DNA from: an uncultured Clostridia bacterium
Lineage (GTDB): Bacteria; Bacillota; Clostridia; Christensenellales; CAG-917
Assembly (NCBI GenBank): GCA_944332995.1
Contig: CALVKR010000008.1
Location: forward strand, 5,125 to 69,124
Length of the DNA stretch: 64,000 nucleotides
Reading direction: 5' to 3'
In this document: in pieces, positions 1 to 64,000 of the stretch
Position numbering within the stretch: position 1 is the stretch's first letter
How the letters are laid out: each line of letters opens with the position of its first letter
Notes under the pieces: model-generated
Seen by the model: the letters and a program-made list of their open reading frames with translations, nothing else
What the model was told of the DNA's origin: nothing
Database searches by the model: none
Made by a program: the position numbers and the translations under genes

Positions 1-199
1 TGTCGCTTGCTTTCTTTTTTACTTTTATTGTTTTAAGTTTTCCCTTTCTATCGACGACGCAAAAAAAGGATTCAAGCGAATCATAAAACGCTATATCCAA
101 AACGTCGACGAAAAGATTTCCGTCAAAGGACAGGATTTTATCGCCCGTTTTAAATCCCTGTTTTTTACCCTTTTTACCTAAGGCTATAATGGTTGCCAT
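1..199 (-). CDS. DUF512-family (PDZ + radical SAM-like) protein, N-terminal part only, runs off the window start
   Basis: Not in the ORF track. ATG at 199 with GGAG just upstream, open to base 1: MATIIALGKKGKKQGFKTGDKILSFDGNLFVDVLDIAFYDS... The GD(K)ILS(F)DG..(V)D.LD..F pattern resembles the PDZ-like N-terminus of DUF512 proteins. Confidence 0.6.
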   Translation of the reverse strand, partial: MATIIALGKKGKKQGFKTGDKILSFDGNLFVDVLDIAFYDSLESFFCVVDRKGKLKTIKVKKKASD

Positions 200-200
200 A

Positions 201-1295
201 TTACTCCGACGCCGACGGGGTTAAAGACGCCAAAAAGGCGCAGACTTCTTTAAGTTGGTCGGGTTTTATTCTTTTGGATATATTTTCAACGAGCTTTTTT
301 TGCAAATCCGTTTGCAAAAGGTCGTAAAGTTTTATGATTACGTCTGCCGGAGTGGGCGCATATGCGATAAGTTCGTTTTGAGTGAGGTATTCGACGTCTG
401 CCTTTTGCACGTCGCTTTTTGGCGCAAAAGCTATTACCGCTTTAAACGAAGCGAAAGCCTTGGCAATCGTTGCGGCGTCGTAGTTTGTTATCAAAATATC
501 GCTGGCGCTGAGATAGTCGTTGTATAAGCTGAGCTTGTCAAAAAGCTGCACGTTGTCGGCGCCTTTAAGCTCTACCTTTTTGCGGAGTTTGTTTTGAAGT
601 TTTTTGTTTTCGACGTAAACGACGACGTTTATTATATCGCCCTGGTCAAAAAGCATATCGAGCGCCTCAACGCTCTCTTTCCCCTCGACGGCGCAGACGA
701 ACACGGTGGGAGTATCTTTGAGCCCGAGTTTTTCTTTTAACTGCTGTTTTTCGTCATGCGAGATTTTATATCCCGAAACGGGCACTCCGAGCTCGAGCAC
801 GCAGCTTGCGGGAATGCCGCCGCCGACGAGCGAATCTTTAAGCTGTCCGTTTTCTACTATATAATAATCGACTGCGGAATCGGACAGATTTTTATCGTAT
901 GTAAAATCGGGAATGACGGAAACGATAGGTGCGTCAAACTCGTTTTGTTTTTTTGATTCCACCGCCGCCAGAAGCGAATAAGCGGTGGGACACACGACTG
1001 CCACGGGGTCAAAACGCATACACGCATTGGCGATACGCTTTGACATACCCTTGCTCTTTTTCGGTTCCGCTTTTCTCGACTGTTTTTTAAGTTTGTTGAA
1101 CGTGGGAAGTTTGAAAAAGAGTTTGGATATCCACTCGAAATCCTTGATTGTCTTTCCGTATCCCGACTCGTCCATCACCACTACGTAATGACTTTTCGTT
1201 TCGTCAAAATATTTTTTAAGCTGACCCGCCACAATATTTTTATCCTCTTTGGAATTGACCACCAAAATATACGGGATATTTTTATACTGAGTCAT
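201..1295 (-). CDS. MGDG-synthase/GT28-like glycosyltransferase-fold protein (degenerate motifs)
   Basis: 364 aa. IVSVIPDF...VDYYIVEN..LKDSLV..GIP...V...GVPV resembles the MGDG synthase/UgtP family. ATG directly follows the rnj TAA, with GGAGG inside the end of rnj. Confidence 0.6.
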   Translation of the reverse strand: MTQYKNIPYILVVNSKEDKNIVAGQLKKYFDETKSHYVVVMDESGYGKTIKDFEWISKLFFKLPTFNKLKKQSRKAEPKKSKGMSKRIANACMRFDPVAVVCPTAYSLLAAVESKKQNEFDAPIVSVIPDFTYDKNLSDSAVDYYIVENGQLKDSLVGGGIPASCVLELGVPVSGYKISHDEKQQLKEKLGLKDTPTVFVCAVEGKESVEALDMLFDQGDIINVVVYVENKKLQNKLRKKVELKGADNVQLFDKLSLYNDYLSASDILITNYDAATIAKAFASFKAVIAFAPKSDVQKADVEYLTQNELIAYAPTPADVIIKLYDLLQTDLQKKLVENISKRIKPDQLKEVCAFLASLTPSASE

Positions 1296-2945
1296 TTAGT
1301 CCTCCAACACGATAGGCATTATCACGGGGAATTGCCTGTCCTTCGCAAAGTAGTTTTTAATGGGTTTTCTTATGAGTTTGGGAAGCTCGGAGCGGTCGTC
1401 CAAAGCGGAGAAGTCGAGCTCAGACACCGTCTTATCGACAAGCCTCTTTATAACTGATTCCGTTTCCTCGGTGATACCGAATCCCCTCGTCACCACGTCG
1501 CAAGGAGCGGAAAGTCTTTCCGCTTTAAAGTCTATCGAAACGAGCAAGACGATAAGTCCGTTTTCGGCGAGGTGTCGCCTTTCGTTTATGACGCTCTTGC
1601 CGTCGTCGAGCATTTCTCCGTCAACGAATATCGAGCCGGACGGCACGTTGGGGTGACGTTTCATTTCCGATTGATTGAAACCGTAAACCTGCCCTATCTC
1701 GGGGATAGCGATATTTGCCTTTTGCACTCCGAGCGCCTCGGCAAGCATGACGTGCTTGACCTGATGACGGTATTCGCCGTGCACAGGCAAAAAGAATTTC
1801 GGACGCACCAAAGAAAGCATTATCTTCAATTCCTCTTCATAGGCGTGCCCCGACACGTGAACGTCGTTCATGGCGTCGTAAATGACCTCGGCTCCGCACT
1901 TGAACAGATTGTTGATAACACGGTATATATACTTATCGTTTCCGGGAATGGGCGAGCTGGACAAGACGACGAGGTCGTTTTCGCCTAAAGCTATCTTGTT
2001 GAACTCTCCCTGCGAAAGACGGGTGAGTGCGCTCATCGGCTCTCCCTGCGTACCCGTCGCAATGACGAGCTGCTGAGAATACGGAAGTTTGCCGGGTGAG
2101 TCGACTATGATGTTTTTGGGTATCTGAAGTTCGCCCACCTTTGCGCCCACTTCGACAATCATTTTCATGCTTCTGCCCGAAAGTATGACCTTCCTGCCGT
2201 ATTTTTGCGCAAGATTTAAAATCTGTTGCACTCTGTAGTTGCTCGACGCAAAAGTCGCAATCGTTATCCTGCGCTCGCGGTTGTTGTTAAGTATCGTCTC
2301 CAGGTTCTGCCCCACCACCTTTTCGGAAGTGGAATGTCCCTTTCGCTCTATGTTGGTAGATTCCCCGAGCATAACCAAAACGCCTTTTGCTCCGATTTCC
2401 GCAATCCTTTGCAGATTCGTCAGTTTCCCGTCAATGGGCGTCGAGTCTATTTTGAAGTCGCCGGTAAAGAACACGACTCCGACGGGCGTTTCTATCGAAA
2501 GCGCACATGCGCCTGCCATAGAGTGAGCCACTTTGATAAACTCGACCTCGAAACAGCCTAGCCTTACCCTGTCGCCGGGCTCCACCGTCTTGAGGTTTGC
2601 CTTGACGTGCCTGCAGGCGAGCTTGTGCTCAAGAATACCGAGCGTCAGGGCTGTGCCGTATATGGGGACGTTGAATTCGTCCGCAAGATATTGCAAAGCG
2701 CCTATATGGTCCTCGTGACCGTGAGTTAAAACTATGCCTTTAAGTTTATTTATGTTTTCGGAAATGTAAGTCGTATCGGGAATTATGCTGTCGATGCCGG
2801 GCGTGGATTCGTCGGGAAAAGTAACGCCGCAATCGACGATGATAATGTCGTTCCCGTATTCGAGGGCGGTCATGTTTTTTCCTATCTCTCCTACGCCGCC
2901 CAAAAATATGATTTTTACTTGTTTTTTTGCCACTGTTGCCTCCAA
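1296..2945 (-). CDS. rnj: Ribonuclease J
   Basis: 549 aa. LGGVGEIGKNMT, THGHEDHIG metallo-beta-lactamase motif, GDFKID, HVSGH, LPVHGEYRH. TTG start. Confidence 0.96.
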   Translation of the reverse strand: MEATVAKKQVKIIFLGGVGEIGKNMTALEYGNDIIIVDCGVTFPDESTPGIDSIIPDTTYISENINKLKGIVLTHGHEDHIGALQYLADEFNVPIYGTALTLGILEHKLACRHVKANLKTVEPGDRVRLGCFEVEFIKVAHSMAGACALSIETPVGVVFFTGDFKIDSTPIDGKLTNLQRIAEIGAKGVLVMLGESTNIERKGHSTSEKVVGQNLETILNNNRERRITIATFASSNYRVQQILNLAQKYGRKVILSGRSMKMIVEVGAKVGELQIPKNIIVDSPGKLPYSQQLVIATGTQGEPMSALTRLSQGEFNKIALGENDLVVLSSSPIPGNDKYIYRVINNLFKCGAEVIYDAMNDVHVSGHAYEEELKIMLSLVRPKFFLPVHGEYRHQVKHVMLAEALGVQKANIAIPEIGQVYGFNQSEMKRHPNVPSGSIFVDGEMLDDGKSVINERRHLAENGLIVLLVSIDFKAERLSAPCDVVTRGFGITEETESVIKRLVDKTVSELDFSALDDRSELPKLIRKPIKNYFAKDRQFPVIMPIVLED

Positions 2946-2953
2946 TTTAAATG

Positions 2954-2982
2954 ATTATACACCAAAAAGCGGCAATTTACAA
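2954..2982 (-). promoter_or_regulatory. Sigma-A-like promoter of rnj (TTGTAA-17-TATAAT)
   Basis: Consensus spacing. The -10 ends 8 nt before the TTG start and no SD is visible. Confidence 0.65.
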
Positions 2983-3127
2983 TAAAATAGCCGCACATAC
3001 GAAATTTTTATCCGCACGTTTTTAACGGAAAATGTCTTAAATTTGAGATAAACCTTTTTGTGGCGAAAAGATAAACAAACGTAAAAACAAACCTATTATT
3101 TGATGTTGAAAGGAAAAAGCCGTCCGA

Positions 3128-3823
3128 CTAATACCAAACGCCGCTGTCGGCAAATTTGTTTGCCATATAAAGGCTGGTAAGAGTGCCCACGTCCGACCAA
3201 TAACCGTCGCTTTTAAAGGCGAACATTTTTCCGCAAAGCGTGGGAAATAAATCCTTGCCGAAATCGAAAAAGCCGTCGGGTATCATATCCAGCACTTCCC
3301 TTTTGATGGCGTAAACTCCCATATTGACCGTCTTGATTTTAGAGTGCTCAGGCTTTTCGATAAAATTGATTATTCTGCCGTCGTCGTTTGTCGCCACTAC
3401 ACCGAATCTCGAAACGTTTTCCACCTCTTTGACGGCGAGCGTGCACAGCCCCCCTTTGTCGAAATGATAATCGGTGAAAGCGTCGAAATCGAAGTCGAAA
3501 AAGGCGTCGCCGGATACCACCAAAAAATCGCCGCCGATGAGCTTTTCGCAGTTTTTTACCGCTCCCGCCGTGCCTAGCGGAAAGGGCTCGAAGCTGTATT
3601 CGATTCTCACTCCGAATCTTTCGCCGTCTTTGAAATAGCGTCTTATCACGTCGCCTTTATACCCGAGCGTGATTATAATATCCGTCAGCGAAAACGCCTT
3701 GAGTTTTCTTATTATGTGCTCTATCATGGGGTATTGCCCCACCTTGACCATAGGTTTGGGAATTTTTTCCGTAAGCGGACGAAGTCTTTCTCCTTTTCCG
3801 CCTGCCAAAATAACAACTTTCAT
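3128..3823 (-). CDS. Nucleotidyltransferase (NTP_transferase; mannose-1-phosphate guanylyltransferase-like)
   Basis: ILAGGKGERLRPLTEKIPKPMV, EPFPLGTAGAV, GDAFFD, FIEKP, YWSDVGT. Confidence 0.87.
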   Translation of the reverse strand: MKVVILAGGKGERLRPLTEKIPKPMVKVGQYPMIEHIIRKLKAFSLTDIIITLGYKGDVIRRYFKDGERFGVRIEYSFEPFPLGTAGAVKNCEKLIGGDFLVVSGDAFFDFDFDAFTDYHFDKGGLCTLAVKEVENVSRFGVVATNDDGRIINFIEKPEHSKIKTVNMGVYAIKREVLDMIPDGFFDFGKDLFPTLCGKMFAFKSDGYWSDVGTLTSLYMANKFADSGVWY

Positions 3824-3955
3824 ATAGTTAGTTTAAAAAGTTTTATCAAAATTATGCTTGTTTAGTTTACTAAAAAAACTAATTGTTGTATAATTTTTGC
3901 TGTTGATAATATATTGATTATATTTTTAATTTTATATAAACAAAGGAGCTAAACA

Positions 3956-5026
3956 ATGAGAGTCTATAATTTCGCAGCAGGTCCTTCAATGCTTCCTCTC
4001 GAGGTGTTGGAAGAAGCAAAAGCAAGCCTTACGGATTACAACAATTCCGGCATGAGCGTGATGGAATTAACCCACCGCGGCAAACACTATGAACCCATTC
4101 ACAACGAGTGCATTTCATTGGTAAGAGAGCTTTTAGGCGTATCCGACAACTATGAAGTGCTTCTGCTCCAAGGCGGTGCTTCCACCCAATTTGAAGCGGT
4201 TCCTTTAAACCTTTTGACCTCTTTTGAAGACAAAGCCGATTATATCGTAACCGGCAACTTCTCGTCCAAGGCTTATAAAGAAGCAAAAAAATACGGCGAT
4301 ATCGCACTTGCGGGCTCGTCCGAGGATAAAAACTATACCTATATCCCCGAATATACGGTAAGAGACGATGCAAAATATCTTCACATCACTTCAAACAACA
4401 CGATTTTCGGTCTTGAATGGAATTCTTTCCCCGACGTCAAGATGCCCATTGCCTGCGATATGTCGTCAGATATCATGAGCCGCAAAATCGACGTCGATAA
4501 GTTCGGCGTTATCTATGCCGGCGCACAAAAAAATTTAGGCCCCGCAGGCGTCACCTTGGTCATCGTAAAAAAGGACCTTTTAGAGCAGGCAAATCCTCTT
4601 TGCCCGTCCATGCTCAAGTGGGCGTTGCACGCTAAAAATAACAGCCTTTACAACACTCCCCCGACGTTTGCGATTTATATGATGATGCTCAATCTCCGTC
4701 ACCTCAAAAAGATAGGCGGCGTTGAAGCCATTGAAAAAATCAACAGGGAAAAGGCAAAGATTCTTTACGATTTTATCGACAATTCCGGTTTCTACAAAAA
4801 CCCCGTCAAGGAGTGCGACCGCTCTATCATGAACGTTCCTTTCACAACTCCAAACGCCGACCTCGACGCCGCATGCGTAAAGGGTGCGGAAGCGGCAGGT
4901 CTCGTTTCTCTTAAAGGACACCGTCTCGTCGGAGGACTGAGAGCCTCTATCTACAACGCAATGCCTGTCGACGGCGTAAAAGCACTTGTCGAATATCTCA
5001 AAAAATTCGAGCAAGAAAACAAATAA
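3956..5026 (+). CDS. serC: Phosphoserine aminotransferase
   Basis: YNFAAGPSMLP, LQGGASTQF, YAGAQKNLGPAG (PLP lysine), LKGHRLVGGLRASIYNAM. AGGAG SD. Confidence 0.96.
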   Translation: MRVYNFAAGPSMLPLEVLEEAKASLTDYNNSGMSVMELTHRGKHYEPIHNECISLVRELLGVSDNYEVLLLQGGASTQFEAVPLNLLTSFEDKADYIVTGNFSSKAYKEAKKYGDIALAGSSEDKNYTYIPEYTVRDDAKYLHITSNNTIFGLEWNSFPDVKMPIACDMSSDIMSRKIDVDKFGVIYAGAQKNLGPAGVTLVIVKKDLLEQANPLCPSMLKWALHAKNNSLYNTPPTFAIYMMMLNLRHLKKIGGVEAIEKINREKAKILYDFIDNSGFYKNPVKECDRSIMNVPFTTPNADLDAACVKGAEAAGLVSLKGHRLVGGLRASIYNAMPVDGVKALVEYLKKFEQENK

Positions 5027-5034
5027 GGTGATAT

Positions 5035-6138
5035 ATGACAAACGTATTAAAACTCAACGCAATTTCAAATAAAGTAGAGGGCGTCTTAAAAGACGGCTAT
5101 ACCCTCTCGACAGATTGTCAAAATCCCGATGCGGTTTTGGTTCGCAGCTTCGTGATGCACGAGTGGCCTGTCCCCGACACCCTCAAGTGCGTGGCAAGAG
5201 CCGGAGCAGGCGTCAACAACATACCCTGCGACGAATACGCCAAAAAAGGCATAGTCGTATTCAACACCCCCGGCGCTAACGCCAACGCCGTAAAAGAGCT
5301 CGTCATCGCCGCAATGCTCATCGCCACCAGAAATATTTTTGAAGGCAACAAATGGGCAAACTCGCTTACGGGCGACGACGTCAAAAAACAGGTGGAAAAA
5401 GGCAAATCTCAATTTGCCGGCTACGAGATACTCGGCAAAACTCTCGGCATCTTGGGACTTGGCGCAATCGGAAGAAAAGTAGCCGCCACGGCAAATGCGC
5501 TCGGTATGCAAGTGGTAGGATACGACCCGTATCTCTCTGAATCGGCAAAGGCGGAAATCCCCTTCGTCACCGTCTTCAAAGAAATGGACGACGTGTTCAA
5601 AGCAGGCGACTTCGTATCCATTCATATGCCCTACACCGCCGAATTTAAAAATCTCGTAAACAGCGACAAACTTGCTTTAATGAAAGATAAATCCGTTTTG
5701 ATTAACTGCGCAAGAGGCGAGCTCGTCAACGTATCCGACGTCAAAGAGGCAATAAAGAGCGGCATACTCGCAAAATACGTCGTTGACTTCCCCGACGTCG
5801 ATTGCTTGAACTGCGACGGCATAATCGCCATTCCCCACCTCGGCGCATCCACCGAAGAAGCGGAAGACAACTGCGCTGTAATGGCGGCAAAAGAAATAAA
5901 GGAATTTATCGAAAAAGGAAACATAGTAAATTCCGTCAATATGCCCAACCTCAAAGTGGAAAATCAAATGGCGCACCGCCTCGGCGTTTTCTACAAGGGC
6001 GAGCTCAATTCAATCGACAACGCCACAGTCACTACCGCCGTCAAAGGCGACATCAAATACGCCATCATCGACAGCGACTCACCCTTGACTGCCGATATGG
6101 TAAAAGGCGACGTCATAAAGGCAAGAGTGATTTACTAA
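5035..6138 (+). CDS. serA: D-3-phosphoglycerate dehydrogenase
   Basis: ARAGAGVNNI, NTPGANANAVKE, GLGAIG, PHLGASTEEAE. Directly after serC. Confidence 0.9.
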   Translation: MTNVLKLNAISNKVEGVLKDGYTLSTDCQNPDAVLVRSFVMHEWPVPDTLKCVARAGAGVNNIPCDEYAKKGIVVFNTPGANANAVKELVIAAMLIATRNIFEGNKWANSLTGDDVKKQVEKGKSQFAGYEILGKTLGILGLGAIGRKVAATANALGMQVVGYDPYLSESAKAEIPFVTVFKEMDDVFKAGDFVSIHMPYTAEFKNLVNSDKLALMKDKSVLINCARGELVNVSDVKEAIKSGILAKYVVDFPDVDCLNCDGIIAIPHLGASTEEAEDNCAVMAAKEIKEFIEKGNIVNSVNMPNLKVENQMAHRLGVFYKGELNSIDNATVTTAVKGDIKYAIIDSDSPLTADMVKGDVIKARVIY

Positions 6139-6150
6139 AACATGATTGAG

Positions 6151-6239
6151 CCTTAAAAAGGATATTAAAATTTAACCCTTAAAAAGGTATTTGAAAGCGA
6201 AGCCCTAAAAGGGAATACGAATATAAAGCCTTAAAAAGG
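6151..6239. repeat. Four 11-bp palindromes CCTTAAAAAGG/CCCTAAAAGGG at exact 26-bp period
   Basis: Copies start at 6151, 6177, 6203 and 6229, separated by 15-bp dissimilar AT-rich spacers. Confidence 0.85.
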
Positions 6240-6244
6240 AAATG

Positions 6245-6270
6245 AAAAAGACGGCATACGCCGTCTTTTT
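6245..6270. terminator. Bidirectional intrinsic terminator between serA and the lipid kinase gene
   Basis: aaaaagacggc-atac-gccgtcttttt. Confidence 0.85.
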
Positions 6271-6300
6271 TAATTGCTTTTAAAATGTCGCATTTTAAGC

Positions 6301-7182
6301 TCAGTTTAAAAGCCTCAGCTTTCCGTGCACGAGCTTGCAATGTATTTTTTTAAAATCGAAAAGCTCGCCGTCCATCTGAAATTTGCCGTCGTCCAAAATT
6401 TCAATATCAAACTCGTCCGCCCAAAACTCTCTAGTTTCCGGTCTGGTCAGGTGTTTGCCCTTCAAAAAGCTCAAAAGCAGCGGGATTTTTTGTCCTCTTT
6501 TGAACCTGTCTATCATGACGACGTTAAACTTGCCGTCGCCTATTATCGAATTTGGCGACATATTCATACCGCCTCCGATAAACTGTCCGTTGGCGATAGA
6601 CGTGATGACGACTTCTCTCTCACCCGATTCCTCGCCTATCGTATAGCGTATTTTATGGAATTTAAGGTGAGCCACCACCCAAAAGAGAGCTGCATAATAT
6701 TTAAGTTTGCCCTTTACGCCTTTAGTCACGGCGTAACGCTCCAAAATATCGACGTCCATACCCATACCGCAAACGTTAAGGCAGCGCTTATCGTTTACCT
6801 CGATAAAGTCCGTCGTCCTCGTTTCGCACTTGGTGAATTGGTCGATAAAATCTTTCGTCGCCTGAGGGAAGCGCATGGCTCGAGCATAATCGTTGCCGGT
6901 TCCGCAGGGAATGAGCCCCAAAGCTATGGTGTCAAAATTTTCTATTCCCATGAGAGCCTCGCCGAAAGTCCCGTCACCGCCGAGAATTATCGCCTTTGTA
7001 TCGCTCTGCGAGGTATTGAGTTTTCTCACGATTTCCGTAGTTTCCCCGGCGTAACTCGTCTTGTGGATAACGTAGTTAATGCCTCTGCGGTCAAGCTCGG
7101 CAAGAACTTCTTCAAACACTTTTACGCTTTTTCCTCCCGAACTTACGGGATTGTATATAATATCAAAAGTCAAATCTTCCAT
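6301..7182 (-). CDS. Diacylglycerol/lipid kinase family protein (YegS/DAGK)
   Basis: IIYNPVSSGG, GGDGTFGE, IPCGTGNDYAR, NGQFIGGG, QMDGE. Start re-placed at ATG 7182, 6 nt after TATAAT. Confidence 0.87.
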   Translation of the reverse strand: MEDLTFDIIYNPVSSGGKSVKVFEEVLAELDRRGINYVIHKTSYAGETTEIVRKLNTSQSDTKAIILGGDGTFGEALMGIENFDTIALGLIPCGTGNDYARAMRFPQATKDFIDQFTKCETRTTDFIEVNDKRCLNVCGMGMDVDILERYAVTKGVKGKLKYYAALFWVVAHLKFHKIRYTIGEESGEREVVITSIANGQFIGGGMNMSPNSIIGDGKFNVVMIDRFKRGQKIPLLLSFLKGKHLTRPETREFWADEFDIEILDDGKFQMDGELFDFKKIHCKLVHGKLRLLN

Positions 7183-7418
7183 ACTTTTATTATACACCGC
7201 TTTTGCAAGTTGTAAAGAGCTAACTTTTTTTTGACAGGCTCAAACCTCCCGTTTTTTCGTGATTTTTAACCGTTTTACTCAATTTCATCAAAACTTTCGG
7301 CATCGCACTCCTTGCGCCAAAGCGATTTTCCCCCTCGTATTCTTTAAATAAAATCTTGGTTTTATCTTGACAAAAATTTTATATTTAGTATAATATTAAA
7401 GCTGTTCAAGGAGAAGTT

Positions 7419-8096
7419 ATGACATATCAGATTATCGACGGAAGTATAGAGGCTCTTTGGCTCATACTCCGCATTTTTTTAGCCGGCATTTGCGGTTTCG
7501 TCATCGGATACGAGCGTAAAACACGCTCAAAAGAGGCAGGCGTCAGGACGCACACGATTGTTGCCATGGGCTCCGCCCTTATGATGGTAGTATCAAAATA
7601 CGCATTTGCCGATATAGCCGATTTCGACGGTGCGCGTGTTGCGGCACAGATTGTCAGCGGTATAGGCTTTTTAGGCGCGGGTATCATAATCTACCGCAGA
7701 GACGTGCTCCACGGCGTTACGACTGCGGCAGGCGTTTGGGCAACCGCAGGCATCGGTATGGCGCTCGGCGCAGGTATGTATATCATCGGTATATGCTCCA
7801 CCCTGCTCCTTGTCGGCTTTCAGCTTTTGCTCCACGTCCCCTTCAGAATACTTAAAGGCAGAGTTTACAGCATTTTAAAAGCTCAGATAGACATAAAAGA
7901 CAACGACGAAATACAGAAATTTAAAGAGATTTTTGAAATCAAAAGGTTTATCAATTATAAAGAGGTCGCCTCGGACGGCGGCTTTACCGCCAACATAGAG
8001 TTCAGCACGCTAAAGAGTTATTGCTCTGAGGAGTTGCACTCGATAATGAGCGAAAACTCGTTTATAAGGTCCCTTGAAAAATTTGAGGAAGTATAA
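7419..8096 (+). CDS. MgtC/SapB family membrane protein
   Basis: IGYER...AGVRTH, RVAAQIVSGIGFLGAG, GVTTAAGVWATAGIG. AGGAG SD and TTGACA-16-TATAAT at 7367-7394. Confidence 0.92.
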   Translation: MTYQIIDGSIEALWLILRIFLAGICGFVIGYERKTRSKEAGVRTHTIVAMGSALMMVVSKYAFADIADFDGARVAAQIVSGIGFLGAGIIIYRRDVLHGVTTAAGVWATAGIGMALGAGMYIIGICSTLLLVGFQLLLHVPFRILKGRVYSILKAQIDIKDNDEIQKFKEIFEIKRFINYKEVASDGGFTANIEFSTLKSYCSEELHSIMSENSFIRSLEKFEEV

Positions 8097-8217
8097 CCCG
8101 ACAATTTAAAGAAAAAACAGGCTTTAAGAGTGCGTTTGAAGACGTCGGCAAAAATCGCAGGTTAAATTGGCAGGTTGTATGTATCTTAAACCGTCTAAAC
8201 AAAACTTAAAAATGTAA

Positions 8218-8246
8218 AAAAAAACGGACTAACGTCCGTTTTTTTA
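8218..8246. terminator. Bidirectional intrinsic terminator between the MgtC gene and clpB
   Basis: A-tract, acggac-taac-gtccgt, T-tract. Confidence 0.8.
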
Positions 8247-8391
8247 TTGCGTTTTATGAAAATAAAACTTTTTCGGTTTATTTAGGATAAAACTTTTGAG
8301 GCTTTCTTTATAACTTCACCGCCTTTGACTTCAATTTCCGCCTTTCTTAACCGTGCGTTAAAATCTTTAATCGGCGTTTAAAAGGCAAAGG

Positions 8392-10974
8392 TTATTTAAT
8401 GACGAAACCGTCCTTTGTGTAGTCCACGGTTACCGTGGCGCCGTCCTCGAGGTTGCCCTCTAAAATCTTTCTTGCGAGCAAATTTTCGATGTTCGTCTGA
8501 ATATATCTCTTCAGAGGTCTGGCACCGAAGTTGGCGTCATATCCGCCCTCAACCACTTTGCTTAAAGCCTCGTCCGTCACCTTGAGGTTAAGATTTTGGT
8601 CTTTGAGTCTTGCGGCGAGTTTGTCGATAAGAAGTGCGGCAATCTTGGAAATTTCCTCTTTCTTGAGCGGTTTGAAAAGCACAATCTCGTCAAGTCTGTT
8701 CAAAAACTCAGGTCTGAATTTTTGTTTTAACATCTGGTCGATATCCTTTTTCGCCTCCTCGGACACGTCGCCGTTTTCCGATATCGAATCGAGAATGAGG
8801 CTGCTGCCGAGGTTGGACGTCAAAATGATGACCGTGTTTTTAAAGTCTACCGTCCTGCCCTGCGAATCGGTTATTCTGCCGTCGTCGAGCACCTGAAGCA
8901 GGATATTGAAAACGTCGGGGTGCGCCTTTTCTATCTCGTCGAAAAGAATGACGCTATACGGTTTGCGCCTTACAGCCTCGGTAAGCTGTCCGCCCTCGTC
9001 GTAGCCGACGTATCCGGGAGGTGCGCCTATAAGACGGGAAACGGAAAACTTTTCCATATACTCGGTCATATCTATACGAACGATGTTCTTTTCGTCGTCA
9101 AACAAATTTTGCGACAGAGTCTTTGCAAGCTCCGTCTTACCTACGCCGGTCGGACCCAAGAACAGGAACGAGCCTATAGGTCTGTTTTCATCGGCGATTT
9201 TTGCTCTGCTCCTCAAGATTGCTTCCGCCACTTTATCGACCGCCTCGTCCTGACCGACGACTCGTTTGTGAAGTTCATCGGAAAGGTGGAGAAGTTTTTC
9301 CTTTTCGCCTTCCATAAGTTTCGATACGGGAATGCCCGTCCACTTTGCCACTATCGACGATATCTCCTCTGCCGTCACTTCGTCACGGAGCAACTTTTTC
9401 TTTTTGTCGTCGCCGCTCTTTTTGTCGGCGTTTTTAAGTTCTTCATTGAGTTTGGGAAGCTCGCCGTATTGGATTTCCGCCGCTCTGGCATAATCGAAAT
9501 TGCGTTTTGCGTTTTCCATTTCCTGAGTCTTTTTTTCGATTTCGGCTTTTATTCCCTGCACGCCCGTGATGCCTTTCTTTTCGGCGTCCCACTGCGCCTT
9601 CATTTTTTCAAACTTGTCTTTGTTCTTTTTAAGCTCGTCTTTAAGTTTGGCAAGACGCTCGACGCTCAGTTTATCCGTCTCTTTAGAGAGTGCCATTTCC
9701 TCTATCTCAAGCTGAATTATCTTTCTCGATATGACGTCCATTTCAAGCGGCATACTGTCTATTTCCGTCCTTATGAGGGCGCACGCCTCGTCCACGAGGT
9801 CAATTGCCTTGTCGGGCAGGAATCTGTCGGTTATATATCTGTTTGAAAGCGTCGCCGCCGCCACGAGCGCCTCGTCGTGTATCCTGACGCCGTGATAAAT
9901 TTCGTATCTCTCTTTCAAGCCTCTCAATATGGCGATGGTATCCTCCACCGTAGGCTCGTCCACCATGACGGGCTGAAATCTTCTCTCTAGGGCGGCGTCC
10001 TTTTCGATATACTTGCGGTATTCATCCAACGTCGTTGCACCTATACAGTGAAGCTCGCCCCTTGCAAGCATGGGCTTTAACAGGTTGCCTGCGTCCATAC
10101 TGCCTTCCGTCTTACCCGCTCCGACAATGGTGTGGAGCTCGTCGATAAAGAGCAGCACTTCGCCCTCTTTGCTTTTGACCTCGTTAAGGACGGCTTTGAG
10201 CCTTTCCTCAAATTCGCCTCTGTATTTTGCGCCTGCGATGAGTGCGCCCATGTCGAGAGCAATGAGCTTTTTATCCTTCAGACCTTCGGGCACGTCCCCT
10301 CTGACGATACGCTGAGCAAGCCCCTCTGCGATAGCCGTTTTGCCGACGCCCGGTTCGCCTATCAAAACAGGATTGTTTTTAGTCTTACGGCTAAGTATTC
10401 TTATGACGTTTCGTATCTCGTCGTCACGGCCTATAACGGGGTCTAACTTTCCGTCTTTGGCCTTTTCGACAAGGTCTGTTCCGTATTTGGTCAGAGCCTC
10501 GAAATTTTCTTCGGCGCTGTCCGATGTATTAGGTGTGATTTTCATTTTCTTTACCTCCCCGATATATTTGTTTAAATCTACGTTATAGTTTGTAAAAACA
10601 GTCTTTAGATGTCCGCTCGCTTTCGAGAGCAAAACCTCGAACACGGTTTCCGTCCCGACAAACGAGTCGCCGTCCTTTTGCGCCTTTTTCTCGGCTGCGT
10701 TCAAAATATCCTGCACGGCGCCGTCGACGTAAAAGTTGTCGCCCGCAAGTTTTGTTACGGGTAGTTTTTTTATCTGCTTTTCAAGTTCGGATATAAGCCC
10801 ATTTGTATCCACTCCCGTCTTTTGAAGCGCCTTAAGACAAATGCTGTCCTCCGCCGTGATTAAAGCGTATGCCAAGTGTTCCGGGCTTATCTGATTGGAG
10901 CCGTTTTCTTTTGCTTTATCCTGAGCCGCTTTTAAACTTTCAAGCGACTTTCTGGTGAATTTTTCGATATCCAT
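8392..10974 (-). CDS. clpB: ATP-dependent chaperone ClpB
   Basis: 860 aa. Two Walker A motifs ([16 protein letters not shown]), [19 protein letters not shown] and a coiled-coil middle domain. Confidence 0.97.
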
Positions 10975-11043
10975 TAGTCTATACCTCCTTTTTTTGGTAT
11001 GTTAAATCAGACCTTCAAGGCCGAGCGGTTGTAGCGATAGATT

Positions 11044-11679
11044 TCAGATTAGCTGATTTTGGACGTAAACGCTGTCCTTATAGAATTTTTCGACGTCCTC
11101 TTTTGAAGCGAGTTTACCCGAAGCGTAATCTTTGAGCGCCTTGTCAAACAAGCGGACGTATCTGCCTATTGCCTGCGAAATATATATTATGCTAAAAGAA
11201 ACGTTTTGCGGCAAGACGAACGTCCTTTGAAACTTGTTGCCGTCTTTTACGTATCCTATGACGTCGTGGCACAGTTCCGATTCCGTTGCCATCCAGAGAT
11301 TGATAAATTCGTCTATCCTTTCTGTCAACTCCTCGCTCGTAGTCCTCCACTGCACCTTTAAAACGCCGATTGCCCTTTCCATAGCCTTACCGAGTTCGAG
11401 CTCGTATTTTACGGTAGGCTTATACTTATAATCGAGCGACGTCTTAAGCGCCATAGACCTGCTGTTAGACGGAAGAAGCGCCTCGAAGTATCCGCCGAGT
11501 ATTTTGTCAAGCTCGGCAAAAATACTTCTCATCTGCTGTTGCGGGGTTTCGACTTGTAAATATTCCGCCAAAATCTCGTTTATGAGATTGCTTCTGTTAG
11601 TTCCGCGTATGTTCGCTTCACTGTCGACCGCCGCGACTACGTTGTCCGACAAAATCAAGCTGTATAACGATTTACTCAT
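11044..11679 (-). CDS. Putative ribbon-helix-helix (CopG-like) DNA-binding protein upstream of clpB
   Basis: N-terminus YSLILSDNVVAAVDSEA...TNRSNLINEILAEYL fits an RHH strand-helix-helix pattern. AGGAGG SD. No terminator is visible before clpB. Confidence 0.55.
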   Translation of the reverse strand: MSKSLYSLILSDNVVAAVDSEANIRGTNRSNLINEILAEYLQVETPQQQMRSIFAELDKILGGYFEALLPSNSRSMALKTSLDYKYKPTVKYELELGKAMERAIGVLKVQWRTTSEELTERIDEFINLWMATESELCHDVIGYVKDGNKFQRTFVLPQNVSFSIIYISQAIGRYVRLFDKALKDYASGKLASKEDVEKFYKDSVYVQNQLI

Positions 11680-11696
11680 CCAAACCTCCTCTTTAC

Positions 11697-11735
11697 TGAC
11701 AATGACAGCATACTACCTTTAAAAACTTTTGTCAA
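11697..11735 (-). promoter_or_regulatory. Sigma-A promoter TTGACA-17-TATGCT with TGTCA repeats at the start site
   Basis: -35 at 11735-11730, -10 at 11712-11707, TGACA copies (plus strand) at 11697 and 11703. Confidence 0.65.
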
Positions 11736-11904
11736 GTTTTTTATATAATTTTCTTTTCAAATTTTTAAAATATTTTTTTATCTTTCCCATAAAGCACCTC
11801 CGAAGTTATTATTTGCAAAATTTTATTTATTAAAGATTTTTTATAAAACCCAAAGCGCAAACAAAATTTTGTCCTATAAATTTTGCCTATGGCATATAAA
11901 AACA

Positions 11905-11928
11905 AAAGCCGTCGTAACCGACGGCTTT
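11905..11928 (-). terminator. Intrinsic terminator after the Mrp/NBP35 gene
   Basis: aaagccgtcg-taac-cgacggcttt, followed by a T-tract on the minus strand. Confidence 0.75.
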
Positions 11929-11972
11929 AAATTTGTTATTAAAGTATTTTAAAATTAAGTTTTTATTTAAGT

Positions 11973-12809
11973 TTAAAATTGCTTTTTATTTTTCGTCTTT
12001 TCTATTTCGTCCGCTATGGAATCGAGATAATCTCCCTCGTAAAGCTCCATAAGTCCCCTGTCGGCGACGGTGGCGTAGTCTTTAGAAATGGGGAGCGATG
12101 CCGTGCTCTTTATTCCAAACTTCTTTGCCGTCTCAAGGACGTTGTTTTCGCCGAACACGTAAATTTTTTCCTTACACTTGGGACATTCGACGTAGGACAT
12201 ATTCTGAGCAAGTCCGACAATGGGTATGTTCATGAGTTTTGCCATATTGACCGCCTTTTCGACTATCATCGTGACGAGCTCCTGCGGCGAGGTAACGACC
12301 ACAATTCCGTCCACGGGAAGTGATTGGAATACCGTCAGCGGAACGTCGCCCGTGCCGGGAGGCATATCCACAAAGAGGTAGTCGACGTCGCCCCAAATGA
12401 CGTCCGTCCAGAATTGTTTGACGGTGCCGGCAATTATCGGGCCTCTCCATACGACGGGGGAAGCAGGGTCCTCGAGCAAGAGGTTTAAAGATACCACCTT
12501 TATCTTCTCTTTTGCGGTAACGGCGGGATAAATTCCCGTATTGTCGCAATCGAGTCTGCCGTCAAGTTTGAACATCTTAGGGATAGAAGGACCGGTTATA
12601 TCTGCGTCCAAAATACCCACCTTAAAGCCGCGGCGAGCCATCGTAACGGCGAGCATCGACGTCACCATCGATTTACCCACTCCGCCTTTACCGCTTACGA
12701 CTCCGATGACTTTCTTGACGTTTGAAAGTTCGTTTTGTTTTTCAATCATGCTTCTCGAGGAGCAATCCTCTTTACAGGAAGAACAATCGTGTGTGCAATT
12801 TTCGCTCAT
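11973..12809 (-). CDS. Mrp/NBP35 family ATP-binding Fe-S cluster carrier
   Basis: N-terminal CTHDCSSCKEDC, SGKGGVGKS, DADITGPSIP, WRGP, DMPPGTGD, CPKC. Confidence 0.93.
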   Translation of the reverse strand: MSENCTHDCSSCKEDCSSRSMIEKQNELSNVKKVIGVVSGKGGVGKSMVTSMLAVTMARRGFKVGILDADITGPSIPKMFKLDGRLDCDNTGIYPAVTAKEKIKVVSLNLLLEDPASPVVWRGPIIAGTVKQFWTDVIWGDVDYLFVDMPPGTGDVPLTVFQSLPVDGIVVVTSPQELVTMIVEKAVNMAKLMNIPIVGLAQNMSYVECPKCKEKIYVFGENNVLETAKKFGIKSTASLPISKDYATVADRGLMELYEGDYLDSIADEIEKTKNKKQF

Positions 12810-12890
12810 TTATATCTCCTTTAAAGCCGTTTGGCTTAAGATTTTCTTTTATACCGTCTTTAGCTTTGACGTTAAGCCTGACGGTTTAAG

Positions 12891-13193
12891 TTATAACGTC
12901 ATAAAAAACTCTTTTTTGACCTTGCCGTATTCGTCGAATTCCACTCCGTCCGCCTCGAGCAATCTGCGCTGTTCGCCCTCTCCGCCAAAGGCGAATCCTT
13001 TTGACAGCGAGCCGTCTTTAAACACCACCTTATAGCACGGGATAGTTTCGGGCGACGGATTGACGTGCAACGCCCAACCCACCTGCCTCGACGCTTTCGG
13101 CTTGCCGCACAATAGCGCAATCGTGCCGTAACTTGCCACCTTGCCCTCGGGTACGCTCCGGACCGCTTCGTATACCTTTTCAAAAAAATTCAT
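12891..13193 (-). CDS. O6-methylguanine-DNA methyltransferase-like (Ogt/ATL, DNA-binding domain only)
   Basis: VPEGKVASYG.IA...G.P.A.RQVG.AL..NP....IPCYKVV, QRRLLEADGV. Confidence 0.86.
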   Translation of the reverse strand: MNFFEKVYEAVRSVPEGKVASYGTIALLCGKPKASRQVGWALHVNPSPETIPCYKVVFKDGSLSKGFAFGGEGEQRRLLEADGVEFDEYGKVKKEFFMTL

Positions 13194-13464
13194 ACCTTGG
13201 TTAATATATCACCTAAGACAAAATAAAGCAAGGAATACGCTTTATAAAAACTTTTTTTATCCTGTGTCTACCACCATTTACGTTTAAATCGCAAAAAACG
13301 TCAAATCGATGGTTTTCCTGAATTTTAGCCTTAGCTGAAAACTTCAACGTATTTGCCGTGACTATGCATTGTATCGCTTTAAATTTTCAAAGCAAAACAA
13401 ATAAGAAAATTCGGGCGCCTAATACGCAAAACCGCTATTGCCCGAAAGGGGTAAAAAGCGCAAA

Positions 13465-13788
13465 TCACAGCTTTAACGTAAGCGATATTGAATATATATC
13501 GTCAAAAAAAATTTTGTTATAATTTATCTCCAAAAACTTGTAGGCATTGCTTATCTTCGTCACCTCGCCTATGACCGTGACGTAGTGCCCGTTTTTATAT
13601 ATGCACGCTTCAACGGCGCTGCCTACCGAAAGTTTTAAAAGCGTATCGGATATGGCTTTTGTCGTTTCCTCGTCCAGCACCGTCTTTTCCACTCGGCTGT
13701 GGCGCTCCTCCACGGCGGCGAGTTTTTTTCGCAATCCCGTCAGGGCGTCAAAAGGCATAAACTGTTTTGCCCGCTCACTCCTCTCCAC
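13465..13788 (-). CDS. YolD-like protein
   Basis: RAKQFMPFDALTG signature. GTG start overlapping the end of the polymerase gene, with GAGG SD. Confidence 0.82.
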   Translation of the reverse strand: MERSERAKQFMPFDALTGLRKKLAAVEERHSRVEKTVLDEETTKAISDTLLKLSVGSAVEACIYKNGHYVTVIGEVTKISNAYKFLEINYNKIFFDDIYSISLTLKL

Positions 13789-15040
13789 CGTTGTGTCCTC
13801 CTATCATCTTGTTCCTCTCTCGCTGAGTCGCTCCCTCTTTAAAATCTATCGCCCGAAGCATAGCGTTTTTGCCGAATTTTTCTTTTATGCTCAGCACCGC
13901 CTTTTCCGCCTTGTTTTCCTTGGCAATCTTTTCGTAGTCGCAAAACAGGTCGTATCCCTCTGCACTCTCGTCCGCTATATCGGGGAAAGTCACGCACAGC
14001 TTTCTTATGGGCGCTCCCTTTACCGTGGTAGCGTCAAACGCCTTTAAGCCGTATTCGTTCAAAATCGAAAAGGCGTTCGTTGCGGCGTGCACGTTGAGCA
14101 CCTCGCCCGTGGACGGAATATACCCTCTCGAATAAACCACGCCTATGCCCACCTTGGACGTTATCATCTTCCGTTTTTTGAGCTGTTGGCTCGCCTCTAA
14201 AATCATTTCGGAAATTATTATCCTCGCCTCGTCAAACGGCGTATCTTTAAACAGCACCTGCGAATTGGAAATGGATTTAGATTTGCTTTTATAGTTATGG
14301 ATATCCTCGAGCGTGCAAGGCTCGATACCGTTTGCGTGGTCTATCATCAGTTCGGCGTCTATTCCGAAAATGCGGTATAAAAGTTCCTCGGGCGCCTCGG
14401 CTATGTCACGCATAGTCTTTATCCCGTATTTTGCCAGCCTGTCCGACTTACCCTTGCCTATTCCCCAGAAATCGGTGAGAGGCGTATAATCCCAAAGTTG
14501 CTCTTTAAACAGTTTTTCGTCAAGATAGCCTATGTGGTCCTTTGTCCTCTTAGCCGTTATATCGAGAGCTATTTTGGCAAGATACATATTCGTCCCTATC
14601 CCCACCGTGGCAGGAATTTTAAGACGGGAGGCTATCTCGTCAAGAAGCATTTTGGCAAACTGCACAGGCGTTTTTTCGTATAGTTTTAAATAATCGGTGG
14701 CGTCGATGAAAGCCTCGTCGATAGAATATTGATACACGTCCATTTTGTCCATATAGTCGAGGTAAATGGAATATATCTCGGCGCAATAATCCTCATACAG
14801 TCCCATGCGGGGCATGGCGACGATAAAATCCATTCCCTTGGGGATATCTCCTAAACGACAGCGGTTTTTGACGCCCAGCGATTTCATTTTGGGACTTATC
14901 GCAAGGCATATGGTATTCGAGCTTCTTGTCGGGTCGGCAACTACGAGGTTGACCTCAAACGGATTCAACTCCCTTTCGGCGCACTCGACCGAGGCGTAAA
15001 ACGATTTCATATCTATACATAAATAAGTCCTTTGCTTCAT
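13775..15040 (-). CDS. Y-family (UmuC/DinB-like) translesion DNA polymerase
   Basis: CIDMKSFYASVE and YSIDEAFID catalytic motifs, AKIA, FWGIG HhH, C-terminal FGKNAMLRA. Confidence 0.93.
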   Translation of the reverse strand: MKQRTYLCIDMKSFYASVECAERELNPFEVNLVVADPTRSSNTICLAISPKMKSLGVKNRCRLGDIPKGMDFIVAMPRMGLYEDYCAEIYSIYLDYMDKMDVYQYSIDEAFIDATDYLKLYEKTPVQFAKMLLDEIASRLKIPATVGIGTNMYLAKIALDITAKRTKDHIGYLDEKLFKEQLWDYTPLTDFWGIGKGKSDRLAKYGIKTMRDIAEAPEELLYRIFGIDAELMIDHANGIEPCTLEDIHNYKSKSKSISNSQVLFKDTPFDEARIIISEMILEASQQLKKRKMITSKVGIGVVYSRGYIPSTGEVLNVHAATNAFSILNEYGLKAFDATTVKGAPIRKLCVTFPDIADESAEGYDLFCDYEKIAKENKAEKAVLSIKEKFGKNAMLRAIDFKEGATQRERNKMIGGHNGGEE

Positions 15041-15378
15041 ACTTACCGCAGTCGGCTCTGTTTTGTCCGACTCTTTGTGTAAACCTTTAAACGGTTCCTT
15101 TTTTTATTTCCTTCGTTATTTATTTTGCTATTTACTTGCTTTGTTATTTATTTTGCCACTTATTATATTGATATTTATTTTTATTTTGTTGTGTCCTTTG
15201 ATATTGTCTGATTTATTATTCCCTTTATTTTCGTTAAACAACCGCTTCAGTCTTTTATTTTAAAAGGCTGTATTTAAATTTTTTACGGCGTTTAAACTCG
15301 ATACGGCATACCTAAAACTTTTTCAAATAATTTACGATAGCTTTTTGCCGTCCCCGTCTTTGCCGTCCGACTTTACGT

Positions 15379-15999
15379 CTATACAGTGTGTATGACCTTT
15401 TCCACGACGCCGACGATTTCCCACGGCACGGTAGGGCGAATATCTTTATATACCCTCTCTCCGTTTTCCGTAGCCGGGTTAGACGGCTTTAAATAGAGTC
15501 CGTCCCCGTCCTTGGCAAGAATTTTTGCCGTAGCTTCGTCGCCTATGAGTGCGATAACCACCTTTCCCACGGGTGCGCTTTTACAAGCGGATACCACCAT
15601 AAGGTCCTTATCGTATATCCCCGAACCCGTCATAGAATTTCCCTTTGCCTGCAAAATAAAATGCTCGCCCTCGCCGAAAATCTCGACGGGCAAGGTGACT
15701 GCGCCTTTGACGTTCTCTATGGCGCAGATAGGCTCGCCGCAGGCGCACTCGCCCACTATCAGAGCGGATTTAGTTGCGCCCGCCCTGAGGTTGTCGGGAA
15801 CGGCTATCGGGCAATCGGAATGAGTTGCAAGGCGTCCCCTCTCTTTTAAAACTTCCACGTCGAACGCCACTCTCGAAAGAGAGGAGTGTCCGCACCCCTT
15901 CATTATCTGTCTGAACGTCGGGCTTTTCCCCTCCGTCCTTTGGAACGCCAAAATAAAATCTTCCGTCCGCTCCAGCCTTTTTTCGTCGATAGGTTTCAT
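15379..15999 (-). CDS. LexA-like repressor (wHTH + S24 peptidase)
   Basis: SPTFRQIM..CGHSSLSRV wHTH, GECACGEP cleavage-site region, AKGNSM (Ser), EATAK (Lys). Confidence 0.85.
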   Translation of the reverse strand: MKPIDEKRLERTEDFILAFQRTEGKSPTFRQIMKGCGHSSLSRVAFDVEVLKERGRLATHSDCPIAVPDNLRAGATKSALIVGECACGEPICAIENVKGAVTLPVEIFGEGEHFILQAKGNSMTGSGIYDKDLMVVSACKSAPVGKVVIALIGDEATAKILAKDGDGLYLKPSNPATENGERVYKDIRPTVPWEIVGVVEKVIHTV

Positions 16000-16195
16000 A
16001 TATGCGTCAACCTCTCTTTATATTTTTACGTTTAAACGATGCGATGCCCTTTACCCCTCGCTTATGTTTTATTGCGCTTCACCTGCATTTGGCTTCACCG
16101 TTTATAAAACCTGCTCATCGCCATTTTCGCCGCAGGCTTATTTGCATTGCCTATTGCGTCGTATAACGGATAAAGGCAAAACGAATAAACTTAAC

Positions 16196-16244
16196 GGAAC
16201 GCCTCGTTCCTTTAAAATATACCACATACCAAAATTAAAATCAA
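16196..16244 (-). promoter_or_regulatory. lexA-like promoter (TTGATT-17-TATATT, extended TG) with palindrome GGAACG-N3-CGTTCC over the predicted start site
   Basis: -35 at 16244-16239, -10 at 16221-16216, palindrome at 16196-16210. Confidence 0.65.
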
Positions 16245-16285
16245 TTTATTTTAAAAAATAATTTTACCTATTATTGCCAAAAAAA

Positions 16286-16303
16286 CCGCACCCTGCGGTG
16301 CGG
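16286..16303 (-). terminator. Intrinsic terminator after the GNAT gene
   Basis: ccgcacc-N4-ggtgcgg, followed by a T-tract on the minus strand. Confidence 0.75.
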
Positions 16304-16394
16304 AAAATCAGATATAGGCCATGTTTACCTATCCGTTAGCAAGCAAAATTTTTGTTAAACTTTCATTTACAGCGTTTTATTTTTGCTTTATGTT

Positions 16395-16949
16395 TTATTT
16401 ACGGTCAAACAGCATTCGTTTCCCGTCCGGCGAATATATCTTTCCCGACACCGTGCCGCCCGACAGCTTATAAAATATCTGCGAATATTCACGGTAGTCG
16501 ACCTCCGCCTTTTGCGAAAGTATTAAAAATCTGCCGCCCACTTCCTCGACAAAATATCCCGTGTTTATAAATCCGTTTTTGAGATAAAAATTTAAGCGCC
16601 TTTTTCTTTCGTCTATGTTTGGCGCATTCTCGTCCAAAGGCTCAATGTGAAGCACGACCGTTTTGTCGGGGTGGCTATCCTTTAAATAAGTCAATATCTT
16701 ACCGCCGTAGCCCTGCCCCCTCACAGCTTCGGATACGGCAAGATAGAGCACCAAAAAGAGCGTGTCCGATTCCACCGAATAGGAAAAACCGCAAAAGGTT
16801 CCGCCGTCGTAAAACGCCGTCAAAGATATATCCCGTCTTTTGGAAAAACGTTTTATAAGAAAAAACGGCACTCTCTCGCTGCGAGGAAAAGCGTGCTTAT
16901 ACAGCTTTTTTATCTCTTTAAAATTTTTTATTTCGTTTAACGCCTGCAT
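16395..16949 (-). CDS. GNAT family N-acetyltransferase
   Basis: YKHAFPRSER, YLAVSEAVRGQGYGGKIL acetyl-CoA motif, RRLNFYLKNGF. Confidence 0.82.
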   Translation of the reverse strand: MQALNEIKNFKEIKKLYKHAFPRSERVPFFLIKRFSKRRDISLTAFYDGGTFCGFSYSVESDTLFLVLYLAVSEAVRGQGYGGKILTYLKDSHPDKTVVLHIEPLDENAPNIDERKRRLNFYLKNGFINTGYFVEEVGGRFLILSQKAEVDYREYSQIFYKLSGGTVSGKIYSPDGKRMLFDRK

Positions 16950-17402
16950 ACCGTCCTGCCTTACGTTGGAATATTAAAATCTGTCGTTCGTGTTAAAGCT
17001 AAAGATTTCACCTGTTAATTTTACCATATTAAAAGGATATGTCAACACAGCGTTTACCCTAAAATATTTTAATGCGGTTTTTGCCCAAAATATTTCAATG
17101 CGGCTTTATCTCCTAAAAATCATAAAATAAAACGCCAAAAACGCCGTTATCCTATACAGACGACGGTATGTAAAATTGCCCATACGATAAGCGACGCAAT
17201 CGTATGGCTTTAAAATCGGAAAGGACGTGCCGCAGCACGCCCTCTCCGATTTTTTTAGATTTATTGGGAGCTTTTAGTATGTCGGGCATTTTATATTATA
17301 GTTGCCCGAATAATTAAAAAGCAAATGTATTCCGTCCGACTTAAAATGATGAGCTGTATAAACTGCCATCGGCTAAAAACTCAAAAGTCAAACGGCATTA
17401 AG

Positions 17403-17744
17403 CTATGCTATTGCGCTTAAGATTTTATTGCGGTTTACCACCTTAGCTTTTTTGTAACAGAGGAATATATCGACAAAATTCCATATACCCAAAGTCAGCC
17501 AGCCCAGCAAAAGTTTGGCAATGCCTATACCTATGTCCCCTAAATAAAATCTGTCGATAGAAAGTCCCCCCAAAAACAAAGACAGCGCCACACAGCCGCC
17601 CGGGCTCTTAAGAGGCAATGAGGTTATATCCACAACACATTCGTCGCTTGCCGCTTGCAACGCCTGACGAACCATTGCAATGTCCTGAGACGGTATCTTA
17701 TCCGAAATCCTCGACATCACAATAGCAATTTTCTCGTTTGTCAT
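17403..17744 (-). CDS. TM2 domain-containing membrane protein
   Basis: LSLFLGGLSIDRFYLGDIGIGIAKLLLGWLTLGIWNFVDIF. AGGAG SD. Confidence 0.82.
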   Translation of the reverse strand: MTNEKIAIVMSRISDKIPSQDIAMVRQALQAASDECVVDITSLPLKSPGGCVALSLFLGGLSIDRFYLGDIGIGIAKLLLGWLTLGIWNFVDIFLCYKKAKVVNRNKILSAIA

Positions 17745-17782
17745 AATTTCTCTCCTTTTTGAAATTTATTTTTACATATTTT

Positions 17783-17861
17783 GGAACATTTTGTTCCATA
17801 TTTATATTATATAGAACAATATGTTCCGTGTCAAGCATAGCGGAACATTTTGTTCTAAAAT
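17783..17861. promoter_or_regulatory. Divergent promoters with three (G/A)GAACA-N3-TGTTC(C/T) operators
   Basis: Copies at 17783-17797, 17813-17827 and 17842-17856. Minus-strand TTGACA(17834-17829)-17-TATAAT(17811-17806). Plus-strand TAAAAT at 17856-17861. Confidence 0.8.
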
Positions 17862-17867
17862 TATATT

Positions 17868-18074
17868 ATGAATCAGTTCTCGACAAGAATCTATGAATTA
17901 AGACAGGAAGCCGGTATGACCAGAGCGGAAGTCGCTTCAAAGCTCGGAGTCTCCGTCCGCACCGTCTCCTATTGGGAAAACGGCGAGAGGGAATGCTCGT
18001 TTGACATGCTTTTATCCATCTGCGCCCTGTTCAACACTACAGCCGACTACCTGCTCGGAAAAAGCGAATATTAA
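17868..18074 (+). CDS. XRE-family HTH transcriptional regulator (68 aa)
   Basis: RIYELRQEAGMTRAEVA..LGVS.RTVSYWENGERE, TTADYLLG. Confidence 0.9.
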   Translation: MNQFSTRIYELRQEAGMTRAEVASKLGVSVRTVSYWENGERECSFDMLLSICALFNTTADYLLGKSEY

Positions 18075-18102
18075 ACCGCAAACGTGAAAATGTTTGCGGT
18101 TT
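18072..18102. terminator. Hairpin/terminator after the first XRE gene
   Basis: taaaccgcaaac-gtgaaaat-gtttgcggttta. Confidence 0.6.
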
Positions 18103-18419
18103 AAGACAATAAAATAATTTTTTAAATTTTATTTAAAATATTCGTATAAATTTTACTATTCTTTGCTCGTATTATCTTTCCGCCTCAAACAGCATAAACC
18201 CTAACAAGAAAAAGAAATCGTCTTGCAAAAATTGGTCTTCCAAAGTTTCAAAGTTTTCAATCAGCCATTCGTTGTCAACAAAACTACAAAAAGCGTAGCG
18301 GAATCTATTACGTTCAAAGAATATATTTTTTAATTTTCGCTTATAATTTAGATTATAAAATTTAATATGTCAAGCCTTTTATTTAAATTCTGGTAGTATT
18401 TATGTGTGGGGATTTAAAT

Positions 18420-18743
18420 ATGATTAGACTTCTGGAACTTAGATCAGAAAAGAAACTCTCTCAGCGAGATATGGCAAAAAAGTTTAATATCAGTCAAGGA
18501 ACCTACAACAATTGGGAAAACTCCAAGACTGAACCGTCGGTCGAACAACTTATTCAGCTTTCCGATTTCTTTGACGTGTCTGTTGACTATCTTATCGGAA
18601 GAAGCGACTCTTATCAATATGAATCAAAGCTCGAACCCAACGTCAAAAATTTCCAGATGCTGAAAATCTTTAACAACCTTTCAGAGGAAGACCAGGACGC
18701 ACTTATCAGACTGTTAAGTAACGAGAAAAATAAAAAATTTTAA
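18420..18743 (+). CDS. XRE-family HTH transcriptional regulator
   Basis: LLELRSEKKLSQRDMA..FNISQGTYNNWEN.KTEP, VSVDYLIG. Start at ATG 18420 (GGGGA upstream); 18402 is an alternative. Confidence 0.9.
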   Translation: MIRLLELRSEKKLSQRDMAKKFNISQGTYNNWENSKTEPSVEQLIQLSDFFDVSVDYLIGRSDSYQYESKLEPNVKNFQMLKIFNNLSEEDQDALIRLLSNEKNKKF

Positions 18744-18931
18744 TCGGTTAGTGCGGTTTTATCTGCCGGTTTATCTTACTTGCCGTTATATTTCATTTGC
18801 CGTTTTTCAACGGACATATTTTCACCTCAATTTATACAAACAATTTTCTATACAAACAAATTGCAGTTTTGCTCTTTTATTCTCTTAAAAATTATGGTAT
18901 AATATCAAAAATCAAAAAAAGGAGCTTTACA

Positions 18932-19222
18932 ATGTGCTTTAAAAAGGATAAAAAAACAAAAGAAAATAAAAATACCAAAAGTTCAGACAAAAATCAATCC
19001 CAAAAGGAAAGCACCGCAAAAAAGAATACCGCCAAAAACTACCATGTTTCAAAAAACGAGGACGGCAAATGGCAGGTCAAGTTTGCGGGCGGCGAAAAGG
19101 CAATAAAACTTTTTGACACGCAAGCCGAAGCAATCGACTATGCAAAACAGCTCGCCAAAAACCAAGACGGCAACATTACTATTCACAAAAGGGACGGAAA
19201 ACTGAGAAAGCAAAAATATTGA
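18932..19222 (+). CDS. DUF2188 family protein
   Basis: NYHVSKNEDGKWQVK..G.EKA...FDTQAEAI..AK.LAKNQ...ITIHKRDGK. AAGGAG SD before ATG 18932. Confidence 0.8.
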   Translation: MCFKKDKKTKENKNTKSSDKNQSQKESTAKKNTAKNYHVSKNEDGKWQVKFAGGEKAIKLFDTQAEAIDYAKQLAKNQDGNITIHKRDGKLRKQKY

Positions 19223-19416
19223 TTGGACTTTCTTTTGCGCAATCTATCATTTTGCTCATTATCTCTTTGACAATCCGATTTTCAGGCGAGGCTATATCCG
19301 CTCATGCGCCGCACGAATGTTTAAGGCAAATCGAGCCACTCGCTCACGCCAAACGGCAAATTGAAATATGAACAAAACGCATTATCGGCTGTAATTTTAA
19401 CAATATCAAACAAAAC

Positions 19417-19445
19417 AAAACCGCCTTCATAGGCGGTTTTTTATT
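19417..19445. terminator. Bidirectional intrinsic terminator
   Basis: aaaaccgcc-ttcata-ggcggtttttt. Confidence 0.8.
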
Positions 19446-19494
19446 TTGGTCAGCCCTTTTTAATTTCAAAAAATTTCCCTGCCTTGAAAGCCAC

Positions 19495-20850
19495 TTAGTT
19501 TTTAAAGCTGTGAATGGGCGCAGGTATAAGCCCTCCCCTTTTGATAAACTTATCGGCGCCGCTTTGGTGCACCGGCATTATGGGACATTTGCCCAAAAGT
19601 CCACCGAAGTTTACCCAATCGCCCACTTGCTTGCCCGGGCAAGGAATAACTCTAACGGCGGTTGTTTTGTTGTTTACCATACCTATCGCCGCTTCGTCTG
19701 CTATTATTGCCGAAATCGTCGAAGCGGAAGTGTCGCCGGGGATAGCTATCATATCAAGCCCTACCGAGCAAACGCAGGTCATCGCCTCGAGCTTGTCAAT
19801 GGATATCTTGCCGTTTTGCGCCGCCTCTATCATTCTTATATCTTCCGAAACGGGGATAAACGCACCCGAAAGACCGCCCACACGCGAGCTTGCCATAACT
19901 CCGCCCTTTTTGACTGCGTCGTTGAGCATGGCAAGTATCGCCGTCGTTCCGTGAGTGCCTACGCTCTCGAGCCCCACTTCTTCCAAAATGGCGGCAACGC
20001 TGTCGCCTCTTGCAGGCGTGGGGGCGAGTGATAAGTCAACGATTCCGAAACGGGCGTTAAGCCTCTTTGCCGCCTCCGTCGCTATAAGCTGCCCTGCCCT
20101 CGTTATCTTAAAAGCCGTCTTCTTTATCGTTTCGGCAACGGTCGTGAGGTCTGCTTCGGGAATGGCTTTCAATGCGTGCTCCACCACTCCGGGGCCTGAT
20201 ACGCCCACGTTTATAACAGTGTCCGCCTCGCCTATTCCGTGGAAAGCGCCTGCCATAAAGGGATTGTCCTCAACGGCATTGCAAAATACCACAAGTTTAG
20301 CACAGCCAAGCCCGTCGTGCTTTGCCGTCATATTCGCCGTTTGCAAAACTATCTCGCCCATAAGCCGCACGGCGTCCATATTTATGCCCGACTTAGACGA
20401 ACCCACGTTGACGGACGAGCAAAGGCGTTTCGTGTTGGCGAGCGTATAAGGTATCGTCTTTAAAAACTTTTCCTCATAGTCCGCCGTACCCTTATGCACC
20501 AAGGCTGAGTATCCGCCCAAAAAGTCTATGCCTATCTCGTCGGCGGCTCTGTCGAGCGCCTCGCCCACCAAAAAGGCGTCGTCGGGAAAACTTGCCGTGA
20601 TTATGCTTACAGGCGTCACCGACACACGCTTGTTTACGATAGGTATGCCGTATTCGCCCGAAAGACTGTCCGCCGTCTTTACGATATTTTCACCCTTTTT
20701 GCAAACGGTATCGTATACCGCCTTTGCCGTATCCTTTGCGTTTTGACGGATACACGGCAAAAGAGATATTCCCATGGTAACGGTCCTTATGTCAAGGTGC
20801 TCTTTCTGCACCATATCTATTGTTTCAAGCACGTCGAATTTATTGAACAT
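19495..20850 (-). CDS. PFL family protein (DUF711/UPF0210)
   Basis: [50 protein letters not shown]. Confidence 0.9.
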
Positions 20851-20865
20851 TATCCCACCGCCCGA

Positions 20866-21135
20866 TCAAATATTGTGCATAGCGTTGAAGATATCTTCAT
20901 GCTGAAGGTGTATGCTCATGCCGATAGATTCGCCCATCTTGGCGCACTCCGCCGCCAAAACGGACAGCTCGCCCTTTATCTTAGAAATATCCACAAGCAT
21001 TATCATGGCAAAATACTCGCCCAGAATAGTCTGCGAAATATCCTCGATATTTACGTCCCTTTCCGCCAGAAAATTGCTTACTTTTGCAATTATGCCCTTT
21101 TTGTCCTTGCCCGTAACAGTTACAACCGCTCGCAT
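20866..21135 (-). CDS. ACT domain protein (UPF0237)
   Basis: AVVTVTGKDKKGIIA, NIEDISQTI, QHEDIFNAMH. Usual partner of DUF711. Confidence 0.9.
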   Translation of the reverse strand: MRAVVTVTGKDKKGIIAKVSNFLAERDVNIEDISQTILGEYFAMIMLVDISKIKGELSVLAAECAKMGESIGMSIHLQHEDIFNAMHNI

Positions 21136-21394
21136 ATTATCTCCTTAAACAAACCAAAACTTCTTTATGATTTATCCCAAAATCAAGTCCGATTTTGATT
21201 TGCCGTCAAATAAATTTTTATCACAATTTCTAAATTATAATATCATAAAACAAAAAACAAGTCCACATTTATACGGGACTTGCGTAAAATTTAAATTTGA
21301 CTTTAATAACAAAATATGCGGTAAAATTTAAATACCTTAAATGCTTTAAAAAAAGCTAAATGGCTGTTTAAGCTTAATTAAACCATTATAAATT

Positions 21395-22153
21395 TTAAAC
21401 GTATTTTGCTATATTATACCTCTTTCCGCATACCGTTTTTTTGCCGTATTGAATTGCCTTACTCGGACAGCTGTTTATACACCTCAGGCATTGATAGCAG
21501 TTCCCTTTTTTCCATACGGGATTGCCGTTTTCAAGCTCTATTGCCTTTGACGGACAATTTTTGGCGCATGAGATGCAGGATATGCACTTGTCCTTTTCCA
21601 CCCAAAAAGAAGAAGTTGAGCGGGCAAACCTGTTAAAGACTTTATTTATCATTCCCGACTTGACAGCGGCAAGCGAGCCCACGTGCACTCGGTATTGCTT
21701 TTTGCCTTCCGAAATTTCCGCCGAAATTTTATCTATCTCGCCCTCGGCACTTTTTATCTTGTTTAAAACAACCTCGTCGCTTTCAAGTTCGCTGCCAATC
21801 ACATAGTTGTTTGGCATGGCAATGCTGTATGCGCTGCAAAGCGGATATATTTTTGAAAGTTTTTTCATTGCCGCCCCTGCGTCCTCTCCGCAGGTGCATA
21901 TCCCGAACGTAAAAGCGGTTGTTTGCTCGTTTGCGCCCTTAAGATTTTTCACGAAGTCCAGCATAGGCTCGGGAACACCCCAGGCGTATACGGGAAAAAC
22001 AAACCCTATATACTTTTCTGCCACGATTTTTTGCTCGGCGTTTAACTCGGCTAAGTCCAACGAGATAATATCGACCGCTTTATCGTCTATCTTATCCGCA
22101 ACCTTTTTTGCCACCCACTCGGAATTTCCCGTTCCCGAAAAATAGAAAATCAT
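21395..22153 (-). CDS. EFR1-family flavodoxin/ferredoxin fusion
   Basis: YFSGTGNS, FPVYAWG, MPNNY, two CxxCxxCxxxCP motifs. Confidence 0.88.
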   Translation of the reverse strand: MIFYFSGTGNSEWVAKKVADKIDDKAVDIISLDLAELNAEQKIVAEKYIGFVFPVYAWGVPEPMLDFVKNLKGANEQTTAFTFGICTCGEDAGAAMKKLSKIYPLCSAYSIAMPNNYVIGSELESDEVVLNKIKSAEGEIDKISAEISEGKKQYRVHVGSLAAVKSGMINKVFNRFARSTSSFWVEKDKCISCISCAKNCPSKAIELENGNPVWKKGNCYQCLRCINSCPSKAIQYGKKTVCGKRYNIAKYV

Positions 22154-22250
22154 AAAATATTACCTCATACCAATATTTGAAGATTTTTTATCATATTATA
22201 TTTTACATTTTTAATTGCAAAAAACAATACTGAAAGAGTTAAATTACTTA

Positions 22251-23576
22251 TTACTTTATATACAGCACCGCAAGCGTCTCTATGTGGCAGGTTTGAGGGA
22301 ACATATCGAAAAGGTTGACGGATTCTACGGTATAGCTATCCGACAGGATTTTTATGTCCCTTGCAAGTGTTGCGGGATTACAGGATATATAAACTATTTT
22401 TTTTATGCCGCTGTTTTTGACCTCTTCCAAAACGGCACGGTCGCAACCTTTGCGGGGCGGGTCTAAAAGAGTGCAGTCAAAAGGCAATTTCCCCTTTTGC
22501 GCTTCCACGAATTTGCCGGCGTCGGCGCATACGTTTTTGACTCTGTCGCTAAAACCCAAATCTCTCATGAGATTGTCTGCTCCGCGCGTGGCGGACGGCA
22601 CTATCTCCACCGCCGTTATTTTTGCCGACGGCAAACGTGAAGCTATCTGCGCCGTCAAAAGCCCGACGCCGGAATATAGCTCGAGAACCCTGTCTCCCTC
22701 TATGCTTTCCGCCGCCTTATCATACAGCATTTGCATAACTTCAAGGTTTACCTGCAAAAAGGAAAGCGGAGACACGGCCGCGCTGAAAGCGCCGAGCGAC
22801 TGTTTTTGCTCCTTTCCGAAAATAAGCGAAACGGTATCGCCCATTATGACGTTGGTGTTTTTCGTGTTTTCGCTTATATATAGCGCTACCTCGCCGAATT
22901 GCGCCTTTAGCCTTTCATACAAAACCTCTGCTTTTGGCAGACTTTTGCCGTTTATGACGACGGTGACGGAAAGAGAATCTATCATTCTTGCAACGAGGTG
23001 TCGCAAAAGTCCCTTTTTAGTCTTTTCGTCGTATACGGAAATTTTAAACTCGTTTGCATAATCGCACACTATCTTAATGAGCGACTTTAGCCACTCGCCG
23101 TGCAAGGGGCAATATTTGAGCGGAACGACGTCATGTGACGACTTCCCGTAAAATCCTACGACTACCCTGTCCCCCTTTTTACCAAACGGAAGCGAAAGTT
23201 TGTTGCGGTATGCCCATTCGTTTAAATGGAATACGTTTTGAATGTCGACGCTTATGCCCGCTATCTTCTTTAGCGTTTTTAATACGTTCTGTTTTTTGAC
23301 TTCAAGCTGATATGGATATTCGAGGTGCTGAACGTCGCACCCTCCGCATTTTTTAAAATGTATACAAAAAGGCTTGACCCTGTGCGGCGACGAGTTGACA
23401 ATTTCCAAAACCTCGCCGAACGCCATATCCTTTTTGCAATGGACGATTTTGGCTTTTACCTTTTCGCCGTCTACGGCGTAAGGCAAAAAGACGGGTATGC
23501 CGTCTGACTTTGCTATTCCCTCGCCGTTTATCCCCATATCTATAACGTCAAGCGTCAAAATATCGCCTTTTTTCAT
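22251..23576 (-). CDS. rlmD: 23S rRNA (uracil-C5)-methyltransferase RlmD/RumA
   Basis: TRAM domain, CxxxxxCGGC cluster, SFLQVN, LDPPRKG, YISCNPATLARD, DMFPQT.H.E. Confidence 0.92.
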   Translation of the reverse strand: MKKGDILTLDVIDMGINGEGIAKSDGIPVFLPYAVDGEKVKAKIVHCKKDMAFGEVLEIVNSSPHRVKPFCIHFKKCGGCDVQHLEYPYQLEVKKQNVLKTLKKIAGISVDIQNVFHLNEWAYRNKLSLPFGKKGDRVVVGFYGKSSHDVVPLKYCPLHGEWLKSLIKIVCDYANEFKISVYDEKTKKGLLRHLVARMIDSLSVTVVINGKSLPKAEVLYERLKAQFGEVALYISENTKNTNVIMGDTVSLIFGKEQKQSLGAFSAAVSPLSFLQVNLEVMQMLYDKAAESIEGDRVLELYSGVGLLTAQIASRLPSAKITAVEIVPSATRGADNLMRDLGFSDRVKNVCADAGKFVEAQKGKLPFDCTLLDPPRKGCDRAVLEEVKNSGIKKIVYISCNPATLARDIKILSDSYTVESVNLFDMFPQTCHIETLAVLYIK

Positions 23577-23615
23577 AACTCAATTTTACACCACAACAAG
23601 TTTTAACACAACAAA

Positions 23616-23642
23616 AAAAGATTGGCAATGCCAATCTTTTTG
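23616..23642 (-). terminator. Intrinsic terminator after citrate synthase
   Basis: aaaaaagattggc-aat-gccaatcttttt. Confidence 0.8.
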
Positions 23643-23768
23643 ACTTTATAATATTTGCTTTATAACGAAAAAGAGATTATTTCAATGCGTTGCGATGCGC
23701 TTGACAGATGATGTTAAACGTCGCTTTTTAGTTGAAAAACATTAAGATTGAGCATTTTAAAATGCTCT

Positions 23769-25115
23769 TTACTTTCTGTCGTCGATATTCTTATACGGTC
23801 TTATCTTGACGGTGTCGATATACGCAGGACGAATAATCTTATCGGCGTTGATGAGTTCCTCTAAGCGGTGCGCAGACCAGCCGACAATCCTCGCTATGGC
23901 GAACATAGGCGTATAAAGCTCGACGGGAATACCCAGCATACTGTAAACGAATCCGCTGTAAAAATCCACGTTTGCCGAAACCCCCTTATATATCGCCCTT
24001 TCGTTGGCTATCGCCTTTGTGGCAAGTCGCTCGACGAGCTCGTAGAAAGAATAAAGTTTGTTTTTGCCCTTTGATTTTGAAAGCTGCTCAACGAAACGTT
24101 TGAAAACCTGCGCTCTCGGGTCGGACAGCGAATACACGGCGTGTCCCATACCGTAGATGAGTCCTTTGCGGTCGAACACCTCTTTTTTCAATATTTTAAT
24201 AAGGTAAGCATAAACTTCGTCTTCGTCTTCTATATCTTTGACGTTTTCGCGTATATGCTTCATCATCTGCACCACTTTGATATTTGCGCCTCCGTGCTTT
24301 GGTCCTTTGAGCGAGGCGAGCGCTGCCGATATTGCCGAATATGTATCCGTTCCCGACGATGTAACGACTCTCGTGGTAAAGGTTGAATTGTTTCCGCCTC
24401 CGTGTTCCATGTGCAAAATGAACGCAAGGTCCAAAACTTTTGCCTCGAGCTCGGAAAACTTTTGGTCGGGACGGAGCATTCTCAAAAAGTTCTGCGCTGT
24501 AGAGAGAGAATCGTCGGGACGGTGAATGTATAAGCTGTCGTCGCAAATAAAGTGATTATAGGCGTGGTATCCGTATACGGCAAGCATTGGGAAAACGCTT
24601 ATCAGCATAAGGCACTGCTTTATGACGTTGGGCACGGAAATATCGTCCGCCTTTTTGTCGTATGAACCGAGCGTCAGAACGCTTTTTGAAAGGCTCATCA
24701 TCATGTCTTTTGTGGGCGCTTTTAAAATGACGTCGCGCGTAAAGTTTTTGGGGAGTTTCCTAAGCTGAGATAGCGTTGCGTTAAACTCGTCGAGTGCGCT
24801 TTTGTCGGGAAGCTCACCGAGGAGCAAAAGATGCGCCACTTCCTCAAAGCCGAAGCGGTCGTCTTTCATTAGCCCGTCTACAAGCTCGTTTATGCTGTAA
24901 CCGCGATAATAGAGCTCGCCCTCGCAAGGCATATTTATGCCGTCTATTTGTTTACATGCAACTATTTTGGAGATATTCGTGATACCTGCCACTACGCCCT
25001 GTCCCGATTTGTCTCTTAGCCCTCTTTTGACGTGGAATTCGTCGTAAAGCCCGGTATTGACGGGATAAATTTCACGGCACTGCTTTTCATACTTTTCTAT
25101 AACTGTCATATCCAT
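23769..25115 (-). CDS. gltA: Citrate (or 2-methylcitrate) synthase
   Basis: GELYYRGY, HMEHGGGNNSTF, GPKHGGAN, GMGHAVY..SDPR, ANVDFYSG, RIVGWSAH. Confidence 0.9.
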   Translation of the reverse strand: MDMTVIEKYEKQCREIYPVNTGLYDEFHVKRGLRDKSGQGVVAGITNISKIVACKQIDGINMPCEGELYYRGYSINELVDGLMKDDRFGFEEVAHLLLLGELPDKSALDEFNATLSQLRKLPKNFTRDVILKAPTKDMMMSLSKSVLTLGSYDKKADDISVPNVIKQCLMLISVFPMLAVYGYHAYNHFICDDSLYIHRPDDSLSTAQNFLRMLRPDQKFSELEAKVLDLAFILHMEHGGGNNSTFTTRVVTSSGTDTYSAISAALASLKGPKHGGANIKVVQMMKHIRENVKDIEDEDEVYAYLIKILKKEVFDRKGLIYGMGHAVYSLSDPRAQVFKRFVEQLSKSKGKNKLYSFYELVERLATKAIANERAIYKGVSANVDFYSGFVYSMLGIPVELYTPMFAIARIVGWSAHRLEELINADKIIRPAYIDTVKIRPYKNIDDRK

Positions 25116-25325
25116 ATCTGCCTCCTTTTAATGCACGACAATTTTTGAAAGGATATTTACTTTCCGTTTAAAAGGATAAAGAAAAAATGTTTCAAAATAA
25201 GAAGTGCAAAAGAAAAAAAGTACCGTTCAATTGTACACCAATTAAGGCATATAGGCAACAAAAACAATAAAAAAAGACCGAATTTAACGGCCTTTTTTGT
25301 ATAATTTTTGCATTGCTTTAAAAAA

Positions 25326-25610
25326 TTACTTTGCTTCTTTCTCGTAAACGCTCACTTTTTTGGAATCCTTGCCGAATCTTTCAAACTTGACGACGCCGTC
25401 AGCCAAAGCAAAAAGCGTATCGTCTTTGCCTCTGCCTACGTTGTTACCGGCATGGAATTTCGTCCCTCTCTGACGAACGAGAATGTTTCCCGCCAAAACG
25501 AATTGACCGTCCGCACGCTTGATGCCAAGCCTTTTGGACTCACTGTCACGACCGTTTCTCGACGAGCCGACACCCTTTTTATGAGCAAACAATTGTATTT
25601 TAATAAACAT
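25326..25610 (-). CDS. rpmA: 50S ribosomal protein L27 with Prp-cleaved N-terminal extension
   Basis: [29 protein letters not shown]. Confidence 0.98.
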
Positions 25611-25944
25611 TGTTTTTAACCTCCAAATTGATATAGTCCGAAAAACCTTCGTAGAGGTCGGACGCCCCTAAATAGAGAGTTTTCAGAACGACGTCGGCGT
25701 CGTGCGCCTCAACTTCCGTCATATGTTTGGGGAGTTTTACCATAAGATAGCCTTTTTCCTCGTCCACTTTATAGTCGACGTTGATTTTTGCCACCTGCAT
25801 AAGCCCCAGGACTGCCGTTTGCACTATCGAGCTGAGCGCCGCACATACCACGTCGTAACCTTCGACGTCATAGCCCGTGTGCCCCTCGCACTCGACTGCC
25901 GTTATGAAGTTTGAATCGTTTCTGAAAAACCTGATTGTAGTCAT
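25600..25944 (-). CDS. prp: Ribosomal-processing cysteine protease Prp
   Basis: GHTGY...G.DVVCAALS motif, located between rplU and rpmA. Confidence 0.93.
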
Positions 25945-25945
25945 A

Positions 25946-26245
25946 TTAACCTATCGATACAATTTTAAGTTCCGTATAGGGTTGACGATGACCTTGACGC
26001 TTTCTGATTTGTTTTTTCGACTTATAGTGGCAAACCAAAATTTTGGCGAATTTGTCCTGCTTTGTAACCTGAGCGGTAACTTTGCCGACGTTTGCGCCTG
26101 TTTTGACTGCACCCTTGTCGTCTACGAGCATCAAAGCGTTGAGTTCGACGTTTGCGCCGACTTCGGCGTCGAGTTTTTCGACCTTAACAAGCATATCTTT
26201 CTCGACTTTGTATTGCTTGCCGCCCGTTTCGATAATTGCGTACAT
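25946..26245 (-). CDS. rplU: 50S ribosomal protein L21
   Basis: MYAIIETGGKQYKV, RKRQGHRQPYT. Confidence 0.98.
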   Translation of the reverse strand: MYAIIETGGKQYKVEKDMLVKVEKLDAEVGANVELNALMLVDDKGAVKTGANVGKVTAQVTKQDKFAKILVCHYKSKKQIRKRQGHRQPYTELKIVSIG

Positions 26246-26257
26246 AAAACATACCTC

Positions 26258-26322
26258 CTCTAACCAGTCTCGCTGAGCATAGGTGACGCGATTGCATACT
26301 TATAAACCACTCTCATGCGGCT
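26258..26322 (-). promoter_or_regulatory. Probable L21 leader RNA; promoter TTGACA-17-TAAAAT at 26359-26331
   Basis: The 5' UTR ...gcgtcacctatgctcagcgagactgg... resembles the Firmicutes L21 leader. The match is from recall, not a covariance search. Confidence 0.55.
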
Positions 26323-26571
26323 CGTAAAGTATTTTATCATAAACCTAAAACGCTGTCAAACAAATGACGCCCGTATAAAGACATAATTTTCAAAATGCAA
26401 TTTACTTTCTTTTTATTTTTTTGCCTGTTCGCTTTCAAATTTTTTACTTGTCCTCTTTAAAATTCTTGACCGTTTTTTTAATTTTTGTCCTGTTCGTTTT
26501 TATTTTCCTATAGTCTTAAACTTTTGCCCGCCGTTTTTAGATTTTTTTACATACATCCTCTTTAAATAATA

Positions 26572-26594
26572 AAAGGCGGAAAATCCGCCTTTTA
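26572..26594 (-). terminator. Intrinsic terminator after trpB2
   Basis: aaaaggcgga-aaa-tccgcctttt. Confidence 0.8.
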
Positions 26595-26655
26595 TTTTAA
26601 CGAAATATCGTTTTAAGCTTGAGCGATTATTTAGTGTTTTAGCTTAAATCCGAAC

Positions 26656-28029
26656 TTATTCCACTTTCGGAAGCTTAGCGAGAGATTTTCCTATTTCCTC
26701 GTCCGTCGGGATATAGTCGCTCATCTCGCCGTCGTTATATCTTTGATATGCCACCATATCGAAATATCCGGTGCCGGTGAGTCCGAATAGAATAGTTTTT
26801 TCTTCACCCGTCTCTTTGCACTTTGTCGCCTCGTCGATTGCCGCTTTTATTGCGTGTGCGCTTTCAGGCGCCGGCAGAATGCCTTCAACCTTGGCAAAAT
26901 ACTCTGCCGCTTTAAACACCTCTACCTGACCTACCGACGTTGCTTCCATAAGTTTGTCGTGATAGAGCTGACTGAGCACCGCACTCATACCGTGATAGCG
27001 AAGCCCTCCGGCATGGCTTGCCGACGGCATAAAGTCCGCACCGAGAGTATACATTTTTTGCAAGGGACAAATTGCTCCCGTATCGGAAAAGTCGTATGCA
27101 AACTTTCCTCTCGTAAAAGACGGACAGGAGCTCGGCTCCACGGCTATGAAACGGTAGTCGTTTTCGCCTCTTAACTTTTCGCCCATAAACGGAGAAATAA
27201 GTCCGCCGAGGTTTGAACCGCCGCCCGCGCAACCGATGATTATATCGGGTTTGACGCCGTATTTATTCAGAGCGGTTTTGCACTCTAAACCGATAATAGA
27301 CTGATGAAGCAAAACAAGGTTTAAAACGCTTCCCAAAACGTAGCGGTATCCTTCCGACGTGACCGCCCTTTCAACCGCTTCGGATATGGCACAGCCAAGA
27401 CTTCCGTTGTTGCCGGGATGCTCTGCATTTATTTTTCTGCCTACAGCCGTTTCCATTGAAGGAGAAGGCGTGACAGATGCGCCGTAGGTTCTCATCACTT
27501 CTCTTCTGAAAGGCTTTTGCTCGTAGGAGCATTTAACCATAAACACTTTGCAATCGAGACCGAGATATGCGCACGCCATAGAGAGAGCGGTTCCCCACTG
27601 TCCTGCGCCCGTTTCGGTGGTGACTCCTTTGAGCCCTTGCTTTTTGGCATAGTATGCCTGAGCGATAGCGCTGTTGAGCTTATGGCTGCCCGACGTGTTG
27701 TTGCCCTCGAATTTATAATAAATTTTAGCGGGGGTACCTAGTTTCTTTTCGAGGCAGTAAGCTCTGACAAGCGGTGACGGACGGTACATCTTGTAAAAAT
27801 CGAGAATTTCCTGCGGTATGGCAATATAAGGCGTTGTATCGTCCAATTCCTGAGCTACGAGTTCGTCGCAAAAGACAGCCTTGAGCTCGTCGGCGGTGAC
27901 GGGTTTAAACGTCTGACCGTTAAGGAGCGGAGCAGGCTTCGTCTTCATATCCGCGCGGAGATTATACCACGACTTGGGCATCTCGCTTTCGTCAAGATAG
28001 ATTTTGTAAGGAATTTGTTGCTTACTCAT
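26656..28029 (-). CDS. trpB2: TrpB-like PLP enzyme (tryptophan synthase beta, TrpB2 type)
   Basis: 457 aa. YYKFEGNNTSGSHKLNSA, TETGAGQWG, GCAGGGSN, AGGLRYHG, APESAHA. Confidence 0.93.
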   Translation of the reverse strand: MSKQQIPYKIYLDESEMPKSWYNLRADMKTKPAPLLNGQTFKPVTADELKAVFCDELVAQELDDTTPYIAIPQEILDFYKMYRPSPLVRAYCLEKKLGTPAKIYYKFEGNNTSGSHKLNSAIAQAYYAKKQGLKGVTTETGAGQWGTALSMACAYLGLDCKVFMVKCSYEQKPFRREVMRTYGASVTPSPSMETAVGRKINAEHPGNNGSLGCAISEAVERAVTSEGYRYVLGSVLNLVLLHQSIIGLECKTALNKYGVKPDIIIGCAGGGSNLGGLISPFMGEKLRGENDYRFIAVEPSSCPSFTRGKFAYDFSDTGAICPLQKMYTLGADFMPSASHAGGLRYHGMSAVLSQLYHDKLMEATSVGQVEVFKAAEYFAKVEGILPAPESAHAIKAAIDEATKCKETGEEKTILFGLTGTGYFDMVAYQRYNDGEMSDYIPTDEEIGKSLAKLPKVE

Positions 28030-28066
28030 ATTTTTATTCTCCTTTTAAAGTATTTTCGACTTTGAC

Positions 28067-28388
28067 GGGAAAGAGTATAAAAAAACCTCTGTCCCTATTA
28101 AGTTTAGGGAAAGAGGTATAAAAAAACTCTATCCCATATAATGTGCTGGGACAGAGTGCAATTACTCTGCGGTGCCACCCGGCTTGACGATAAAATCGCC
28201 CACTTATAAGATACTATCATATCTTCACGCAATAACGGTGCGTATCCGTCGCCCCTACCTTTCGGTTCGGTTTGCCCTCAAAAGCCCATTCGCTTAAGTT
28301 TTTCCTGCCGTATTCTCATCATCGACGGCTCTCTGTATTGAACCTTTGCTTAAGTTACTTCCTCTTTTTCAACGGTTTAACTATTAAA
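28067..28388 (-). promoter_or_regulatory. Trp T-box riboswitch leader of trpB2, with tandem terminators
   Basis: Stem I with AGAGAG and GAUGAG motifs, specifier UGG at 28288-28286, T-box AAGCCGGGUGGCACCGC at 28185-28170, terminators at 28157-28120 and 28117-28079. Promoter TTGACA-17-TACCAT at 28425-28397. Confidence 0.93.
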
Positions 28389-28609
28389 TTGAATATATGG
28401 TAACACCGCTCCGACGCCGTGTCAACAATTTTTTTAAAAATTTTTCTTTTTTCGGCTCGCTTTTTAAGCATTAAAACTTTTAAAATTAAAACTCCTGCCC
28501 GTTATTTACTTTCACCGTTAAGGTCTGCCCGTTATTTAATTTACTGCTGCACGTTTAATTTAAGTCCATGTCTATCCGGCTTTAAGTCGTAAATTTTATG
28601 CTTTTTTCG

Positions 28610-29050
28610 TTATTTCTTTCCGGTGGAGCCGAAACCGCCTTCCCCTCTTTCGGTTTCGCTGAGGCTGTCGCATTCCACGTATTCGACGGCAAGATAAGGC
28701 AATATGATAATCTGCGCCACACGCTCACCGTTTTCGATGACCTGCGGTTTATCCGTGTGATTGTGTATCGCCACCATAATTTCACCTCGGTAGTCGCTGT
28801 CTACAACGCCCACCTTATTGGCGGGGGCAAGTCCTCTCTTTAAGGCAATGCCGCTTCTCGCGCATACAAAACCGACGTAGCCCGACGGAATTTCCATTGC
28901 AAGTCCCGTATGCATAAACTGCGTTTCGTGGGGCGCGATTTCCACCGCTCCGTCCGAGAGTGCGTAAAGGTCTGCGCCTGCCGAAAATTTCGTTCCGTAT
29001 GTAGGCAATATCGCCCTTTTGTCAAGTTTTTTTACTTTAAGTTTTTCCAT
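28610..29050 (-). CDS. dut: dUTP diphosphatase
   Basis: SAGADL, RSG, GVVDSDYRGEI, ERVAQ, RGEGGFGSTG. True start at ATG 29050 (MEKLKV). Confidence 0.96.
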   Translation of the reverse strand: MEKLKVKKLDKRAILPTYGTKFSAGADLYALSDGAVEIAPHETQFMHTGLAMEIPSGYVGFVCARSGIALKRGLAPANKVGVVDSDYRGEIMVAIHNHTDKPQVIENGERVAQIIILPYLAVEYVECDSLSETERGEGGFGSTGKK

Positions 29051-29058
29051 TTCGACAC

Positions 29059-30168
29059 CTATATCGGCAATACTCCAAACGAGAATATCGCGCTGAAAAT
29101 ATATGCAATTACTATACTTATAACAAACATACTGCCTATTATGGCAAGATTGCTCTTTGTGTTTTTGATGTTTTTCAAAAGCACCATAAAGCCGAGTCCT
29201 GCATTCATACAAAGTCCGCCTATCGTCGCTCCGAAACCGAGTCCGCCCATAATGTAGAGACGTGAAAGTATGATTGAAGATGCGCAGTTGGGTATTGCTC
29301 CTACAAGCACGGAAAACACGGGAGCGGCGTATTTGTTGGTCATTAAAAAATCTATGATTTTATCTTCGCCTACATAGTAAATGATAATTCCGAAAACGAT
29401 ATTTATCACCAAAACGTAAACGAAAGTTTCCAGGGAATCGACAAGAGGATTGACCAAAAATCTTTTTATTTTTTGTTTTTTTGCCGCTTTTTTTTGTTCA
29501 TCTTCTGTCAGAGATTTTTCTTTAATCTCCGCATTGACGTCGGACTGCGTTTTAAATTGTGTAACATCCTCACCGGACGCGGCGTCGGCTGTATCGCCCA
29601 AAACTCCGCCGTCGCAATTTTTGTGCATATTTTCGCACTCCGACGATGCGCACTCCGAGCAGTTGCAAACCTCTTTTTCTTGATGATGACAATCGGGATT
29701 TTCAACGGCCTCCGCACCCTTGCAATCGGTAAGGCGAATCCTGTATTCATCGTCGCAATGTTCGAGATGATGAAGCACGCTCTTTCTGTTTTTAGTGCAA
29801 ATTAAATCGATACTATATCCTATAATGACGCCCAGCACAAATTTTAAGGCAAGTATGGGAAGAATATGAAGCGCCTTGTCGGGATATGCCAAAAATATGG
29901 GGAGAGCCTCGTCGCTTGTCGCAAGGTATACGCCGATTAGAGTTCCCACCGTGATATGCCTCTTTTTATAGAGGTCTGTGGCAACGACGGCAAATCCGCA
30001 CTGCGGCAATAGTGCGACGCTTACTCCTATTAAAGGAGCAAGTTTTCCTTTGAGCTTTACCGACTCGGACATTTTGGGCTCGATAAGCGCTATGACAAAA
30101 CGGCATACCAAAAGGAATGCCAAAATTTTTAAACTGTCTAAAAAAGCGTCTAAGAATACCTCACCCAT
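29059..30168 (-). CDS. Putative metal (Mn/As) transporter, DUF2899/ArsP_2-like
   Basis: LLPQCGF, TLIGVYLATSDEALP, GAIPNCASS, and a His/Cys-rich central loop. Confidence 0.75.
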   Translation of the reverse strand: MGEVFLDAFLDSLKILAFLLVCRFVIALIEPKMSESVKLKGKLAPLIGVSVALLPQCGFAVVATDLYKKRHITVGTLIGVYLATSDEALPIFLAYPDKALHILPILALKFVLGVIIGYSIDLICTKNRKSVLHHLEHCDDEYRIRLTDCKGAEAVENPDCHHQEKEVCNCSECASSECENMHKNCDGGVLGDTADAASGEDVTQFKTQSDVNAEIKEKSLTEDEQKKAAKKQKIKRFLVNPLVDSLETFVYVLVINIVFGIIIYYVGEDKIIDFLMTNKYAAPVFSVLVGAIPNCASSIILSRLYIMGGLGFGATIGGLCMNAGLGFMVLLKNIKNTKSNLAIIGSMFVISIVIAYIFSAIFSFGVLPI

Positions 30169-30260
30169 AACGCATTTATTATAGACCTAAAAAAATTTTT
30201 AAACAACGATAAACGCTTACTTTTAATTTTTTTTATATTTTAAAGTCAATTTCTATATAT

Positions 30261-30286
30261 AAAAAAACCGTCCTGTTCGGACGGTT
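30261..30286 (-). terminator. Intrinsic terminator after the oxidoreductase gene
   Basis: aaccgtcc-tgttc-ggacggtt with a T-tract on the minus strand. Confidence 0.75.
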
Positions 30287-30436
30287 GAATATATTCGGTT
30301 CATTCAAATTTAACACTTAAACGGTTTTAACCTATCACTTAAGCACGCAATTTATCTCGCATTTTTATCATTTTACTAAACCGATTTTATTTACTTAAAA
30401 ATTGAGATAAGCGTGCGTGCTCCTTTTAAAGGCAAA

Positions 30437-31756
30437 TTAAACGTAAAAGGCTTTGAGTTTTTTTCTCCACGCTTCCACTTTTTTGGAATCGTATTTTTTG
30501 GGTATTTTTTTCGCATACTTTTGAGCGGCGTTGCTTTTGGTGAGCATATTGTTTACCTTAAGCAGCGACGGTATTCTGCCCGCACCCGCTATTGCGACTT
30601 TTTTTATCATATCCTTAACGCTCAGTTTTATCGGCTTTCCGCTGGCGAGACGTCCCACCTCGTCGTTTGTCAAAAGCTCAGACGTCAAGATATAATCCAC
30701 TATTTCGTTATCAAGCTTCATGACGCCTCTCTTTAACACGTCCACTGCGCAGTGTTCCGCTCCGAATTTTTCGTAAACAGCGCACTGATAATTCCACAAA
30801 CTCTTTTTACCGAAAATTTCTTTTGCCTCTTTAAAATTCGCCATTGAATTTTCTACCGTTTTCGCCAGCAGGTCTGCCGCACGCATTGACGAGGCTATCC
30901 CGCTGCCGAGCATGGGAATGGTCATAAAGGCGCAGTCGCCAATCTCGGCATAGCCGTTTGCCACCATCATGGTAGAAGGATACCTCACGGGGATTTTGCA
31001 AACTATACCGCCCCTTAAAATCTTCTCTCCCACCGTCGGATTTTCTTTTTTAATTCTGTTTAAGTAGTCTTTAAGCGTTTCCTCTTTGAGTTCTTCAAGC
31101 CTGCCTATGAGCACGTTGACGAGCCGAGGGTCGTTGTCTTGAATTACCCACGCTATGCCCTTGTCGCCGAGATATTTAAGATAAACCTTGTTTGAATATT
31201 CGGCGGTAAATTTATCGTTTTTCTCGTAAAAGGCACGGTATGCCATAAACGCTTCGTCCGGATTGTAGCTGTCAAGGTCAAACTTTTTGACAAGCGACTC
31301 CCTAAGCGGCGAATCTATGCCGAGACTGTCGACGACAAAGTCCGCCCTATATTCGATACCGTTTGACACGATACCCGAAACGAAACCGTCCTCGACTACC
31401 GCACCCGTGACGAATTCGTCAAACTTGAACTCGACGCCCTCGCACAAGTCGAAAAGCGTTTTGTTGAGCGGACGCCTTTCTACGGAATAATCCGCCTTTT
31501 TTTCGTCCTGCCTAAACAGCCTTGCCTTTGAGCTGACGGGAGCGATAAAAGTCCAGCTTTTCTTTTTAAAGCTCTCCTTGGGCATTTCTATCCCCAACTG
31601 TTCAAACACGTCTGGGTTCACGTCGTCGTGCCAATCGTAACGCATTTCGTCAAGACTTTTAGCCCTCTCGAACACGGTAACGTCAAATCCGAGTTTTTTG
31701 AGTTTAGCGGCGGCGACAAGTCCGCCTATACCGGCTCCCGCAACTATAACTTTCAT
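30437..31756 (-). CDS. FAD-dependent oxidoreductase (geranylgeranyl reductase-like)
   Basis: VIVAGAGIGG Rossmann motif, IGDCAFMTIPMLGSGIASSM. Confidence 0.8.
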   Translation of the reverse strand: MKVIVAGAGIGGLVAAAKLKKLGFDVTVFERAKSLDEMRYDWHDDVNPDVFEQLGIEMPKESFKKKSWTFIAPVSSKARLFRQDEKKADYSVERRPLNKTLFDLCEGVEFKFDEFVTGAVVEDGFVSGIVSNGIEYRADFVVDSLGIDSPLRESLVKKFDLDSYNPDEAFMAYRAFYEKNDKFTAEYSNKVYLKYLGDKGIAWVIQDNDPRLVNVLIGRLEELKEETLKDYLNRIKKENPTVGEKILRGGIVCKIPVRYPSTMMVANGYAEIGDCAFMTIPMLGSGIASSMRAADLLAKTVENSMANFKEAKEIFGKKSLWNYQCAVYEKFGAEHCAVDVLKRGVMKLDNEIVDYILTSELLTNDEVGRLASGKPIKLSVKDMIKKVAIAGAGRIPSLLKVNNMLTKSNAAQKYAKKIPKKYDSKKVEAWRKKLKAFYV

Positions 31757-32090
31757 ATATCCTCCTCAGTCAAAGCGTTTAAGCCTAACGCCTGATTTTA
31801 AGCCGAGCGCAAAACAAACCATACAGACAATTAACTTCTCGGCTACCCGACGCTTAACCGCTTTATGGTACGGTCAAAATTTATCCGCTCGTTTTATGCT
31901 TGACGTATTTATTTTAAATCAAAATACGGCAAATGGCAATATGCAATATTTTGCTCCGCAAAATTTTTCACGCTAAGGCAAAAAAAGACGGCTCAAACAG
32001 ATTTAAGCGACGATTTAAAGTGAAAGCAGGTAAAAACAAAATCAAAAAAATATTATTGCAAATTATCTGTTATTATAAATTATCGAAAAT

Positions 32091-32118
32091 AAAAAGGCGC
32101 CGAAACCGACGCCCTTTT
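32091..32118 (-). terminator. Intrinsic terminator
   Basis: aaaaaggcg-cc-gaaaccg-acgcctttt, an imperfect GC stem with tract. Confidence 0.65.
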
Positions 32119-32144
32119 ACCTTACTCATATATATTGGTTTAAG

Positions 32145-32657
32145 TTATGATCTTGCAAACAGTCTTGACGCTCCGAAAACCCCTGCGCCGAGCACGCCTG
32201 CCGAAAGCAGAATAGCGCCTACGCCCATCTGGCTCTTTATCGTCGCCCACAATATGTTTACGCTGCCCTCTTCGCAGAACTTAAGGCAAAGCACTAAGAA
32301 TACAACGCCCACGACGATAGTGAGTACGCCGACAATTCCTATGATTATGCTAAAGAACCTGCCTCTGAAGAACAGCCCTAAAATGGCGAGCACGAATACA
32401 AGCGCCGACGCCACTACCGAAAGATAGGCAAACGCCACCATCGGACTCATCAGCGAATCGTCCTCTATCTCGTTGTCATGCAAACTTTTTACGGTATCGC
32501 TGTAACTTTCAAACGAGGTTGAAATTTTATTATCGTCGTTGCCGTAGTAAGTAAATTCGTCGAAAGTAAGACCGACAATACCCAATATAAGGCATATCGC
32601 CACAAGTGCGACGACCAAAGCCGCCCCTATGCTTACGCCGCCTGAACTTCTTGACAT
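32145..32657 (-). CDS. Four-TM membrane protein of unknown function (paralog A)
   Basis: One N-terminal TM, a long acidic loop, then three TMs. Start at ATG 32657 with AGGAG SD. Own promoter TTGACA-17-TAGAAT (32734-32706). Confidence 0.75.
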   Translation of the reverse strand: MSRSSGGVSIGAALVVALVAICLILGIVGLTFDEFTYYGNDDNKISTSFESYSDTVKSLHDNEIEDDSLMSPMVAFAYLSVVASALVFVLAILGLFFRGRFFSIIIGIVGVLTIVVGVVFLVLCLKFCEEGSVNILWATIKSQMGVGAILLSAGVLGAGVFGASRLFARS

Positions 32658-33120
32658 AATACACACTCCTTTTCTTCCGATTTAATCGGTTTATATTTTT
32701 ACTTTATTCTATATCACTATTTGCTGTTTGTCAACAAAATTTTTAATTTTTATTTACAAAATTAGTAAATTTTTTACAACTTCCAAGGTGCACAAATCTT
32801 TCCCATAACAAATTTTAAACACATCGGTGTTGCAGCGTGTGTATTACAGCATAACTATATTTCACAAAAAGTAAGCGACGTCAATAATTTATTTTCAGTG
32901 CCGATTGACCATATAAACGATATTGCCATGTGCCGCAACGTGCAAAAACGCCTTAACCGTTTTCGATATTAAAAGCAATAACGTAAAAGTCTGCTCTCTC
33001 GCCATACTATAGCCCGTGCATTTCGCCAAACGGAAAAGAACGGAAATAATATAATAACTATAATTAAAAATTATAAAATATAGCTATAAAATATAATATC
33101 TGCGGATAAAAAGCGCAAAT

Positions 33121-33151
33121 AAAAAAAGCGTCGGATATCCGACGCTTTTTT
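33121..33151 (-). terminator. Intrinsic terminator between the two membrane paralogs
   Basis: aaaaaagcgtcgg-atat-ccgacgctttttt. Confidence 0.85.
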
Positions 33152-33165
33152 TAAAAGGAATTTGA

Positions 33166-33696
33166 TTATTTCACAAATTTCTTGACAACCGTTGCCGCGC
33201 CTGCTCCGATAGAGCCGACAGCGAGCAAGATTGCACCTGCGCCGAACTTCAAAGTCTCGGTCGGGTCTAATGCACAATATGCGGAAGTCGTTGAAATCAT
33301 GATGATTGCGATAACGACCGTTGCAATACCTGCAATCAAAGTGAGCAAGCCCCAGAGTCCGCCCTGGAAGAAGAGCGAAAGGATAACCATAACGAGACAT
33401 ACAGCCGAAAAAATGACAGCGAGATATCCGAACGCTACGGCAGCCGAGAGTTTATCAGCGTATTCCACTGTAACATCTTCAGCACCGGCACCCTTTAATT
33501 CGGATTTAAAGTCTTGATAAGCTTCGCTAATATCGGTAAGTTCCTCAAATGAGGCTGTTGAAGCGGTCTTGTCTGCCACTTCTACTTTCAAATACTCATC
33601 GACGCAAACGCCTACGATTCCCAAAACGAGGAAAACGGCAACGAGCGCAACCATGACGATTGAAACAACGCTAATTTTGCTTGATTTTTTTGCCAT
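33166..33696 (-). CDS. Four-TM membrane protein of unknown function (paralog B)
   Basis: Same topology and shared motifs (LGIVG...DE; A..AF.YL.V; GAGAILL). Promoter TTGACA-17-TAAAAT (33775-33747). Confidence 0.78.
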   Translation of the reverse strand: MAKKSSKISVVSIVMVALVAVFLVLGIVGVCVDEYLKVEVADKTASTASFEELTDISEAYQDFKSELKGAGAEDVTVEYADKLSAAVAFGYLAVIFSAVCLVMVILSLFFQGGLWGLLTLIAGIATVVIAIIMISTTSAYCALDPTETLKFGAGAILLAVGSIGAGAATVVKKFVK

Positions 33697-34508
33697 AATA
33701 CATACTCCTTTTTTATTCCCGATAAATCGGTTGATTTGTTGACTTTATTTTACCAAATATATATACACCTGTCAATAGCGTGTTTTAATGTTTTTTTAAT
33801 ATTTTAAAGCATTTTTTGCGTTAAATTTTACGCTTGCAGGTTAAAAATAAAAAATTTTTAGTTTTAAGCACTTGTTCTTAAAAGTATGTCGCATCTCAAT
33901 AGGCGCAAACTCGTCAAAACAACGTTTTGACGAAAAAGGAGGAGCAATCAGTCTCTAAAACAGGCTCTTACTAAAACATAATAAATCATGTTTTGCCCTC
34001 TCGCCTTTCCCTCGCCTTTGCTCAAAAATCATTTTGCGAATTTATCGGTTGCTAAAAACCCAAGCAAGCAGCTTTGCTCCGACGCCGTAACAGGACTTGT
34101 AAGGAGCACAGCGACTCAGTAGCGAGATGAAATCAAGCGTCACAAGCTCGGAAAGACGGCTTAAACTCAAAACAAACTACGTTTGTTTTTTCGTTTTATC
34201 GTCGCTTTCCTCGCTTTCCGCAAAATCAGGTTTTTGCGGAATTTTTATAAGGTTTAAATAATTTATAATCTTTATCTTAGCGCCAAAGGCGCAAACCGAA
34301 AAACGTAAATTCATAACATATATAAATCATACAAAACATATTATCTCGTTTTTATGGCATAGCGAGTGAATTAAATTATGTATTTTAAGCGATAACTCTT
34401 TTAAAAAATTCGTGAAAGCCTGCTTTCACGAAAAGCGGCAAAACCCGCCATAAATAAAAGAAAACGACGTTGTCGTTTTCTGATAAATAAGGCGGTGTTT
34501 TGCCGCTG

Positions 34509-34595
34509 TGGTGCGGGTAACAGGACTTGAACCTGCACAACCTTGCGATCATAAGAACCTGAATCTTACGCGTCTGCCAATTCCGCCATACCCGC
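34509..34595 (-). tRNA. tRNA-Leu(CAG)
   Basis: GCGGGTATGGCGGAATTGGCAGACGCG...TT-CAG-GT...long variable arm...GGTTCAAGTCC...CGCACCA, with encoded CCA. Promoter TTGACA-17-TATTAT at 34667-34639. Confidence 0.97.
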
Positions 34596-34690
34596 ATACC
34601 GATAAAATAAGCTAATAAAACTTTTAACCTGCCTTTTGATAATAAGGCATACAAAAATTTATGTCAATCAAAACGGCAAAAAAAAGACGC

Positions 34691-35281
34691 CTAAGCGTCG
34701 TTTTCTTTTTCGTCTTTTGGCGATAACAGATAATCGCAAATCTCGTCAACCGCTTTTTTCAGCTGTTCCTCGGAGCCGTTGTTATCCAAAATGATAGTGG
34801 ATTTACTGATTAGCATTTTGTCGGCCTTTTGCGCTTTCATGATTTTGAGCGCCATTTTCATCGTCATATCCGGGCGGTTCATAAGCCTTTTAAGCCGTCT
34901 GGATTTTTTCGTCTTGACGTATATGACCTCGTCGAAGCAATCGCCCATATTAGCTTCTATCAACAGCGGAATTTCCACGAAAAGAGGGTCGCTTTCTATC
35001 GCCATTATTTTTGCTTTGATTCTTGGATGAGAAATACTGTTTAAAATGAAGCGTTTTGCCTTATCGGAAAATACCTGACGGCGAAGTTCCGCCTTGTCGA
35101 GCGTTCCGTCCGCCCTGCGAACTTCCGGAAAAGTGGCAAACAAAAGGCGGATATAATCTTTATCGCCAAAAAGCTCTGCGTTGATTTCATCCGCTTTACA
35201 CGTAACGTAGCCAAGCGATTTGATATAATCGATAACGGCGGATTTACCGCTTCCTATACCTCCCACAATGGCTACTCTCAT
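34691..35281 (-). CDS. coaE: Dephospho-CoA kinase
   Basis: GGIGSGKS, LNSISHPRI, VEIPLLIE, IILDNNGS. ATG at 35281 with GAGGAGG SD. Confidence 0.92.
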   Translation of the reverse strand: MRVAIVGGIGSGKSAVIDYIKSLGYVTCKADEINAELFGDKDYIRLLFATFPEVRRADGTLDKAELRRQVFSDKAKRFILNSISHPRIKAKIMAIESDPLFVEIPLLIEANMGDCFDEVIYVKTKKSRRLKRLMNRPDMTMKMALKIMKAQKADKMLISKSTIILDNNGSEEQLKKAVDEICDYLLSPKDEKENDA

Positions 35282-35379
35282 TTTTTGATTCCTCCTCACC
35301 TTTATATTTCCATTTTAGCACAACAGTTACAAATTTCAAGAGCGAACGCAATTTTTTTTGACAAATTTCGCCGTTTAAT

Positions 35380-36210
35380 TTATCTTTTTGAGCGACATTC
35401 GTCAAGAACGGCTTGCAACTCGTCGAGGTCGAAATCGGGGACGTATTCTTCCGTTGCCGAGCCGAGCTCCTGGGTATAACCGAAACTTAACCCTGCCTCG
35501 AAAAAAGCGTCTGTCGCCCTGTCGTATTCTTCCTCGCTAAGGCGTCTGTCATAACTCGTTCCCTTTACGGCAGGCACAGGGAAATACTGCGCCATAACGG
35601 ATACCACGCTGTCCTTGCCGATGGATGCGATGCGTTTAAAAACCTCTTTGGTGTTTTCCTCCTCGCCCGGCAAAACGAGGTGTCGGATTATCACGCCCTT
35701 TTTAATGAGCTTGCCCTTTATTATGTTTTTCGGCTGTTGGCGCTTCATCTCGCTTATCGCCTTATACGCTATATCGTCATAGTTTTTCGCTCGGCTGAGT
35801 CTCCACGCCAAAGCGTCGTCGGCGTACTTGTAATCGGGCAGATATACATCCACCAAACCGTCAAGTTTTTTCAGGCTCTCGACGCTCTCGTATGCCGACG
35901 TGTTGTACACGAACGGAAGGTCGAACCCCTGCTCTTTCGCCCTTTTTAAAGCGTTGGGAATAGAAGCGACGTAAAGCGACGGCGACACGAGGTTTATATT
36001 GTGTGCACCCTTATCCTTTAAATAAAAGAACAAATCGCAAAGCTCGCCCTCGGATACGTCGATGCCTTTTTTACCTTGCGATATTTCATAGTTTTGGCAA
36101 AACACGCATTTTAAAGTGCAACCGCAAAAAAACACCGTTCCGCTTCCCTTCTCGCCCGAAATGACGGGCTCTTCATAATGATGCAACCCTACTCTCGCTA
36201 TTTTAAACAT
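35380..36210 (-). CDS. Radical SAM protein, PflX-like
   Basis: EEPVISG..GSGTVFF, CTLKCVFCQN, HNINLVSP, YLPDYKY, IRHLVLPG. Confidence 0.87.
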   Translation of the reverse strand: MFKIARVGLHHYEEPVISGEKGSGTVFFCGCTLKCVFCQNYEISQGKKGIDVSEGELCDLFFYLKDKGAHNINLVSPSLYVASIPNALKRAKEQGFDLPFVYNTSAYESVESLKKLDGLVDVYLPDYKYADDALAWRLSRAKNYDDIAYKAISEMKRQQPKNIIKGKLIKKGVIIRHLVLPGEEENTKEVFKRIASIGKDSVVSVMAQYFPVPAVKGTSYDRRLSEEEYDRATDAFFEAGLSFGYTQELGSATEEYVPDFDLDELQAVLDECRSKR

Positions 36211-36211
36211 A

Positions 36212-36640
36212 TCACAAAATTATACTGACAGGTCCGTCGTTCGCCTGCTCGATGAGCATATCCGCACCGAATACTCCGTATTTAACCTTTACGCCGAACG
36301 CCTCTAACGCTTTGCCGAGTTTGATATAAAAATCGTTTGCCCTCTCCGGTTTTTCGGCAAGAATGAAATCGGGGCGGTTTCCCCTCTCGCACCTGCCAGC
36401 CAAGGTGAACTGCGACACCAAAAGCACCTCGCCGTCCACGTCGAGCACGGATAAATTCATTTTGTTATCCTTTTCAAATATCCGCATATTGGCAATCTTT
36501 TTGGCGTAATAATCTATTCGGCTCTCCTCGTCGCCGGTATCCACGCAGTAAAACACGACAAGCCCTTTCCCTATCTTAGATACCGTCTTGCCGTCCACCG
36601 ACAGTTTTGCGCATTTAACTCTTTGTATCAACGCTTTCAT
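36212..36640 (-). CDS. dtd: D-aminoacyl-tRNA deacylase
   Basis: MKALIQRV, VSQFTL, GNRPDF, FGADM, NDGPV. Confidence 0.96.
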   Translation of the reverse strand: MKALIQRVKCAKLSVDGKTVSKIGKGLVVFYCVDTGDEESRIDYYAKKIANMRIFEKDNKMNLSVLDVDGEVLLVSQFTLAGRCERGNRPDFILAEKPERANDFYIKLGKALEAFGVKVKYGVFGADMLIEQANDGPVSIIL

Positions 36641-36653
36641 ATTCCGACCTCTG

Positions 36654-37817
36654 TTACTCCGTTAAATTGTCGTCTCTCTTTTTGGGCGGCGCCCCGAAAA
36701 ACTGATAGAGCGTACATTCGATTTCACTGTTATACAGCTTCCGTTTTTTATCCGCCTTTTGCCCGAAATATTTTTCAAATGCGGGCGACGTTCCCACGAC
36801 ATATGCCGACCACTCGTCGAGAGAGCGGAACATCTTCCCGAAATCTCTGTATAAATTTTTCAGCTCCTCACCGCCCGAGAGCCTTTCTCCGTATGGCGGA
36901 TTGGTGATTATTATCCCGTGAGCATACCTGCTTGTAACGTCACGCATATCCCTCTTTTCAAAGTGAACGAGATTTTTCACTCCCGCCCTCTCGGCGTGCT
37001 CATAACTGAGTTTTATCGCACGGGCGTCTATGTCGTAACCGTAAATCCTCAGCGATATGTCTCTTACCGCCTTATCTTCCGCTTCCTGCCTTACACGGCT
37101 AAGCACGTCGGGGGCATTGTAAAATTTTTCAAAAGCAAAATTCCTGTTTATGCCGGGTGCCGTGTTCGTGGCAATCAGCGCCGCCTCGATGGGGATTGTG
37201 CCCGAACCGCAGAACGGGTCTATCAAAACTCTGTCCGCCCTGTAAAAGGAATTGAGTATTATAGCCGCCGCCATAGTCTCACGCATGGGGGCTATCCAGA
37301 CCTTTTGGCGGTATCCCCTCTTGTGCAAGCCGTCGCCCGACGTGTCGAGGGAAAGCGTCGCAGTATCCTCTACGAGCGAAAGCTCAAACGAATATCTTTC
37401 TCCGCTCTCGGGAAGCGAGACCAAACCGTTTTTTGCCGTCATCTTTTTGACTATCGCCTTTTTTACCACCGATTGGATTGCCGATAGCGCAAACAGCTTG
37501 CTCTTTACCGATTTTGCCTCAACCGCCACGTTGGCGTCAAAAGGCAAAATCTCGCCAAAGTCCACAGAGTATATACCGTCGAACAGTTCGTCGAACGTTT
37601 CCGCTTTAAACTCGGCAAGAATAATTCTCACTCTGTTTGCCGTTCGCAAAAACATATTGCAACGGGCAACGTCTTCCATACTGCCGATAAAATTCATTCG
37701 TCCGTTATATGACGGAATGTCGCCGTAGCCGAGCGACTTTAATTCTCTTTTCGTTATCGCCTCAATACCGCTTGCCGACGATACGCTTATTTTCAGCTCT
37801 CCGTCAAATATGCTCAT
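36654..37817 (-). CDS. THUMP-domain class I SAM-dependent rRNA methyltransferase (RlmL/YpsC-like)
   Basis: LRTANRV, SGDGLHKRGYR, APMRETMAAA, DPFCGSGTIPIEAA, NPPYGER. Confidence 0.9.
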   Translation of the reverse strand: MSIFDGELKISVSSASGIEAITKRELKSLGYGDIPSYNGRMNFIGSMEDVARCNMFLRTANRVRIILAEFKAETFDELFDGIYSVDFGEILPFDANVAVEAKSVKSKLFALSAIQSVVKKAIVKKMTAKNGLVSLPESGERYSFELSLVEDTATLSLDTSGDGLHKRGYRQKVWIAPMRETMAAAIILNSFYRADRVLIDPFCGSGTIPIEAALIATNTAPGINRNFAFEKFYNAPDVLSRVRQEAEDKAVRDISLRIYGYDIDARAIKLSYEHAERAGVKNLVHFEKRDMRDVTSRYAHGIIITNPPYGERLSGGEELKNLYRDFGKMFRSLDEWSAYVVGTSPAFEKYFGQKADKKRKLYNSEIECTLYQFFGAPPKKRDDNLTE

Positions 37818-37941
37818 TTTTATCCTTTAATCACTCTGTACTAATGCAAGATATCTTTTTTTGCCGTCGGTATTCTCGTTTAAGACAGCTTTAGACCGAC
37901 TTAATGCGCAAACAAAAAAAATAAACGGAATTGAATTCCGT

Positions 37942-38421
37942 TTAATCTTCGTTTTCGCCGAGCAATACGTTTAGTCCGTGCCCTACCGCTCCGAGGATAA
38001 CGTCAAGCGCTTCCTTTACCGCCTTCTCGCTTCCCGGCAAATTGATAATGAGCGAATCGCCCCTCAATCCCGATACCGCCCTCGACAGCATCGCCTTGTC
38101 GGTAAACTCAAGACTATACATTCTTATGGCGTCGCAAATGCCTCTTGCCTCACGCTCTATGCAGTTGAGCGTCGCCTCGGGCGTGACGTCACGGTGCGAA
38201 AAGCCCGTGCCCCCCGTGGTCAGAACAAGCGGCGCCTTTATATTGTCGCAACAATGCTTGATAGCTTCTTCTATCATCTCAATCTCGTCGGGCACGACAA
38301 TTTTGCCCTCAACGTGATAGCCGTTGCGAGATAAAATCTTTTTTATCATCTCTCCGCTTTTATCTTCTCTTTCCCCTTTAAAACATCTGTCGCTTACGAC
38401 GATGATACATACGTTTCTCAT
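37942..38421 (-). CDS. MogA/MoaB family molybdopterin-binding protein
   Basis: VSDR...REDKSG, VPDE, TTGGTGFSHRDVTPEAT, NLPGS. Confidence 0.9.
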   Translation of the reverse strand: MRNVCIIVVSDRCFKGEREDKSGEMIKKILSRNGYHVEGKIVVPDEIEMIEEAIKHCCDNIKAPLVLTTGGTGFSHRDVTPEATLNCIEREARGICDAIRMYSLEFTDKAMLSRAVSGLRGDSLIINLPGSEKAVKEALDVILGAVGHGLNVLLGENED

Positions 38422-38742
38422 TTTTTTCTCCTTTATGATATTCTATCACAATTTACGCATTTTTCAAGTGTTTACAATAAAAAACAATTCCGCACCCCGC
38501 TTCTCCGCATACGCCGTCCTCACTCCTTTACTAAATAAGTTTTAATTCCTGCCGTCTTTTAAAACGTTTCGTTAAAACACAAAAATGTTTTCGCTTGATT
38601 TTCGGAAGGTAAAGGCTCAGCCTCGTTCAATACGTTCAATCCTTACATAGTTTAAAGACAGAAATTTTTCAGTTTCAGACGGTCAAAATATTCTCGCATA
38701 AAATGTTGCTTTTTTCCCTTTTTGGCATATAATATAATCGAT

Positions 38743-39099
38743 GGGGATGTTCCGGCATTCGACAGTTTGATGATTGCGTCATAAGCATGTCGTAGGCTCG
38801 TCTACGTAAAAACGGAAACAAAAAATAAACGCAAACAAAAATCAGAGCTCGCAAGAGTTCGCACTCGCTGCATAATTTAGCGGCATGTCGACCTAAGGTT
38901 TTCTGTTTCCTTAGCAATCGGCATCATAAAAACAGACAACGCCGCCCCACGTTCGATAAGGCGGTTGTCACAAATCGAAATTACCGAATAAAGGCTTGTG
39001 ATTGTGCCGATACGAGGGAAATTCAAACAATCTCTAAACATGTAGAAAGTGCCGCATAAGGCAAATTGGACAGGGGTTCGACCCCCCTCATCTCCACCA
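38743..39099 (+). ncRNA. ssrA: tmRNA (tag peptide ANKNQSSQEFALAA*)
   Basis: 5' GGGGATGTT...TTCGAC, 3' GGGGTTCGACCCCCCTCATCTCCACCA, tag ORF 38831-38875, upstream TATAAT. Confidence 0.95.
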
Positions 39100-39126
39100 A
39101 TGCGTCGCCGTAAGGCGACATTTAAC

Positions 39127-39158
39127 ACGGCAAGCATTTGTGCTTGCCGTTTCTTTTT
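39127..39158 (+). terminator. Terminator of ssrA
   Basis: acggcaagca-tttg-tgcttgccgt-ttcttttt. Confidence 0.8.
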
Positions 39159-39544
39159 ACGCCTACGGCTCCTTTTCCTCAAAAGCTGTCGCTTTTTCGG
39201 GTTGCGCCTACGGCGCACTTTATACAAAAAAGGCATACCGTCTCTTTTTGTTTTGTCTTACTGTTTATGCTTTATTTTTTTTGTTGTGCTTTTTTTGTTT
39301 TGCACTGCTGTTTGATTTTTACTTAGTATGAATTGCACCTAAAACAGACGGATTAAACCGAAGACGTATATTGCAAGCGATTTAATTGATAAAGCCGCTT
39401 TGGTTTACCGTTTATCGGTTTGTCTTAAAAATAAATGCGCTCAGTCTTGCCGAACAAATTAAAATAAAAAAAGAGGCAAAAGCCTCTTTGTTATTACTCT
39501 GAATTGTCGATGCGTTTGTCTTTTCATCGGCAAAAATAACCAGT

Positions 39545-39727
39545 TTAAAACAAATCCGTTTTTACAGCAAATGTTTTGAGTTTCTCAAACGTTTGGGTAT
39601 TCGATTCGGACACGACGTATCTCACCGACGCCCCGTAAAATATGGTCGATACTGTCCAAGATTTCATACTTTGCGGACAGAATAACCTTTTCCGTTTTTT
39701 TTCGTTCGTCATATTGCTCATCATCAA
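39545..39727 (-). CDS. Possible small hypothetical protein (60 aa) after mgsA
   Basis: Sits between mgsA and a terminator at 39465-39490. No clear SD and no recognisable motif. Confidence 0.3.
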   Translation of the reverse strand: MMMSNMTNEKKRKRLFCPQSMKSWTVSTIFYGASVRYVVSESNTQTFEKLKTFAVKTDLF

Positions 39728-39748
39728 TCAAAAATTTTATTTTGCGAT

Positions 39749-40114
39749 CTATTTGATAAGACAATCGGCGGTTGCAACGTTTGTCGCAATGGGGACGTTG
39801 TATACGACGGCAATCCTCAAAAGCGCCTTTACGTCGGGGTCATGCGGCTGAGCGGTCAAAGGGTCGCACAAAAAGACAATATAATCGATTTCGCCTTCCG
39901 CTACTTTTGCGCCAATCTGCTGGTCACCGCCCATAGGACCGGATAGAAAGCCTTTTACTTTAAGTCCTGTCGCCTCGGATACAAGACGGGAAGTCGTTCC
40001 CGTTCCGCACAGCTCGAAGTTTTCAAGCGTTTGTCTGTTGTTTTTTGCCCATTCCACTATCTCGCCCTTTTTGTTGTCGTGCGCAATTAAAGCAATAACC
40101 TTTTTCTTCATCAA
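39749..40114 (-). CDS. mgsA: Methylglyoxal synthase
   Basis: [50 protein letters not shown]. Confidence 0.97.
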
Positions 40115-40285
40115 AATTATCTCCTTTACGTCTTTGCCTTTCTTTAGTTTATAAAAAACGTCAAAAAGCGTTTATCTTTTGCCGTTAAACAAATGCCGTT
40201 AAACGAACTTATTTACCGTATGCTGATTGTCCTTGGGGATTTCCCATTATTCTATTTAGCTTGCACCGTTTTTGATGACCGCAAA

Positions 40286-41584
40286 CTATATCCTTTTTTG
40301 CCTGCAATCGGGCAAAAAGCCATATAGCGTCAGATTGCTAAAACCTAAATATAAGCCGTTGCCTTTTTGGGGCAGACCGATTATCGTTCCCGACAAAGAG
40401 GATGCCGAAAGATTTTCGGCGTTTGAACGGACTTGAGCAAAAGAGGTGCCCGTCACGCTGTCCTTTTTGATGACCTTTACGGTAACGTTGCCACGAGGTG
40501 CGGACGTGCCGTCTATTTTCTTGCCGTCGTCGTTATAAAACTCGATTGCCAGAACGTCGTCGGGTAAACTCGCCCAACCCATAGCGGTCATATACACCGA
40601 TACGAGATTGACTCCCTCCAAAAAGCCGATAGGCTCGCCCGTTATTCCGTCTCCTGTGAGCAAGTATTCCGTATCGCTCTGCCAATTTGCGTAAAGCGTA
40701 ACGTCTTCCCATACTCTGTTGCCGAAATTGAAAGCAACGGCGTCGGCGTCTTTCCACCCGTCGCGGGACGTATACCAACCTCTGAAGTTATATCCTTCCC
40801 TTTTTGGCACGGACGGCATTTCAAGGTAGTCGCCGATAGAAATTTTTTGCGACGAATTGGAAATCGAGGGGGAGTCGTAAACAAGGTTTATATCCACCTT
40901 CTGAACGGTGCTTATCGCCAGAAGCGACACACGCTTGTAAATCTTTCTGCTCCCCGACGAGTCGGTAAGGTAAATCATATCGAAATTGTTGTGTGAAAAA
41001 CTGTATTCGCTCACGACCTTTTCGCCGTCTTTAGTGTGAGTTGTTGTCAAAACGCCGTTTGCGTTTAACCAGGTTCCCGTCATCTTTCGATAAACGCCGC
41101 CCTCGTCCGTCTGAAATTCAAACACTATGGGATTGAAACTGAAATATTCGTTGGGATTAGCCACGTTGACGTATATACCCCTCACTCCCACAAAACAGGT
41201 GAGCAAAATAACGGTTGCCACAATCACAAGGCAGAGCGGCAAAACCACGCTGAGACCGTAACGCCTGAAAAAATAGCGTGCATAAGATACCCTTTTCTTT
41301 TTCGGCTTGCCTGAGGCAGGTTTATCGTTAGAGGGCTGTGCCGTCGTTTCTTCGGCAGGCTTTATGTAGATAGGCTCCGCCTTTTCAACCTTGACGGGAG
41401 CTTCTTCCACTTCCGTAAGACGGTGGCGCAGGAAAAATCCGCTAAGGAGCGGACGGAAAAGTTTTTTGCAACGCCTACATTGCAAAAGCCCGTTCTCCAG
41501 CTTTTTTAATTCCTTGCCGCAGTTGGGACACTCGATGGCGTGCATATCCGATTTAATATCATTGGTATTTTTCAATTTTTTCAC
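40286..41584 (-). CDS. Membrane-anchored protein with N-terminal zinc ribbon and an InlB B-repeat (Listeria-Bacteroides repeat)
   Basis: CPNC...CRRC, one TM (VVLPLCLVIVATVILLTCFVGV), PKREGYNFRGWY...F.....VWEDVTLYANW. Confidence 0.7.
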   Translation of the reverse strand: MKKLKNTNDIKSDMHAIECPNCGKELKKLENGLLQCRRCKKLFRPLLSGFFLRHRLTEVEEAPVKVEKAEPIYIKPAEETTAQPSNDKPASGKPKKKRVSYARYFFRRYGLSVVLPLCLVIVATVILLTCFVGVRGIYVNVANPNEYFSFNPIVFEFQTDEGGVYRKMTGTWLNANGVLTTTHTKDGEKVVSEYSFSHNNFDMIYLTDSSGSRKIYKRVSLLAISTVQKVDINLVYDSPSISNSSQKISIGDYLEMPSVPKREGYNFRGWYTSRDGWKDADAVAFNFGNRVWEDVTLYANWQSDTEYLLTGDGITGEPIGFLEGVNLVSVYMTAMGWASLPDDVLAIEFYNDDGKKIDGTSAPRGNVTVKVIKKDSVTGTSFAQVRSNAENLSASSLSGTIIGLPQKGNGLYLGFSNLTLYGFLPDCRQKRI

Positions 41585-41980
41585 CGATATTTCTTTGTGA
41601 TTTTTGAAGAAACGTTAAAAATAAATCAAGCCACTTTTATATTATATTATAATACCGCCTTGTTGTCAATTTACAATTTTGTGAAATTGAGGCTTGCAGG
41701 CAGACAGCGACAAAGCGCACACCGTGCCGTCCTTGCCCGACGGTCACCGTGCCGTTGTTAGCTTTTTAGTTGCGCTTTTAATATATGCTTTTTAAATTAA
41801 AATAAATTTAAAGCCACGCCGCAGCGTGACTTTTTAATCTTTGATTTTCAGTTTACGGCACGGCATAGCCGTGCCGCAACTTCTCCGATTTTTATTTCCG
41901 CAAAGGGAAACTGTTTGCTTTGATTTTATTTTTACACCACATTTTCAAACATAACGCACTAAGCCTATTTGTCTTCTTTT

Positions 41981-42784
41981 TCACAAACTAATTCTGCGCC
42001 TGACAGGCAAGCCGTTTATCGTCTCTTCAACAGGGCCATAGTAATCCCCATAGCCTCCATCCACTACATAATACTCGCTTCCGTCTTCGTCTTCCATCAA
42101 ACGATAACGATTACCGTTATATTCTATTTGCTCATACCATTCTGCATCAGCTTCCTTTGCTCTTATTCCCTTAGGGATATCAAAAGAAGTCGAATTTACG
42201 GCACGGCATATATACGTGATTTCTCGTCTCACAACTTGACCAGCCTCGTTTTCATACTCCTCCGTCCAAGTCACTTCCATTCTGTCGCCTAACATCTTTA
42301 TGCTATAGTCTGTAATGCTAAAAGATTCGCCATAACTGTATAAAGTTATTTTGCCGTTTTTATCTGCCATAAAAAAAGTTTCAAATAAAATATGATGCCA
42401 AGTTCTTATTGATATAGCAAAATCACATGTATCTATATACATATCATAAAATTTTTTCGAATAATTATCATTGTCACCCGCAAAATAATAATACCCATTA
42501 GCCGAATATACATAATCGTACTCGTCAAAATATCCATCATATATTCTACGTGAGCTATTAGTTATCATATATTGTCCAAGTATTCCATCCGTATACATTT
42601 CAATAGTTACGCTTTCCGCATTTTGTAAAGCGGTTGAGATTTCGTCATAGGTTGCGTCTTCGGTAAAAATCCTGTCTCCTGTGCCCGAGCCGCTCCCCGA
42701 CTCCTCATCACAAGCAACAAACGCAAATGCCATTATAACGGCAAACATTGCCACCACTAACATTAAAACCACTTTTCTTTTCAT
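41981..42784 (-). CDS. Putative lipoprotein (paralog 2)
   Basis: MKRK + hydrophobic stretch + FVA-C lipobox. Acidic and Tyr-rich, with AT-rich codon use. AGGAG SD. Confidence 0.78.
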   Translation of the reverse strand: MKRKVVLMLVVAMFAVIMAFAFVACDEESGSGSGTGDRIFTEDATYDEISTALQNAESVTIEMYTDGILGQYMITNSSRRIYDGYFDEYDYVYSANGYYYFAGDNDNYSKKFYDMYIDTCDFAISIRTWHHILFETFFMADKNGKITLYSYGESFSITDYSIKMLGDRMEVTWTEEYENEAGQVVRREITYICRAVNSTSFDIPKGIRAKEADAEWYEQIEYNGNRYRLMEDEDGSEYYVVDGGYGDYYGPVEETINGLPVRRRISL

Positions 42785-42830
42785 AATCTCTCCTTTGATT
42801 ATATCGTCTTAAAAATTTAAAGTTGTCATA

Positions 42831-43700
42831 TTATTCACTGCGAACAGGCAGAGTGTTTATAGTAGTCTCAGGCACGGCACCTTCTTCAATACTATCTGCT
42901 ACATAATACTCACTACCATATTCGTCTGTCATTTTTGAATATCCAACTCCGTTGTAATAGACAGAATCAGACCACTCTGCTTGAGATTCCAAAGCACGCA
43001 CATATGGCGGAATATCAGAACCCGCATTTACACCGCCAAATGTCATTTTAACTGTTACTTGTCCATCTTCTACTTGCCCCTGTTCTAAAACGATTTCTAT
43101 TCTGTCTCCGAGCAATTTTATATAACCCTCGTAACCGTTCAATATTAATTTCCCAAATTCGTCCTTGGTAACTAAATCAAGGAATTGCGATACCACATTC
43201 GATTGATATTCTTCATATTTATTCTCATCGTATTCTGCCAAAGATTTACTAACGTCGGTAAAGCTTTCAATATTATCTTGCTCATTATTAATCTCATAAT
43301 TAAAATTATCTGAAATGTAATAATAAGATTTAAATTCAGATGATATATTTTGGTCGCCAAATTTCTCATAATAATTTCTTTGTGAGATACATAATGTGCT
43401 TGAGGTAATTGCAATACTTTTTGAACCACTGTTATAATCCACATAAACCACATCGTCGACAGTCTGAATACCACAGTAGCTATCTTCATACACCATCGTC
43501 AAGCTTTCTGCATTTTCCAAAGCGGTTAATATTTCCTCATACGTGGCATCCTCAGTAAAAATATTGTCACCTTTAGGTATGGTGAAATCATCTCCTTTAG
43601 CTGTGGCACTACTGTCGCCGTCATCACAAGCGGCAAATGCAAAAATTGCAACTGAGGCAAAAAGTGCAACAACTAAAATTAAAAATAATTTCCTTTTCAT
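42831..43700 (-). CDS. Putative lipoprotein (paralog 1)
   Basis: MKRKLFLIL...FAA-C lipobox. Shares IFTEDATY.EI.TAL.NAES and C-terminal TIN.LPVR with paralog 2. Start at ATG 43700. Confidence 0.78.
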   Translation of the reverse strand: MKRKLFLILVVALFASVAIFAFAACDDGDSSATAKGDDFTIPKGDNIFTEDATYEEILTALENAESLTMVYEDSYCGIQTVDDVVYVDYNSGSKSIAITSSTLCISQRNYYEKFGDQNISSEFKSYYYISDNFNYEINNEQDNIESFTDVSKSLAEYDENKYEEYQSNVVSQFLDLVTKDEFGKLILNGYEGYIKLLGDRIEIVLEQGQVEDGQVTVKMTFGGVNAGSDIPPYVRALESQAEWSDSVYYNGVGYSKMTDEYGSEYYVADSIEEGAVPETTINTLPVRSE

Positions 43701-43850
43701 AATCTCTCCTTCGATAAACTGCACAAACTTTTAATTTCTGCATATTTTCATTGAATATGTTATTCGATGAAAATAATACGGTCGGAAACGACAAAAACTA
43801 AAATGCGTATTGAAAATATATCTAAAAAAGCCGTATTTGCTAATTGATGA

Positions 43851-43879
43851 TTGACATTATTGCACTAAAATGCTAAAAT
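43851..43879 (+). promoter_or_regulatory. Near-consensus sigma-A promoter (TTGACA-17-TGcTAAAAT) antisense to the integrase
   Basis: -35 at 43851-43856, extended -10 at 43874-43879. No plus-strand gene follows. Confidence 0.55.
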
Positions 43880-43889
43880 TTATGTAACT

Positions 43890-44861
43890 TCATATATTTG
43901 TTTTTTCATCGAATAACATATTCGGCGAAAGATTGTATAGCCCGTTCAGCTTATTCATAAACCGCTGTTTTGTGGACATAAAGCTGTGGGCGTAAATCTT
44001 CATCGTGGTGTCGGCGGATTCGTGCCCTAAAATTTCACTTAGCGTTTTGATATCCATACCTACCTCAAGCGCCCTTGTGGCAAACGTGTGTCTGAGCGAA
44101 TGAAAGCTCAGTTTTTTTATGCCGCATTTTTTTAAAAACGCCTCGAAAAGATATTGATATGTTCTCACTCCTACGGCTTTGCCGAATTTATCCTGCACCA
44201 CCGTTTTTCCTTTCGACTTTTTAAACAGCGCCGACATTTCCCTTTTTAAAAAGGACGGGAGCGGAATCTCTCTGACGGAAGCGTGCGACTTTGGCACGTC
44301 CGTAAAAGTCATCCACTTTCCGCTATTATCCTTTGCCGAAAACACGCTTTTGGTCACGGATATTATCCCCTGTTTTAAGTCAACGTCACGCCACTCGAGG
44401 GCGAGGAGCTCGCCTATCCTCAGCCCCGTATAAAGACATATCTTTATGCCGAACACTCTGCCGTCTTTGCTTTTGACTATCGCCTTTTCCATTTTTGTTT
44501 GCTCGAGCCTTGAAAACGCTTTAGGGGCGTTTGATTTTGTCTTTAGCCTTCCTACGCCGTCAACGGGATTTTGCTTGATAAGACCTCTGGCTACGGCTTC
44601 TTTGAATAAAAGTTTTAAAACCGTGCGGATAAGATTTAAAGTGCCGTTTGACAGCTTGCCGTCGGGCGAATTTGAGTTTTCCATTTGTCCGTCAAACAAG
44701 TCTTTTATCCTGTCGCCGTCGATTTTATTCAACTCCGTTTTGCCCAGCTTAGGCAGAACGTGGTTTGTCACTATCGACTTATACCTGAGATAGCTTCTTG
44801 TTTTAAGTCTTAAAAAAGCGCTCTTTTCCAGCCATTCTTTTGCCCATTTTTCAAATTTCAT
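43890..44861 (-). mobile_element. Solitary tyrosine recombinase/integrase gene
   Basis: YTGLRIGE (R), FHSLRH (HxxR), LGH, TMKIY (Y). N-terminal SAM-like domain. No excisionase, conjugation or phage genes nearby. Confidence 0.9.
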
Positions 44862-44995
44862 AGTTTCTCCTTTTTCCCTTAAGGGACAGACGGTTTTAAT
44901 TATTATTTATTAAAAACGAGATTTATATCAAAAAATTATGCAAGGCAGCCTTGCGCAGATATGCGCCTTGGCAATCGTTGAAATTTTGTCAAACA

Positions 44996-45024
44996 AAAAA
45001 GGACGGTAAACCCGTCCTTTTTTT
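44996..45024 (-). terminator. Intrinsic terminator after the peptidase-like gene
   Basis: aaaaaaggacgg-taaac-ccgtcctttttt. Confidence 0.8.
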
Positions 45025-45071
45025 CGTCTTTTAATTTGATTTGATTTTAAACTGCCAATTTAAACATCGCA

Positions 45072-46487
45072 TTATTTCAATCTGCCGAGCCCGAGCGAAT
45101 AGCCCTGCGCTTTGCCTATCTGCTTTGCGCTCTTTTCGTCGAGGAGCAAAACGCACCTGACAAACGTTTCTATCTGCTCGCACATAAGGTCGAGATTAAA
45201 CTTATCCATATGGTGGTTTGCGTCAACCGAGCAAAGATAATCGGGCGCCGTGACGAGCGCGATTTCGGGTATCTTTTTGTTGAACAGCGGCTGCCCCTCG
45301 CCGAAGTGCATAAAGTTGTGTCCTCTCAGCGTCATAGTCCGACAGACATTTCTGCCTTCGAGTGCCTCGTAATATATCTTATCCACCTTTTTGTTGCCGG
45401 TGTAGACGAGCTCGACGTCAACGTCGTTTGTCTTTTGATATTTTCCGTCCAAGTCTTTATACTCCGTGCAGCCGAGGTGTTCGACGGAACAGCCTGCCAC
45501 CGCCTTATACGTTTTGCCGTTCCAAAGAGGTTTGAAATCCGCCAAAAACCGTGACGTTGCCTGGTCAAAGCCCGTCCTGAATTTCGGCAGGCGAAAATGC
45601 CCCGTGACAAAAACGAATATCAGATTCCGTTTTGCAGGGTGCGCCTTGAAATACTTTATCATCGAAAGCATGCCCACTCCGCCGTTTTCCTCGCAAAAGT
45701 TGAGCCCGTCCGTGTGCGTGTTTACGATGACCGCCTCTTTCGTGTTTTCCGTGCCGCCTATCACCGTATAAAACGACGAGGTCTTGGCGCCCCTTTCGAT
45801 ACTCCCCTTCACGGTGACCGTTGCACTCTTTTTCTCTGCCGCCGCCTTCAGCACCTTGTCGCCCTCCGACGAGTTTACCCACACGACGGGAACGGAAAGA
45901 TAATCCATAATGAAATTGAGATATTGACCCTCCACCATCTCGTCGGACATATCCCTCCATATACAGATTATCGCTTTTGCTCCGCTGCGCTTTAAAGCCC
46001 CGAACGTCAATAGCGTTTTTACAAACGCCGTGCTCACAGGCCCTCTATAACTTTTTTCTATCTCGAGATTTTCAGGATACGAACGCCTTTTGTCAAACGC
46101 CACCTTGCTCGATATTCGCTTGAGGTTTTTTATCTCGACTACGCCTATTTTTCCTCTCGCCCTTTTAAATCCGACAGCCGAGTTTTTCACCTTGACAAGC
46201 CGTCCCGTCACTCCCTCGTCAGGCGTCAGACCGCTGTAAGGAAAAACAGAAGAAATTTTGATTTGCTCGCCGTCCACGGTGAGCGATGCGCTGTCAGACT
46301 GCCACCTGTCAAAGGCATATTCCTTTTCCACTACCTCGAGTCCGATTTTCGTTATTTCCGACTTTAAATAACCGACAAAATCGCTCTGCCCTTTCGAGCC
46401 TGTCAGCCTTAGCCCGAAAGAGTTCATATTGTCCATCGCACGCGATACTTCGGTTTTGGAAAACAAGTCCTCTTTAAAAATTTCCAT
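45072..46487 (-). CDS. Hypothetical protein, M28-like metallopeptidase/PA-domain fold
   Basis: VIVNTHTDG...EENGG, IFVFVTGH, EHLG resemble M28/M20 zinc ligands. PA-like VPVVWV segment. Confidence 0.55.
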   Translation of the reverse strand: MEIFKEDLFSKTEVSRAMDNMNSFGLRLTGSKGQSDFVGYLKSEITKIGLEVVEKEYAFDRWQSDSASLTVDGEQIKISSVFPYSGLTPDEGVTGRLVKVKNSAVGFKRARGKIGVVEIKNLKRISSKVAFDKRRSYPENLEIEKSYRGPVSTAFVKTLLTFGALKRSGAKAIICIWRDMSDEMVEGQYLNFIMDYLSVPVVWVNSSEGDKVLKAAAEKKSATVTVKGSIERGAKTSSFYTVIGGTENTKEAVIVNTHTDGLNFCEENGGVGMLSMIKYFKAHPAKRNLIFVFVTGHFRLPKFRTGFDQATSRFLADFKPLWNGKTYKAVAGCSVEHLGCTEYKDLDGKYQKTNDVDVELVYTGNKKVDKIYYEALEGRNVCRTMTLRGHNFMHFGEGQPLFNKKIPEIALVTAPDYLCSVDANHHMDKFNLDLMCEQIETFVRCVLLLDEKSAKQIGKAQGYSLGLGRLK

Positions 46488-46637
46488 AATTCCCCCCTTT
46501 GCTTTTTATAATTATACCACCCTTTTATGCCTTATTCAATACCGCCGTTTATGACCGGATATCAAAAAAAACTTTGGCTTGCTTTAAAATATAAAACCGA
46601 TAGAAGGTGAAAACAAAAAAAACATAACTTGAAAACA

Positions 46638-46660
46638 AAAAAACGCCCTCAGGCGTTTTT
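46638..46660 (-). terminator. Intrinsic terminator after the sugar transferase gene
   Basis: aaaaaacgcc-ctca-ggcgttttt. Confidence 0.78.
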
Positions 46661-46665
46661 AATCA

Positions 46666-46796
46666 ATATATTTTTCTGTCAATGGTAGGCAAACACGGAT
46701 ATATATATTTTAGACAAAACGGATATATATATTTTTTCTGTCAAGTTCAGACAAACACGAATATATTTTGTCTGCCTATCTTGTGCATACACGGAT
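46666..46796. repeat. Imperfect nested direct repeats (RCAAA(C)ACGGATATATATATTTT; ATATATTTTTCTGTCAA)
   Basis: Three to four partial copies of caaacacggatata..., and two copies of atatatttttctgtcaa. Confidence 0.65.
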
Positions 46797-46805
46797 AGCG
46801 ATAAA

Positions 46806-47642
46806 TCAGCGTTTCAAGATGGCGATAAAGGTTTTAAAGATAAGTTTTAAATCGTAAAACACTCCCATCTTTTTTATGTATTGCATATTAAGCCCTATCT
46901 TCGTGGGCATAATTTCCTCGATATAAGTCTTTTCGGGATTTTCGCTCTTTGCCAACACTTCGTTTTCGTCACGGTAAACGATTGAGGCAAGCTCGGTTAT
47001 GCCCGGCTTTACCCTCAGGACGTTTTTTTGATAGTCGTCATACATATCGACGTATTTTTTAACTTCCGGGCGAGGACCCACAAAACTCATCTGTCCTAAA
47101 AATACGTTGATAAGCTGCGGCATCTCGTCCATTTTGGTTTTTCTTAAAACTTTGCCTATGCCCGTTATACGGCTGTCCTTTCCCACCGTGATTTGAAGTC
47201 CCTTTGCCTCGGCGTCGACAACCATGGTGCGGAATTTGAATATTCTGAAAACTTTACCGCCTTTGCCCACTCTCTCCTGTCTGAAAAATACGGGACCTTT
47301 TGAAGTGCATTTAATCAAAAACGCAATAAACAAAAAGGGTAGGAAAAACACTATCAATCCGAAAAGCGAGGCAAACAAATCAAAGCAACGCTTGACAAAC
47401 AAAAAGAAGCGCTTTTTTTTGAGCACCTTATCAAAGTCGATAATCTCTCTGCCCTTTTCGTCATAGATTATCTCCTTTTCCTTTTTGCCCTTTTTCCTTT
47501 CTTTACCGCCATTTTGCGACGTTTCGTCTTTTGTTTCCGTCTTTTCGCTTTCGGCGCTGTCGTCCGCCTTTAAATCCTCGGCAGGCATGACAGATTGATT
47601 TTCAATTTGCTCGGTATCGGCAACAAACGAGCCGTTTTTCAT
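46806..47642 (-). CDS. Bacterial sugar (phosphoglycosyl) transferase, WcaJ/PglC-like
   Basis: KRCFDL, GPVFFRQERVG, KFRTM, LRKTKMDEMPQLINV, SFVGPRPE, VKPGIT. Charged N-terminal extension. ATG 47642 has a GAGGAG SD. Confidence 0.92.
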   Translation of the reverse strand: MKNGSFVADTEQIENQSVMPAEDLKADDSAESEKTETKDETSQNGGKERKKGKKEKEIIYDEKGREIIDFDKVLKKKRFFLFVKRCFDLFASLFGLIVFFLPFLFIAFLIKCTSKGPVFFRQERVGKGGKVFRIFKFRTMVVDAEAKGLQITVGKDSRITGIGKVLRKTKMDEMPQLINVFLGQMSFVGPRPEVKKYVDMYDDYQKNVLRVKPGITELASIVYRDENEVLAKSENPEKTYIEEIMPTKIGLNMQYIKKMGVFYDLKLIFKTFIAILKR

Positions 47643-47664
47643 ATTCTCCTCTTTAAGCTCGCTT

Positions 47665-48884
47665 TTAATCAGGTCGCCCATTTTTGGTGACCTCCCCGAC
47701 AGCCTTTATAAAACATTTGATAATATAATCTACTTCTTCGTCCGTCAAAAGCGTATGGAGCGGCAAACTTATTTCGTTTGCGTATTTAGCGTATGATACG
47801 GGATAATCTTTAATGTCAAATCCCAGGTTTTTATAAGCCGTATGCATGGGAAGCGGCTTATAGTGCACGTTGGTGGCAATGCCGCAGCCTGCCATTTTAT
47901 CTATGACGGCGTTGCGGTCTGCTTCGCAGTTTATGCCTTTGATTCTTGCAAGATAAAGATGTCCGCTCGATGCAAAATCGTCGCCGTAATGCTTCACGGG
48001 GATAATAATATCTTTAAACGCCTCGTCGTATCTGTTTATTATTTCCCTGCGGCGGGCGAGCATTTTGCCGTATCTTTTAAGCTGAGCAAGACCTATGCTT
48101 GCCATAATGTCCGTCATATTGCATTTTTGACCGCACATCTTTATGTCGTATTCCCACGCTCCGATTTTCATCTTGCTTAAAGCGTCTTTAGACTGACCGT
48201 GAAGCGACCAAAGCATAAACTCACGGTAAAGCTCGTCAGAGTCTACGCCATCTATGTTTTTAAACACGACAGCTCCGCCCTCTGCGGTAGTCAGATTTTT
48301 GACGGCGTGGAAGCTAAAGGAAGTAAAGTCCGCCCACTCTCCGCTCATCTTGCCGTGACTTACCGCTCCGAAACTGTGCGCCGCATCGGCAAGCAGTATC
48401 ACTCTGCCGAATTTTTTTGCAAGTCGTTTGACGGCTTAAACAAAGATTTCTTTTTTTCGACTATCTCATAAATTTTATCGTAGTCGCAAATTTTGCCTGC
48501 AATATCCACGGGAATAATGACTTTTGTTTTTTCGTTGATAAGCGACGCCATTTTGTCATAGTCCATCTCATAGCCGTCCTCGCTCGTGTCGCAAAGCACG
48601 ATTTTTGCTCCGACGTGTTCAATGACGCTTGCGCTTGCCGTATAGGTATAAGCCGAGGTGATGACCTCGTCGCCCTCTTTAACGCCTAAAATCCTCAGCA
48701 CAAGCTCGAGCCCTGCCGTTGCGGAGTTTAAACATACCGCCTTGGGCGTATGACAATAAGCGGCAATCTGCCTTTCAAATTCTTTGGTTTTGGGACCTGT
48801 AGTTATCCAACCCGAACGCAAAGCGTCGACCACTTCGTCGATTTCCGCTTGCGTTATATCGGGCGGTGAAAACTTTATATTCAT
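47665..48884 (-). pseudogene. DegT/DnrJ/EryC1/StrS aminotransferase split by a 1-nt frameshift
   Basis: N-half from ATG 48884 (FSPPDI, SGWITTGP, NSATAG). C-half has DAAHSFG, SFHAVKNLTTAEGG, HYKPLP. One extra A in the A7 tract (48412-48418) would join them as DLQKKFGRVILLADAAH. Confidence 0.85.
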
Positions 48885-48945
48885 AAAAATCCTCTTTAAT
48901 TTATGCCGAACATTGCTATGCTCGGTGCCGTTTACGACACTTTCG

Positions 48946-48974
48946 ATTATATCACACGGCTTAGGTTTGTGCAA
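48946..48974 (-). promoter_or_regulatory. Promoter of the DegT/sugar transferase operon (TTGCAC-17-TATAAT, extended TG)
   Basis: -35 at 48974-48969, -10 at 48951-48946. Confidence 0.6.
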
Positions 48975-49040
48975 ACGATTAAAATATCAAAAAGGCGTAA
49001 ATCGGTTTATTTTTGCGGCCAAACATTATATAATCGGTTT

Positions 49041-49697
49041 ATGGAAATTAAACCGATAGCAAAAATAGTATCGCCGCTAAAGGAAAAATTCGGAGTTCCC
49101 AGGCAGAGCGGCAGAGTGGATATAATATCGAAAATTGTTTTCGAGCCTTATTGCCGTGACAAAAACGCCTTAAAAGGCATCGAGGATTTTTCACACCTTT
49201 GGCTCATATTTGAATTCGACAAAATAGAATACGATAAATTCACACCCACCGTCCGACCGCCCCGTCTTGGAGGCAACGCCAAAAAAGGAGTGTTTGCCAC
49301 CCGTTCGCCTTTCCGTCCCAACCGATTGGGGCTTAGCGTCGTAAAGCTGATAGGCGTCGAGGACGGCGCTCTTTTGATATCGGGAGCAGACCTTGTCGAC
49401 GGCACGCCGATATACGATATAAAGCCGTATATCCCGTTTGCCGACTGCATAGAAAACGCAAAGGGCGGTTTTTCCGACGAGTTTAAAAACTATAAAATAG
49501 ACGTTCAATCGGCGTCGGAAGATTTCGACCGACTGCCGTCCGACGTAAGGCGCGACGTCATATCTCTCATCGCCGAGGACCCTCGCCCTGCCTATCACGA
49601 CGACGAGAGGATATACAAAATGACCTACGGCGAATATAACGTCTCGTTTGCCGTATACGGCAAGACGGCAAAAATCATTGCCGTGGAAAAGATTTGA
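49041..49697 (+). CDS. trmO: tRNA m6t6A37 methyltransferase TrmO (TsaA family)
   Basis: KFGVPRQSG, FSHLWLIF, VRPPRLGGN, GVFATRSPFRPN.LGLS, DGTPIYDIKPY, DPRPAY. Confidence 0.93.
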   Translation: MEIKPIAKIVSPLKEKFGVPRQSGRVDIISKIVFEPYCRDKNALKGIEDFSHLWLIFEFDKIEYDKFTPTVRPPRLGGNAKKGVFATRSPFRPNRLGLSVVKLIGVEDGALLISGADLVDGTPIYDIKPYIPFADCIENAKGGFSDEFKNYKIDVQSASEDFDRLPSDVRRDVISLIAEDPRPAYHDDERIYKMTYGEYNVSFAVYGKTAKIIAVEKI

Positions 49698-49980
49698 CTG
49701 TTCTCTAAAGATTCGTTGTTCCTTTAAATTGAAGCGTTGACTATATATAGAAAAATCCTTAGGCAAATTAAATTCGGCATTCAGGCTACGGGGCGCATTT
49801 TCGTTTTACCTTAGCCGCAATCCTCTTTTGGGTGCACCAAGGCGCACAAAATTTTAGCAAATTAAATTCGGATTTGTATGTTCACCCCTTTGCCTTCGCT
49901 TTGGTTTGACCTCGTTTTGTATGCTCTGCAAGTTAATGCAATCGATAATTTACCTCAAAAATAAAAACCGCTTTTGCGGT

Positions 49981-50844
49981 TTAAATTTTTACTACGTCGT
50001 CTCGACTTAAGCATCTGCCCGTCTTGGCGTCCTGAAACAGCATCCATATACCGCCGTCGTCGTCGACCGGCACGAATTGGGAAATGTTTCTGATTTCGTC
50101 GGGAGGCAAAATATCTTCTCTGCCGGGGATTCCGTAACAGACGTATAACGCTTCGCCGAGCTCCTCTATCACGCCGACGACGTAGTAACAGTCCTCGCAG
50201 TCCACCCTTACCCATTTTGAATTGGGGATACGCTCGCAAAGCCTGCTCTCTGTCGGGTAGCAAACGAACATCTCCTCAAGCTGGGGCTTGACTGCCTGGT
50301 AAAAGTTTTTGCCGTTAAATTCTACCCCGAGAAGCATGGTGGGTTTATCCTTTTTCGTGCCCTCGGTCTTGTCTTTATGCTCTGACTTGGTTTTGACTTT
50401 TAAAATTATCTCGTCGTTTTCTCTGCTTGCTTCTTTTGAGTTTTCTTTTCCGTCCGCCATGATGACGTCCTCTTTTATATTATCTTCTATGCCGTCGCCG
50501 TTCAGACCGTTGCCGTTTAAGTCGCCACGGTTATGCTCTTTTTTGCCTGAAGTGCCGCTTTTTAATTTTTCCATAAGATACGGACAGCGGTTGGACTTTC
50601 CGCTGAATCCCGCAAATTCCTCGCCGTTCAATATAGCCACGGCACTGACCGCTTCAGGCAGGATTCCGTCAATCAAAAAGGTATTGCCCGTTATCTTGTA
50701 TAGCTTATCGTCGATATCCGTCAGAAGGAGTGCGCCCAAAAGTCCGTCGCCCACTTCCGCTCTGACCGTGCCTGCCGTTTGGGTAAGTTTTAAAATTTCA
50801 CGGTTTTTCTCATTCTTTAAAATAAGGATAATTTTCTGATACAT
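49981..50844 (-). CDS. Conserved hypothetical protein
   Basis: ATG 50844 with GAGG SD. Low-complexity charged middle, C-terminal IPNSKWVRV...YYVVG...YVCYGIPG domain. Confidence 0.7.
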   Translation of the reverse strand: MYQKIILILKNEKNREILKLTQTAGTVRAEVGDGLLGALLLTDIDDKLYKITGNTFLIDGILPEAVSAVAILNGEEFAGFSGKSNRCPYLMEKLKSGTSGKKEHNRGDLNGNGLNGDGIEDNIKEDVIMADGKENSKEASRENDEIILKVKTKSEHKDKTEGTKKDKPTMLLGVEFNGKNFYQAVKPQLEEMFVCYPTESRLCERIPNSKWVRVDCEDCYYVVGVIEELGEALYVCYGIPGREDILPPDEIRNISQFVPVDDDGGIWMLFQDAKTGRCLSRDDVVKI

Positions 50845-51153
50845 ACAAACCTCACACAATAATTTATGCGACAAGGTTTGAAAAATTCGCCGATATGAAA
50901 TTTTAAATAAAATACCGTTTAAAATACCGTTTAAAAAGCCTGCCCTTTGTCTGCCCTCTGTCCGCCCTTTAGTCTGCTTGTCTTTCGCTATTTGTCGTTT
51001 ATGAGTCATTTGTTGCTTATCTGCCGTTTACCGTCCTTGTTTATGGTTATTGTTCTGCCGATATCCGTCATTTTCCCTTTGCTAAAATCTTATCTTTCCT
51101 CCGCCTGCCGTTTGTCTGCCAAAATTTCCTCTTTCATTATTGTGCGATTAAAA

Positions 51154-51183
51154 AAAGCTCGGCATAACCGAGCAAAAAAATTT
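51154..51183 (-). terminator. Intrinsic terminator after rsmA
   Basis: gctcgg-cataa-ccgagc flanked by A-tracts. Confidence 0.7.
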
Positions 51184-51396
51184 TAGCGTTAAATTTAAGT
51201 TTCCCGACCGTATTGTCTTTAAGAATAAAACTTTGGCGTTTAACTTTTCAAGTTTATCTCTACGCTCGGCAATCAAAGTTTGACTTATCGAATATCCTAT
51301 CGTCTGACTTTGCGCATTAAAAATTATTGCGCATTAAAAATTGTATTATTTTTACTCGCCGGCCGAGCGCCGATTTTGCAATCTGGCAATGAAGTT

Positions 51397-52230
51397 CTAC
51401 CCTTCCATAACTTTTAAAATTCTGACGAAATCGTCAAGCGACAGCGCCTCGCCTCTCACGGTGGACTCGATATCCGCTTTTTTCAAAATTTCCACCGCTT
51501 CCTCTCTCGATATCGAATATCCGCTCATAAGATTGTTGGTGAGCATCTTGCGGCGCATGGAAAAGGCGCATTTTACAAGCGAGGAAAGTTTTTTCAAATC
51601 GGTATCCGGCAATTTGTTTTTGTCTATCTTTATATTGACAACCGCACTGTCGACGTTGGGCTGAGGATAAAACAGCTGTCTTGAAACGGTTCTTGTCACC
51701 CTCGCTTCCCCTCGCATACGCACGCCGAGCGTTATCGCCGCATAGTCTTTCGTGCCCTCTTTTGCCACAAGCCTGTCGGCGACTTCCTTTTGCACCATAA
51801 CCGTTATCGACGTGACGGGAAGGTCGGATTCCAAAAAGCGCATTATCATGGGAGTGGTAACGTAATAAGGCAAATTTGCCACCACCTTGAACGGAACGGA
51901 AACGTATTTTTCAAACTCGTCGCCGCTCATTTTAAGCACGTCTTTGAATACGACGGTCACGTTTTCCAAACCCTTTAAGGATAAATCGAGCACGGGGGCA
52001 AGATTTTTATCCACCTCGAAGGATATGACCTGTTTTGCCTTTTGAGCGATTGCTCTCGTCAGGGTGCCTGCGCCTGTGCCTATCTCGACTACGGTATCGG
52101 CGTCCGTGACGTGTGCGTCGTCAACGATTGCATTAAGCAAATTCTTATCCGTAACAAAATTTTGACCCAAGGCTTTGTTGAATTTAAATCCGCTCGCTAT
52201 AATTAAATCTTTTACGTTTGGTGTATCCAT
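51397..52230 (-). CDS. rsmA: 16S rRNA m6,2A1518/1519 dimethyltransferase
   Basis: KALGQNFV, VVEIGTGAGTLT, VVANLPYYVTTP, MVQKEVADR, FYPQPNVDSAV. Confidence 0.96.
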   Translation of the reverse strand: MDTPNVKDLIIASGFKFNKALGQNFVTDKNLLNAIVDDAHVTDADTVVEIGTGAGTLTRAIAQKAKQVISFEVDKNLAPVLDLSLKGLENVTVVFKDVLKMSGDEFEKYVSVPFKVVANLPYYVTTPMIMRFLESDLPVTSITVMVQKEVADRLVAKEGTKDYAAITLGVRMRGEARVTRTVSRQLFYPQPNVDSAVVNIKIDKNKLPDTDLKKLSSLVKCAFSMRRKMLTNNLMSGYSISREEAVEILKKADIESTVRGEALSLDDFVRILKVMEG

Positions 52231-52460
52231 AGTTATATATTGCTTTAAAAAAAAATAAATTGCAAATATTTTTATATTGTTTGAATATTTTTTTTAAAAC
52301 CGCTCAAAATAAAAGTGTACTAAAGATGAATAATCGAAGTACAAAAGATAAAAGAGATTTTATCTGACTTAAACGTAAATACACTATCATGCGTTTTTGT
52401 CAAAAAGTAAAAAAGGCTTGTACGAATACAGATGCATTCGTCAAGTCTTTTTTACTATAT

Positions 52461-52484
52461 AAAAAAGGGCCGCCGCCCTTTTTT
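52461..52484 (-). terminator. Intrinsic terminator after metG-tatD
   Basis: aaaaaagggc-cgcc-gccctttttt. Confidence 0.7.
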
Positions 52485-52660
52485 GTTTTTTAATTGTTTT
52501 AAACCGGTTTGGTTTTTTATGTTGGATTCTTACATTTTTGAGGTTCGTTAACTTCGGCGATAATTTAATGCTTTTTAATTTTATTAGCTAAAGCAATACT
52601 TAACTTTGCTTTTTATTTATAAGCCCTTAGATTTTAAAAGGCAACGTTAGGTTATGTCGC

Positions 52661-53434
52661 TTATTTTAGCTTTTTAAATAGTTCAAATGCATTTTTTGTC
52701 GATATCTCTTTTAGCTTTTCAGCGTCCGTATGTAAAATTTCCGCCGCTTTATCCACGACGAGATTGGTATATTTAGGCTCGTTGCGCTGTCCTCTATACG
52801 GCACTGGCGTGAGATACGGGCTGTCCGTTTCAAAGAGAATTCTGTCCGACGGAATGGACGGCAAGACCTCGTATATCGCCTTGGCGTTTTTAAAGGTTAT
52901 CGCTCCGCCGAAAGAGAAATAGGCGTCGTATTTAGAATATATCGAAGCGGTTTCCTTTGAGCCCGAGTAACAATGAAAAACTATCCCGTTTTTGAGAAGC
53001 GAGCGGTTGTCGTCTAAAAGAGAAGTCATATCCTCGTAGGCGTCCCTCAAATGAATAATGACGGGGAGCGAAAGCGACGACGCAAGATGAAGCTGTCTGA
53101 CAAAAACTTCCTTTTGTTTTTCCCTCGGAGAAAAATCGTAAAAGTAGTCAAGCCCTATCTCGCCTATCGCCACGACTTTTTCGTCTTTCGATAGAGATGC
53201 GTAAAGGTCAAGGTCGTCGTCGGTAAAACCGTCGGCATAATGCGGATGAGTGCCCACGGCGCAGAAAATATTTTCGTATTCGTCCGCTATCGAAACGCAC
53301 TTGAGCGACGTTTCCCTGTCGCAGCCTATCGTTATAGCCCTCGATATGCCGTTTTTGCCGAGCGACGAGATGACTTCTTTTCTGTCCTCGCCAAAGCGCT
53401 CGTCGTCTAAATGGCAATGAGTGTCTATCAGCAT
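52661..53434 (-). CDS. tatD: TatD family deoxyribonuclease
   Basis: IDTHCHL, GTHP, AIGEIGLDY, IIHLRDA, FHCYSG, FETDSPYL. Confidence 0.93.
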   Translation of the reverse strand: MLIDTHCHLDDERFGEDRKEVISSLGKNGISRAITIGCDRETSLKCVSIADEYENIFCAVGTHPHYADGFTDDDLDLYASLSKDEKVVAIGEIGLDYFYDFSPREKQKEVFVRQLHLASSLSLPVIIHLRDAYEDMTSLLDDNRSLLKNGIVFHCYSGSKETASIYSKYDAYFSFGGAITFKNAKAIYEVLPSIPSDRILFETDSPYLTPVPYRGQRNEPKYTNLVVDKAAEILHTDAEKLKEISTKNAFELFKKLK

Positions 53435-55404
53435 ACTTTACTACCGCTGTTAACTTTGACCATAGGCGTTATCAGCACAACCTTGTCGCCGTCTACGGCG
53501 CAGAGAAGCATACCCTCGCTCATGATACCTTTAAGTTTGGCAGGCTTGAGGTTGGCGACAACGACGACTTCCTTTCCGATAAGTTCTTCGGGGGAATAGT
53601 ATTTTGCTATACCGCTTACTATCGTCCTTGTTTCCTTTCCCACTTTTACTGAAAACTTTAAGAGTTTGTCGGCGTTTTCCACCTTTTCGGCGGTGAGTAT
53701 TTCACCGACTTTAAGCTCTACCTTTGCAAAATCTTCGATTGAAATTTGATTTATATCCGTTATTCCTTCCATTTTGGCTTTTTCGGCATCTTTGTCCGCT
53801 CCGTCGGGGTTAATATCCGCATTGCTCTTTTCTTTGTTTGCCGCCGCCAAAGTTTCCATTTCCTTTAAAACTTTTTGGACGTCGAGTCGTGCGTAAAGCG
53901 CTTCGTTTTGCTCCACTTTTACGCCTGCCGTCTTTTTGCTGCCGAAAGTCTTTAGACTGTCCAAAGTCTTTTGGCTCTCGTCAAACGGGAAAGACTTATA
54001 AATCTTTGACGGCGTTTGCGGAAGAAACGGAGTCAAAAGAACTGCGGCGAATCTTATCGCTTCCGACAGATTGAACATGACCGTTTTAAGTCTTTGAGTA
54101 TTTCCCTCTTTATTGAGCACCCATGGAGCGGTTTCGTCGATATATTTGTTTGCCCTGCCAAGCAGGTCGAATATGTGAGTAAGCGCTTTAGAGGTGTCAA
54201 ATTTATTCATTTCCTCGTCGACGGCTTTTACGGTAGATAGCGCAAACTGTTTGAGCTCGTCGTCAACCGCTTCCGTCTTATCGGGCGCAGGAATGACCCC
54301 GCCAAAATACTGACCTATCATTGCGGCGGTTCTCTTGATGAGGTTTCCCAGCGTATTTACAAGGTCGCTGTTTATGCGCTTTATCAAAAGCTCGTTGGTG
54401 TATATGCCGTCCTGCCCGAAAGGCACGTCCCTTAAAAGAAAAAATCTTATGGCGTCCACACCGAAGCGGTCGGCGAGCACGAGCGGATCGACTACGTTGC
54501 CCGTAGATTTTGACATTTTACCGCCGTCAAAAAGCAACCAGCCGTGTCCGTATACCTTTTTGGGTAAAGGCAGGTCGAGCGCCGTCAGAATGGCGGGCCA
54601 GATTATCGAATGGAATCTGACGATTTCTTTTGCCATCATGTGCACGTCGGCAGGCCAATACTTTTTAAAGAGGCTGTCGTCTTCCGAGCCGTAACCGAGC
54701 GCCGTGATATAGTTTGTCAGTGCGTCAATCCAGACATATATGACGTGACCTGTGTCAAACGAAACGGGAATGCCCCATTTAAACGAAGTCCTCGATACTG
54801 CGAGGTCGGCAAGTCCCGGCTTTAAAAAGGAGTTTATCATCTCGTTCCTTCTCGTGGCGGGCTCCAAAAAGTCCGACTCGGAAAGAAGCTTCATTATTTG
54901 GTCCTGATATTTCGAGAGTCTGAAAAAGTAACTTGACTCTTTGGTCAGTTTTACCTCTCTGCCACAGTCGGGGCACTTGCCGTCCACAAGCTGCGATTTT
55001 GTCCAGAACGATTCGCAGGGAACGCAATACCAACCCTCGTATTCGCTTTTGTATATATCCCCTCTTTTATAGAGCTCGTCAAAAATTTTAGAAGCGAGTT
55101 TTTCGTGGTCGGCGTCGGTAGTCCTTATAAAGCGGTTATAGGAAATGTCGTAAAGCTCCCACAGCTTCTTGAGCGAATCCACCTGACGGTCCACCCACTC
55201 TTTGGGCGTGATGTTATGTTTTTTTGCGGTATCCTCTATCTTCTGTCCGTGCTCGTCCGTGCCGGTGAGATAAAACACGTCGTAGCCCTGCATACGCTTA
55301 TATCTCGCTATTGCGTCGCATATGACCGTCGTATAGCAAGTGCCTATGTGCCACTTTCCGCTCGGATAATAAATGGGGGTTGTAATGTAAAACTTTTTGC
55401 TCAT
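53428..55404 (-). CDS. metG: Methionine--tRNA ligase
   Basis: YITTPIYYPSG, LTGTDEHGQK, zinc knuckle CVPC..CPDC, KMSKS, C-terminal tRNA-binding domain. Confidence 0.97.
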   Translation of the reverse strand: MSKKFYITTPIYYPSGKWHIGTCYTTVICDAIARYKRMQGYDVFYLTGTDEHGQKIEDTAKKHNITPKEWVDRQVDSLKKLWELYDISYNRFIRTTDADHEKLASKIFDELYKRGDIYKSEYEGWYCVPCESFWTKSQLVDGKCPDCGREVKLTKESSYFFRLSKYQDQIMKLLSESDFLEPATRRNEMINSFLKPGLADLAVSRTSFKWGIPVSFDTGHVIYVWIDALTNYITALGYGSEDDSLFKKYWPADVHMMAKEIVRFHSIIWPAILTALDLPLPKKVYGHGWLLFDGGKMSKSTGNVVDPLVLADRFGVDAIRFFLLRDVPFGQDGIYTNELLIKRINSDLVNTLGNLIKRTAAMIGQYFGGVIPAPDKTEAVDDELKQFALSTVKAVDEEMNKFDTSKALTHIFDLLGRANKYIDETAPWVLNKEGNTQRLKTVMFNLSEAIRFAAVLLTPFLPQTPSKIYKSFPFDESQKTLDSLKTFGSKKTAGVKVEQNEALYARLDVQKVLKEMETLAAANKEKSNADINPDGADKDAEKAKMEGITDINQISIEDFAKVELKVGEILTAEKVENADKLLKFSVKVGKETRTIVSGIAKYYSPEELIGKEVVVVANLKPAKLKGIMSEGMLLCAVDGDKVVLITPMVKVNSGSKVC

Positions 55405-55502
55405 ATAAGCCTCGTAACAAAACCGCCTAAAGAGTGGCGGCGTTTAAATAATTTTAATTATTATACTACTAAATTTTAAAATTGTAAAATAAATATAACT
55501 GT

Positions 55503-56075
55503 ATGAACATAGTGTTTTTGCTCCTCGCATTCTGCGGTCTTGTAGCCATGACGGTGGTAAATCCCGACGCCGTATTTCCCACCATGATAAAGGGAGCGTC
55601 GGAAGCTATAGCGCTCGCCTTTAAACTTCTCGCCATATACTCCGTTTGGCTTTCCGTGCTCAATATGCTCGAAAAAACGAGCCTCGACAAAAAACTTTCA
55701 AAGATGCTATCCCCGCTCACAAAACGACTGTTTAAAGGCGAAAGCGAAACGGCGCAAAAGTTTATATCAATAAATATGGCGTCAAATATGCTCGGTATGG
55801 GCGGAGCGGCAACTCCTGCCGGGATAAAGGCAATGAAGGAAATGGACGACCTCAGCGGAAAGGCAACGGATAATATGAAGCTGCTTTTAGTGCTTTCCGC
55901 AACCTCGCTTCAGATTATACCGGCAACCGTCATAGCCTTAAGAGGCGACGGAGGAAGCGCCAATCCGTCGGATATCCTCCTGCCCACTCTGATTGCCACG
56001 TCGGTGAGTACCCTTTGCGGAGTTATCCTCTGCAAAACTTTTGCAAAAATAAAAAGTCGCAAAAAGGAAAAATGA
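55503..56075 (+). CDS. spmA: Spore maturation protein A
   Basis: NMASNMLGMGGAATPAGIKAM, TSLQIIPATVIALR. Confidence 0.9.
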   Translation: MNIVFLLLAFCGLVAMTVVNPDAVFPTMIKGASEAIALAFKLLAIYSVWLSVLNMLEKTSLDKKLSKMLSPLTKRLFKGESETAQKFISINMASNMLGMGGAATPAGIKAMKEMDDLSGKATDNMKLLLVLSATSLQIIPATVIALRGDGGSANPSDILLPTLIATSVSTLCGVILCKTFAKIKSRKKEK

Positions 56076-56578
56076 TAAGCTACGTTTTGCCCACCCTCGT
56101 CGGACTGATTATTTTATATTCCGCAATAAAGAGGGTAAAAATTTACGACTGTTTTATCGACGGAGCGACGGCAAGCATACAGCTTGTCCGTTCCGTATTT
56201 CCATATATCGCCGCTATATTTATAGCCATAACGCTGTTTAAAGAGAGCGGTTTAAGTCAAAAGCTGACCGCCCTTCTTGCCACGCCTCTTTCATACGTCG
56301 GCATACCGTCCGAGCTATGCGAGCTTATCATGCTCACTCCGCTGTCGGGAAGCGGCTCGCTTGCCCTGCTTGAAGATATTATTTCTACATACGGCGCCGA
56401 CAGTTATATCGCAAGATGCGCCTGCGTCATATCGGGCGCGAGCGAAACGGTGTTTTATATCTCGGCGGTATATCTGAGCGAATGCAAAAGCAAAAAACTC
56501 TCCTACGCCATACCCGTGGCGCTCTTTGCCACCTTCTGCGGAACGGTGGTCGCCTGCCTTATCTGCCGATTTATTTAA
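56072..56578 (+). CDS. spmB: Spore maturation protein B
   Basis: YDCFIDGA, PLSGSGSLA, GASETVFY. ATGA overlap with the spmA stop. Confidence 0.9.
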   Translation: MISYVLPTLVGLIILYSAIKRVKIYDCFIDGATASIQLVRSVFPYIAAIFIAITLFKESGLSQKLTALLATPLSYVGIPSELCELIMLTPLSGSGSLALLEDIISTYGADSYIARCACVISGASETVFYISAVYLSECKSKKLSYAIPVALFATFCGTVVACLICRFI

Positions 56579-56656
56579 ACCTTTTTTCCTATGCTTTTAT
56601 ATATCCGAAATGCCTGACTTAGGTTCTATTTTGCCGCATTATCATATATCTTTCCA

Positions 56657-56708
56657 CACCGGGATATACCTTACCTCACCGGGATATACATTGCCGCACC
56701 GGGATAAC
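56657..56708. repeat. Three CACCGGGATA(T)AC repeats at 20-bp period
   Basis: Copies start at 56657, 56677 and 56697. Confidence 0.8.
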
Positions 56709-56840
56709 GTTAGCGCTTTAGAATATCTTTTGCCCCTTTAATTTGCTGAAACTTATCCGAAAATTTATCCCGTAAAAAAGCCTTTATCCCGCAGGAATAA
56801 AGGCGTATAAACATTATAGTAAAATCTCAACCGTGTATCA

Positions 56841-57758
56841 TCAAAAATATTTTTCCACCGCCTCGAGCATCTCGCCGTAGCTTTTAAGCGAAGTAAAAAC
56901 GAGGTTAGTCTTTTTTGGAAGACGGGCGCTTTTTGCCCAATAGCAGAGATGTTTTTTCATTATGTTGACAAGCACCGCCTCGGGATAATATTTTTTGGCG
57001 ACGGCTATCTGCTCCAATATGTCCGATTTTATATCCACAGTAAAGGGAATATCCAAAATCTCGGAAAACACGAAAGGTCTGCCCAGAGCGCCCCTTGCAA
57101 TCATAACGCCGTCGGCACCTGTAAATTCGAGCACTTTAAGGTAGTCCTCTCTCGTTCTTATATCGCCGTTGGCGACGACGGGAATGTTCACCGCTTCTTT
57201 TACCTGCTTGCAATAGAGGTGATTTGCCTCGCCTGCATAATAGTCAGACCTCAGTCTGCCGTGCACCGTTATCATATCGGCGCCGCCCTTCTCTGCCGAA
57301 AGAGCGCACTCTATAACGGACGGCGAGTTAAAGCCTATCCTGAATTTACAGCTTACCGCCTTGCCCGATTCTTTTGCCGCCCTTACTATTTCCTCTATAA
57401 GAGGCGGATTTTCCATAAGAGCGCTTCCCTCGCCGTTGGATACGATTTTGGGCACGGGACAACCCATGTTTATGTCTATGACGTCAAACGGCGCAATTTC
57501 TTCCGACTTTGCCACTTTAAAAAAAACTTCGGGGTCGTTTCCGAAAAGCTGAACGGCTTTAGGCTGTTCGTCAGGCATAGCGGCAAGCAAAAAGGCGGTG
57601 TTTTTGTTTTTATACATAAGCCCCTTTGCGCTCACCATTTCGGTATAGCAAAGCCCTGCTCCGTATTTATAGCACAATCTCCTTAGCGCTACGTCGCTAA
57701 ACCCTGCCACGGGAGCAAACAGAGCGTTGCTTTTAAGTGTGAGGTTTCCTATCTTCAT
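56841..57758 (-). CDS. dusB: tRNA-dihydrouridine synthase
   Basis: APVAGFSD, YTEMVS, QLFG, DINMGCP, GSALM, TVHGR, NGDI, MIARG. Confidence 0.92.
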   Translation of the reverse strand: MKIGNLTLKSNALFAPVAGFSDVALRRLCYKYGAGLCYTEMVSAKGLMYKNKNTAFLLAAMPDEQPKAVQLFGNDPEVFFKVAKSEEIAPFDVIDINMGCPVPKIVSNGEGSALMENPPLIEEIVRAAKESGKAVSCKFRIGFNSPSVIECALSAEKGGADMITVHGRLRSDYYAGEANHLYCKQVKEAVNIPVVANGDIRTREDYLKVLEFTGADGVMIARGALGRPFVFSEILDIPFTVDIKSDILEQIAVAKKYYPEAVLVNIMKKHLCYWAKSARLPKKTNLVFTSLKSYGEMLEAVEKYF

Positions 57759-57764
57759 CTGCTT

Positions 57765-58811
57765 TTACTCAGCCTTTTCGCCCTGTTTTACCCTATCCCA
57801 GACGGAGTCCATTTCGGCGAGCGTAAACTCGTCCAAGGTCTTGCCGTCCGCCGTTAAAATTTCTTCCATTTTTTTGAATCTTGCCATAAATTTTTTGGAA
57901 GAATCGCTTAGCGCCGTTTCGGGCTCGATTTTCATAAGTCTTAAAAGATTTACGACGGCAAACAAAAGGTCGCCGCCCTCCTTTGCTTTTTCGTCCGCTT
58001 TCGCCTCTTTGAGTTCGGCAAGTTCTTCTCTTACCTTGCTCTCCGCACTTTCAAGGTCGGGGAAATCGAAACCGCACTTTTTAGCCCTCTTCTGAATTTT
58101 TTCCGCATACAAAAGCGCAGGCAGATTTTTGGGCACTCTTTCCATAGAGTCGGTAAAGTCAGAATAATGCTTTTCTTCCTTTTTTGCGGCGTTCCAAAAG
58201 TTTAATGCCTCGTCGGCGTTGGAAGCGTGATTGCTTCCGAAAATATGGGTGTGTCTTGTAATAAGTTTATGGCAAAGCTCGTAAAGCACGTCTAAGTAGT
58301 CGAACATTTTTTCGTCCATCGCTATATGGGCGTGGAATACCGCCTGAAGCAGGACGTCGCCGATTTCTTCGAGCATCATATCCTTGTCTTTTGCGTCGAT
58401 GGCCTCGACGAGTTCATACGCCTCCTCGATAAGGTTTATTCTTATCGATTCGTGAGTCTGCGCCTTATCCCATTCGCAGCCGTCCTTTGCCCTGAGCCTT
58501 GTCATTATGTCGATAAGATCGTAAAAATCGTAGCGCTTGCGGTCCTCAACCTTTGCGCCCTTTATGTAAATTATGCAATCGTCGCCGTCAAAGTCGGCAA
58601 GAGATATTTGTTTTTCCTCCTTGCCGTAAACCTTGACGGAAACGTTGCCGAACGCCTTTAAAGCTTTATCCAAAAATTCGGGACTGCCGTTTACCAGAAT
58701 GAGAGTGTCGACACTTTTGTCGGTGAAAAACTGCGCCTTTTGGGCGATGTCGTAAGACGTATAAGTGTTGTGCGATTTTAACAGTATTTCCTTTACCGCC
58801 GATAAATCCAT
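57765..58811 (-). CDS. mazG: MazG-family NTP pyrophosphohydrolase (YabN-like)
   Basis: LR...GCEWDKAQTH, EEAYE, EEIGDVLLQ, KL.TRH.HIF, EELAE...GDLLF. Confidence 0.9.
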   Translation of the reverse strand: MDLSAVKEILLKSHNTYTSYDIAQKAQFFTDKSVDTLILVNGSPEFLDKALKAFGNVSVKVYGKEEKQISLADFDGDDCIIYIKGAKVEDRKRYDFYDLIDIMTRLRAKDGCEWDKAQTHESIRINLIEEAYELVEAIDAKDKDMMLEEIGDVLLQAVFHAHIAMDEKMFDYLDVLYELCHKLITRHTHIFGSNHASNADEALNFWNAAKKEEKHYSDFTDSMERVPKNLPALLYAEKIQKRAKKCGFDFPDLESAESKVREELAELKEAKADEKAKEGGDLLFAVVNLLRLMKIEPETALSDSSKKFMARFKKMEEILTADGKTLDEFTLAEMDSVWDRVKQGEKAE

Positions 58812-58812
58812 T

Positions 58813-60546
58813 TTAAACCTCTTTATCCCAAAATCTTATTTTGCGCTTGAATTTGAGCAAAAATCCCGACATGGGCAGACTTTGAGTTTCCTCTTTGTTT
58901 AATACGTCGAAAGCGGCAATGAGAGCCGGATAGACAAGCAAGCTAAACGCCAACGCCACTCCGAACGCCACATATATATTAGCGAAAATATATTTAAAAG
59001 ACAAGCAACTGAGCGCAATTATAAGCGACGACACCAAAATAAAGGCGACGCTTTTGTCGAGTTTGTCCAGAGACAGATACCTCGTGAGATAGACAAGGTT
59101 TATAGCAAGCGTCACGAGCGACAGCGACACGTATGCCACGCCGGCGGCAAGAATGGATATATACGGGCTCAATATCAAAAGCAGCGCCGTCTTGACCGCA
59201 ATTCCGCAAATCATGGCGAGCACGTAAATCCTCGTCTTGTCAAGCGCTCCGAGTATAGAGCCGATTATCTGCGCCATCGACGACAGCACGACGGAAACGG
59301 ACATTATCCTCAGCAGGTTGGCTCCTGCCTCCAGTTCGGAGGCGGTGAGCACGGGAAATATTATTTTTAGTATCTCGCCCGAGAAGATAAGCATTATAAG
59401 AGCGGCGGGTACGCCAATCATAAGACACAGCTTTATCGAAAGCCTCGTCTTTAACAATATTCCGCTTGCGTCCCTTTCCGCCCTCTCTTTGGATACACTC
59501 GGTACCACCGCCACCGCAAGCGAAAGCAAAATCATAATCGGCATATTTATCAAGGTGGTGACGGAGCCGGAGTATACTCCGTAAAGGGACTTAGAGCCCG
59601 TCAAAGCCACTATCATAAAGCTGTCTAAAAATCCCGACAGAGGCAACAGTAAAGCGATAAGCGCAAAGGGAAACGCTATCTTTAAAAAGCCTAAAGGATT
59701 GGCAGTTTTATCGTCTGTTTCAACTCCGCTTGCATAGACTGCCTCCGACTGAGAATTGAGCCCCGCATCGGTTAAAGCCACGCCCGACGCCGCCGTAGTT
59801 TTGTGCGTTATTTTACTTTGATTAAACGACTTTGTCCTTTTAATTTTACGTTCTGCTTTTTCGGCTTTAAATAATTCCGCTTTTTGAAATTTTTTCTCCT
59901 TGCTTCTCGATACAAGGTATGCTATTGCCACAAAGACGAACGAGAGTATCTCGCTTGCCGTCACGGCAACGAGCGCTCCGTAAAGGGCGAAGTCTATCCC
60001 CCTCTCTATCAGGCCGAACGCTAAAGTCAACCCAAGCACGAGCTTTACCGTCTGTTCGATAAGCGAACAGACCGTCGGCGGTCCCATTTTCATTTTGCCG
60101 TAAAAGTAGCCTTTGAAAACGGAGCTTATGCCCACAAAAAACACGCTCGGGGCTATGATAAAGTAGCACATGCCCAAAATCTTACTGCCCTGCATATAGG
60201 CAAAAGTTTTGTTCAGCAAAATCAAAACGCCGGTCATGACAAGCGAGAGGACAAAGCAAAACCAAAAAGCGTTTTTGACGCATTTAGCGTCGCCCTCGGC
60301 TACCAGCCTCGAAATTGCCTGAGTTATTCCGCCGGTAACTATAACGACAAAAAGAGCGTATACGGAATAGACGAGCTGATAAAGCCCTATACCCTCCGAG
60401 CCCAATGCGTTGGTGAGCGGAATACGGTAAATGGCGCCTATTATCTTGCAAAGTATTCCGCCTGTCGCAATAATGAGCGCACTTTTGCCGAACGTGCTTT
60501 TTGCAAGCGAGCTTTTGCGATTCTTCTTCGACGCTACTTGCTGCAT
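58813..60546 (-). CDS. Polysaccharide biosynthesis/MOP flippase (YabM/SpoVB/MurJ-like)
   Basis: KIIGAIYRIPLTN.LG.EG.GLYQ, many TMs. Located between spoVT and the yabN-like gene. Confidence 0.85.
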   Translation of the reverse strand: MQQVASKKNRKSSLAKSTFGKSALIIATGGILCKIIGAIYRIPLTNALGSEGIGLYQLVYSVYALFVVIVTGGITQAISRLVAEGDAKCVKNAFWFCFVLSLVMTGVLILLNKTFAYMQGSKILGMCYFIIAPSVFFVGISSVFKGYFYGKMKMGPPTVCSLIEQTVKLVLGLTLAFGLIERGIDFALYGALVAVTASEILSFVFVAIAYLVSRSKEKKFQKAELFKAEKAERKIKRTKSFNQSKITHKTTAASGVALTDAGLNSQSEAVYASGVETDDKTANPLGFLKIAFPFALIALLLPLSGFLDSFMIVALTGSKSLYGVYSGSVTTLINMPIMILLSLAVAVVPSVSKERAERDASGILLKTRLSIKLCLMIGVPAALIMLIFSGEILKIIFPVLTASELEAGANLLRIMSVSVVLSSMAQIIGSILGALDKTRIYVLAMICGIAVKTALLLILSPYISILAAGVAYVSLSLVTLAINLVYLTRYLSLDKLDKSVAFILVSSLIIALSCLSFKYIFANIYVAFGVALAFSLLVYPALIAAFDVLNKEETQSLPMSGFLLKFKRKIRFWDKEV

Positions 60547-61061
60547 AACGATGACAATATCTTCACGCTCAGGTTGACGTAACCCACAAGCGAGTTTGCC
60601 TGATGATTTGTCAAAAGCACGAGTCCGCCCACGTTATCCCCTTGATTTATTATGGGTGCGATTATCTGATAGGCAAAATTCATTTTATCGCCGTCGTATA
60701 AAGATATTCTTTCCGAGCCGGATTTTACTTTGATTTCTTTGCCTCTTATTATCTTAAGACAATCGTCGGATATCGTCTTGCCCTCGGCAAAGCGTTTTTG
60801 ACCGCCCTCGTAAATGTTGACGAAATTGCCGTCGCACACGAATACGTCCGCTTCGGTAAATTCTTTAAGGGATACGGCTATATCCTCTAAAATATGGCGC
60901 ATAGCCTCCATCTCGGAATATTTTTTCATAGTCATGAGGTCGCCTTCCATGGCAATCTCGAGCTCGTCGCCCTCGTGAAGTCGCATACTGCGGCGAAGCT
61001 CTTTTGGTATGACTATTCTGCCGAGTTCGTCGATGCGTCTGACTATTCCCGTTGTTTGCAT
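60534..61061 (-). CDS. spoVT: Stage V sporulation protein T (AbrB family + GAF)
   Basis: TGIVRRIDELGRIVIPKELRR, APII.QGD.VGG. ATG 61061 with GGAGG SD. Confidence 0.88.
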   Translation of the reverse strand: MQTTGIVRRIDELGRIVIPKELRRSMRLHEGDELEIAMEGDLMTMKKYSEMEAMRHILEDIAVSLKEFTEADVFVCDGNFVNIYEGGQKRFAEGKTISDDCLKIIRGKEIKVKSGSERISLYDGDKMNFAYQIIAPIINQGDNVGGLVLLTNHQANSLVGYVNLSVKILSSLCSK

Positions 61062-61208
61062 ATTAAAACCCTCCATGTTTTTACTAAAATTAGTATTTAA
61101 AAAGCCTTTAAAAAAATACGCTTTTTTTGACAGGCATTTTGATAAGCGGCACCATACGTCTTTTTAAACAGAAATTTTACCGAGGGCGCTAAAGGCTTTT
61201 AAACTAAT

Positions 61209-61300
61209 ATTTTGCAAAAAGGCAAAGCCGTATCTTTTATACGTGCATTTTGAAAAATGGCAAAGCCGTACCTTTTATGCGCAGATTTTACAAAAGGCAC
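61209..61300. repeat. 38-bp imperfect tandem repeat (about 2.5 copies)
   Basis: Units attttgcaaaaaggcaaagccgta.cttttat... start at 61209, 61247 and 61285. Confidence 0.75.
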
Positions 61301-61307
61301 AGGCATA

Positions 61308-61331
61308 AAAAAAGCGCTGGGCAAGCGCTTT
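61308..61331 (-). terminator. Intrinsic terminator
   Basis: aaagcgc-tgggcaa-gcgcttt with a T-tract on the minus strand. Confidence 0.7.
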
Positions 61332-61515
61332 AAAAAACTTTTATTTTGAAAGTATGTTTTTTAATTTTTTAAAATTTCGTCTATTTTTTACAATCAAATA
61401 TAACTTTGCAATAAAATTTGCGGTTAAATTTTGAGCAAATGAAAACTGAAGTTGTCGGCGCTTTAAGGCGAATTTATCTGCGATACTTAAAATTTGCTCC
61501 GACTTATATGTTTTC

Positions 61516-61773
61516 TTAGTCCGCTCTCTCCACCTCGAGGGAAGTGAATTTGACCTCGTCGATAAAATCACGGGGCAAAAACTCCACTCGCTTGAAAGTC
61601 TTGAGATTTTCAAAATGGGTGGACAAAATAACGGGCGTGGAAATATCCAACTCGTCAGCCGCCTTGGACATCATATCCAAAAAGACGTCCTCGGTCAAAT
61701 CGGCTTCGTTTTCCAAAACCGTATCGTTTAATATTTTGTCTTCTTCTTTAACCTTTATCCAAAGTTTAACCAT
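61516..61773 (-). CDS. Small acidic hypothetical protein (85 aa)
   Basis: Clean ORF overlapping the stop of the upstream gene. LDISTPVILSTH motif. Confidence 0.7.
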   Translation of the reverse strand: MVKLWIKVKEEDKILNDTVLENEADLTEDVFLDMMSKAADELDISTPVILSTHFENLKTFKRVEFLPRDFIDEVKFTSLEVERAD

Positions 61774-62245
61774 AGTATTCGTCCATTATCTCCGCAAAAT
61801 AGAAATCGTGCATATCGCCGTCCGCATAGAACGAGCCTATCTCTTTAAGGTCGCACGCCCCCATATCCAGCCTCGTGACGACACGGCATTCAAGGTAGCC
61901 CTTGCAACCTTTTACGACGTATCCGTCGACGCTCTTTGCCTTTTGTTTTTCCAATCCGGCTTTTGCCCACTTATCCGAGCCGTCTCTTGCCGAAACGCTG
62001 CCGCAAATTCCCAGGGCGCCCTTCATTTCGCCGTCATACGGCACGGACACGGTAAAGGTTTTGTTTTGCTCGATGACCGAGTGAGTATATCTCGACTTCC
62101 TGACAACGGCAAGGAATATCTTTTTTCTCCAAATCACGCCGACCATGCCCCATGAGATAGTCATGATTTTGTCGCCCGAGCTCAAAAAACCGCCTGCCGT
62201 GAGAAGATTGTTCATAAGTGTAGCCGTATCGTCAAATTTGATCAT
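61766..62245 (-). CDS. Flavin reductase family protein
   Basis: MTISWG..G.IW, VRKSRYT, FTVSVP, CGSVSARD..DK, YLECRV, HDFYFAEI. AGGAGG SD. Confidence 0.87.
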   Translation of the reverse strand: MIKFDDTATLMNNLLTAGGFLSSGDKIMTISWGMVGVIWRKKIFLAVVRKSRYTHSVIEQNKTFTVSVPYDGEMKGALGICGSVSARDGSDKWAKAGLEKQKAKSVDGYVVKGCKGYLECRVVTRLDMGACDLKEIGSFYADGDMHDFYFAEIMDEYYG

Positions 62246-62633
62246 ATATGCCTCCTAAGCGTTTTCGTATAATTTAGCTTTTAATTTAATATATCATAAC
62301 ACATATAAAAAGGTTTAACAATACATATTTTTAAAAGCGTATATTTAACGCTATATCATACTTATTTTATCCTGCCCGCTTTTATATCCTGATTTTATAA
62401 GTTGTTTATTGGCTTATTGTTGGTGTAGCCGCATATTTATATAAATGTCTGTGAAGTTTTGATGCCGGATTTATAGTTTAAACTTTTTCGTTTACTCACA
62501 CTTATTTTATTTTTTATACGGCGGTTTATACTCTGTTTGTATAAATGGAAAAAGATAACACTATATATTGAAATTTAAAAAAAATGTCAAAACTTACTTT
62601 AAATATTTTCTTTTTTGTGTTAATCTACTTTAT

Positions 62634-64000
62634 ATGATTTGCAAGTTTACAAACGATTATCTGATAGAGAGTTTTACGATGGTGGACAACCTCTTTATAA
62701 GAGAGTATATGCCCTATGCCGACGAAAAGCAGGTAAAGGTTTACCTTTACGGTCTTTTTTTGTGCAATACGGAGTCGGACGCCGACAGTTTTGAAGAAAT
62801 GGCAAAAACTCTCGACATGACAAAAGAAGAGATTGTCGACACATTCAGATTCTGGTCGGAGCAAGGGCTTGTCAGGCTTATATCTTCCTCGCCTCTCGAA
62901 GTGAAATATCTGTCTTTCAAAAACAATTTAAAACCTGTCAAAAAATATAAGGACGGAAAATTTGCCGATTTCAATACGGCGCTTCAACAGCTTTTCCCCG
63001 ACAGACAAATCATGTCAAACGAGTTTCACGTCTACTACGAGTTTTTGGACGACTGTCCCATCGATCAGGACGCCCTCATAATGATTGTGCAATACTGCAT
63101 AAATCTGAAAGGCTCGTCGGTAAGGTATCCTTATATCCTCACCGTGGCAAGAAGCTGGTTTAACGACGGAGTGAGGACGGTGGACGACGTCGAAGAAAAA
63201 CTCAGCGAATACGAACAGCAATCGGAAGATATGCGCCTTGTTTTAAAGTCGCTGTCGAGAAAAGGCGGAGCGGACCTCGAAGAAAAGCAAATGCTTTTAA
63301 AGTGGACGAAAAATTGGGGATTTTCCGTTTCGGCCATTGCGTTTTGCGCCAAAAAACTGAAAAACAAAACTTTTAAAAAACTCGACGCCACACTTGACGA
63401 ATACTACCGCCTGGATATCTTCACGGAAAGTCAGATGCAAGACTATTTTGAGCGTAAAGCGGTTTTAAACGAACTCGCCGTCAAGATAAACAAATCGCTT
63501 GGCGTGTTTTACGAATCGCTTGACGCCGAGATAGAAACCTATATACAGCCGTGGCTTCAAAAGGGATTCGACGAAGAAGCGCTCGTCAAAGTCGCCCACT
63601 ACTGCTTTTTGTCGGGAGTCAAAAACCTCGAAGGCATGAAAGGCGTTATTTCAAAATTCTATTCCGAGGGCGCCCTCACCGTCGAGAGCATAAACCGTTA
63701 TATTGCTAAACAAGTCGAAAAGGATAAGTTTATAAAAGAGATTCTTTCAAAGGCAGGCGAAGTGCGCTCCGTCATACCGAGCGACAGAGAATATCTCAAA
63801 ATCTGGGAATCGGATTGGGGATTTGGTCAGGACGTCATACTCTATGCCGCCTCCTGCTCGTTTGGAAAGACCTACCCTATGAAGTATATGAATCAGCTTC
63901 TTTCCTCTTTTAAAGAGCAAGGCGCATTCAGCGTAGAGAAAGCCAAAGCCGTCTCTGTGGCTCAGCCGGCACAATCGGCAAAACAGGATTATATGCAAAG
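62634..64000 (+). CDS. DnaD/DnaB-domain replication protein, partial (runs off the window end)
   Basis: Not in the ORF track because it has no stop. MICKFTNDYLIESFTMVDNLFIREYMP.A...VKVYLYGL, later YI..VA.SW...GV.T..DV and MKYM..LL repeats typical of DnaD domains. Confidence 0.85.
   Translation, partial: MICKFTNDYLIESFTMVDNLFIREYMPYADEKQVKVYLYGLFLCNTESDADSFEEMAKTLDMTKEEIVDTFRFWSEQGLVRLISSSPLEVKYLSFKNNLKPVKKYKDGKFADFNTALQQLFPDRQIMSNEFHVYYEFLDDCPIDQDALIMIVQYCINLKGSSVRYPYILTVARSWFNDGVRTVDDVEEKLSEYEQQSEDMRLVLKSLSRKGGADLEEKQMLLKWTKNWGFSVSAIAFCAKKLKNKTFKKLDATLDEYYRLDIFTESQMQDYFERKAVLNELAVKINKSLGVFYESLDAEIETYIQPWLQKGFDEEALVKVAHYCFLSGVKNLEGMKGVISKFYSEGALTVESINRYIAKQVEKDKFIKEILSKAGEVRSVIPSDREYLKIWESDWGFGQDVILYAASCSFGKTYPMKYMNQLLSSFKEQGAFSVEKAKAVSVAQPAQSAKQDYMQ

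Follow-up and report, generated by a model that had tools for sequence, protein, structure and literature searches.

Two probably independent repressor-operator systems sharing a GAAC-N5-GTTC core lie 1.6 kb apart in a Clostridia genome

The window, that is, the whole stretch of 64,000 nucleotides that was analysed, contains a translesion-polymerase cassette headed by a LexA-like gene and, a short distance away, a small XRE-family repressor gene (XRE68) divergent from a TM2-domain gene. The features discussed here are the following.

13465..13788, minus strand: YolD-family protein, 107 aa (PF08863); the gene overlaps the end of the polymerase gene
13775..15040, minus strand: Y-family translesion polymerase (YqjW/UvrX-like), 421 aa (PF00817, PF11799, PF11798), co-oriented with and downstream of the lexA-like gene
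15379..15999, minus strand: divergent LexA homologue, 206 aa, with a winged-HTH N-domain and an S24 domain
16196..16210, minus strand: predicted LexA-like operator of the GAAC-N5-GTTC type, reading GGAACGAGGCGTTCC in the direction of the gene and lying across the transcription start predicted near 16208-16212
16216..16244, minus strand: predicted lexA-like promoter, TTGATT-17-TATATT, TG-extended, with its -10 at 16216-16221
17403..17744, minus strand: TM2-domain membrane protein, the divergently oriented cargo of the XRE module; a TM2 gene is in the same place in genomes G158 and G010
17783..17797, plus strand: predicted XRE operator O3, GGAACATTTTGTTCC, immediately past the TM2 -10 and covering the predicted start; 28.1 bits with the XRE matrix
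17806..17834, minus strand: TM2 promoter, TTGACA-17-TATAAT (12/12), with its -35 between O1 and O2, as in other genomes
17813..17827, plus strand: predicted XRE operator O2, AGAACAATATGTTCC, between the -35 and -10 of the TM2 promoter, in its 17-nt spacer; 26.1 bits
17842..17856, plus strand: predicted XRE operator O1, GGAACATTTTGTTCT, abutting the XRE68 -10; 23.9 bits
17856..17861, plus strand: predicted XRE68 -10, TAAAAT, followed exactly 6 nt later by the ATG, with transcription predicted to start at 17868
17868..18074, plus strand: XRE68, a 68-aa HTH_3 repressor (PF01381, 3.8e-16, residues 8-62)

The first-pass annotation had drawn attention to four palindromes of the GGAAC-N5-GTTCC type, and a scan of the window recovered all of them, GGAACGCCTCGTTCC at 16196-16210 and the three that are listed above as O1 to O3. 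A fifth match, at 22121, has one mismatch and is intragenic. These five matches compare with 1.55 expected, and five or more were reached in 2 of 100 shuffles. With at most one mismatch, the motif occurs in only five intergenic places in the whole genome, four of which are the window palindromes. The exact core GAAC-N5-GTTC is found 19 times genome-wide; the seven intergenic copies are the four window sites, two obvious terminator stems and one copy in an ORF-free stretch of 2.6 kb. The four window palindromes are the sole plausible operator copies of this core in the 1.54 Mb genome. The SOS (Cheo) box of canonical Gram-positive LexA is CGAAC-N4-GTTCG, with the core GAAC-N4-GTTC in Bacillota. 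The window holds no copy of GAAC-N4-GTTC, and neither GAAC-N5-GTTC nor variants of it were found in the literature searched.

The genome, which is 98.7% complete, has a single LexA-type gene, the one at 15379..15999. A profile of its clade (positions 9-196) gave a full-length alignment to LexA chains of E. coli (E 2e-35) and matched the isolated LexA DNA-binding domain 1lea with an E of 0.0019. The protein itself matches PF00717 at 3e-21. Its match to PF01726 is weak (E 0.024), and one clade member exceeds the cut-off of this family; with TIGR00498 it reaches 100.1 bits, below the equivalog cut-off of 110.95. The Ser122/Lys159 dyad is invariant across the clade alignment, as is the predicted scissile site Ala86-Cys87-Gly88, which presents Cys-Gly as in UmuD and not Ala-Gly. 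Judged by these matches, the 206-aa protein, although divergent, is a genuine homologue of LexA. The distribution of its clade is patchy and, in other genomes, its members mostly lie beside recombinases; they are best explained as mobile repressors of integrated elements. A protein search of genome contigs returned two loci, in the sister genome 'Acidaminococcus sp. CAG:917' and in one Eubacteriales MAG, and no relative was found among the viral contigs searched.

The polymerase and YolD genes are adjacent, as is expected of the Gram-positive counterpart of Pol V, in which YolD is the proposed counterpart of UmuD (PMC6511836). No terminator was found between the lexA-like and polymerase genes, which suggests that transcription may continue across the A-rich gap of 338 bp that separates them and that the genes form an operon. 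A second box was not found in this gap (15041-15378). Rfam gave no credible match in 13000-19500. The order LexA-like gene then Y-polymerase gene recurs in G403. The sister genome keeps this neighbourhood. G002 and G004, which belong to the same genus, share only DUF711 and ACT genes near the locus.

The 16196 box begins 5 nt past the -10 (TATATT) on the minus strand. The -10 and its TG extension are kept in the sister genome, where the arms of the box are identical and two spacer bases differ. We counted the spacing of RAAC-Nx-GTTY in the 120 nt before the start codon for 34 promoters of the divergent clade and 26 promoters of canonical LexA. Spacer N5 was present in 21 of the 34 clade promoters, and in 23 of 34 when two promoters of the window's own genus, with a box some 200 nt ahead of the start codon versus about 35 nt in other clade members, were added. 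In all 23, the window promoter included, the box stands just past the -10; own-genus promoters excepted, it is found between -28 and -45 from the start codon. Canonical LexA promoters had N4 in 14 of 26 cases and N5 in none. Within the clade, half-site variants follow the recognition helix while N5 stays: SSL..V.RYV helices go with GAAC half-sites, GSLATVQRYV with GAAAC/GTTTY, and NSPSTVQRY with GGTACA/TGTTCC. The clade is not uniform. L123 and L124, two close sequences from one genus, have GGAAC-N4-GTTC; G403, which is 50% identical and the closest relative with the same order of LexA-like and polymerase genes, has a different palindrome, ACGACA-N7-TGTCGT; and several clade promoters yielded no site.

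These comparisons support the proposal that a non-canonical operator, longer by one base than the SOS box of Bacillota, lies at the lexA-like promoter. The first-pass annotation had made this proposal depend on conservation of the motif at orthologous lexA-like promoters, where it is indeed conserved, and the 16196 box is most likely, from its placement and recurrence, the autoregulatory operator of the clade. The annotation had also pointed to recA and uvr genes as further places to look, but recA (present at C5:80951), uvrB and uvrA have neither an N4 nor an N5 box upstream. Its suggestion that the sixth base pair covaries had to be abandoned. This pair is A..T in all XRE-type reads (52 of 52 half-sites from 12 other genomes) and is variable and often asymmetric in LexA-like boxes, as in the orthologous box of the sister genome, GGAACA-ATG-CGTTCC.

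The three sites at 17783-17856 have relatives of their own. Of 401 genomes of the order, 13 contain paired GAACA-WWW-TGTTC sites; the reversed control gave none. In 11 of the 12 other genomes, an XRE68 orthologue adjoins the sites (44-60% identity in 10 loci and a more distant 28% in G076); in G010 the contig stops before the expected place of the gene. The layout is conserved and reads -10, operator, -35, operator, -10, 6 nt, ATG, with a third operator also in G158 and G402. In the window itself, the promoter geometry agrees with the first-pass annotation, both the box 5 nt after the lexA-like -10 and the TTGACA-17-TATAAT promoter with a site in its spacer. The 6-nt distance from -10 to ATG is kept in 10 of 12 aligned loci, the window included, and because of it the XRE68 mRNA is probably leaderless. 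The divergent cargo varies between TM2, a recurring protein of about 170 aa and an ABC ATPase. Viral contigs gave only distant XRE matches, and no link between TM2 and XRE genes was found in the literature searched, which also yielded nothing of use on the PBSX Xre operator. Three genomes have the sites and no LexA-type repressor: G389 has no S24 protein, and G010 and G375 have weak partial matches to the S24 domain. On this comparative evidence, the sites at 17783-17856 form an XRE68 operator array in its own right, kept with XRE68 orthologues in 11 genera, and XRE68 is the probable binder of O1-O3.

We considered the possibility that all four sites form a shared regulon, in which the LexA-like repressor would bind each of them, DNA damage would derepress TM2 and XRE68, and XRE68 would act as a second lock. 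TM2 would then be a damage-induced membrane effector, by a logic like that of YneA beside lexA in Bacillus subtilis. Four of the seven intergenic exact sites do fall within 1.66 kb, the sister genome retains the neighbourhood, and G036 and G111 also have both modules. Moreover, the N5 spacer of LexA-like boxes shows no sequence constraint, and a LexA-like matrix built from other genomes ranked the 16196 box first genome-wide (17.9 bits), O2 second (16.2 bits) and O3 tenth (14.1 bits), all within the training range of 13.6-24.5 bits. Since O2 and O3 are among the best matches of the genome, and since the matrix holds little information beyond the GAAC/GTTC arms, the LexA-like protein may bind both; for the same reason, the matrix discriminates poorly between the two kinds of site. 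Yet identical XRE operators occur in the three genomes that lack a LexA-type repressor, and the other clade members at the loci examined have one box, at their own promoter only. The two modules co-occur in 3 of the 401 genomes versus 1.2 expected when this genome is counted, and in 2 versus 1.1 without it, and in G036 and G111 they are unlinked, on different contigs. One-way cross-talk of the LexA-like protein onto the XRE operators is therefore possible but unsupported by co-occurrence. A single shared regulon is unlikely, as relatives assign the palindromes to two separate switches, and we give its full version, with TM2 as a damage effector, a small share of our confidence.

A different concern was that the 16196 palindrome might be no protein site at all, and arise by chance or form a hairpin or terminator-like stem at the 5' end of the RNA. 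A consensus scan does call it terminator-like, with a 6-bp stem and a 3-nt loop, and the fold would come at the leader's 5' end. However, no T-run follows it, and the 200-nt leader shows no unusual degree of structure overall (z -1.15). The arm sequence itself is kept across orthologues, with no compensatory arm changes seen, and more than 20 promoters have the box in a fixed place past the -10, which makes this explanation very improbable. Still weaker is the idea that XRE68 alone binds the four sites and also controls the lexA-like/polymerase operon: the outer five arm bases are the same at 16196 and O3 and the sites are close, but every one of the 52 half-site reads of XRE-type operators shows A in sixth place and a centre of A/T, the 16196 box, with its G..C sixth pair and CCT centre, scores 1.5 bits against 23.9-28.1 for O1-O3 and 17.6-28.7 for true sites, and the N5 box is present at the lexA-like promoters of G013, G024 and G033, which have no operator pair and in which XRE68 has a best match of 38% identity or no match.

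Binding of XRE68 at the 16196 box is thus unlikely, and the single regulator that had been proposed to join the mutagenesis genes with TM2 and XRE68 in one local regulon finds no support, as the XRE array stands alone and the modules are unlinked in the two other genomes with both. The first-pass annotation had named either protein as the possible binder. Each retains a predicted role, the LexA-like protein at the 16196 box and XRE68 at O1-O3, and one common binder is unsupported. We consider it probable, from the conservation patterns, that the locus holds two independent repressor-operator systems, 1.6 kb apart, that share the core GAAC-N5-GTTC.

In the first of these two systems, a dimer of the LexA-like protein would bind the one GAAC-N5-GTTC box over its own start and so repress the putative lexA-like/Y-polymerase/YolD operon. 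Once DNA is damaged, RecA filaments assembled on it would induce the repressor's Ser122/Lys159 dyad to cut its own Cys87-Gly88 bond, and the translesion polymerase would be released. The cassette would then be a minimal SOS-like circuit in a host family without canonical LexA and without boxes at recA or uvrAB. In the second, XRE68 would bind its three operators of the form GAACA-WWW-TGTTC, which are spaced by about 30 bp. O1, which abuts the XRE68 -10, would serve autorepression of the probably leaderless mRNA, and O2, in the spacer of TTGACA-17-TATAAT, and O3, at the start site, would together shut off the TM2 gene until some presumed signal relieves XRE68.

The first system resembles canonical Gram-positive LexA in its winged HTH and S24 domains with a Ser/Lys dyad, its GAAC/GTTC arms, its predicted autoregulation at its own promoter and its putative control of a Y-family polymerase with YolD. 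It differs in the spacer (N5 instead of N4), in the recognition helix (SSLSRVAFDV instead of STSTVHGHL), in the predicted UmuD-like Cys-Gly cleavage site and sub-threshold TIGR00498 score, in the lack of boxes at recA, uvrA and uvrB, and in its patchy occurrence, mostly beside recombinases. Minimal SOS-like circuits have been described for HdiR of Lactococcus and Streptococcus and UmuDAb of Acinetobacter (PMC8565304). Like these, the present protein would be a self-cleaving S24 repressor in a lineage without canonical LexA and appears to control little beyond its own gene and a cassette for an error-prone polymerase; a further likeness, to HdiR, is an origin from a mobile element or phage. In the phylogeny of PMC8565304, however, HdiR falls among phage CI-type repressors (COG2932) and UmuDAb clusters with UmuD, whereas the homology to LexA seen here spans the entire protein and takes in the winged HTH. 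The cassette looks like a third independent route to a polymerase-only damage circuit, in a gut lineage otherwise without an SOS regulon. Other S24-repressor systems with a fixed 5-nt-spacer dyad also have a palindrome whose variants track subclades, but they combine CI-like four-helix N-domains with a full SOS regulon, as opposed to a LexA-like N-domain and apparently one operon here.

SOS-box scans restricted to N4 would miss N5 circuits. The N5 clade, with half-sites that track the helix, offers a natural series for how a winged-HTH dimer resets its spacing. A bolder reading, likewise improbable in our estimation, is that this clade shifted its dimer geometry to arms one bp further apart, that one member was kept, in a family that lost canonical LexA, as a one-operon SOS circuit for a translesion polymerase, and that this repressor may also sit on the XRE68 operators, since they share its arms and spacing, and put TM2 under a double lock. 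If so, the TM2 membrane protein would be damage-inducible, and the shift, away from an otherwise rigid N4, would have taken place in a clade found mainly on integrative elements of gut Clostridia.

The XRE68 module is of an ordinary kind, a cleanly conserved small switch whose three sites are explained without LexA. It recalls phage-type Cro/CI and XRE switches in its small HTH_3 repressor and its two to three 15-bp palindromes, about 30 bp apart, over back-to-back promoters, but no antirepressor, lysis or integration genes are attached here and the divergent position is taken by varying membrane or transport genes. Leaderless repressor mRNA is known for lambda cI transcribed from PRM, to which the probable XRE68 mRNA would bear a likeness.

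The window, C8:5125-69124 of a genome of 1.54 Mb in 12 contigs (98.7% complete), carries four GGAAC-N5-GTTCC-type palindromes, located exactly where the first-pass annotation had placed them, among the following features.

13465-13788, minus strand: YolD
13775-15040, minus strand: Y-family polymerase
15379-15999, minus strand: S24 repressor (LexA-like)
16196-16210: palindrome GGAACGCCTCGTTCC (16196 box)
16395-16949, minus strand: GNAT acetyltransferase
17403-17744, minus strand: TM2 membrane protein
17783-17797: palindrome GGAACATTTTGTTCC (O3)
17813-17827: palindrome AGAACAATATGTTCC (O2)
17842-17856: palindrome GGAACATTTTGTTCT (O1)
17868-18074, plus strand: 68-aa HTH_3 protein (XRE68)
18402-18743, plus strand: second XRE
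18797-19222, plus strand: DUF2188

The promoter geometry described there also holds: the 16196 box lies 5 nt beyond a TG-extended TATATT (16216-16221) on the minus strand, and the 17813 site lies inside the spacer of a 12/12 TTGACA-17-TATAAT promoter (17834 to 17806, minus strand). Allowing a single mismatch or none, a genome-wide scan gave five intergenic copies of GGAAC-N5-GTTCC, four of them being these palindromes. Exact GAAC-N5-GTTC occurs 19 times, of which 7 are intergenic: the same four, a pair of obvious terminator stems and one site within an ORF-free stretch. The window has no canonical GAAC-N4-GTTC, and just 2 intergenic copies exist genome-wide.

The S24 repressor is the sole LexA-type gene of the genome, the other PF00717 match being weak and partial. 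A profile of its clade (the divergent LexA homologues that include it) aligned along its entire length with solved LexA structures (E 2e-35), also matching the isolated LexA DNA-binding domain, which identifies the protein, by sequence, as a real, divergent LexA homologue and not a CI-type repressor. The protein scored 100.1 bits against TIGR00498, below the cut-off of 110.95, and matched PF01726 weakly. Ser122 and Lys159 are invariant in the clade, and the predicted scissile site is Ala-Cys-Gly, i.e. Cys-Gly as in UmuD; cleavage would presumably be RecA-dependent.

To compare operators, promoters from relatives, the order and the class were sorted into groups according to best BLAST hit (this clade, n = 34; canonical LexA, n = 26; a third class, n = 9). 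In the 120 nt immediately preceding the start codon, RAAC-Nx-GTTY was found with N4 spacing in 7 and N5 spacing in 21 of the clade promoters, as against 14 and 0 of the canonical ones. The two boxes from the window's own genus, some 200 nt ahead of the start codon and thus beyond this count, bring the N5 total to 23/34. The clade N5 boxes lie at -28 to -45 relative to the start codon, immediately 3' of a -10. Of the seven N4 matches, three overlap the -35 region and one is in the promoter spacer of L120; N4 is the main site solely in L123 and L124 (one genus) and in L122. The N5 spacing is constant while the half-sites differ with the recognition helix, SSL(S/N)xVxRYV helices pairing with GAAC half-sites, GSLATVQRYV with GAAAC...GTTTY and NSPSTVQRY with GGTACA...TGTTCC. 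The sister genome ('Acidaminococcus sp. CAG:917', FR901027.1) has exactly the same arms as the 16196 box and differs from it at two spacer bases, and with a matrix built from other genomes only this box ranks first genome-wide. The motif is therefore conserved at orthologous lexA-like promoters. The proposal of a non-canonical LexA operator, one base longer than the Bacillota SOS box, is thus supported and extends to the clade; the 16196 box is probably such an N5 operator. No mention of a GAAC-N5-GTTC-type LexA motif was found in the literature searched, which is weak evidence of novelty.

Two other arrangements were observed. A third LexA-like class in the window's family (L014, L016, L031, L032, L013, L029, L095), with the N-terminus 'MRSKNEQTLNNIL...YPTFQQIA', mostly has no N4 or N5 GAAC boxes upstream, L032 having one N4 box. 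At L118 (G403:C7) the palindrome after the -10 is ACGACA-N7-TGTCGT and the recognition helix ISQSRTVSRVV, which looks like a specificity switch within the polymerase-linked sublineage.

The other three palindromes belong to a different module. GAACAWWWTGTTC-N12-18-GAACAWWWTGTTC was found in 13/401 genomes of the order, representing 11 genera, and its control, the same pattern read backwards, in 0/401. An XRE68 orthologue (44-60% identical) adjoins the sites in 10 other loci, and a 28% identical one in G076; in G010 the contig stops short of the expected gene position. The conserved layout comprises a reverse TATAAT, an operator, AAGTCAAG (the divergent promoter's -35, TTGACT), an operator, TAAAAT or TATTAT, 6 nt and ATG. 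The 6-nt distance, found in 10/12 aligned XRE loci, implies a leaderless XRE mRNA. The divergent gene is TM2 in the window, G158 and G010, and in the remaining loci a recurring ~170-aa protein, an ABC ATPase or other membrane proteins. No S24 protein was found in G389, which carries XRE sites, and G010 and G375 have weak partial S24-domain matches only. The constant partner of the operators is therefore XRE, not LexA. The sites at 17783-17856 would thus be bound by XRE68, and its switch is a module of an ordinary kind. The XRE68 operator consensus AGAACA-NNN-TGTTCT is letter-identical to the vertebrate steroid-receptor response element, a sequence coincidence only. In G036 (L033, G036:C79, 5-3676) the module adjoins uvrA and a GIY-YIG domain gene, with the recurring ~170-aa protein in place of TM2.

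We considered the possibility that one regulator joins all four palindromes in a local regulon, as first proposed. On an XRE matrix (26 sites from 12 other genomes; training range 17.6-28.7 bits), the 16196 box scored 1.5 bits, and O3, O2 and O1 scored 28.1, 26.1 and 23.9 bits. The corresponding scores on a LexA-like matrix (11 sites; training range 13.6-24.5 bits) were 17.9 (genome rank 1), 14.1 (rank 10), 16.2 (rank 2) and 10.4 bits. Since, in addition, the sixth position is A and the centre A/T in 52/52 XRE half-site reads, binding of XRE68 to the 16196 box is very unlikely. One-way recognition of the XRE operators by the LexA-like protein is possible, though these scores carry limited weight because the LexA-like matrix has little information outside the arms. 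Among the 401 genomes, 13 have the XRE module and 38 a LexA-like match at E <= 1e-23, at least 3 of these being canonical LexAs (L139-L141). Both modules occur in 3 genomes versus 1.2 expected (2 versus 1.1 without the window's genome), on separate contigs in G036 and G111, so co-occurrence gave no support for coupling. The single-regulon proposal is not supported; both families have the shared core wherever they are found, so that it is not a local adaptation, and the apparent covariation of the sixth base pair stems from the presence of two different motif families.

The reach of the LexA-like repressor appears narrow. No N4 or N5 box lies upstream of recA (C5:80951), uvrB or uvrA, and no further plausible intergenic GAAC-N5-GTTC site was found elsewhere in the genome. 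No minus-strand terminator was found between the lexA-like and polymerase genes, and the order of LexA-like gene, ~385 bp gap and Y-polymerase recurs in G403, the closest relative (50% identical). The regulon is likely the putative lexA-like/polymerase operon alone. No LexA homologue was found in 4/5 other same-genus genomes, and canonical LexA ('GYPPSVREIC...STSTVHGHL' type), present in other families of the order, was found in no sampled genome of the window's family, most of which have no LexA homologue at all. The family appears to be without a classical SOS regulon, recA, uvrB and uvrA of the window's genome having no boxes. Elsewhere, clade members mostly adjoin serine or tyrosine recombinases, then small HTH genes (some sigma-like, as judged by eye), suggesting that in most other genomes they are repressors of integrated elements. 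In logic, the nearest described analogues of the circuit are HdiR and UmuDAb, S24 repressors of LexA-less lineages that control little beyond an error-prone polymerase (PMC8565304). YolD is a proposed counterpart of UmuD (PMC6511836).

Window 12891-15999 was also compared with L034 (G001:C27) of the sister genome. Nucleotide identity is 99-100% for the MGMT-like gene, intergenic 13194-13464, YolD and the polymerase, 98.6% for the lexA-like gene and 86-91% for the flanking housekeeping genes; intergenic 15041-15378 and 16000-16394 align partially, at 75-78%. This mosaic suggests a recent exchange of coding blocks, with the A-rich spacers diverging separately. The second XRE gene (113 aa) has no equivalent at this place in the sister genome, where DUF2188 directly succeeds XRE68; the two species thus differ by an indel.

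Follow-up and report, generated by a model that had tools for sequence, protein, structure and literature searches.

T-boxes are textbook either/or devices that act on transcription in Firmicutes and on translation in Actinobacteria. Reviews likewise treat them as either transcriptional or translational, and also list T-boxes in full or partial tandem whose mode is given as unknown (PMC7583486, PMC10907184). A dual terminator within one expression platform has been described in the Bc1 c-di-GMP-I riboswitch of the Bacillus cereus group, and such platforms are called rare (PMC11218506). In Bc1, ligand opens the first terminator (T1) while the second (T2) stays folded and masks the response; this is the only single platform with dual terminators that we found in the literature, and it is a cautionary precedent for a second terminator that forms unconditionally (PMC11218506). 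For T-boxes, we found no literature description of a dual terminator, of a terminator-coupled relay to the Shine-Dalgarno sequence (SD), or of a terminator 3' arm that alternates with an anti-SD strand, one key comparative study lying outside the coverage of that search.

Here we analyze the leader of trpB2 in a 64,000-nucleotide stretch of Clostridia DNA (the window, whose coordinates are used throughout; all features named below are on the minus strand). The source genome, from chicken gut, is about 1.54 Mb and 98.7% complete. trpB2 (26656..28029) encodes a stand-alone TrpB-like PLP enzyme of indole salvage (NF009057, 677 bits), with an AUG start codon at 28029 and an SD, AAGGAG, at 28044-28039. 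No TrpA and no TrpB homologue other than trpB2 was found in this 98.7%-complete genome, which marks trpB2 as a stand-alone indole-salvage gene, and the genus of the source species has small genomes that lack the Trp pathway. A sigma-70-type promoter at 28397..28425 combines TTGACA, a 17-nt spacer and TACCAT with a TG extension (10/12 consensus match). In one strain variant the -10 element reads TAACAT instead of TACCAT.

Downstream of this promoter lies a T-box leader (28144..28381) with stem I and its specifier loop, stem III, the T-box sequence and an antiterminator (AT). The RF00230 covariance model aligns to 28381-28144 over its full length (model 1-219 of 219) with 86.7 bits and an E-value of 1.9e-19. 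This score is below the gathering score of 93, so a search at the gathering threshold returns no match at the trpB2 leader and routine annotation overlooks it; the same fate routinely befalls other trpB2 T-boxes in related genomes, which score 72-92 bits. The specifier codon, UGG (Trp) at 28286..28288, sits within GAAUGGGC in the stem I internal loop and agrees both with trpB2 and with the single tRNA-Trp of the genome (anticodon CCA, discriminator G73). The bulge segment GGGUGGCACC (28180-28171) contains UGGC, complementary to the G73-CCA end of that tRNA. Genome-wide there are two T-box matches only, the trpB2 leader and one before a pheS-like gene, hence one at the trpB2 locus.

The antiterminator, GGG-UGGCACC-GCAGAGU...ACUCUGU-CCC, spans 28148..28180, is formed by the T-box and AT strands GGGUGGCACCGCAGAGU...ACUCUGUCCC, and has a computed energy of -10.5 kcal/mol (ViennaRNA). 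Its 3' strand, L1, is also the 5' arm of the first terminator, which is the defining feature of a transcriptional T-box. An initial annotation, made from the letters of the window, had called a Trp T-box whose antiterminator sequesters L1 alone; the first part is borne out by the UGG specifier and the fit of the UGGC bulge to G73, together with the sub-threshold RF00230 match, and the second is correct as well. Judged by these sequence features, the trpB2 leader is a class-I (transcriptional) Trp T-box, and tRNA-dependent read-through is predicted.

Between this one sensor and the start codon stand two terminators with a start-to-start spacing of 40 nt. T1 (28120..28157) pairs L1, ACUCUGUCCC (28157-28148), with R1, GGGAUAGAGU (28135-28126), over 10-11 bp at about -16.5 kcal/mol and continues in a U7 tract to 28120. 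T2 (28079..28117) pairs L2, ACCUCUUUCCC (28117-28107), with R2, GGGACAGAGGU (28095-28085), and ends in a U7 tract to 28079; it has one C.U mismatch, a 7-nt loop after extra pairs, and again an energy of about -16.5 kcal/mol, so that, as first proposed, T2 is a second complete terminator. A further left arm, L3, ACUCUUUCCC (28076-28067), follows; it is the equivalent of an ancestral element, L', described below. Arm energies were computed with ViennaRNA, which put T1 at -16.6 and T2 at -16.5 kcal/mol, and terminators were located with a custom hairpin-plus-U-tract scan, since a standard terminator scan skipped T1 and T2, whose loops exceed its 3-8 nt limit.

The arms can also pair across units. 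R1 can pair with L2 in an alternative, non-terminating hairpin (28107..28135; 8/9 bp, -8.5 kcal/mol) whose loop is the U-tract of T1, and R2 can do the same with L3 (28067..28095; 8/9 bp, -9.9 kcal/mol). U-tracts are absent 3' of both hairpins. The arm coordinates and pairing counts of the initial annotation proved exact to the base, and ViennaRNA bore out both alternative pairings. What it had missed is that R2, in its segment GGGACAGAG (28095-28087), perfectly complements L1 (28156-28148; 9/9) while having a C.U mismatch against its own L2, a match that suggests a second check of the antiterminator. A composite helix in which L1:R2 encloses R1:L2 is nearly isoenergetic with T1 plus T2 (-26.6 versus -28.4 kcal/mol), and the composite hairpin ends 1-2 nt 5' of the second U-tract.

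L3 had been described as a third copy of the left arm. It turns out to be more than a product of the duplication: it predates it and represents an ancestral, widespread element whose end target is likely the SD. TrpB2 is widespread in the order, and upstream regions were extracted for 110 trpB2 loci. For each T-box leader, the best duplex between the terminator 3' arm and the segment from U-tract to SD was scored against a null of 300 dinucleotide-shuffled versions of the segment. Across Clostridia, an L' was detected at p<0.05 in 18/40 trpB2 T-box leaders and at p<0.01 in 12/40 (Fisher combined 2e-16), usually starting 0-6 nt past the U-tract. The same test on T-boxes of other genes in related genomes gave 0/25 (combined p 0.91; Fisher exact versus trpB2 3e-5). 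L3 of the window reached -13.4 against a null of -8.1 +/- 1.6 (p 0.007). The L' element is thus trpB2-specific and conserved, a broader and better-supported result than the relay through T2, and we are highly confident that L' and the terminator 3' arm are genuine, conserved partners. Because the leaders that bear L' are homologous, the 18 cases are not independent.

L' appears in several forms. Leader L007, from another family, reads L1-loop-R1-U7-AUA-CCCUUUCCC-G-spacer-GAAAGGAG, with one terminator and, past the AUA linker also seen in the window, an arm that complements its own R1, GGGAUGGGG; it shows the single-unit arrangement predicted for the ancestor. Many other leaders have a UGUCCC-, UUUCCC- or CCUCC-type segment directly past the U-tract. 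Typically L' looks like L1 in weakened form, either through C-to-U changes, which turn pairs into G.U pairs, or through a central mismatch as in the window, and such weakening is expected if the 3' arm must prefer L1 whenever L1 is free. Some L' lie in another register than L1: in leader L095, UUUGCCUCC pairs with the 3' arm GGGGGCAAG and also perfectly with the SD, GGAGG. Since L' resembles L1, part of the complementarity between 3' arm and L' may stem from duplication or gene conversion and not from selection. A test of matched versus mismatched 3' arm and L' pairs (p 5e-5) was discounted because each L' had been picked as the best partner of its own 3' arm, and the shuffle test is the valid one.

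In the window, the second partner proposed for L3 is the SD. The U-tract, AUA and the 5' half of L3 (28083-28070) can form a putative SD-sequestering helix (28031..28083) with AAGGAG and the following AUAAAAA (28044-28031), with 12/14 positions complementary; the corresponding copy in the first repeat unit is complementary to AAGGAG-AUAAAAA at 12/15. The tail 3' of R2 has a computed energy of -9.4 kcal/mol with the SD helix versus -2.6 kcal/mol with L3 blocked. We then computed SD accessibility in two states, OFF with T1 forced and ON with everything up to and including L1 made unavailable. For leaders with L' (n=18), the SD core is predicted to be unpaired with a probability of 0.38 in the OFF state and 0.64 in the ON state (Wilcoxon p 2.5e-4); the values for the window leader are 0.15 and 0.71. 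Leaders without L' go from 0.53 to 0.63 and 36 control T-boxes from 0.52 to 0.47, neither change being significant. L' and SD also covary within loci, matched pairs averaging -8.3 versus -7.1 kcal/mol for mismatched pairs (permutation p 0.0026).

At the window locus itself, shuffled versions of L3 mask the SD nearly as well as L3 does (fraction 0.25), the L3:SD pairing being AU/GU-rich. As shuffling L3 has no significant effect there, the claim of SD masking rests on the family-wide statistics. Taken together, these predictions lead us to favor, by a modest degree, a role of L' through SD masking, and a relay that starts at the antiterminator probably reaches on to the SD. The leader is distinct from the translational class of T-boxes, as two U7 terminators lie between antiterminator and SD, and the partner predicted for the SD is L3 with the U-tract rather than L1.

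The tandem terminators are a real feature of the source DNA. The window has 6 copies of the motif CTCTKTCCC where 0.46 would be expected, a number that 0/100 shuffles reach, and four of the six lie within this 90-nt stretch. A repeat search recovered a direct repeat in three copies spaced 40/41 nt, and Tandem Repeats Finder reported no repeat at a score threshold of 30, the units being too diverged or too short. The region folds with z = -3.6 relative to shuffles. Contigs of 4 DNA runs from 4 studies, joined by four more chicken-gut runs, cross 27850-28500 without indels, and an independent metagenome contig carries both terminator units too. The double-terminator arrangement is not an assembly artefact. 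Copy-number polymorphism had been suspected from sequence breaks after L3 and was rejected, as all 8 runs show two units and no indel. The breaks lie just after L3: a 28-N run is found there in the sister genome G001, and one metagenome contig (L111) ends 7 nt past L3.

T2 is a fixed, lineage-specific duplication, confined to the source species and its sister genome G001 (99% protein identity), which has the identical double terminator. Four congeners (81-83% identity) have a single, stronger terminator of -19 to -24 kcal/mol and no L' or third arm. No second case of tandem terminators turned up in other trpB2 leaders or in a set of 55 leaders from related genomes that comprised T-boxes of any gene. 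The initial annotation had looked to covariation among relatives for support of the relay and had named a single terminator in relatives as evidence against it. T2 is restricted to one shallow lineage, so comparative covariation cannot back the T2 step, and none was obtained; the observation named as counting against the relay was made in part, the four congeners having one terminator and the sister genome two.

The duplication may have arisen by slippage. In an L007-like ancestor, unequal duplication of 40-41 nt between its L1 and L' repeats would have added L2-loop-R2-U7, giving L1-loop-R1-U7-AUA-[L2-loop-R2-U7-AUA]-L3. Because a whole L-R unit was duplicated, the parity of the helix chain is kept and the ON/OFF logic at the SD is unchanged. 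The 40/41-nt spacing and the flanking L-type repeats are what slippage predicts, and they would also suit a neutral or slightly deleterious tandem duplication by L1/L' slippage, fixed by chance in one lineage and without relay function. The limitation of T2 to the source species and its 99%-identical sister, the sole tandem-terminator case among those 55 leaders, fits such a history as well. The present state of the repeat fits it less easily. The two units have diverged to 79% identity over a 29-nt core, with largely different loops, yet each stem has been kept and an extra C:G pair, present in both T2 arms and in neither T1 arm, is a compensated difference. No base differences between the SD region and L1 (28030-28157, 128 nt) are listed in the 8 runs, although one strain differs at 11 of the 243 adjacent coding bases (4.5%); in the leader that strain differs at two positions only, each of them within the antiterminator loop. 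With helix-chain parity preserved too, we regard a chance duplication without function as improbable.

We next consider what T2 would do when tRNA is bound. The initial annotation proposed that a single tRNA-binding event undoes both terminators in a cascade, to be checked by folding the region with L1 constrained into the antiterminator. In that fold T2 still forms at equilibrium. With L1 locked and the RNA at the length at which T2 is decided, AT plus T2 is computed at -24.8 kcal/mol and AT plus R1:L2 at -21.2 kcal/mol, and at full length the ON-state MFE combines AT with T2 nested in an R1:L3 helix at -39.7 kcal/mol, versus -32.2 kcal/mol for the domino fold. Since equilibrium folds with L1 blocked keep T2, the terminators are not dismantled thermodynamically, and any protection must be purely kinetic.

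These equilibrium values speak for a T2 that forms regardless of the antiterminator, as in Bc1, and lowers trpB2 in both states, with L3/L' still serving R1 as its anti-SD partner in an R1:L3 helix around T2. Bc1 itself, in which T2 stays folded when ligand opens T1, provides the precedent (PMC11218506), and in a genus of small genomes without the Trp pathway low trpB2 expression may be tolerated. The computed paths argue otherwise. The direct-path barrier to T2 (findpath) is 10.9 kcal/mol from a preformed R1:L2 hairpin versus 4.1 kcal/mol with L2 free, and the former exceeds the 7.3 kcal/mol of the default switch from AT to T1 without tRNA, which has to be passable in vivo, and quickly so, in every T-box. 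T2 has to nucleate at the CCC of L2, and in R1:L2 this CCC is held by the GGG of R1. An unconditional T2 would also leave unexplained a C in R2 that mismatches its own L2 in an arm that fits L1 perfectly, as well as the invariance of the duplicated unit among strains, and an unregulated block ahead of a regulated gene would amount to a wasted T-box. We therefore think it unlikely that T2 acts unconditionally.

The kinetic block can be expressed in time. We used a Markov model of two zippering helices, built on nearest-neighbour energies and Metropolis rates, in which the tRNA-locked AT is fixed; it is a crude model of RNA alone, without RNA polymerase, NusA, pseudoknotted toeholds or indirect paths. 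In this model the mean first-passage time to T2 is 9e7/k0 with R1:L2 preformed and 9e2/k0 with L2 free, compared with 3.8e5/k0 for the switch from AT to T1 and 1.5e3/k0 for formation of R1:L2. T2 completion against R1:L2 would thus be about 10^5-fold slower than with L2 free and 240x slower than AT-to-T1. With k0 scaled to an AT-to-T1 time of 0.04-0.4 s, completing T2 in the ON state would take 9-90 s, far longer than the dwell of polymerase on a U-tract. As a kinetic block, the domino idea is plausible in this model: the barrier difference makes it physically reasonable that one binding event deals with both terminators, and the equilibrium folds contradict it as a statement about stability. 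We put a conditional bypass of T2 in the ON state at slightly less than even odds. As a source of RNA evidence on termination, four chicken-gut 'RNA-Seq' runs were set aside; they give low-depth contigs that also cover the intergenic DNA upstream of the promoter, and they are uninformative on 3' ends.

The duplication may also have created an internal promoter, TTAATA and TATACT with a 16-nt spacer (28101-28074, minus strand; sigma-70-like match 9/12), from which transcription of trpB2 past T1 could partly bypass the T-box. Five promoter-like matches occur in the region against 1.7 expected from shuffles, so that a single match may be chance, and this one lacks a TG extension. Its TATAC motif is a component of the repeat, present after each of the two U-tracts, and its transcripts would begin inside the U-tract region of T2 and still include L3. 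We consider a bypass from such an internal promoter very improbable.

Our best explanation, tentative and a little less than evenly weighted, is that the T-box expression platform forms a chain of mutually exclusive helices that gate T1, T2 and the SD. In the order proposed as ancestral and found in many Clostridia trpB2 leaders, the antiterminator is followed by the terminator L1:R1 with its U-tract, by L' and by the SD, and L' would pair either with R1 or, jointly with the U-tract, with the SD region. In the ancestral ON state, uncharged tRNA-Trp would lock L1 in the antiterminator, and the R1 thus freed would take L' and leave the SD open. In the OFF state the terminator would form, and in transcripts that read through it the free L' would mask the SD.

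In the source species, the ON state would comprise AT, R1:L2, R2:L3 and an open SD, and the OFF state T1, T2 and L3:SD. At the second U-tract R2 would be without a free partner in the ON state, L2 being paired with R1 by then and L1 being tied up in the antiterminator that tRNA stabilises. Should the antiterminator collapse after T1 has been passed, R2 could close on L1, with 9 perfect pairs, or on L2 once that is released, which would stop transcription at T2. By this logic a single free partner would suffice for termination at the T2 site, L2 when T1 has formed or L1 when the antiterminator has collapsed beyond T1, and read-through would need both to be held. T2 would in this way tighten the OFF state, probing the antiterminator a second time about 40 nt further on. 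The anatomy of the sequence, the T-box identity, the conservation and specificity of L', the fixation of T2 in one lineage and the computed energies and barriers are shown; a conditional stop at T2 and control of translation by L':SD pairing are inferred. The reading in full, which we advance as possible but doubtful, is that one tRNA-sensing event is passed from AT to R1:L2, R2:L3 and an open SD, gating two terminators and then ribosome binding; that T2 serves as a time-delayed re-check, a form of kinetic proofreading; and that many Clostridia trpB2 T-boxes belong to an unrecognised hybrid transcription/translation class which uses the terminator 3' arm as an anti-anti-SD.

New here are the trpB2-specific L' element and its predicted link to the SD, the restriction of T2 to one lineage, the modeled kinetic block and the match of R2 to L1. 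If a conserved strand does couple the terminator 3' arm to the SD, one T-box would exert both kinds of control. The coupling through L' would then explain how leaky read-through is silenced, and the expression platform would hold a natural multi-step strand-exchange relay. The duplicated unit offers a natural experiment on whether such relays can be lengthened in modular fashion and whether a second terminator can re-sample the state of a sensor. These questions bear on riboswitch kinetics and on the design of tighter synthetic RNA switches.

Compared with class I transcriptional T-boxes such as those of B. subtilis tyrS, glyQS and trp-gene leaders, the trpB2 leader is alike in its stem I specifier, its UGGC bulge and the arm shared by antiterminator and terminator. 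It differs in an RF00230 score below the gathering threshold, in its second full terminator and in a post-terminator arm that would link the terminator 3' arm to the SD. In the B. subtilis trpE leader, read-through transcripts bound by TRAP reportedly form an SD-blocking hairpin, according to work by Merino, Du, Babitzke and Yanofsky. There too, transcripts that escape the attenuator under repression are said to be silenced a second time by a freed RNA segment that folds onto the SD; the sensor in that case is the TRAP protein, not a tRNA, and its pairing segments show no sequence relationship to those of the T-box leader. Tandem T-boxes and tandem riboswitches, which place two complete sensors in series, share with the trpB2 leader two serial termination decisions that sharpen the response, but in the trpB2 leader the sensor is single and the duplication is limited to the terminator unit.

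Translational T-boxes of Actinobacteria, such as that of Mycobacterium ileS, mask the SD, as is proposed for the trpB2 leader, with a pyrimidine-rich strand that has an alternative partner dependent on tRNA charging (PMC7583486, PMC10907184). In those leaders the SD helix has an antiterminator-like helix as its direct competitor and a U-tract terminator is absent, whereas in the trpB2 leader a terminator lies between the two and its 3' arm is the proposed intermediary, an anti-anti-SD. Bc1 resembles the trpB2 leader in having one sensor and two rho-independent terminators a few tens of nucleotides apart, and in Bc1 effects on both transcription and translation have been reported. This likeness is architectural and not that of a homologous family. 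Bc1 differs in that the arms of the trpB2 leader are repeats of one another, so that L2 may be captured by R1 while R2 has a choice of L1, L2 or L3, which is predicted to make a relay possible.

Downstream of the specifier, the trpB2 leader varied at a single site among strains. This was a linked two-base variant at 28158-28159, in the antiterminator loop, which changes GC to AT on the plus strand (GC to AU on the minus strand) and was found in several strains (X10, X25-X28).

Two independent assemblies were interrupted exactly after the third left arm, L3. In the sister genome G001, whose leader (L002) carries the same double terminator, a run of 28 Ns directly follows L3 and is flanked by a repeated CCC, and the independent metagenome contig with the same two terminator units (L111, positions 1-8) stops 7 nt past L3. 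Eight other runs spanned the site cleanly, and the breaks may reflect masking, scaffolding or a rare variant.

We also identified a sigma-70-like match on the minus strand within the T2/L3 region (TTAATA-16-TATACT, 28074-28101) that agrees at 9 of 12 positions. The TATAC that lies 3' of both U-tracts is a component of the repeat unit, and we consider this match to be probably due to chance.

In many trpB2 leaders of other genomes (L007, L034, L048, L081), we observed the arrangement GGAGACAU-N5-AUGUC from the Shine-Dalgarno sequence to the start codon. In these leaders the GACAU flanking the Shine-Dalgarno sequence on its 3' side can pair with AUGUC, made up of the start codon and the two bases after it; RNAfold predicts the resulting small hairpin both when the antiterminator holds L1 (ON) and when the first terminator is formed (OFF). 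This start-codon hairpin is absent from the window's own trpB2 leader.

Searching the whole window against Rfam at the gathering threshold yielded only two matches, a tmRNA gene (154.9 bits; 38743-39099, plus strand) and a tRNA of 84 nt whose variable arm is long (34512-34595, minus strand). Downstream of trpB2 on the minus strand lie rplU, encoding L21 (25946-26245), and the gene for the ribosomal-processing protease Prp (25600-25944), and because a 410-nt gap precedes this pair, trpB2 looks monocistronic.

Across the 110 trpB2 loci, the T-box core motif was not found within 560 nt upstream in approximately half (including L008, L009, L011, L013, L020-L031 and others), indicating that other modes of trpB2 control must exist. 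The source genome, G000, spans approximately 1.54 Mb with 44 tRNA genes and lacks TrpA. It carries only two T-boxes, before a pheS-like gene and trpB2, whereas related genomes from other families of the order carry 5-21, which suggests that amino-acid regulation is strongly reduced in the family of G000.
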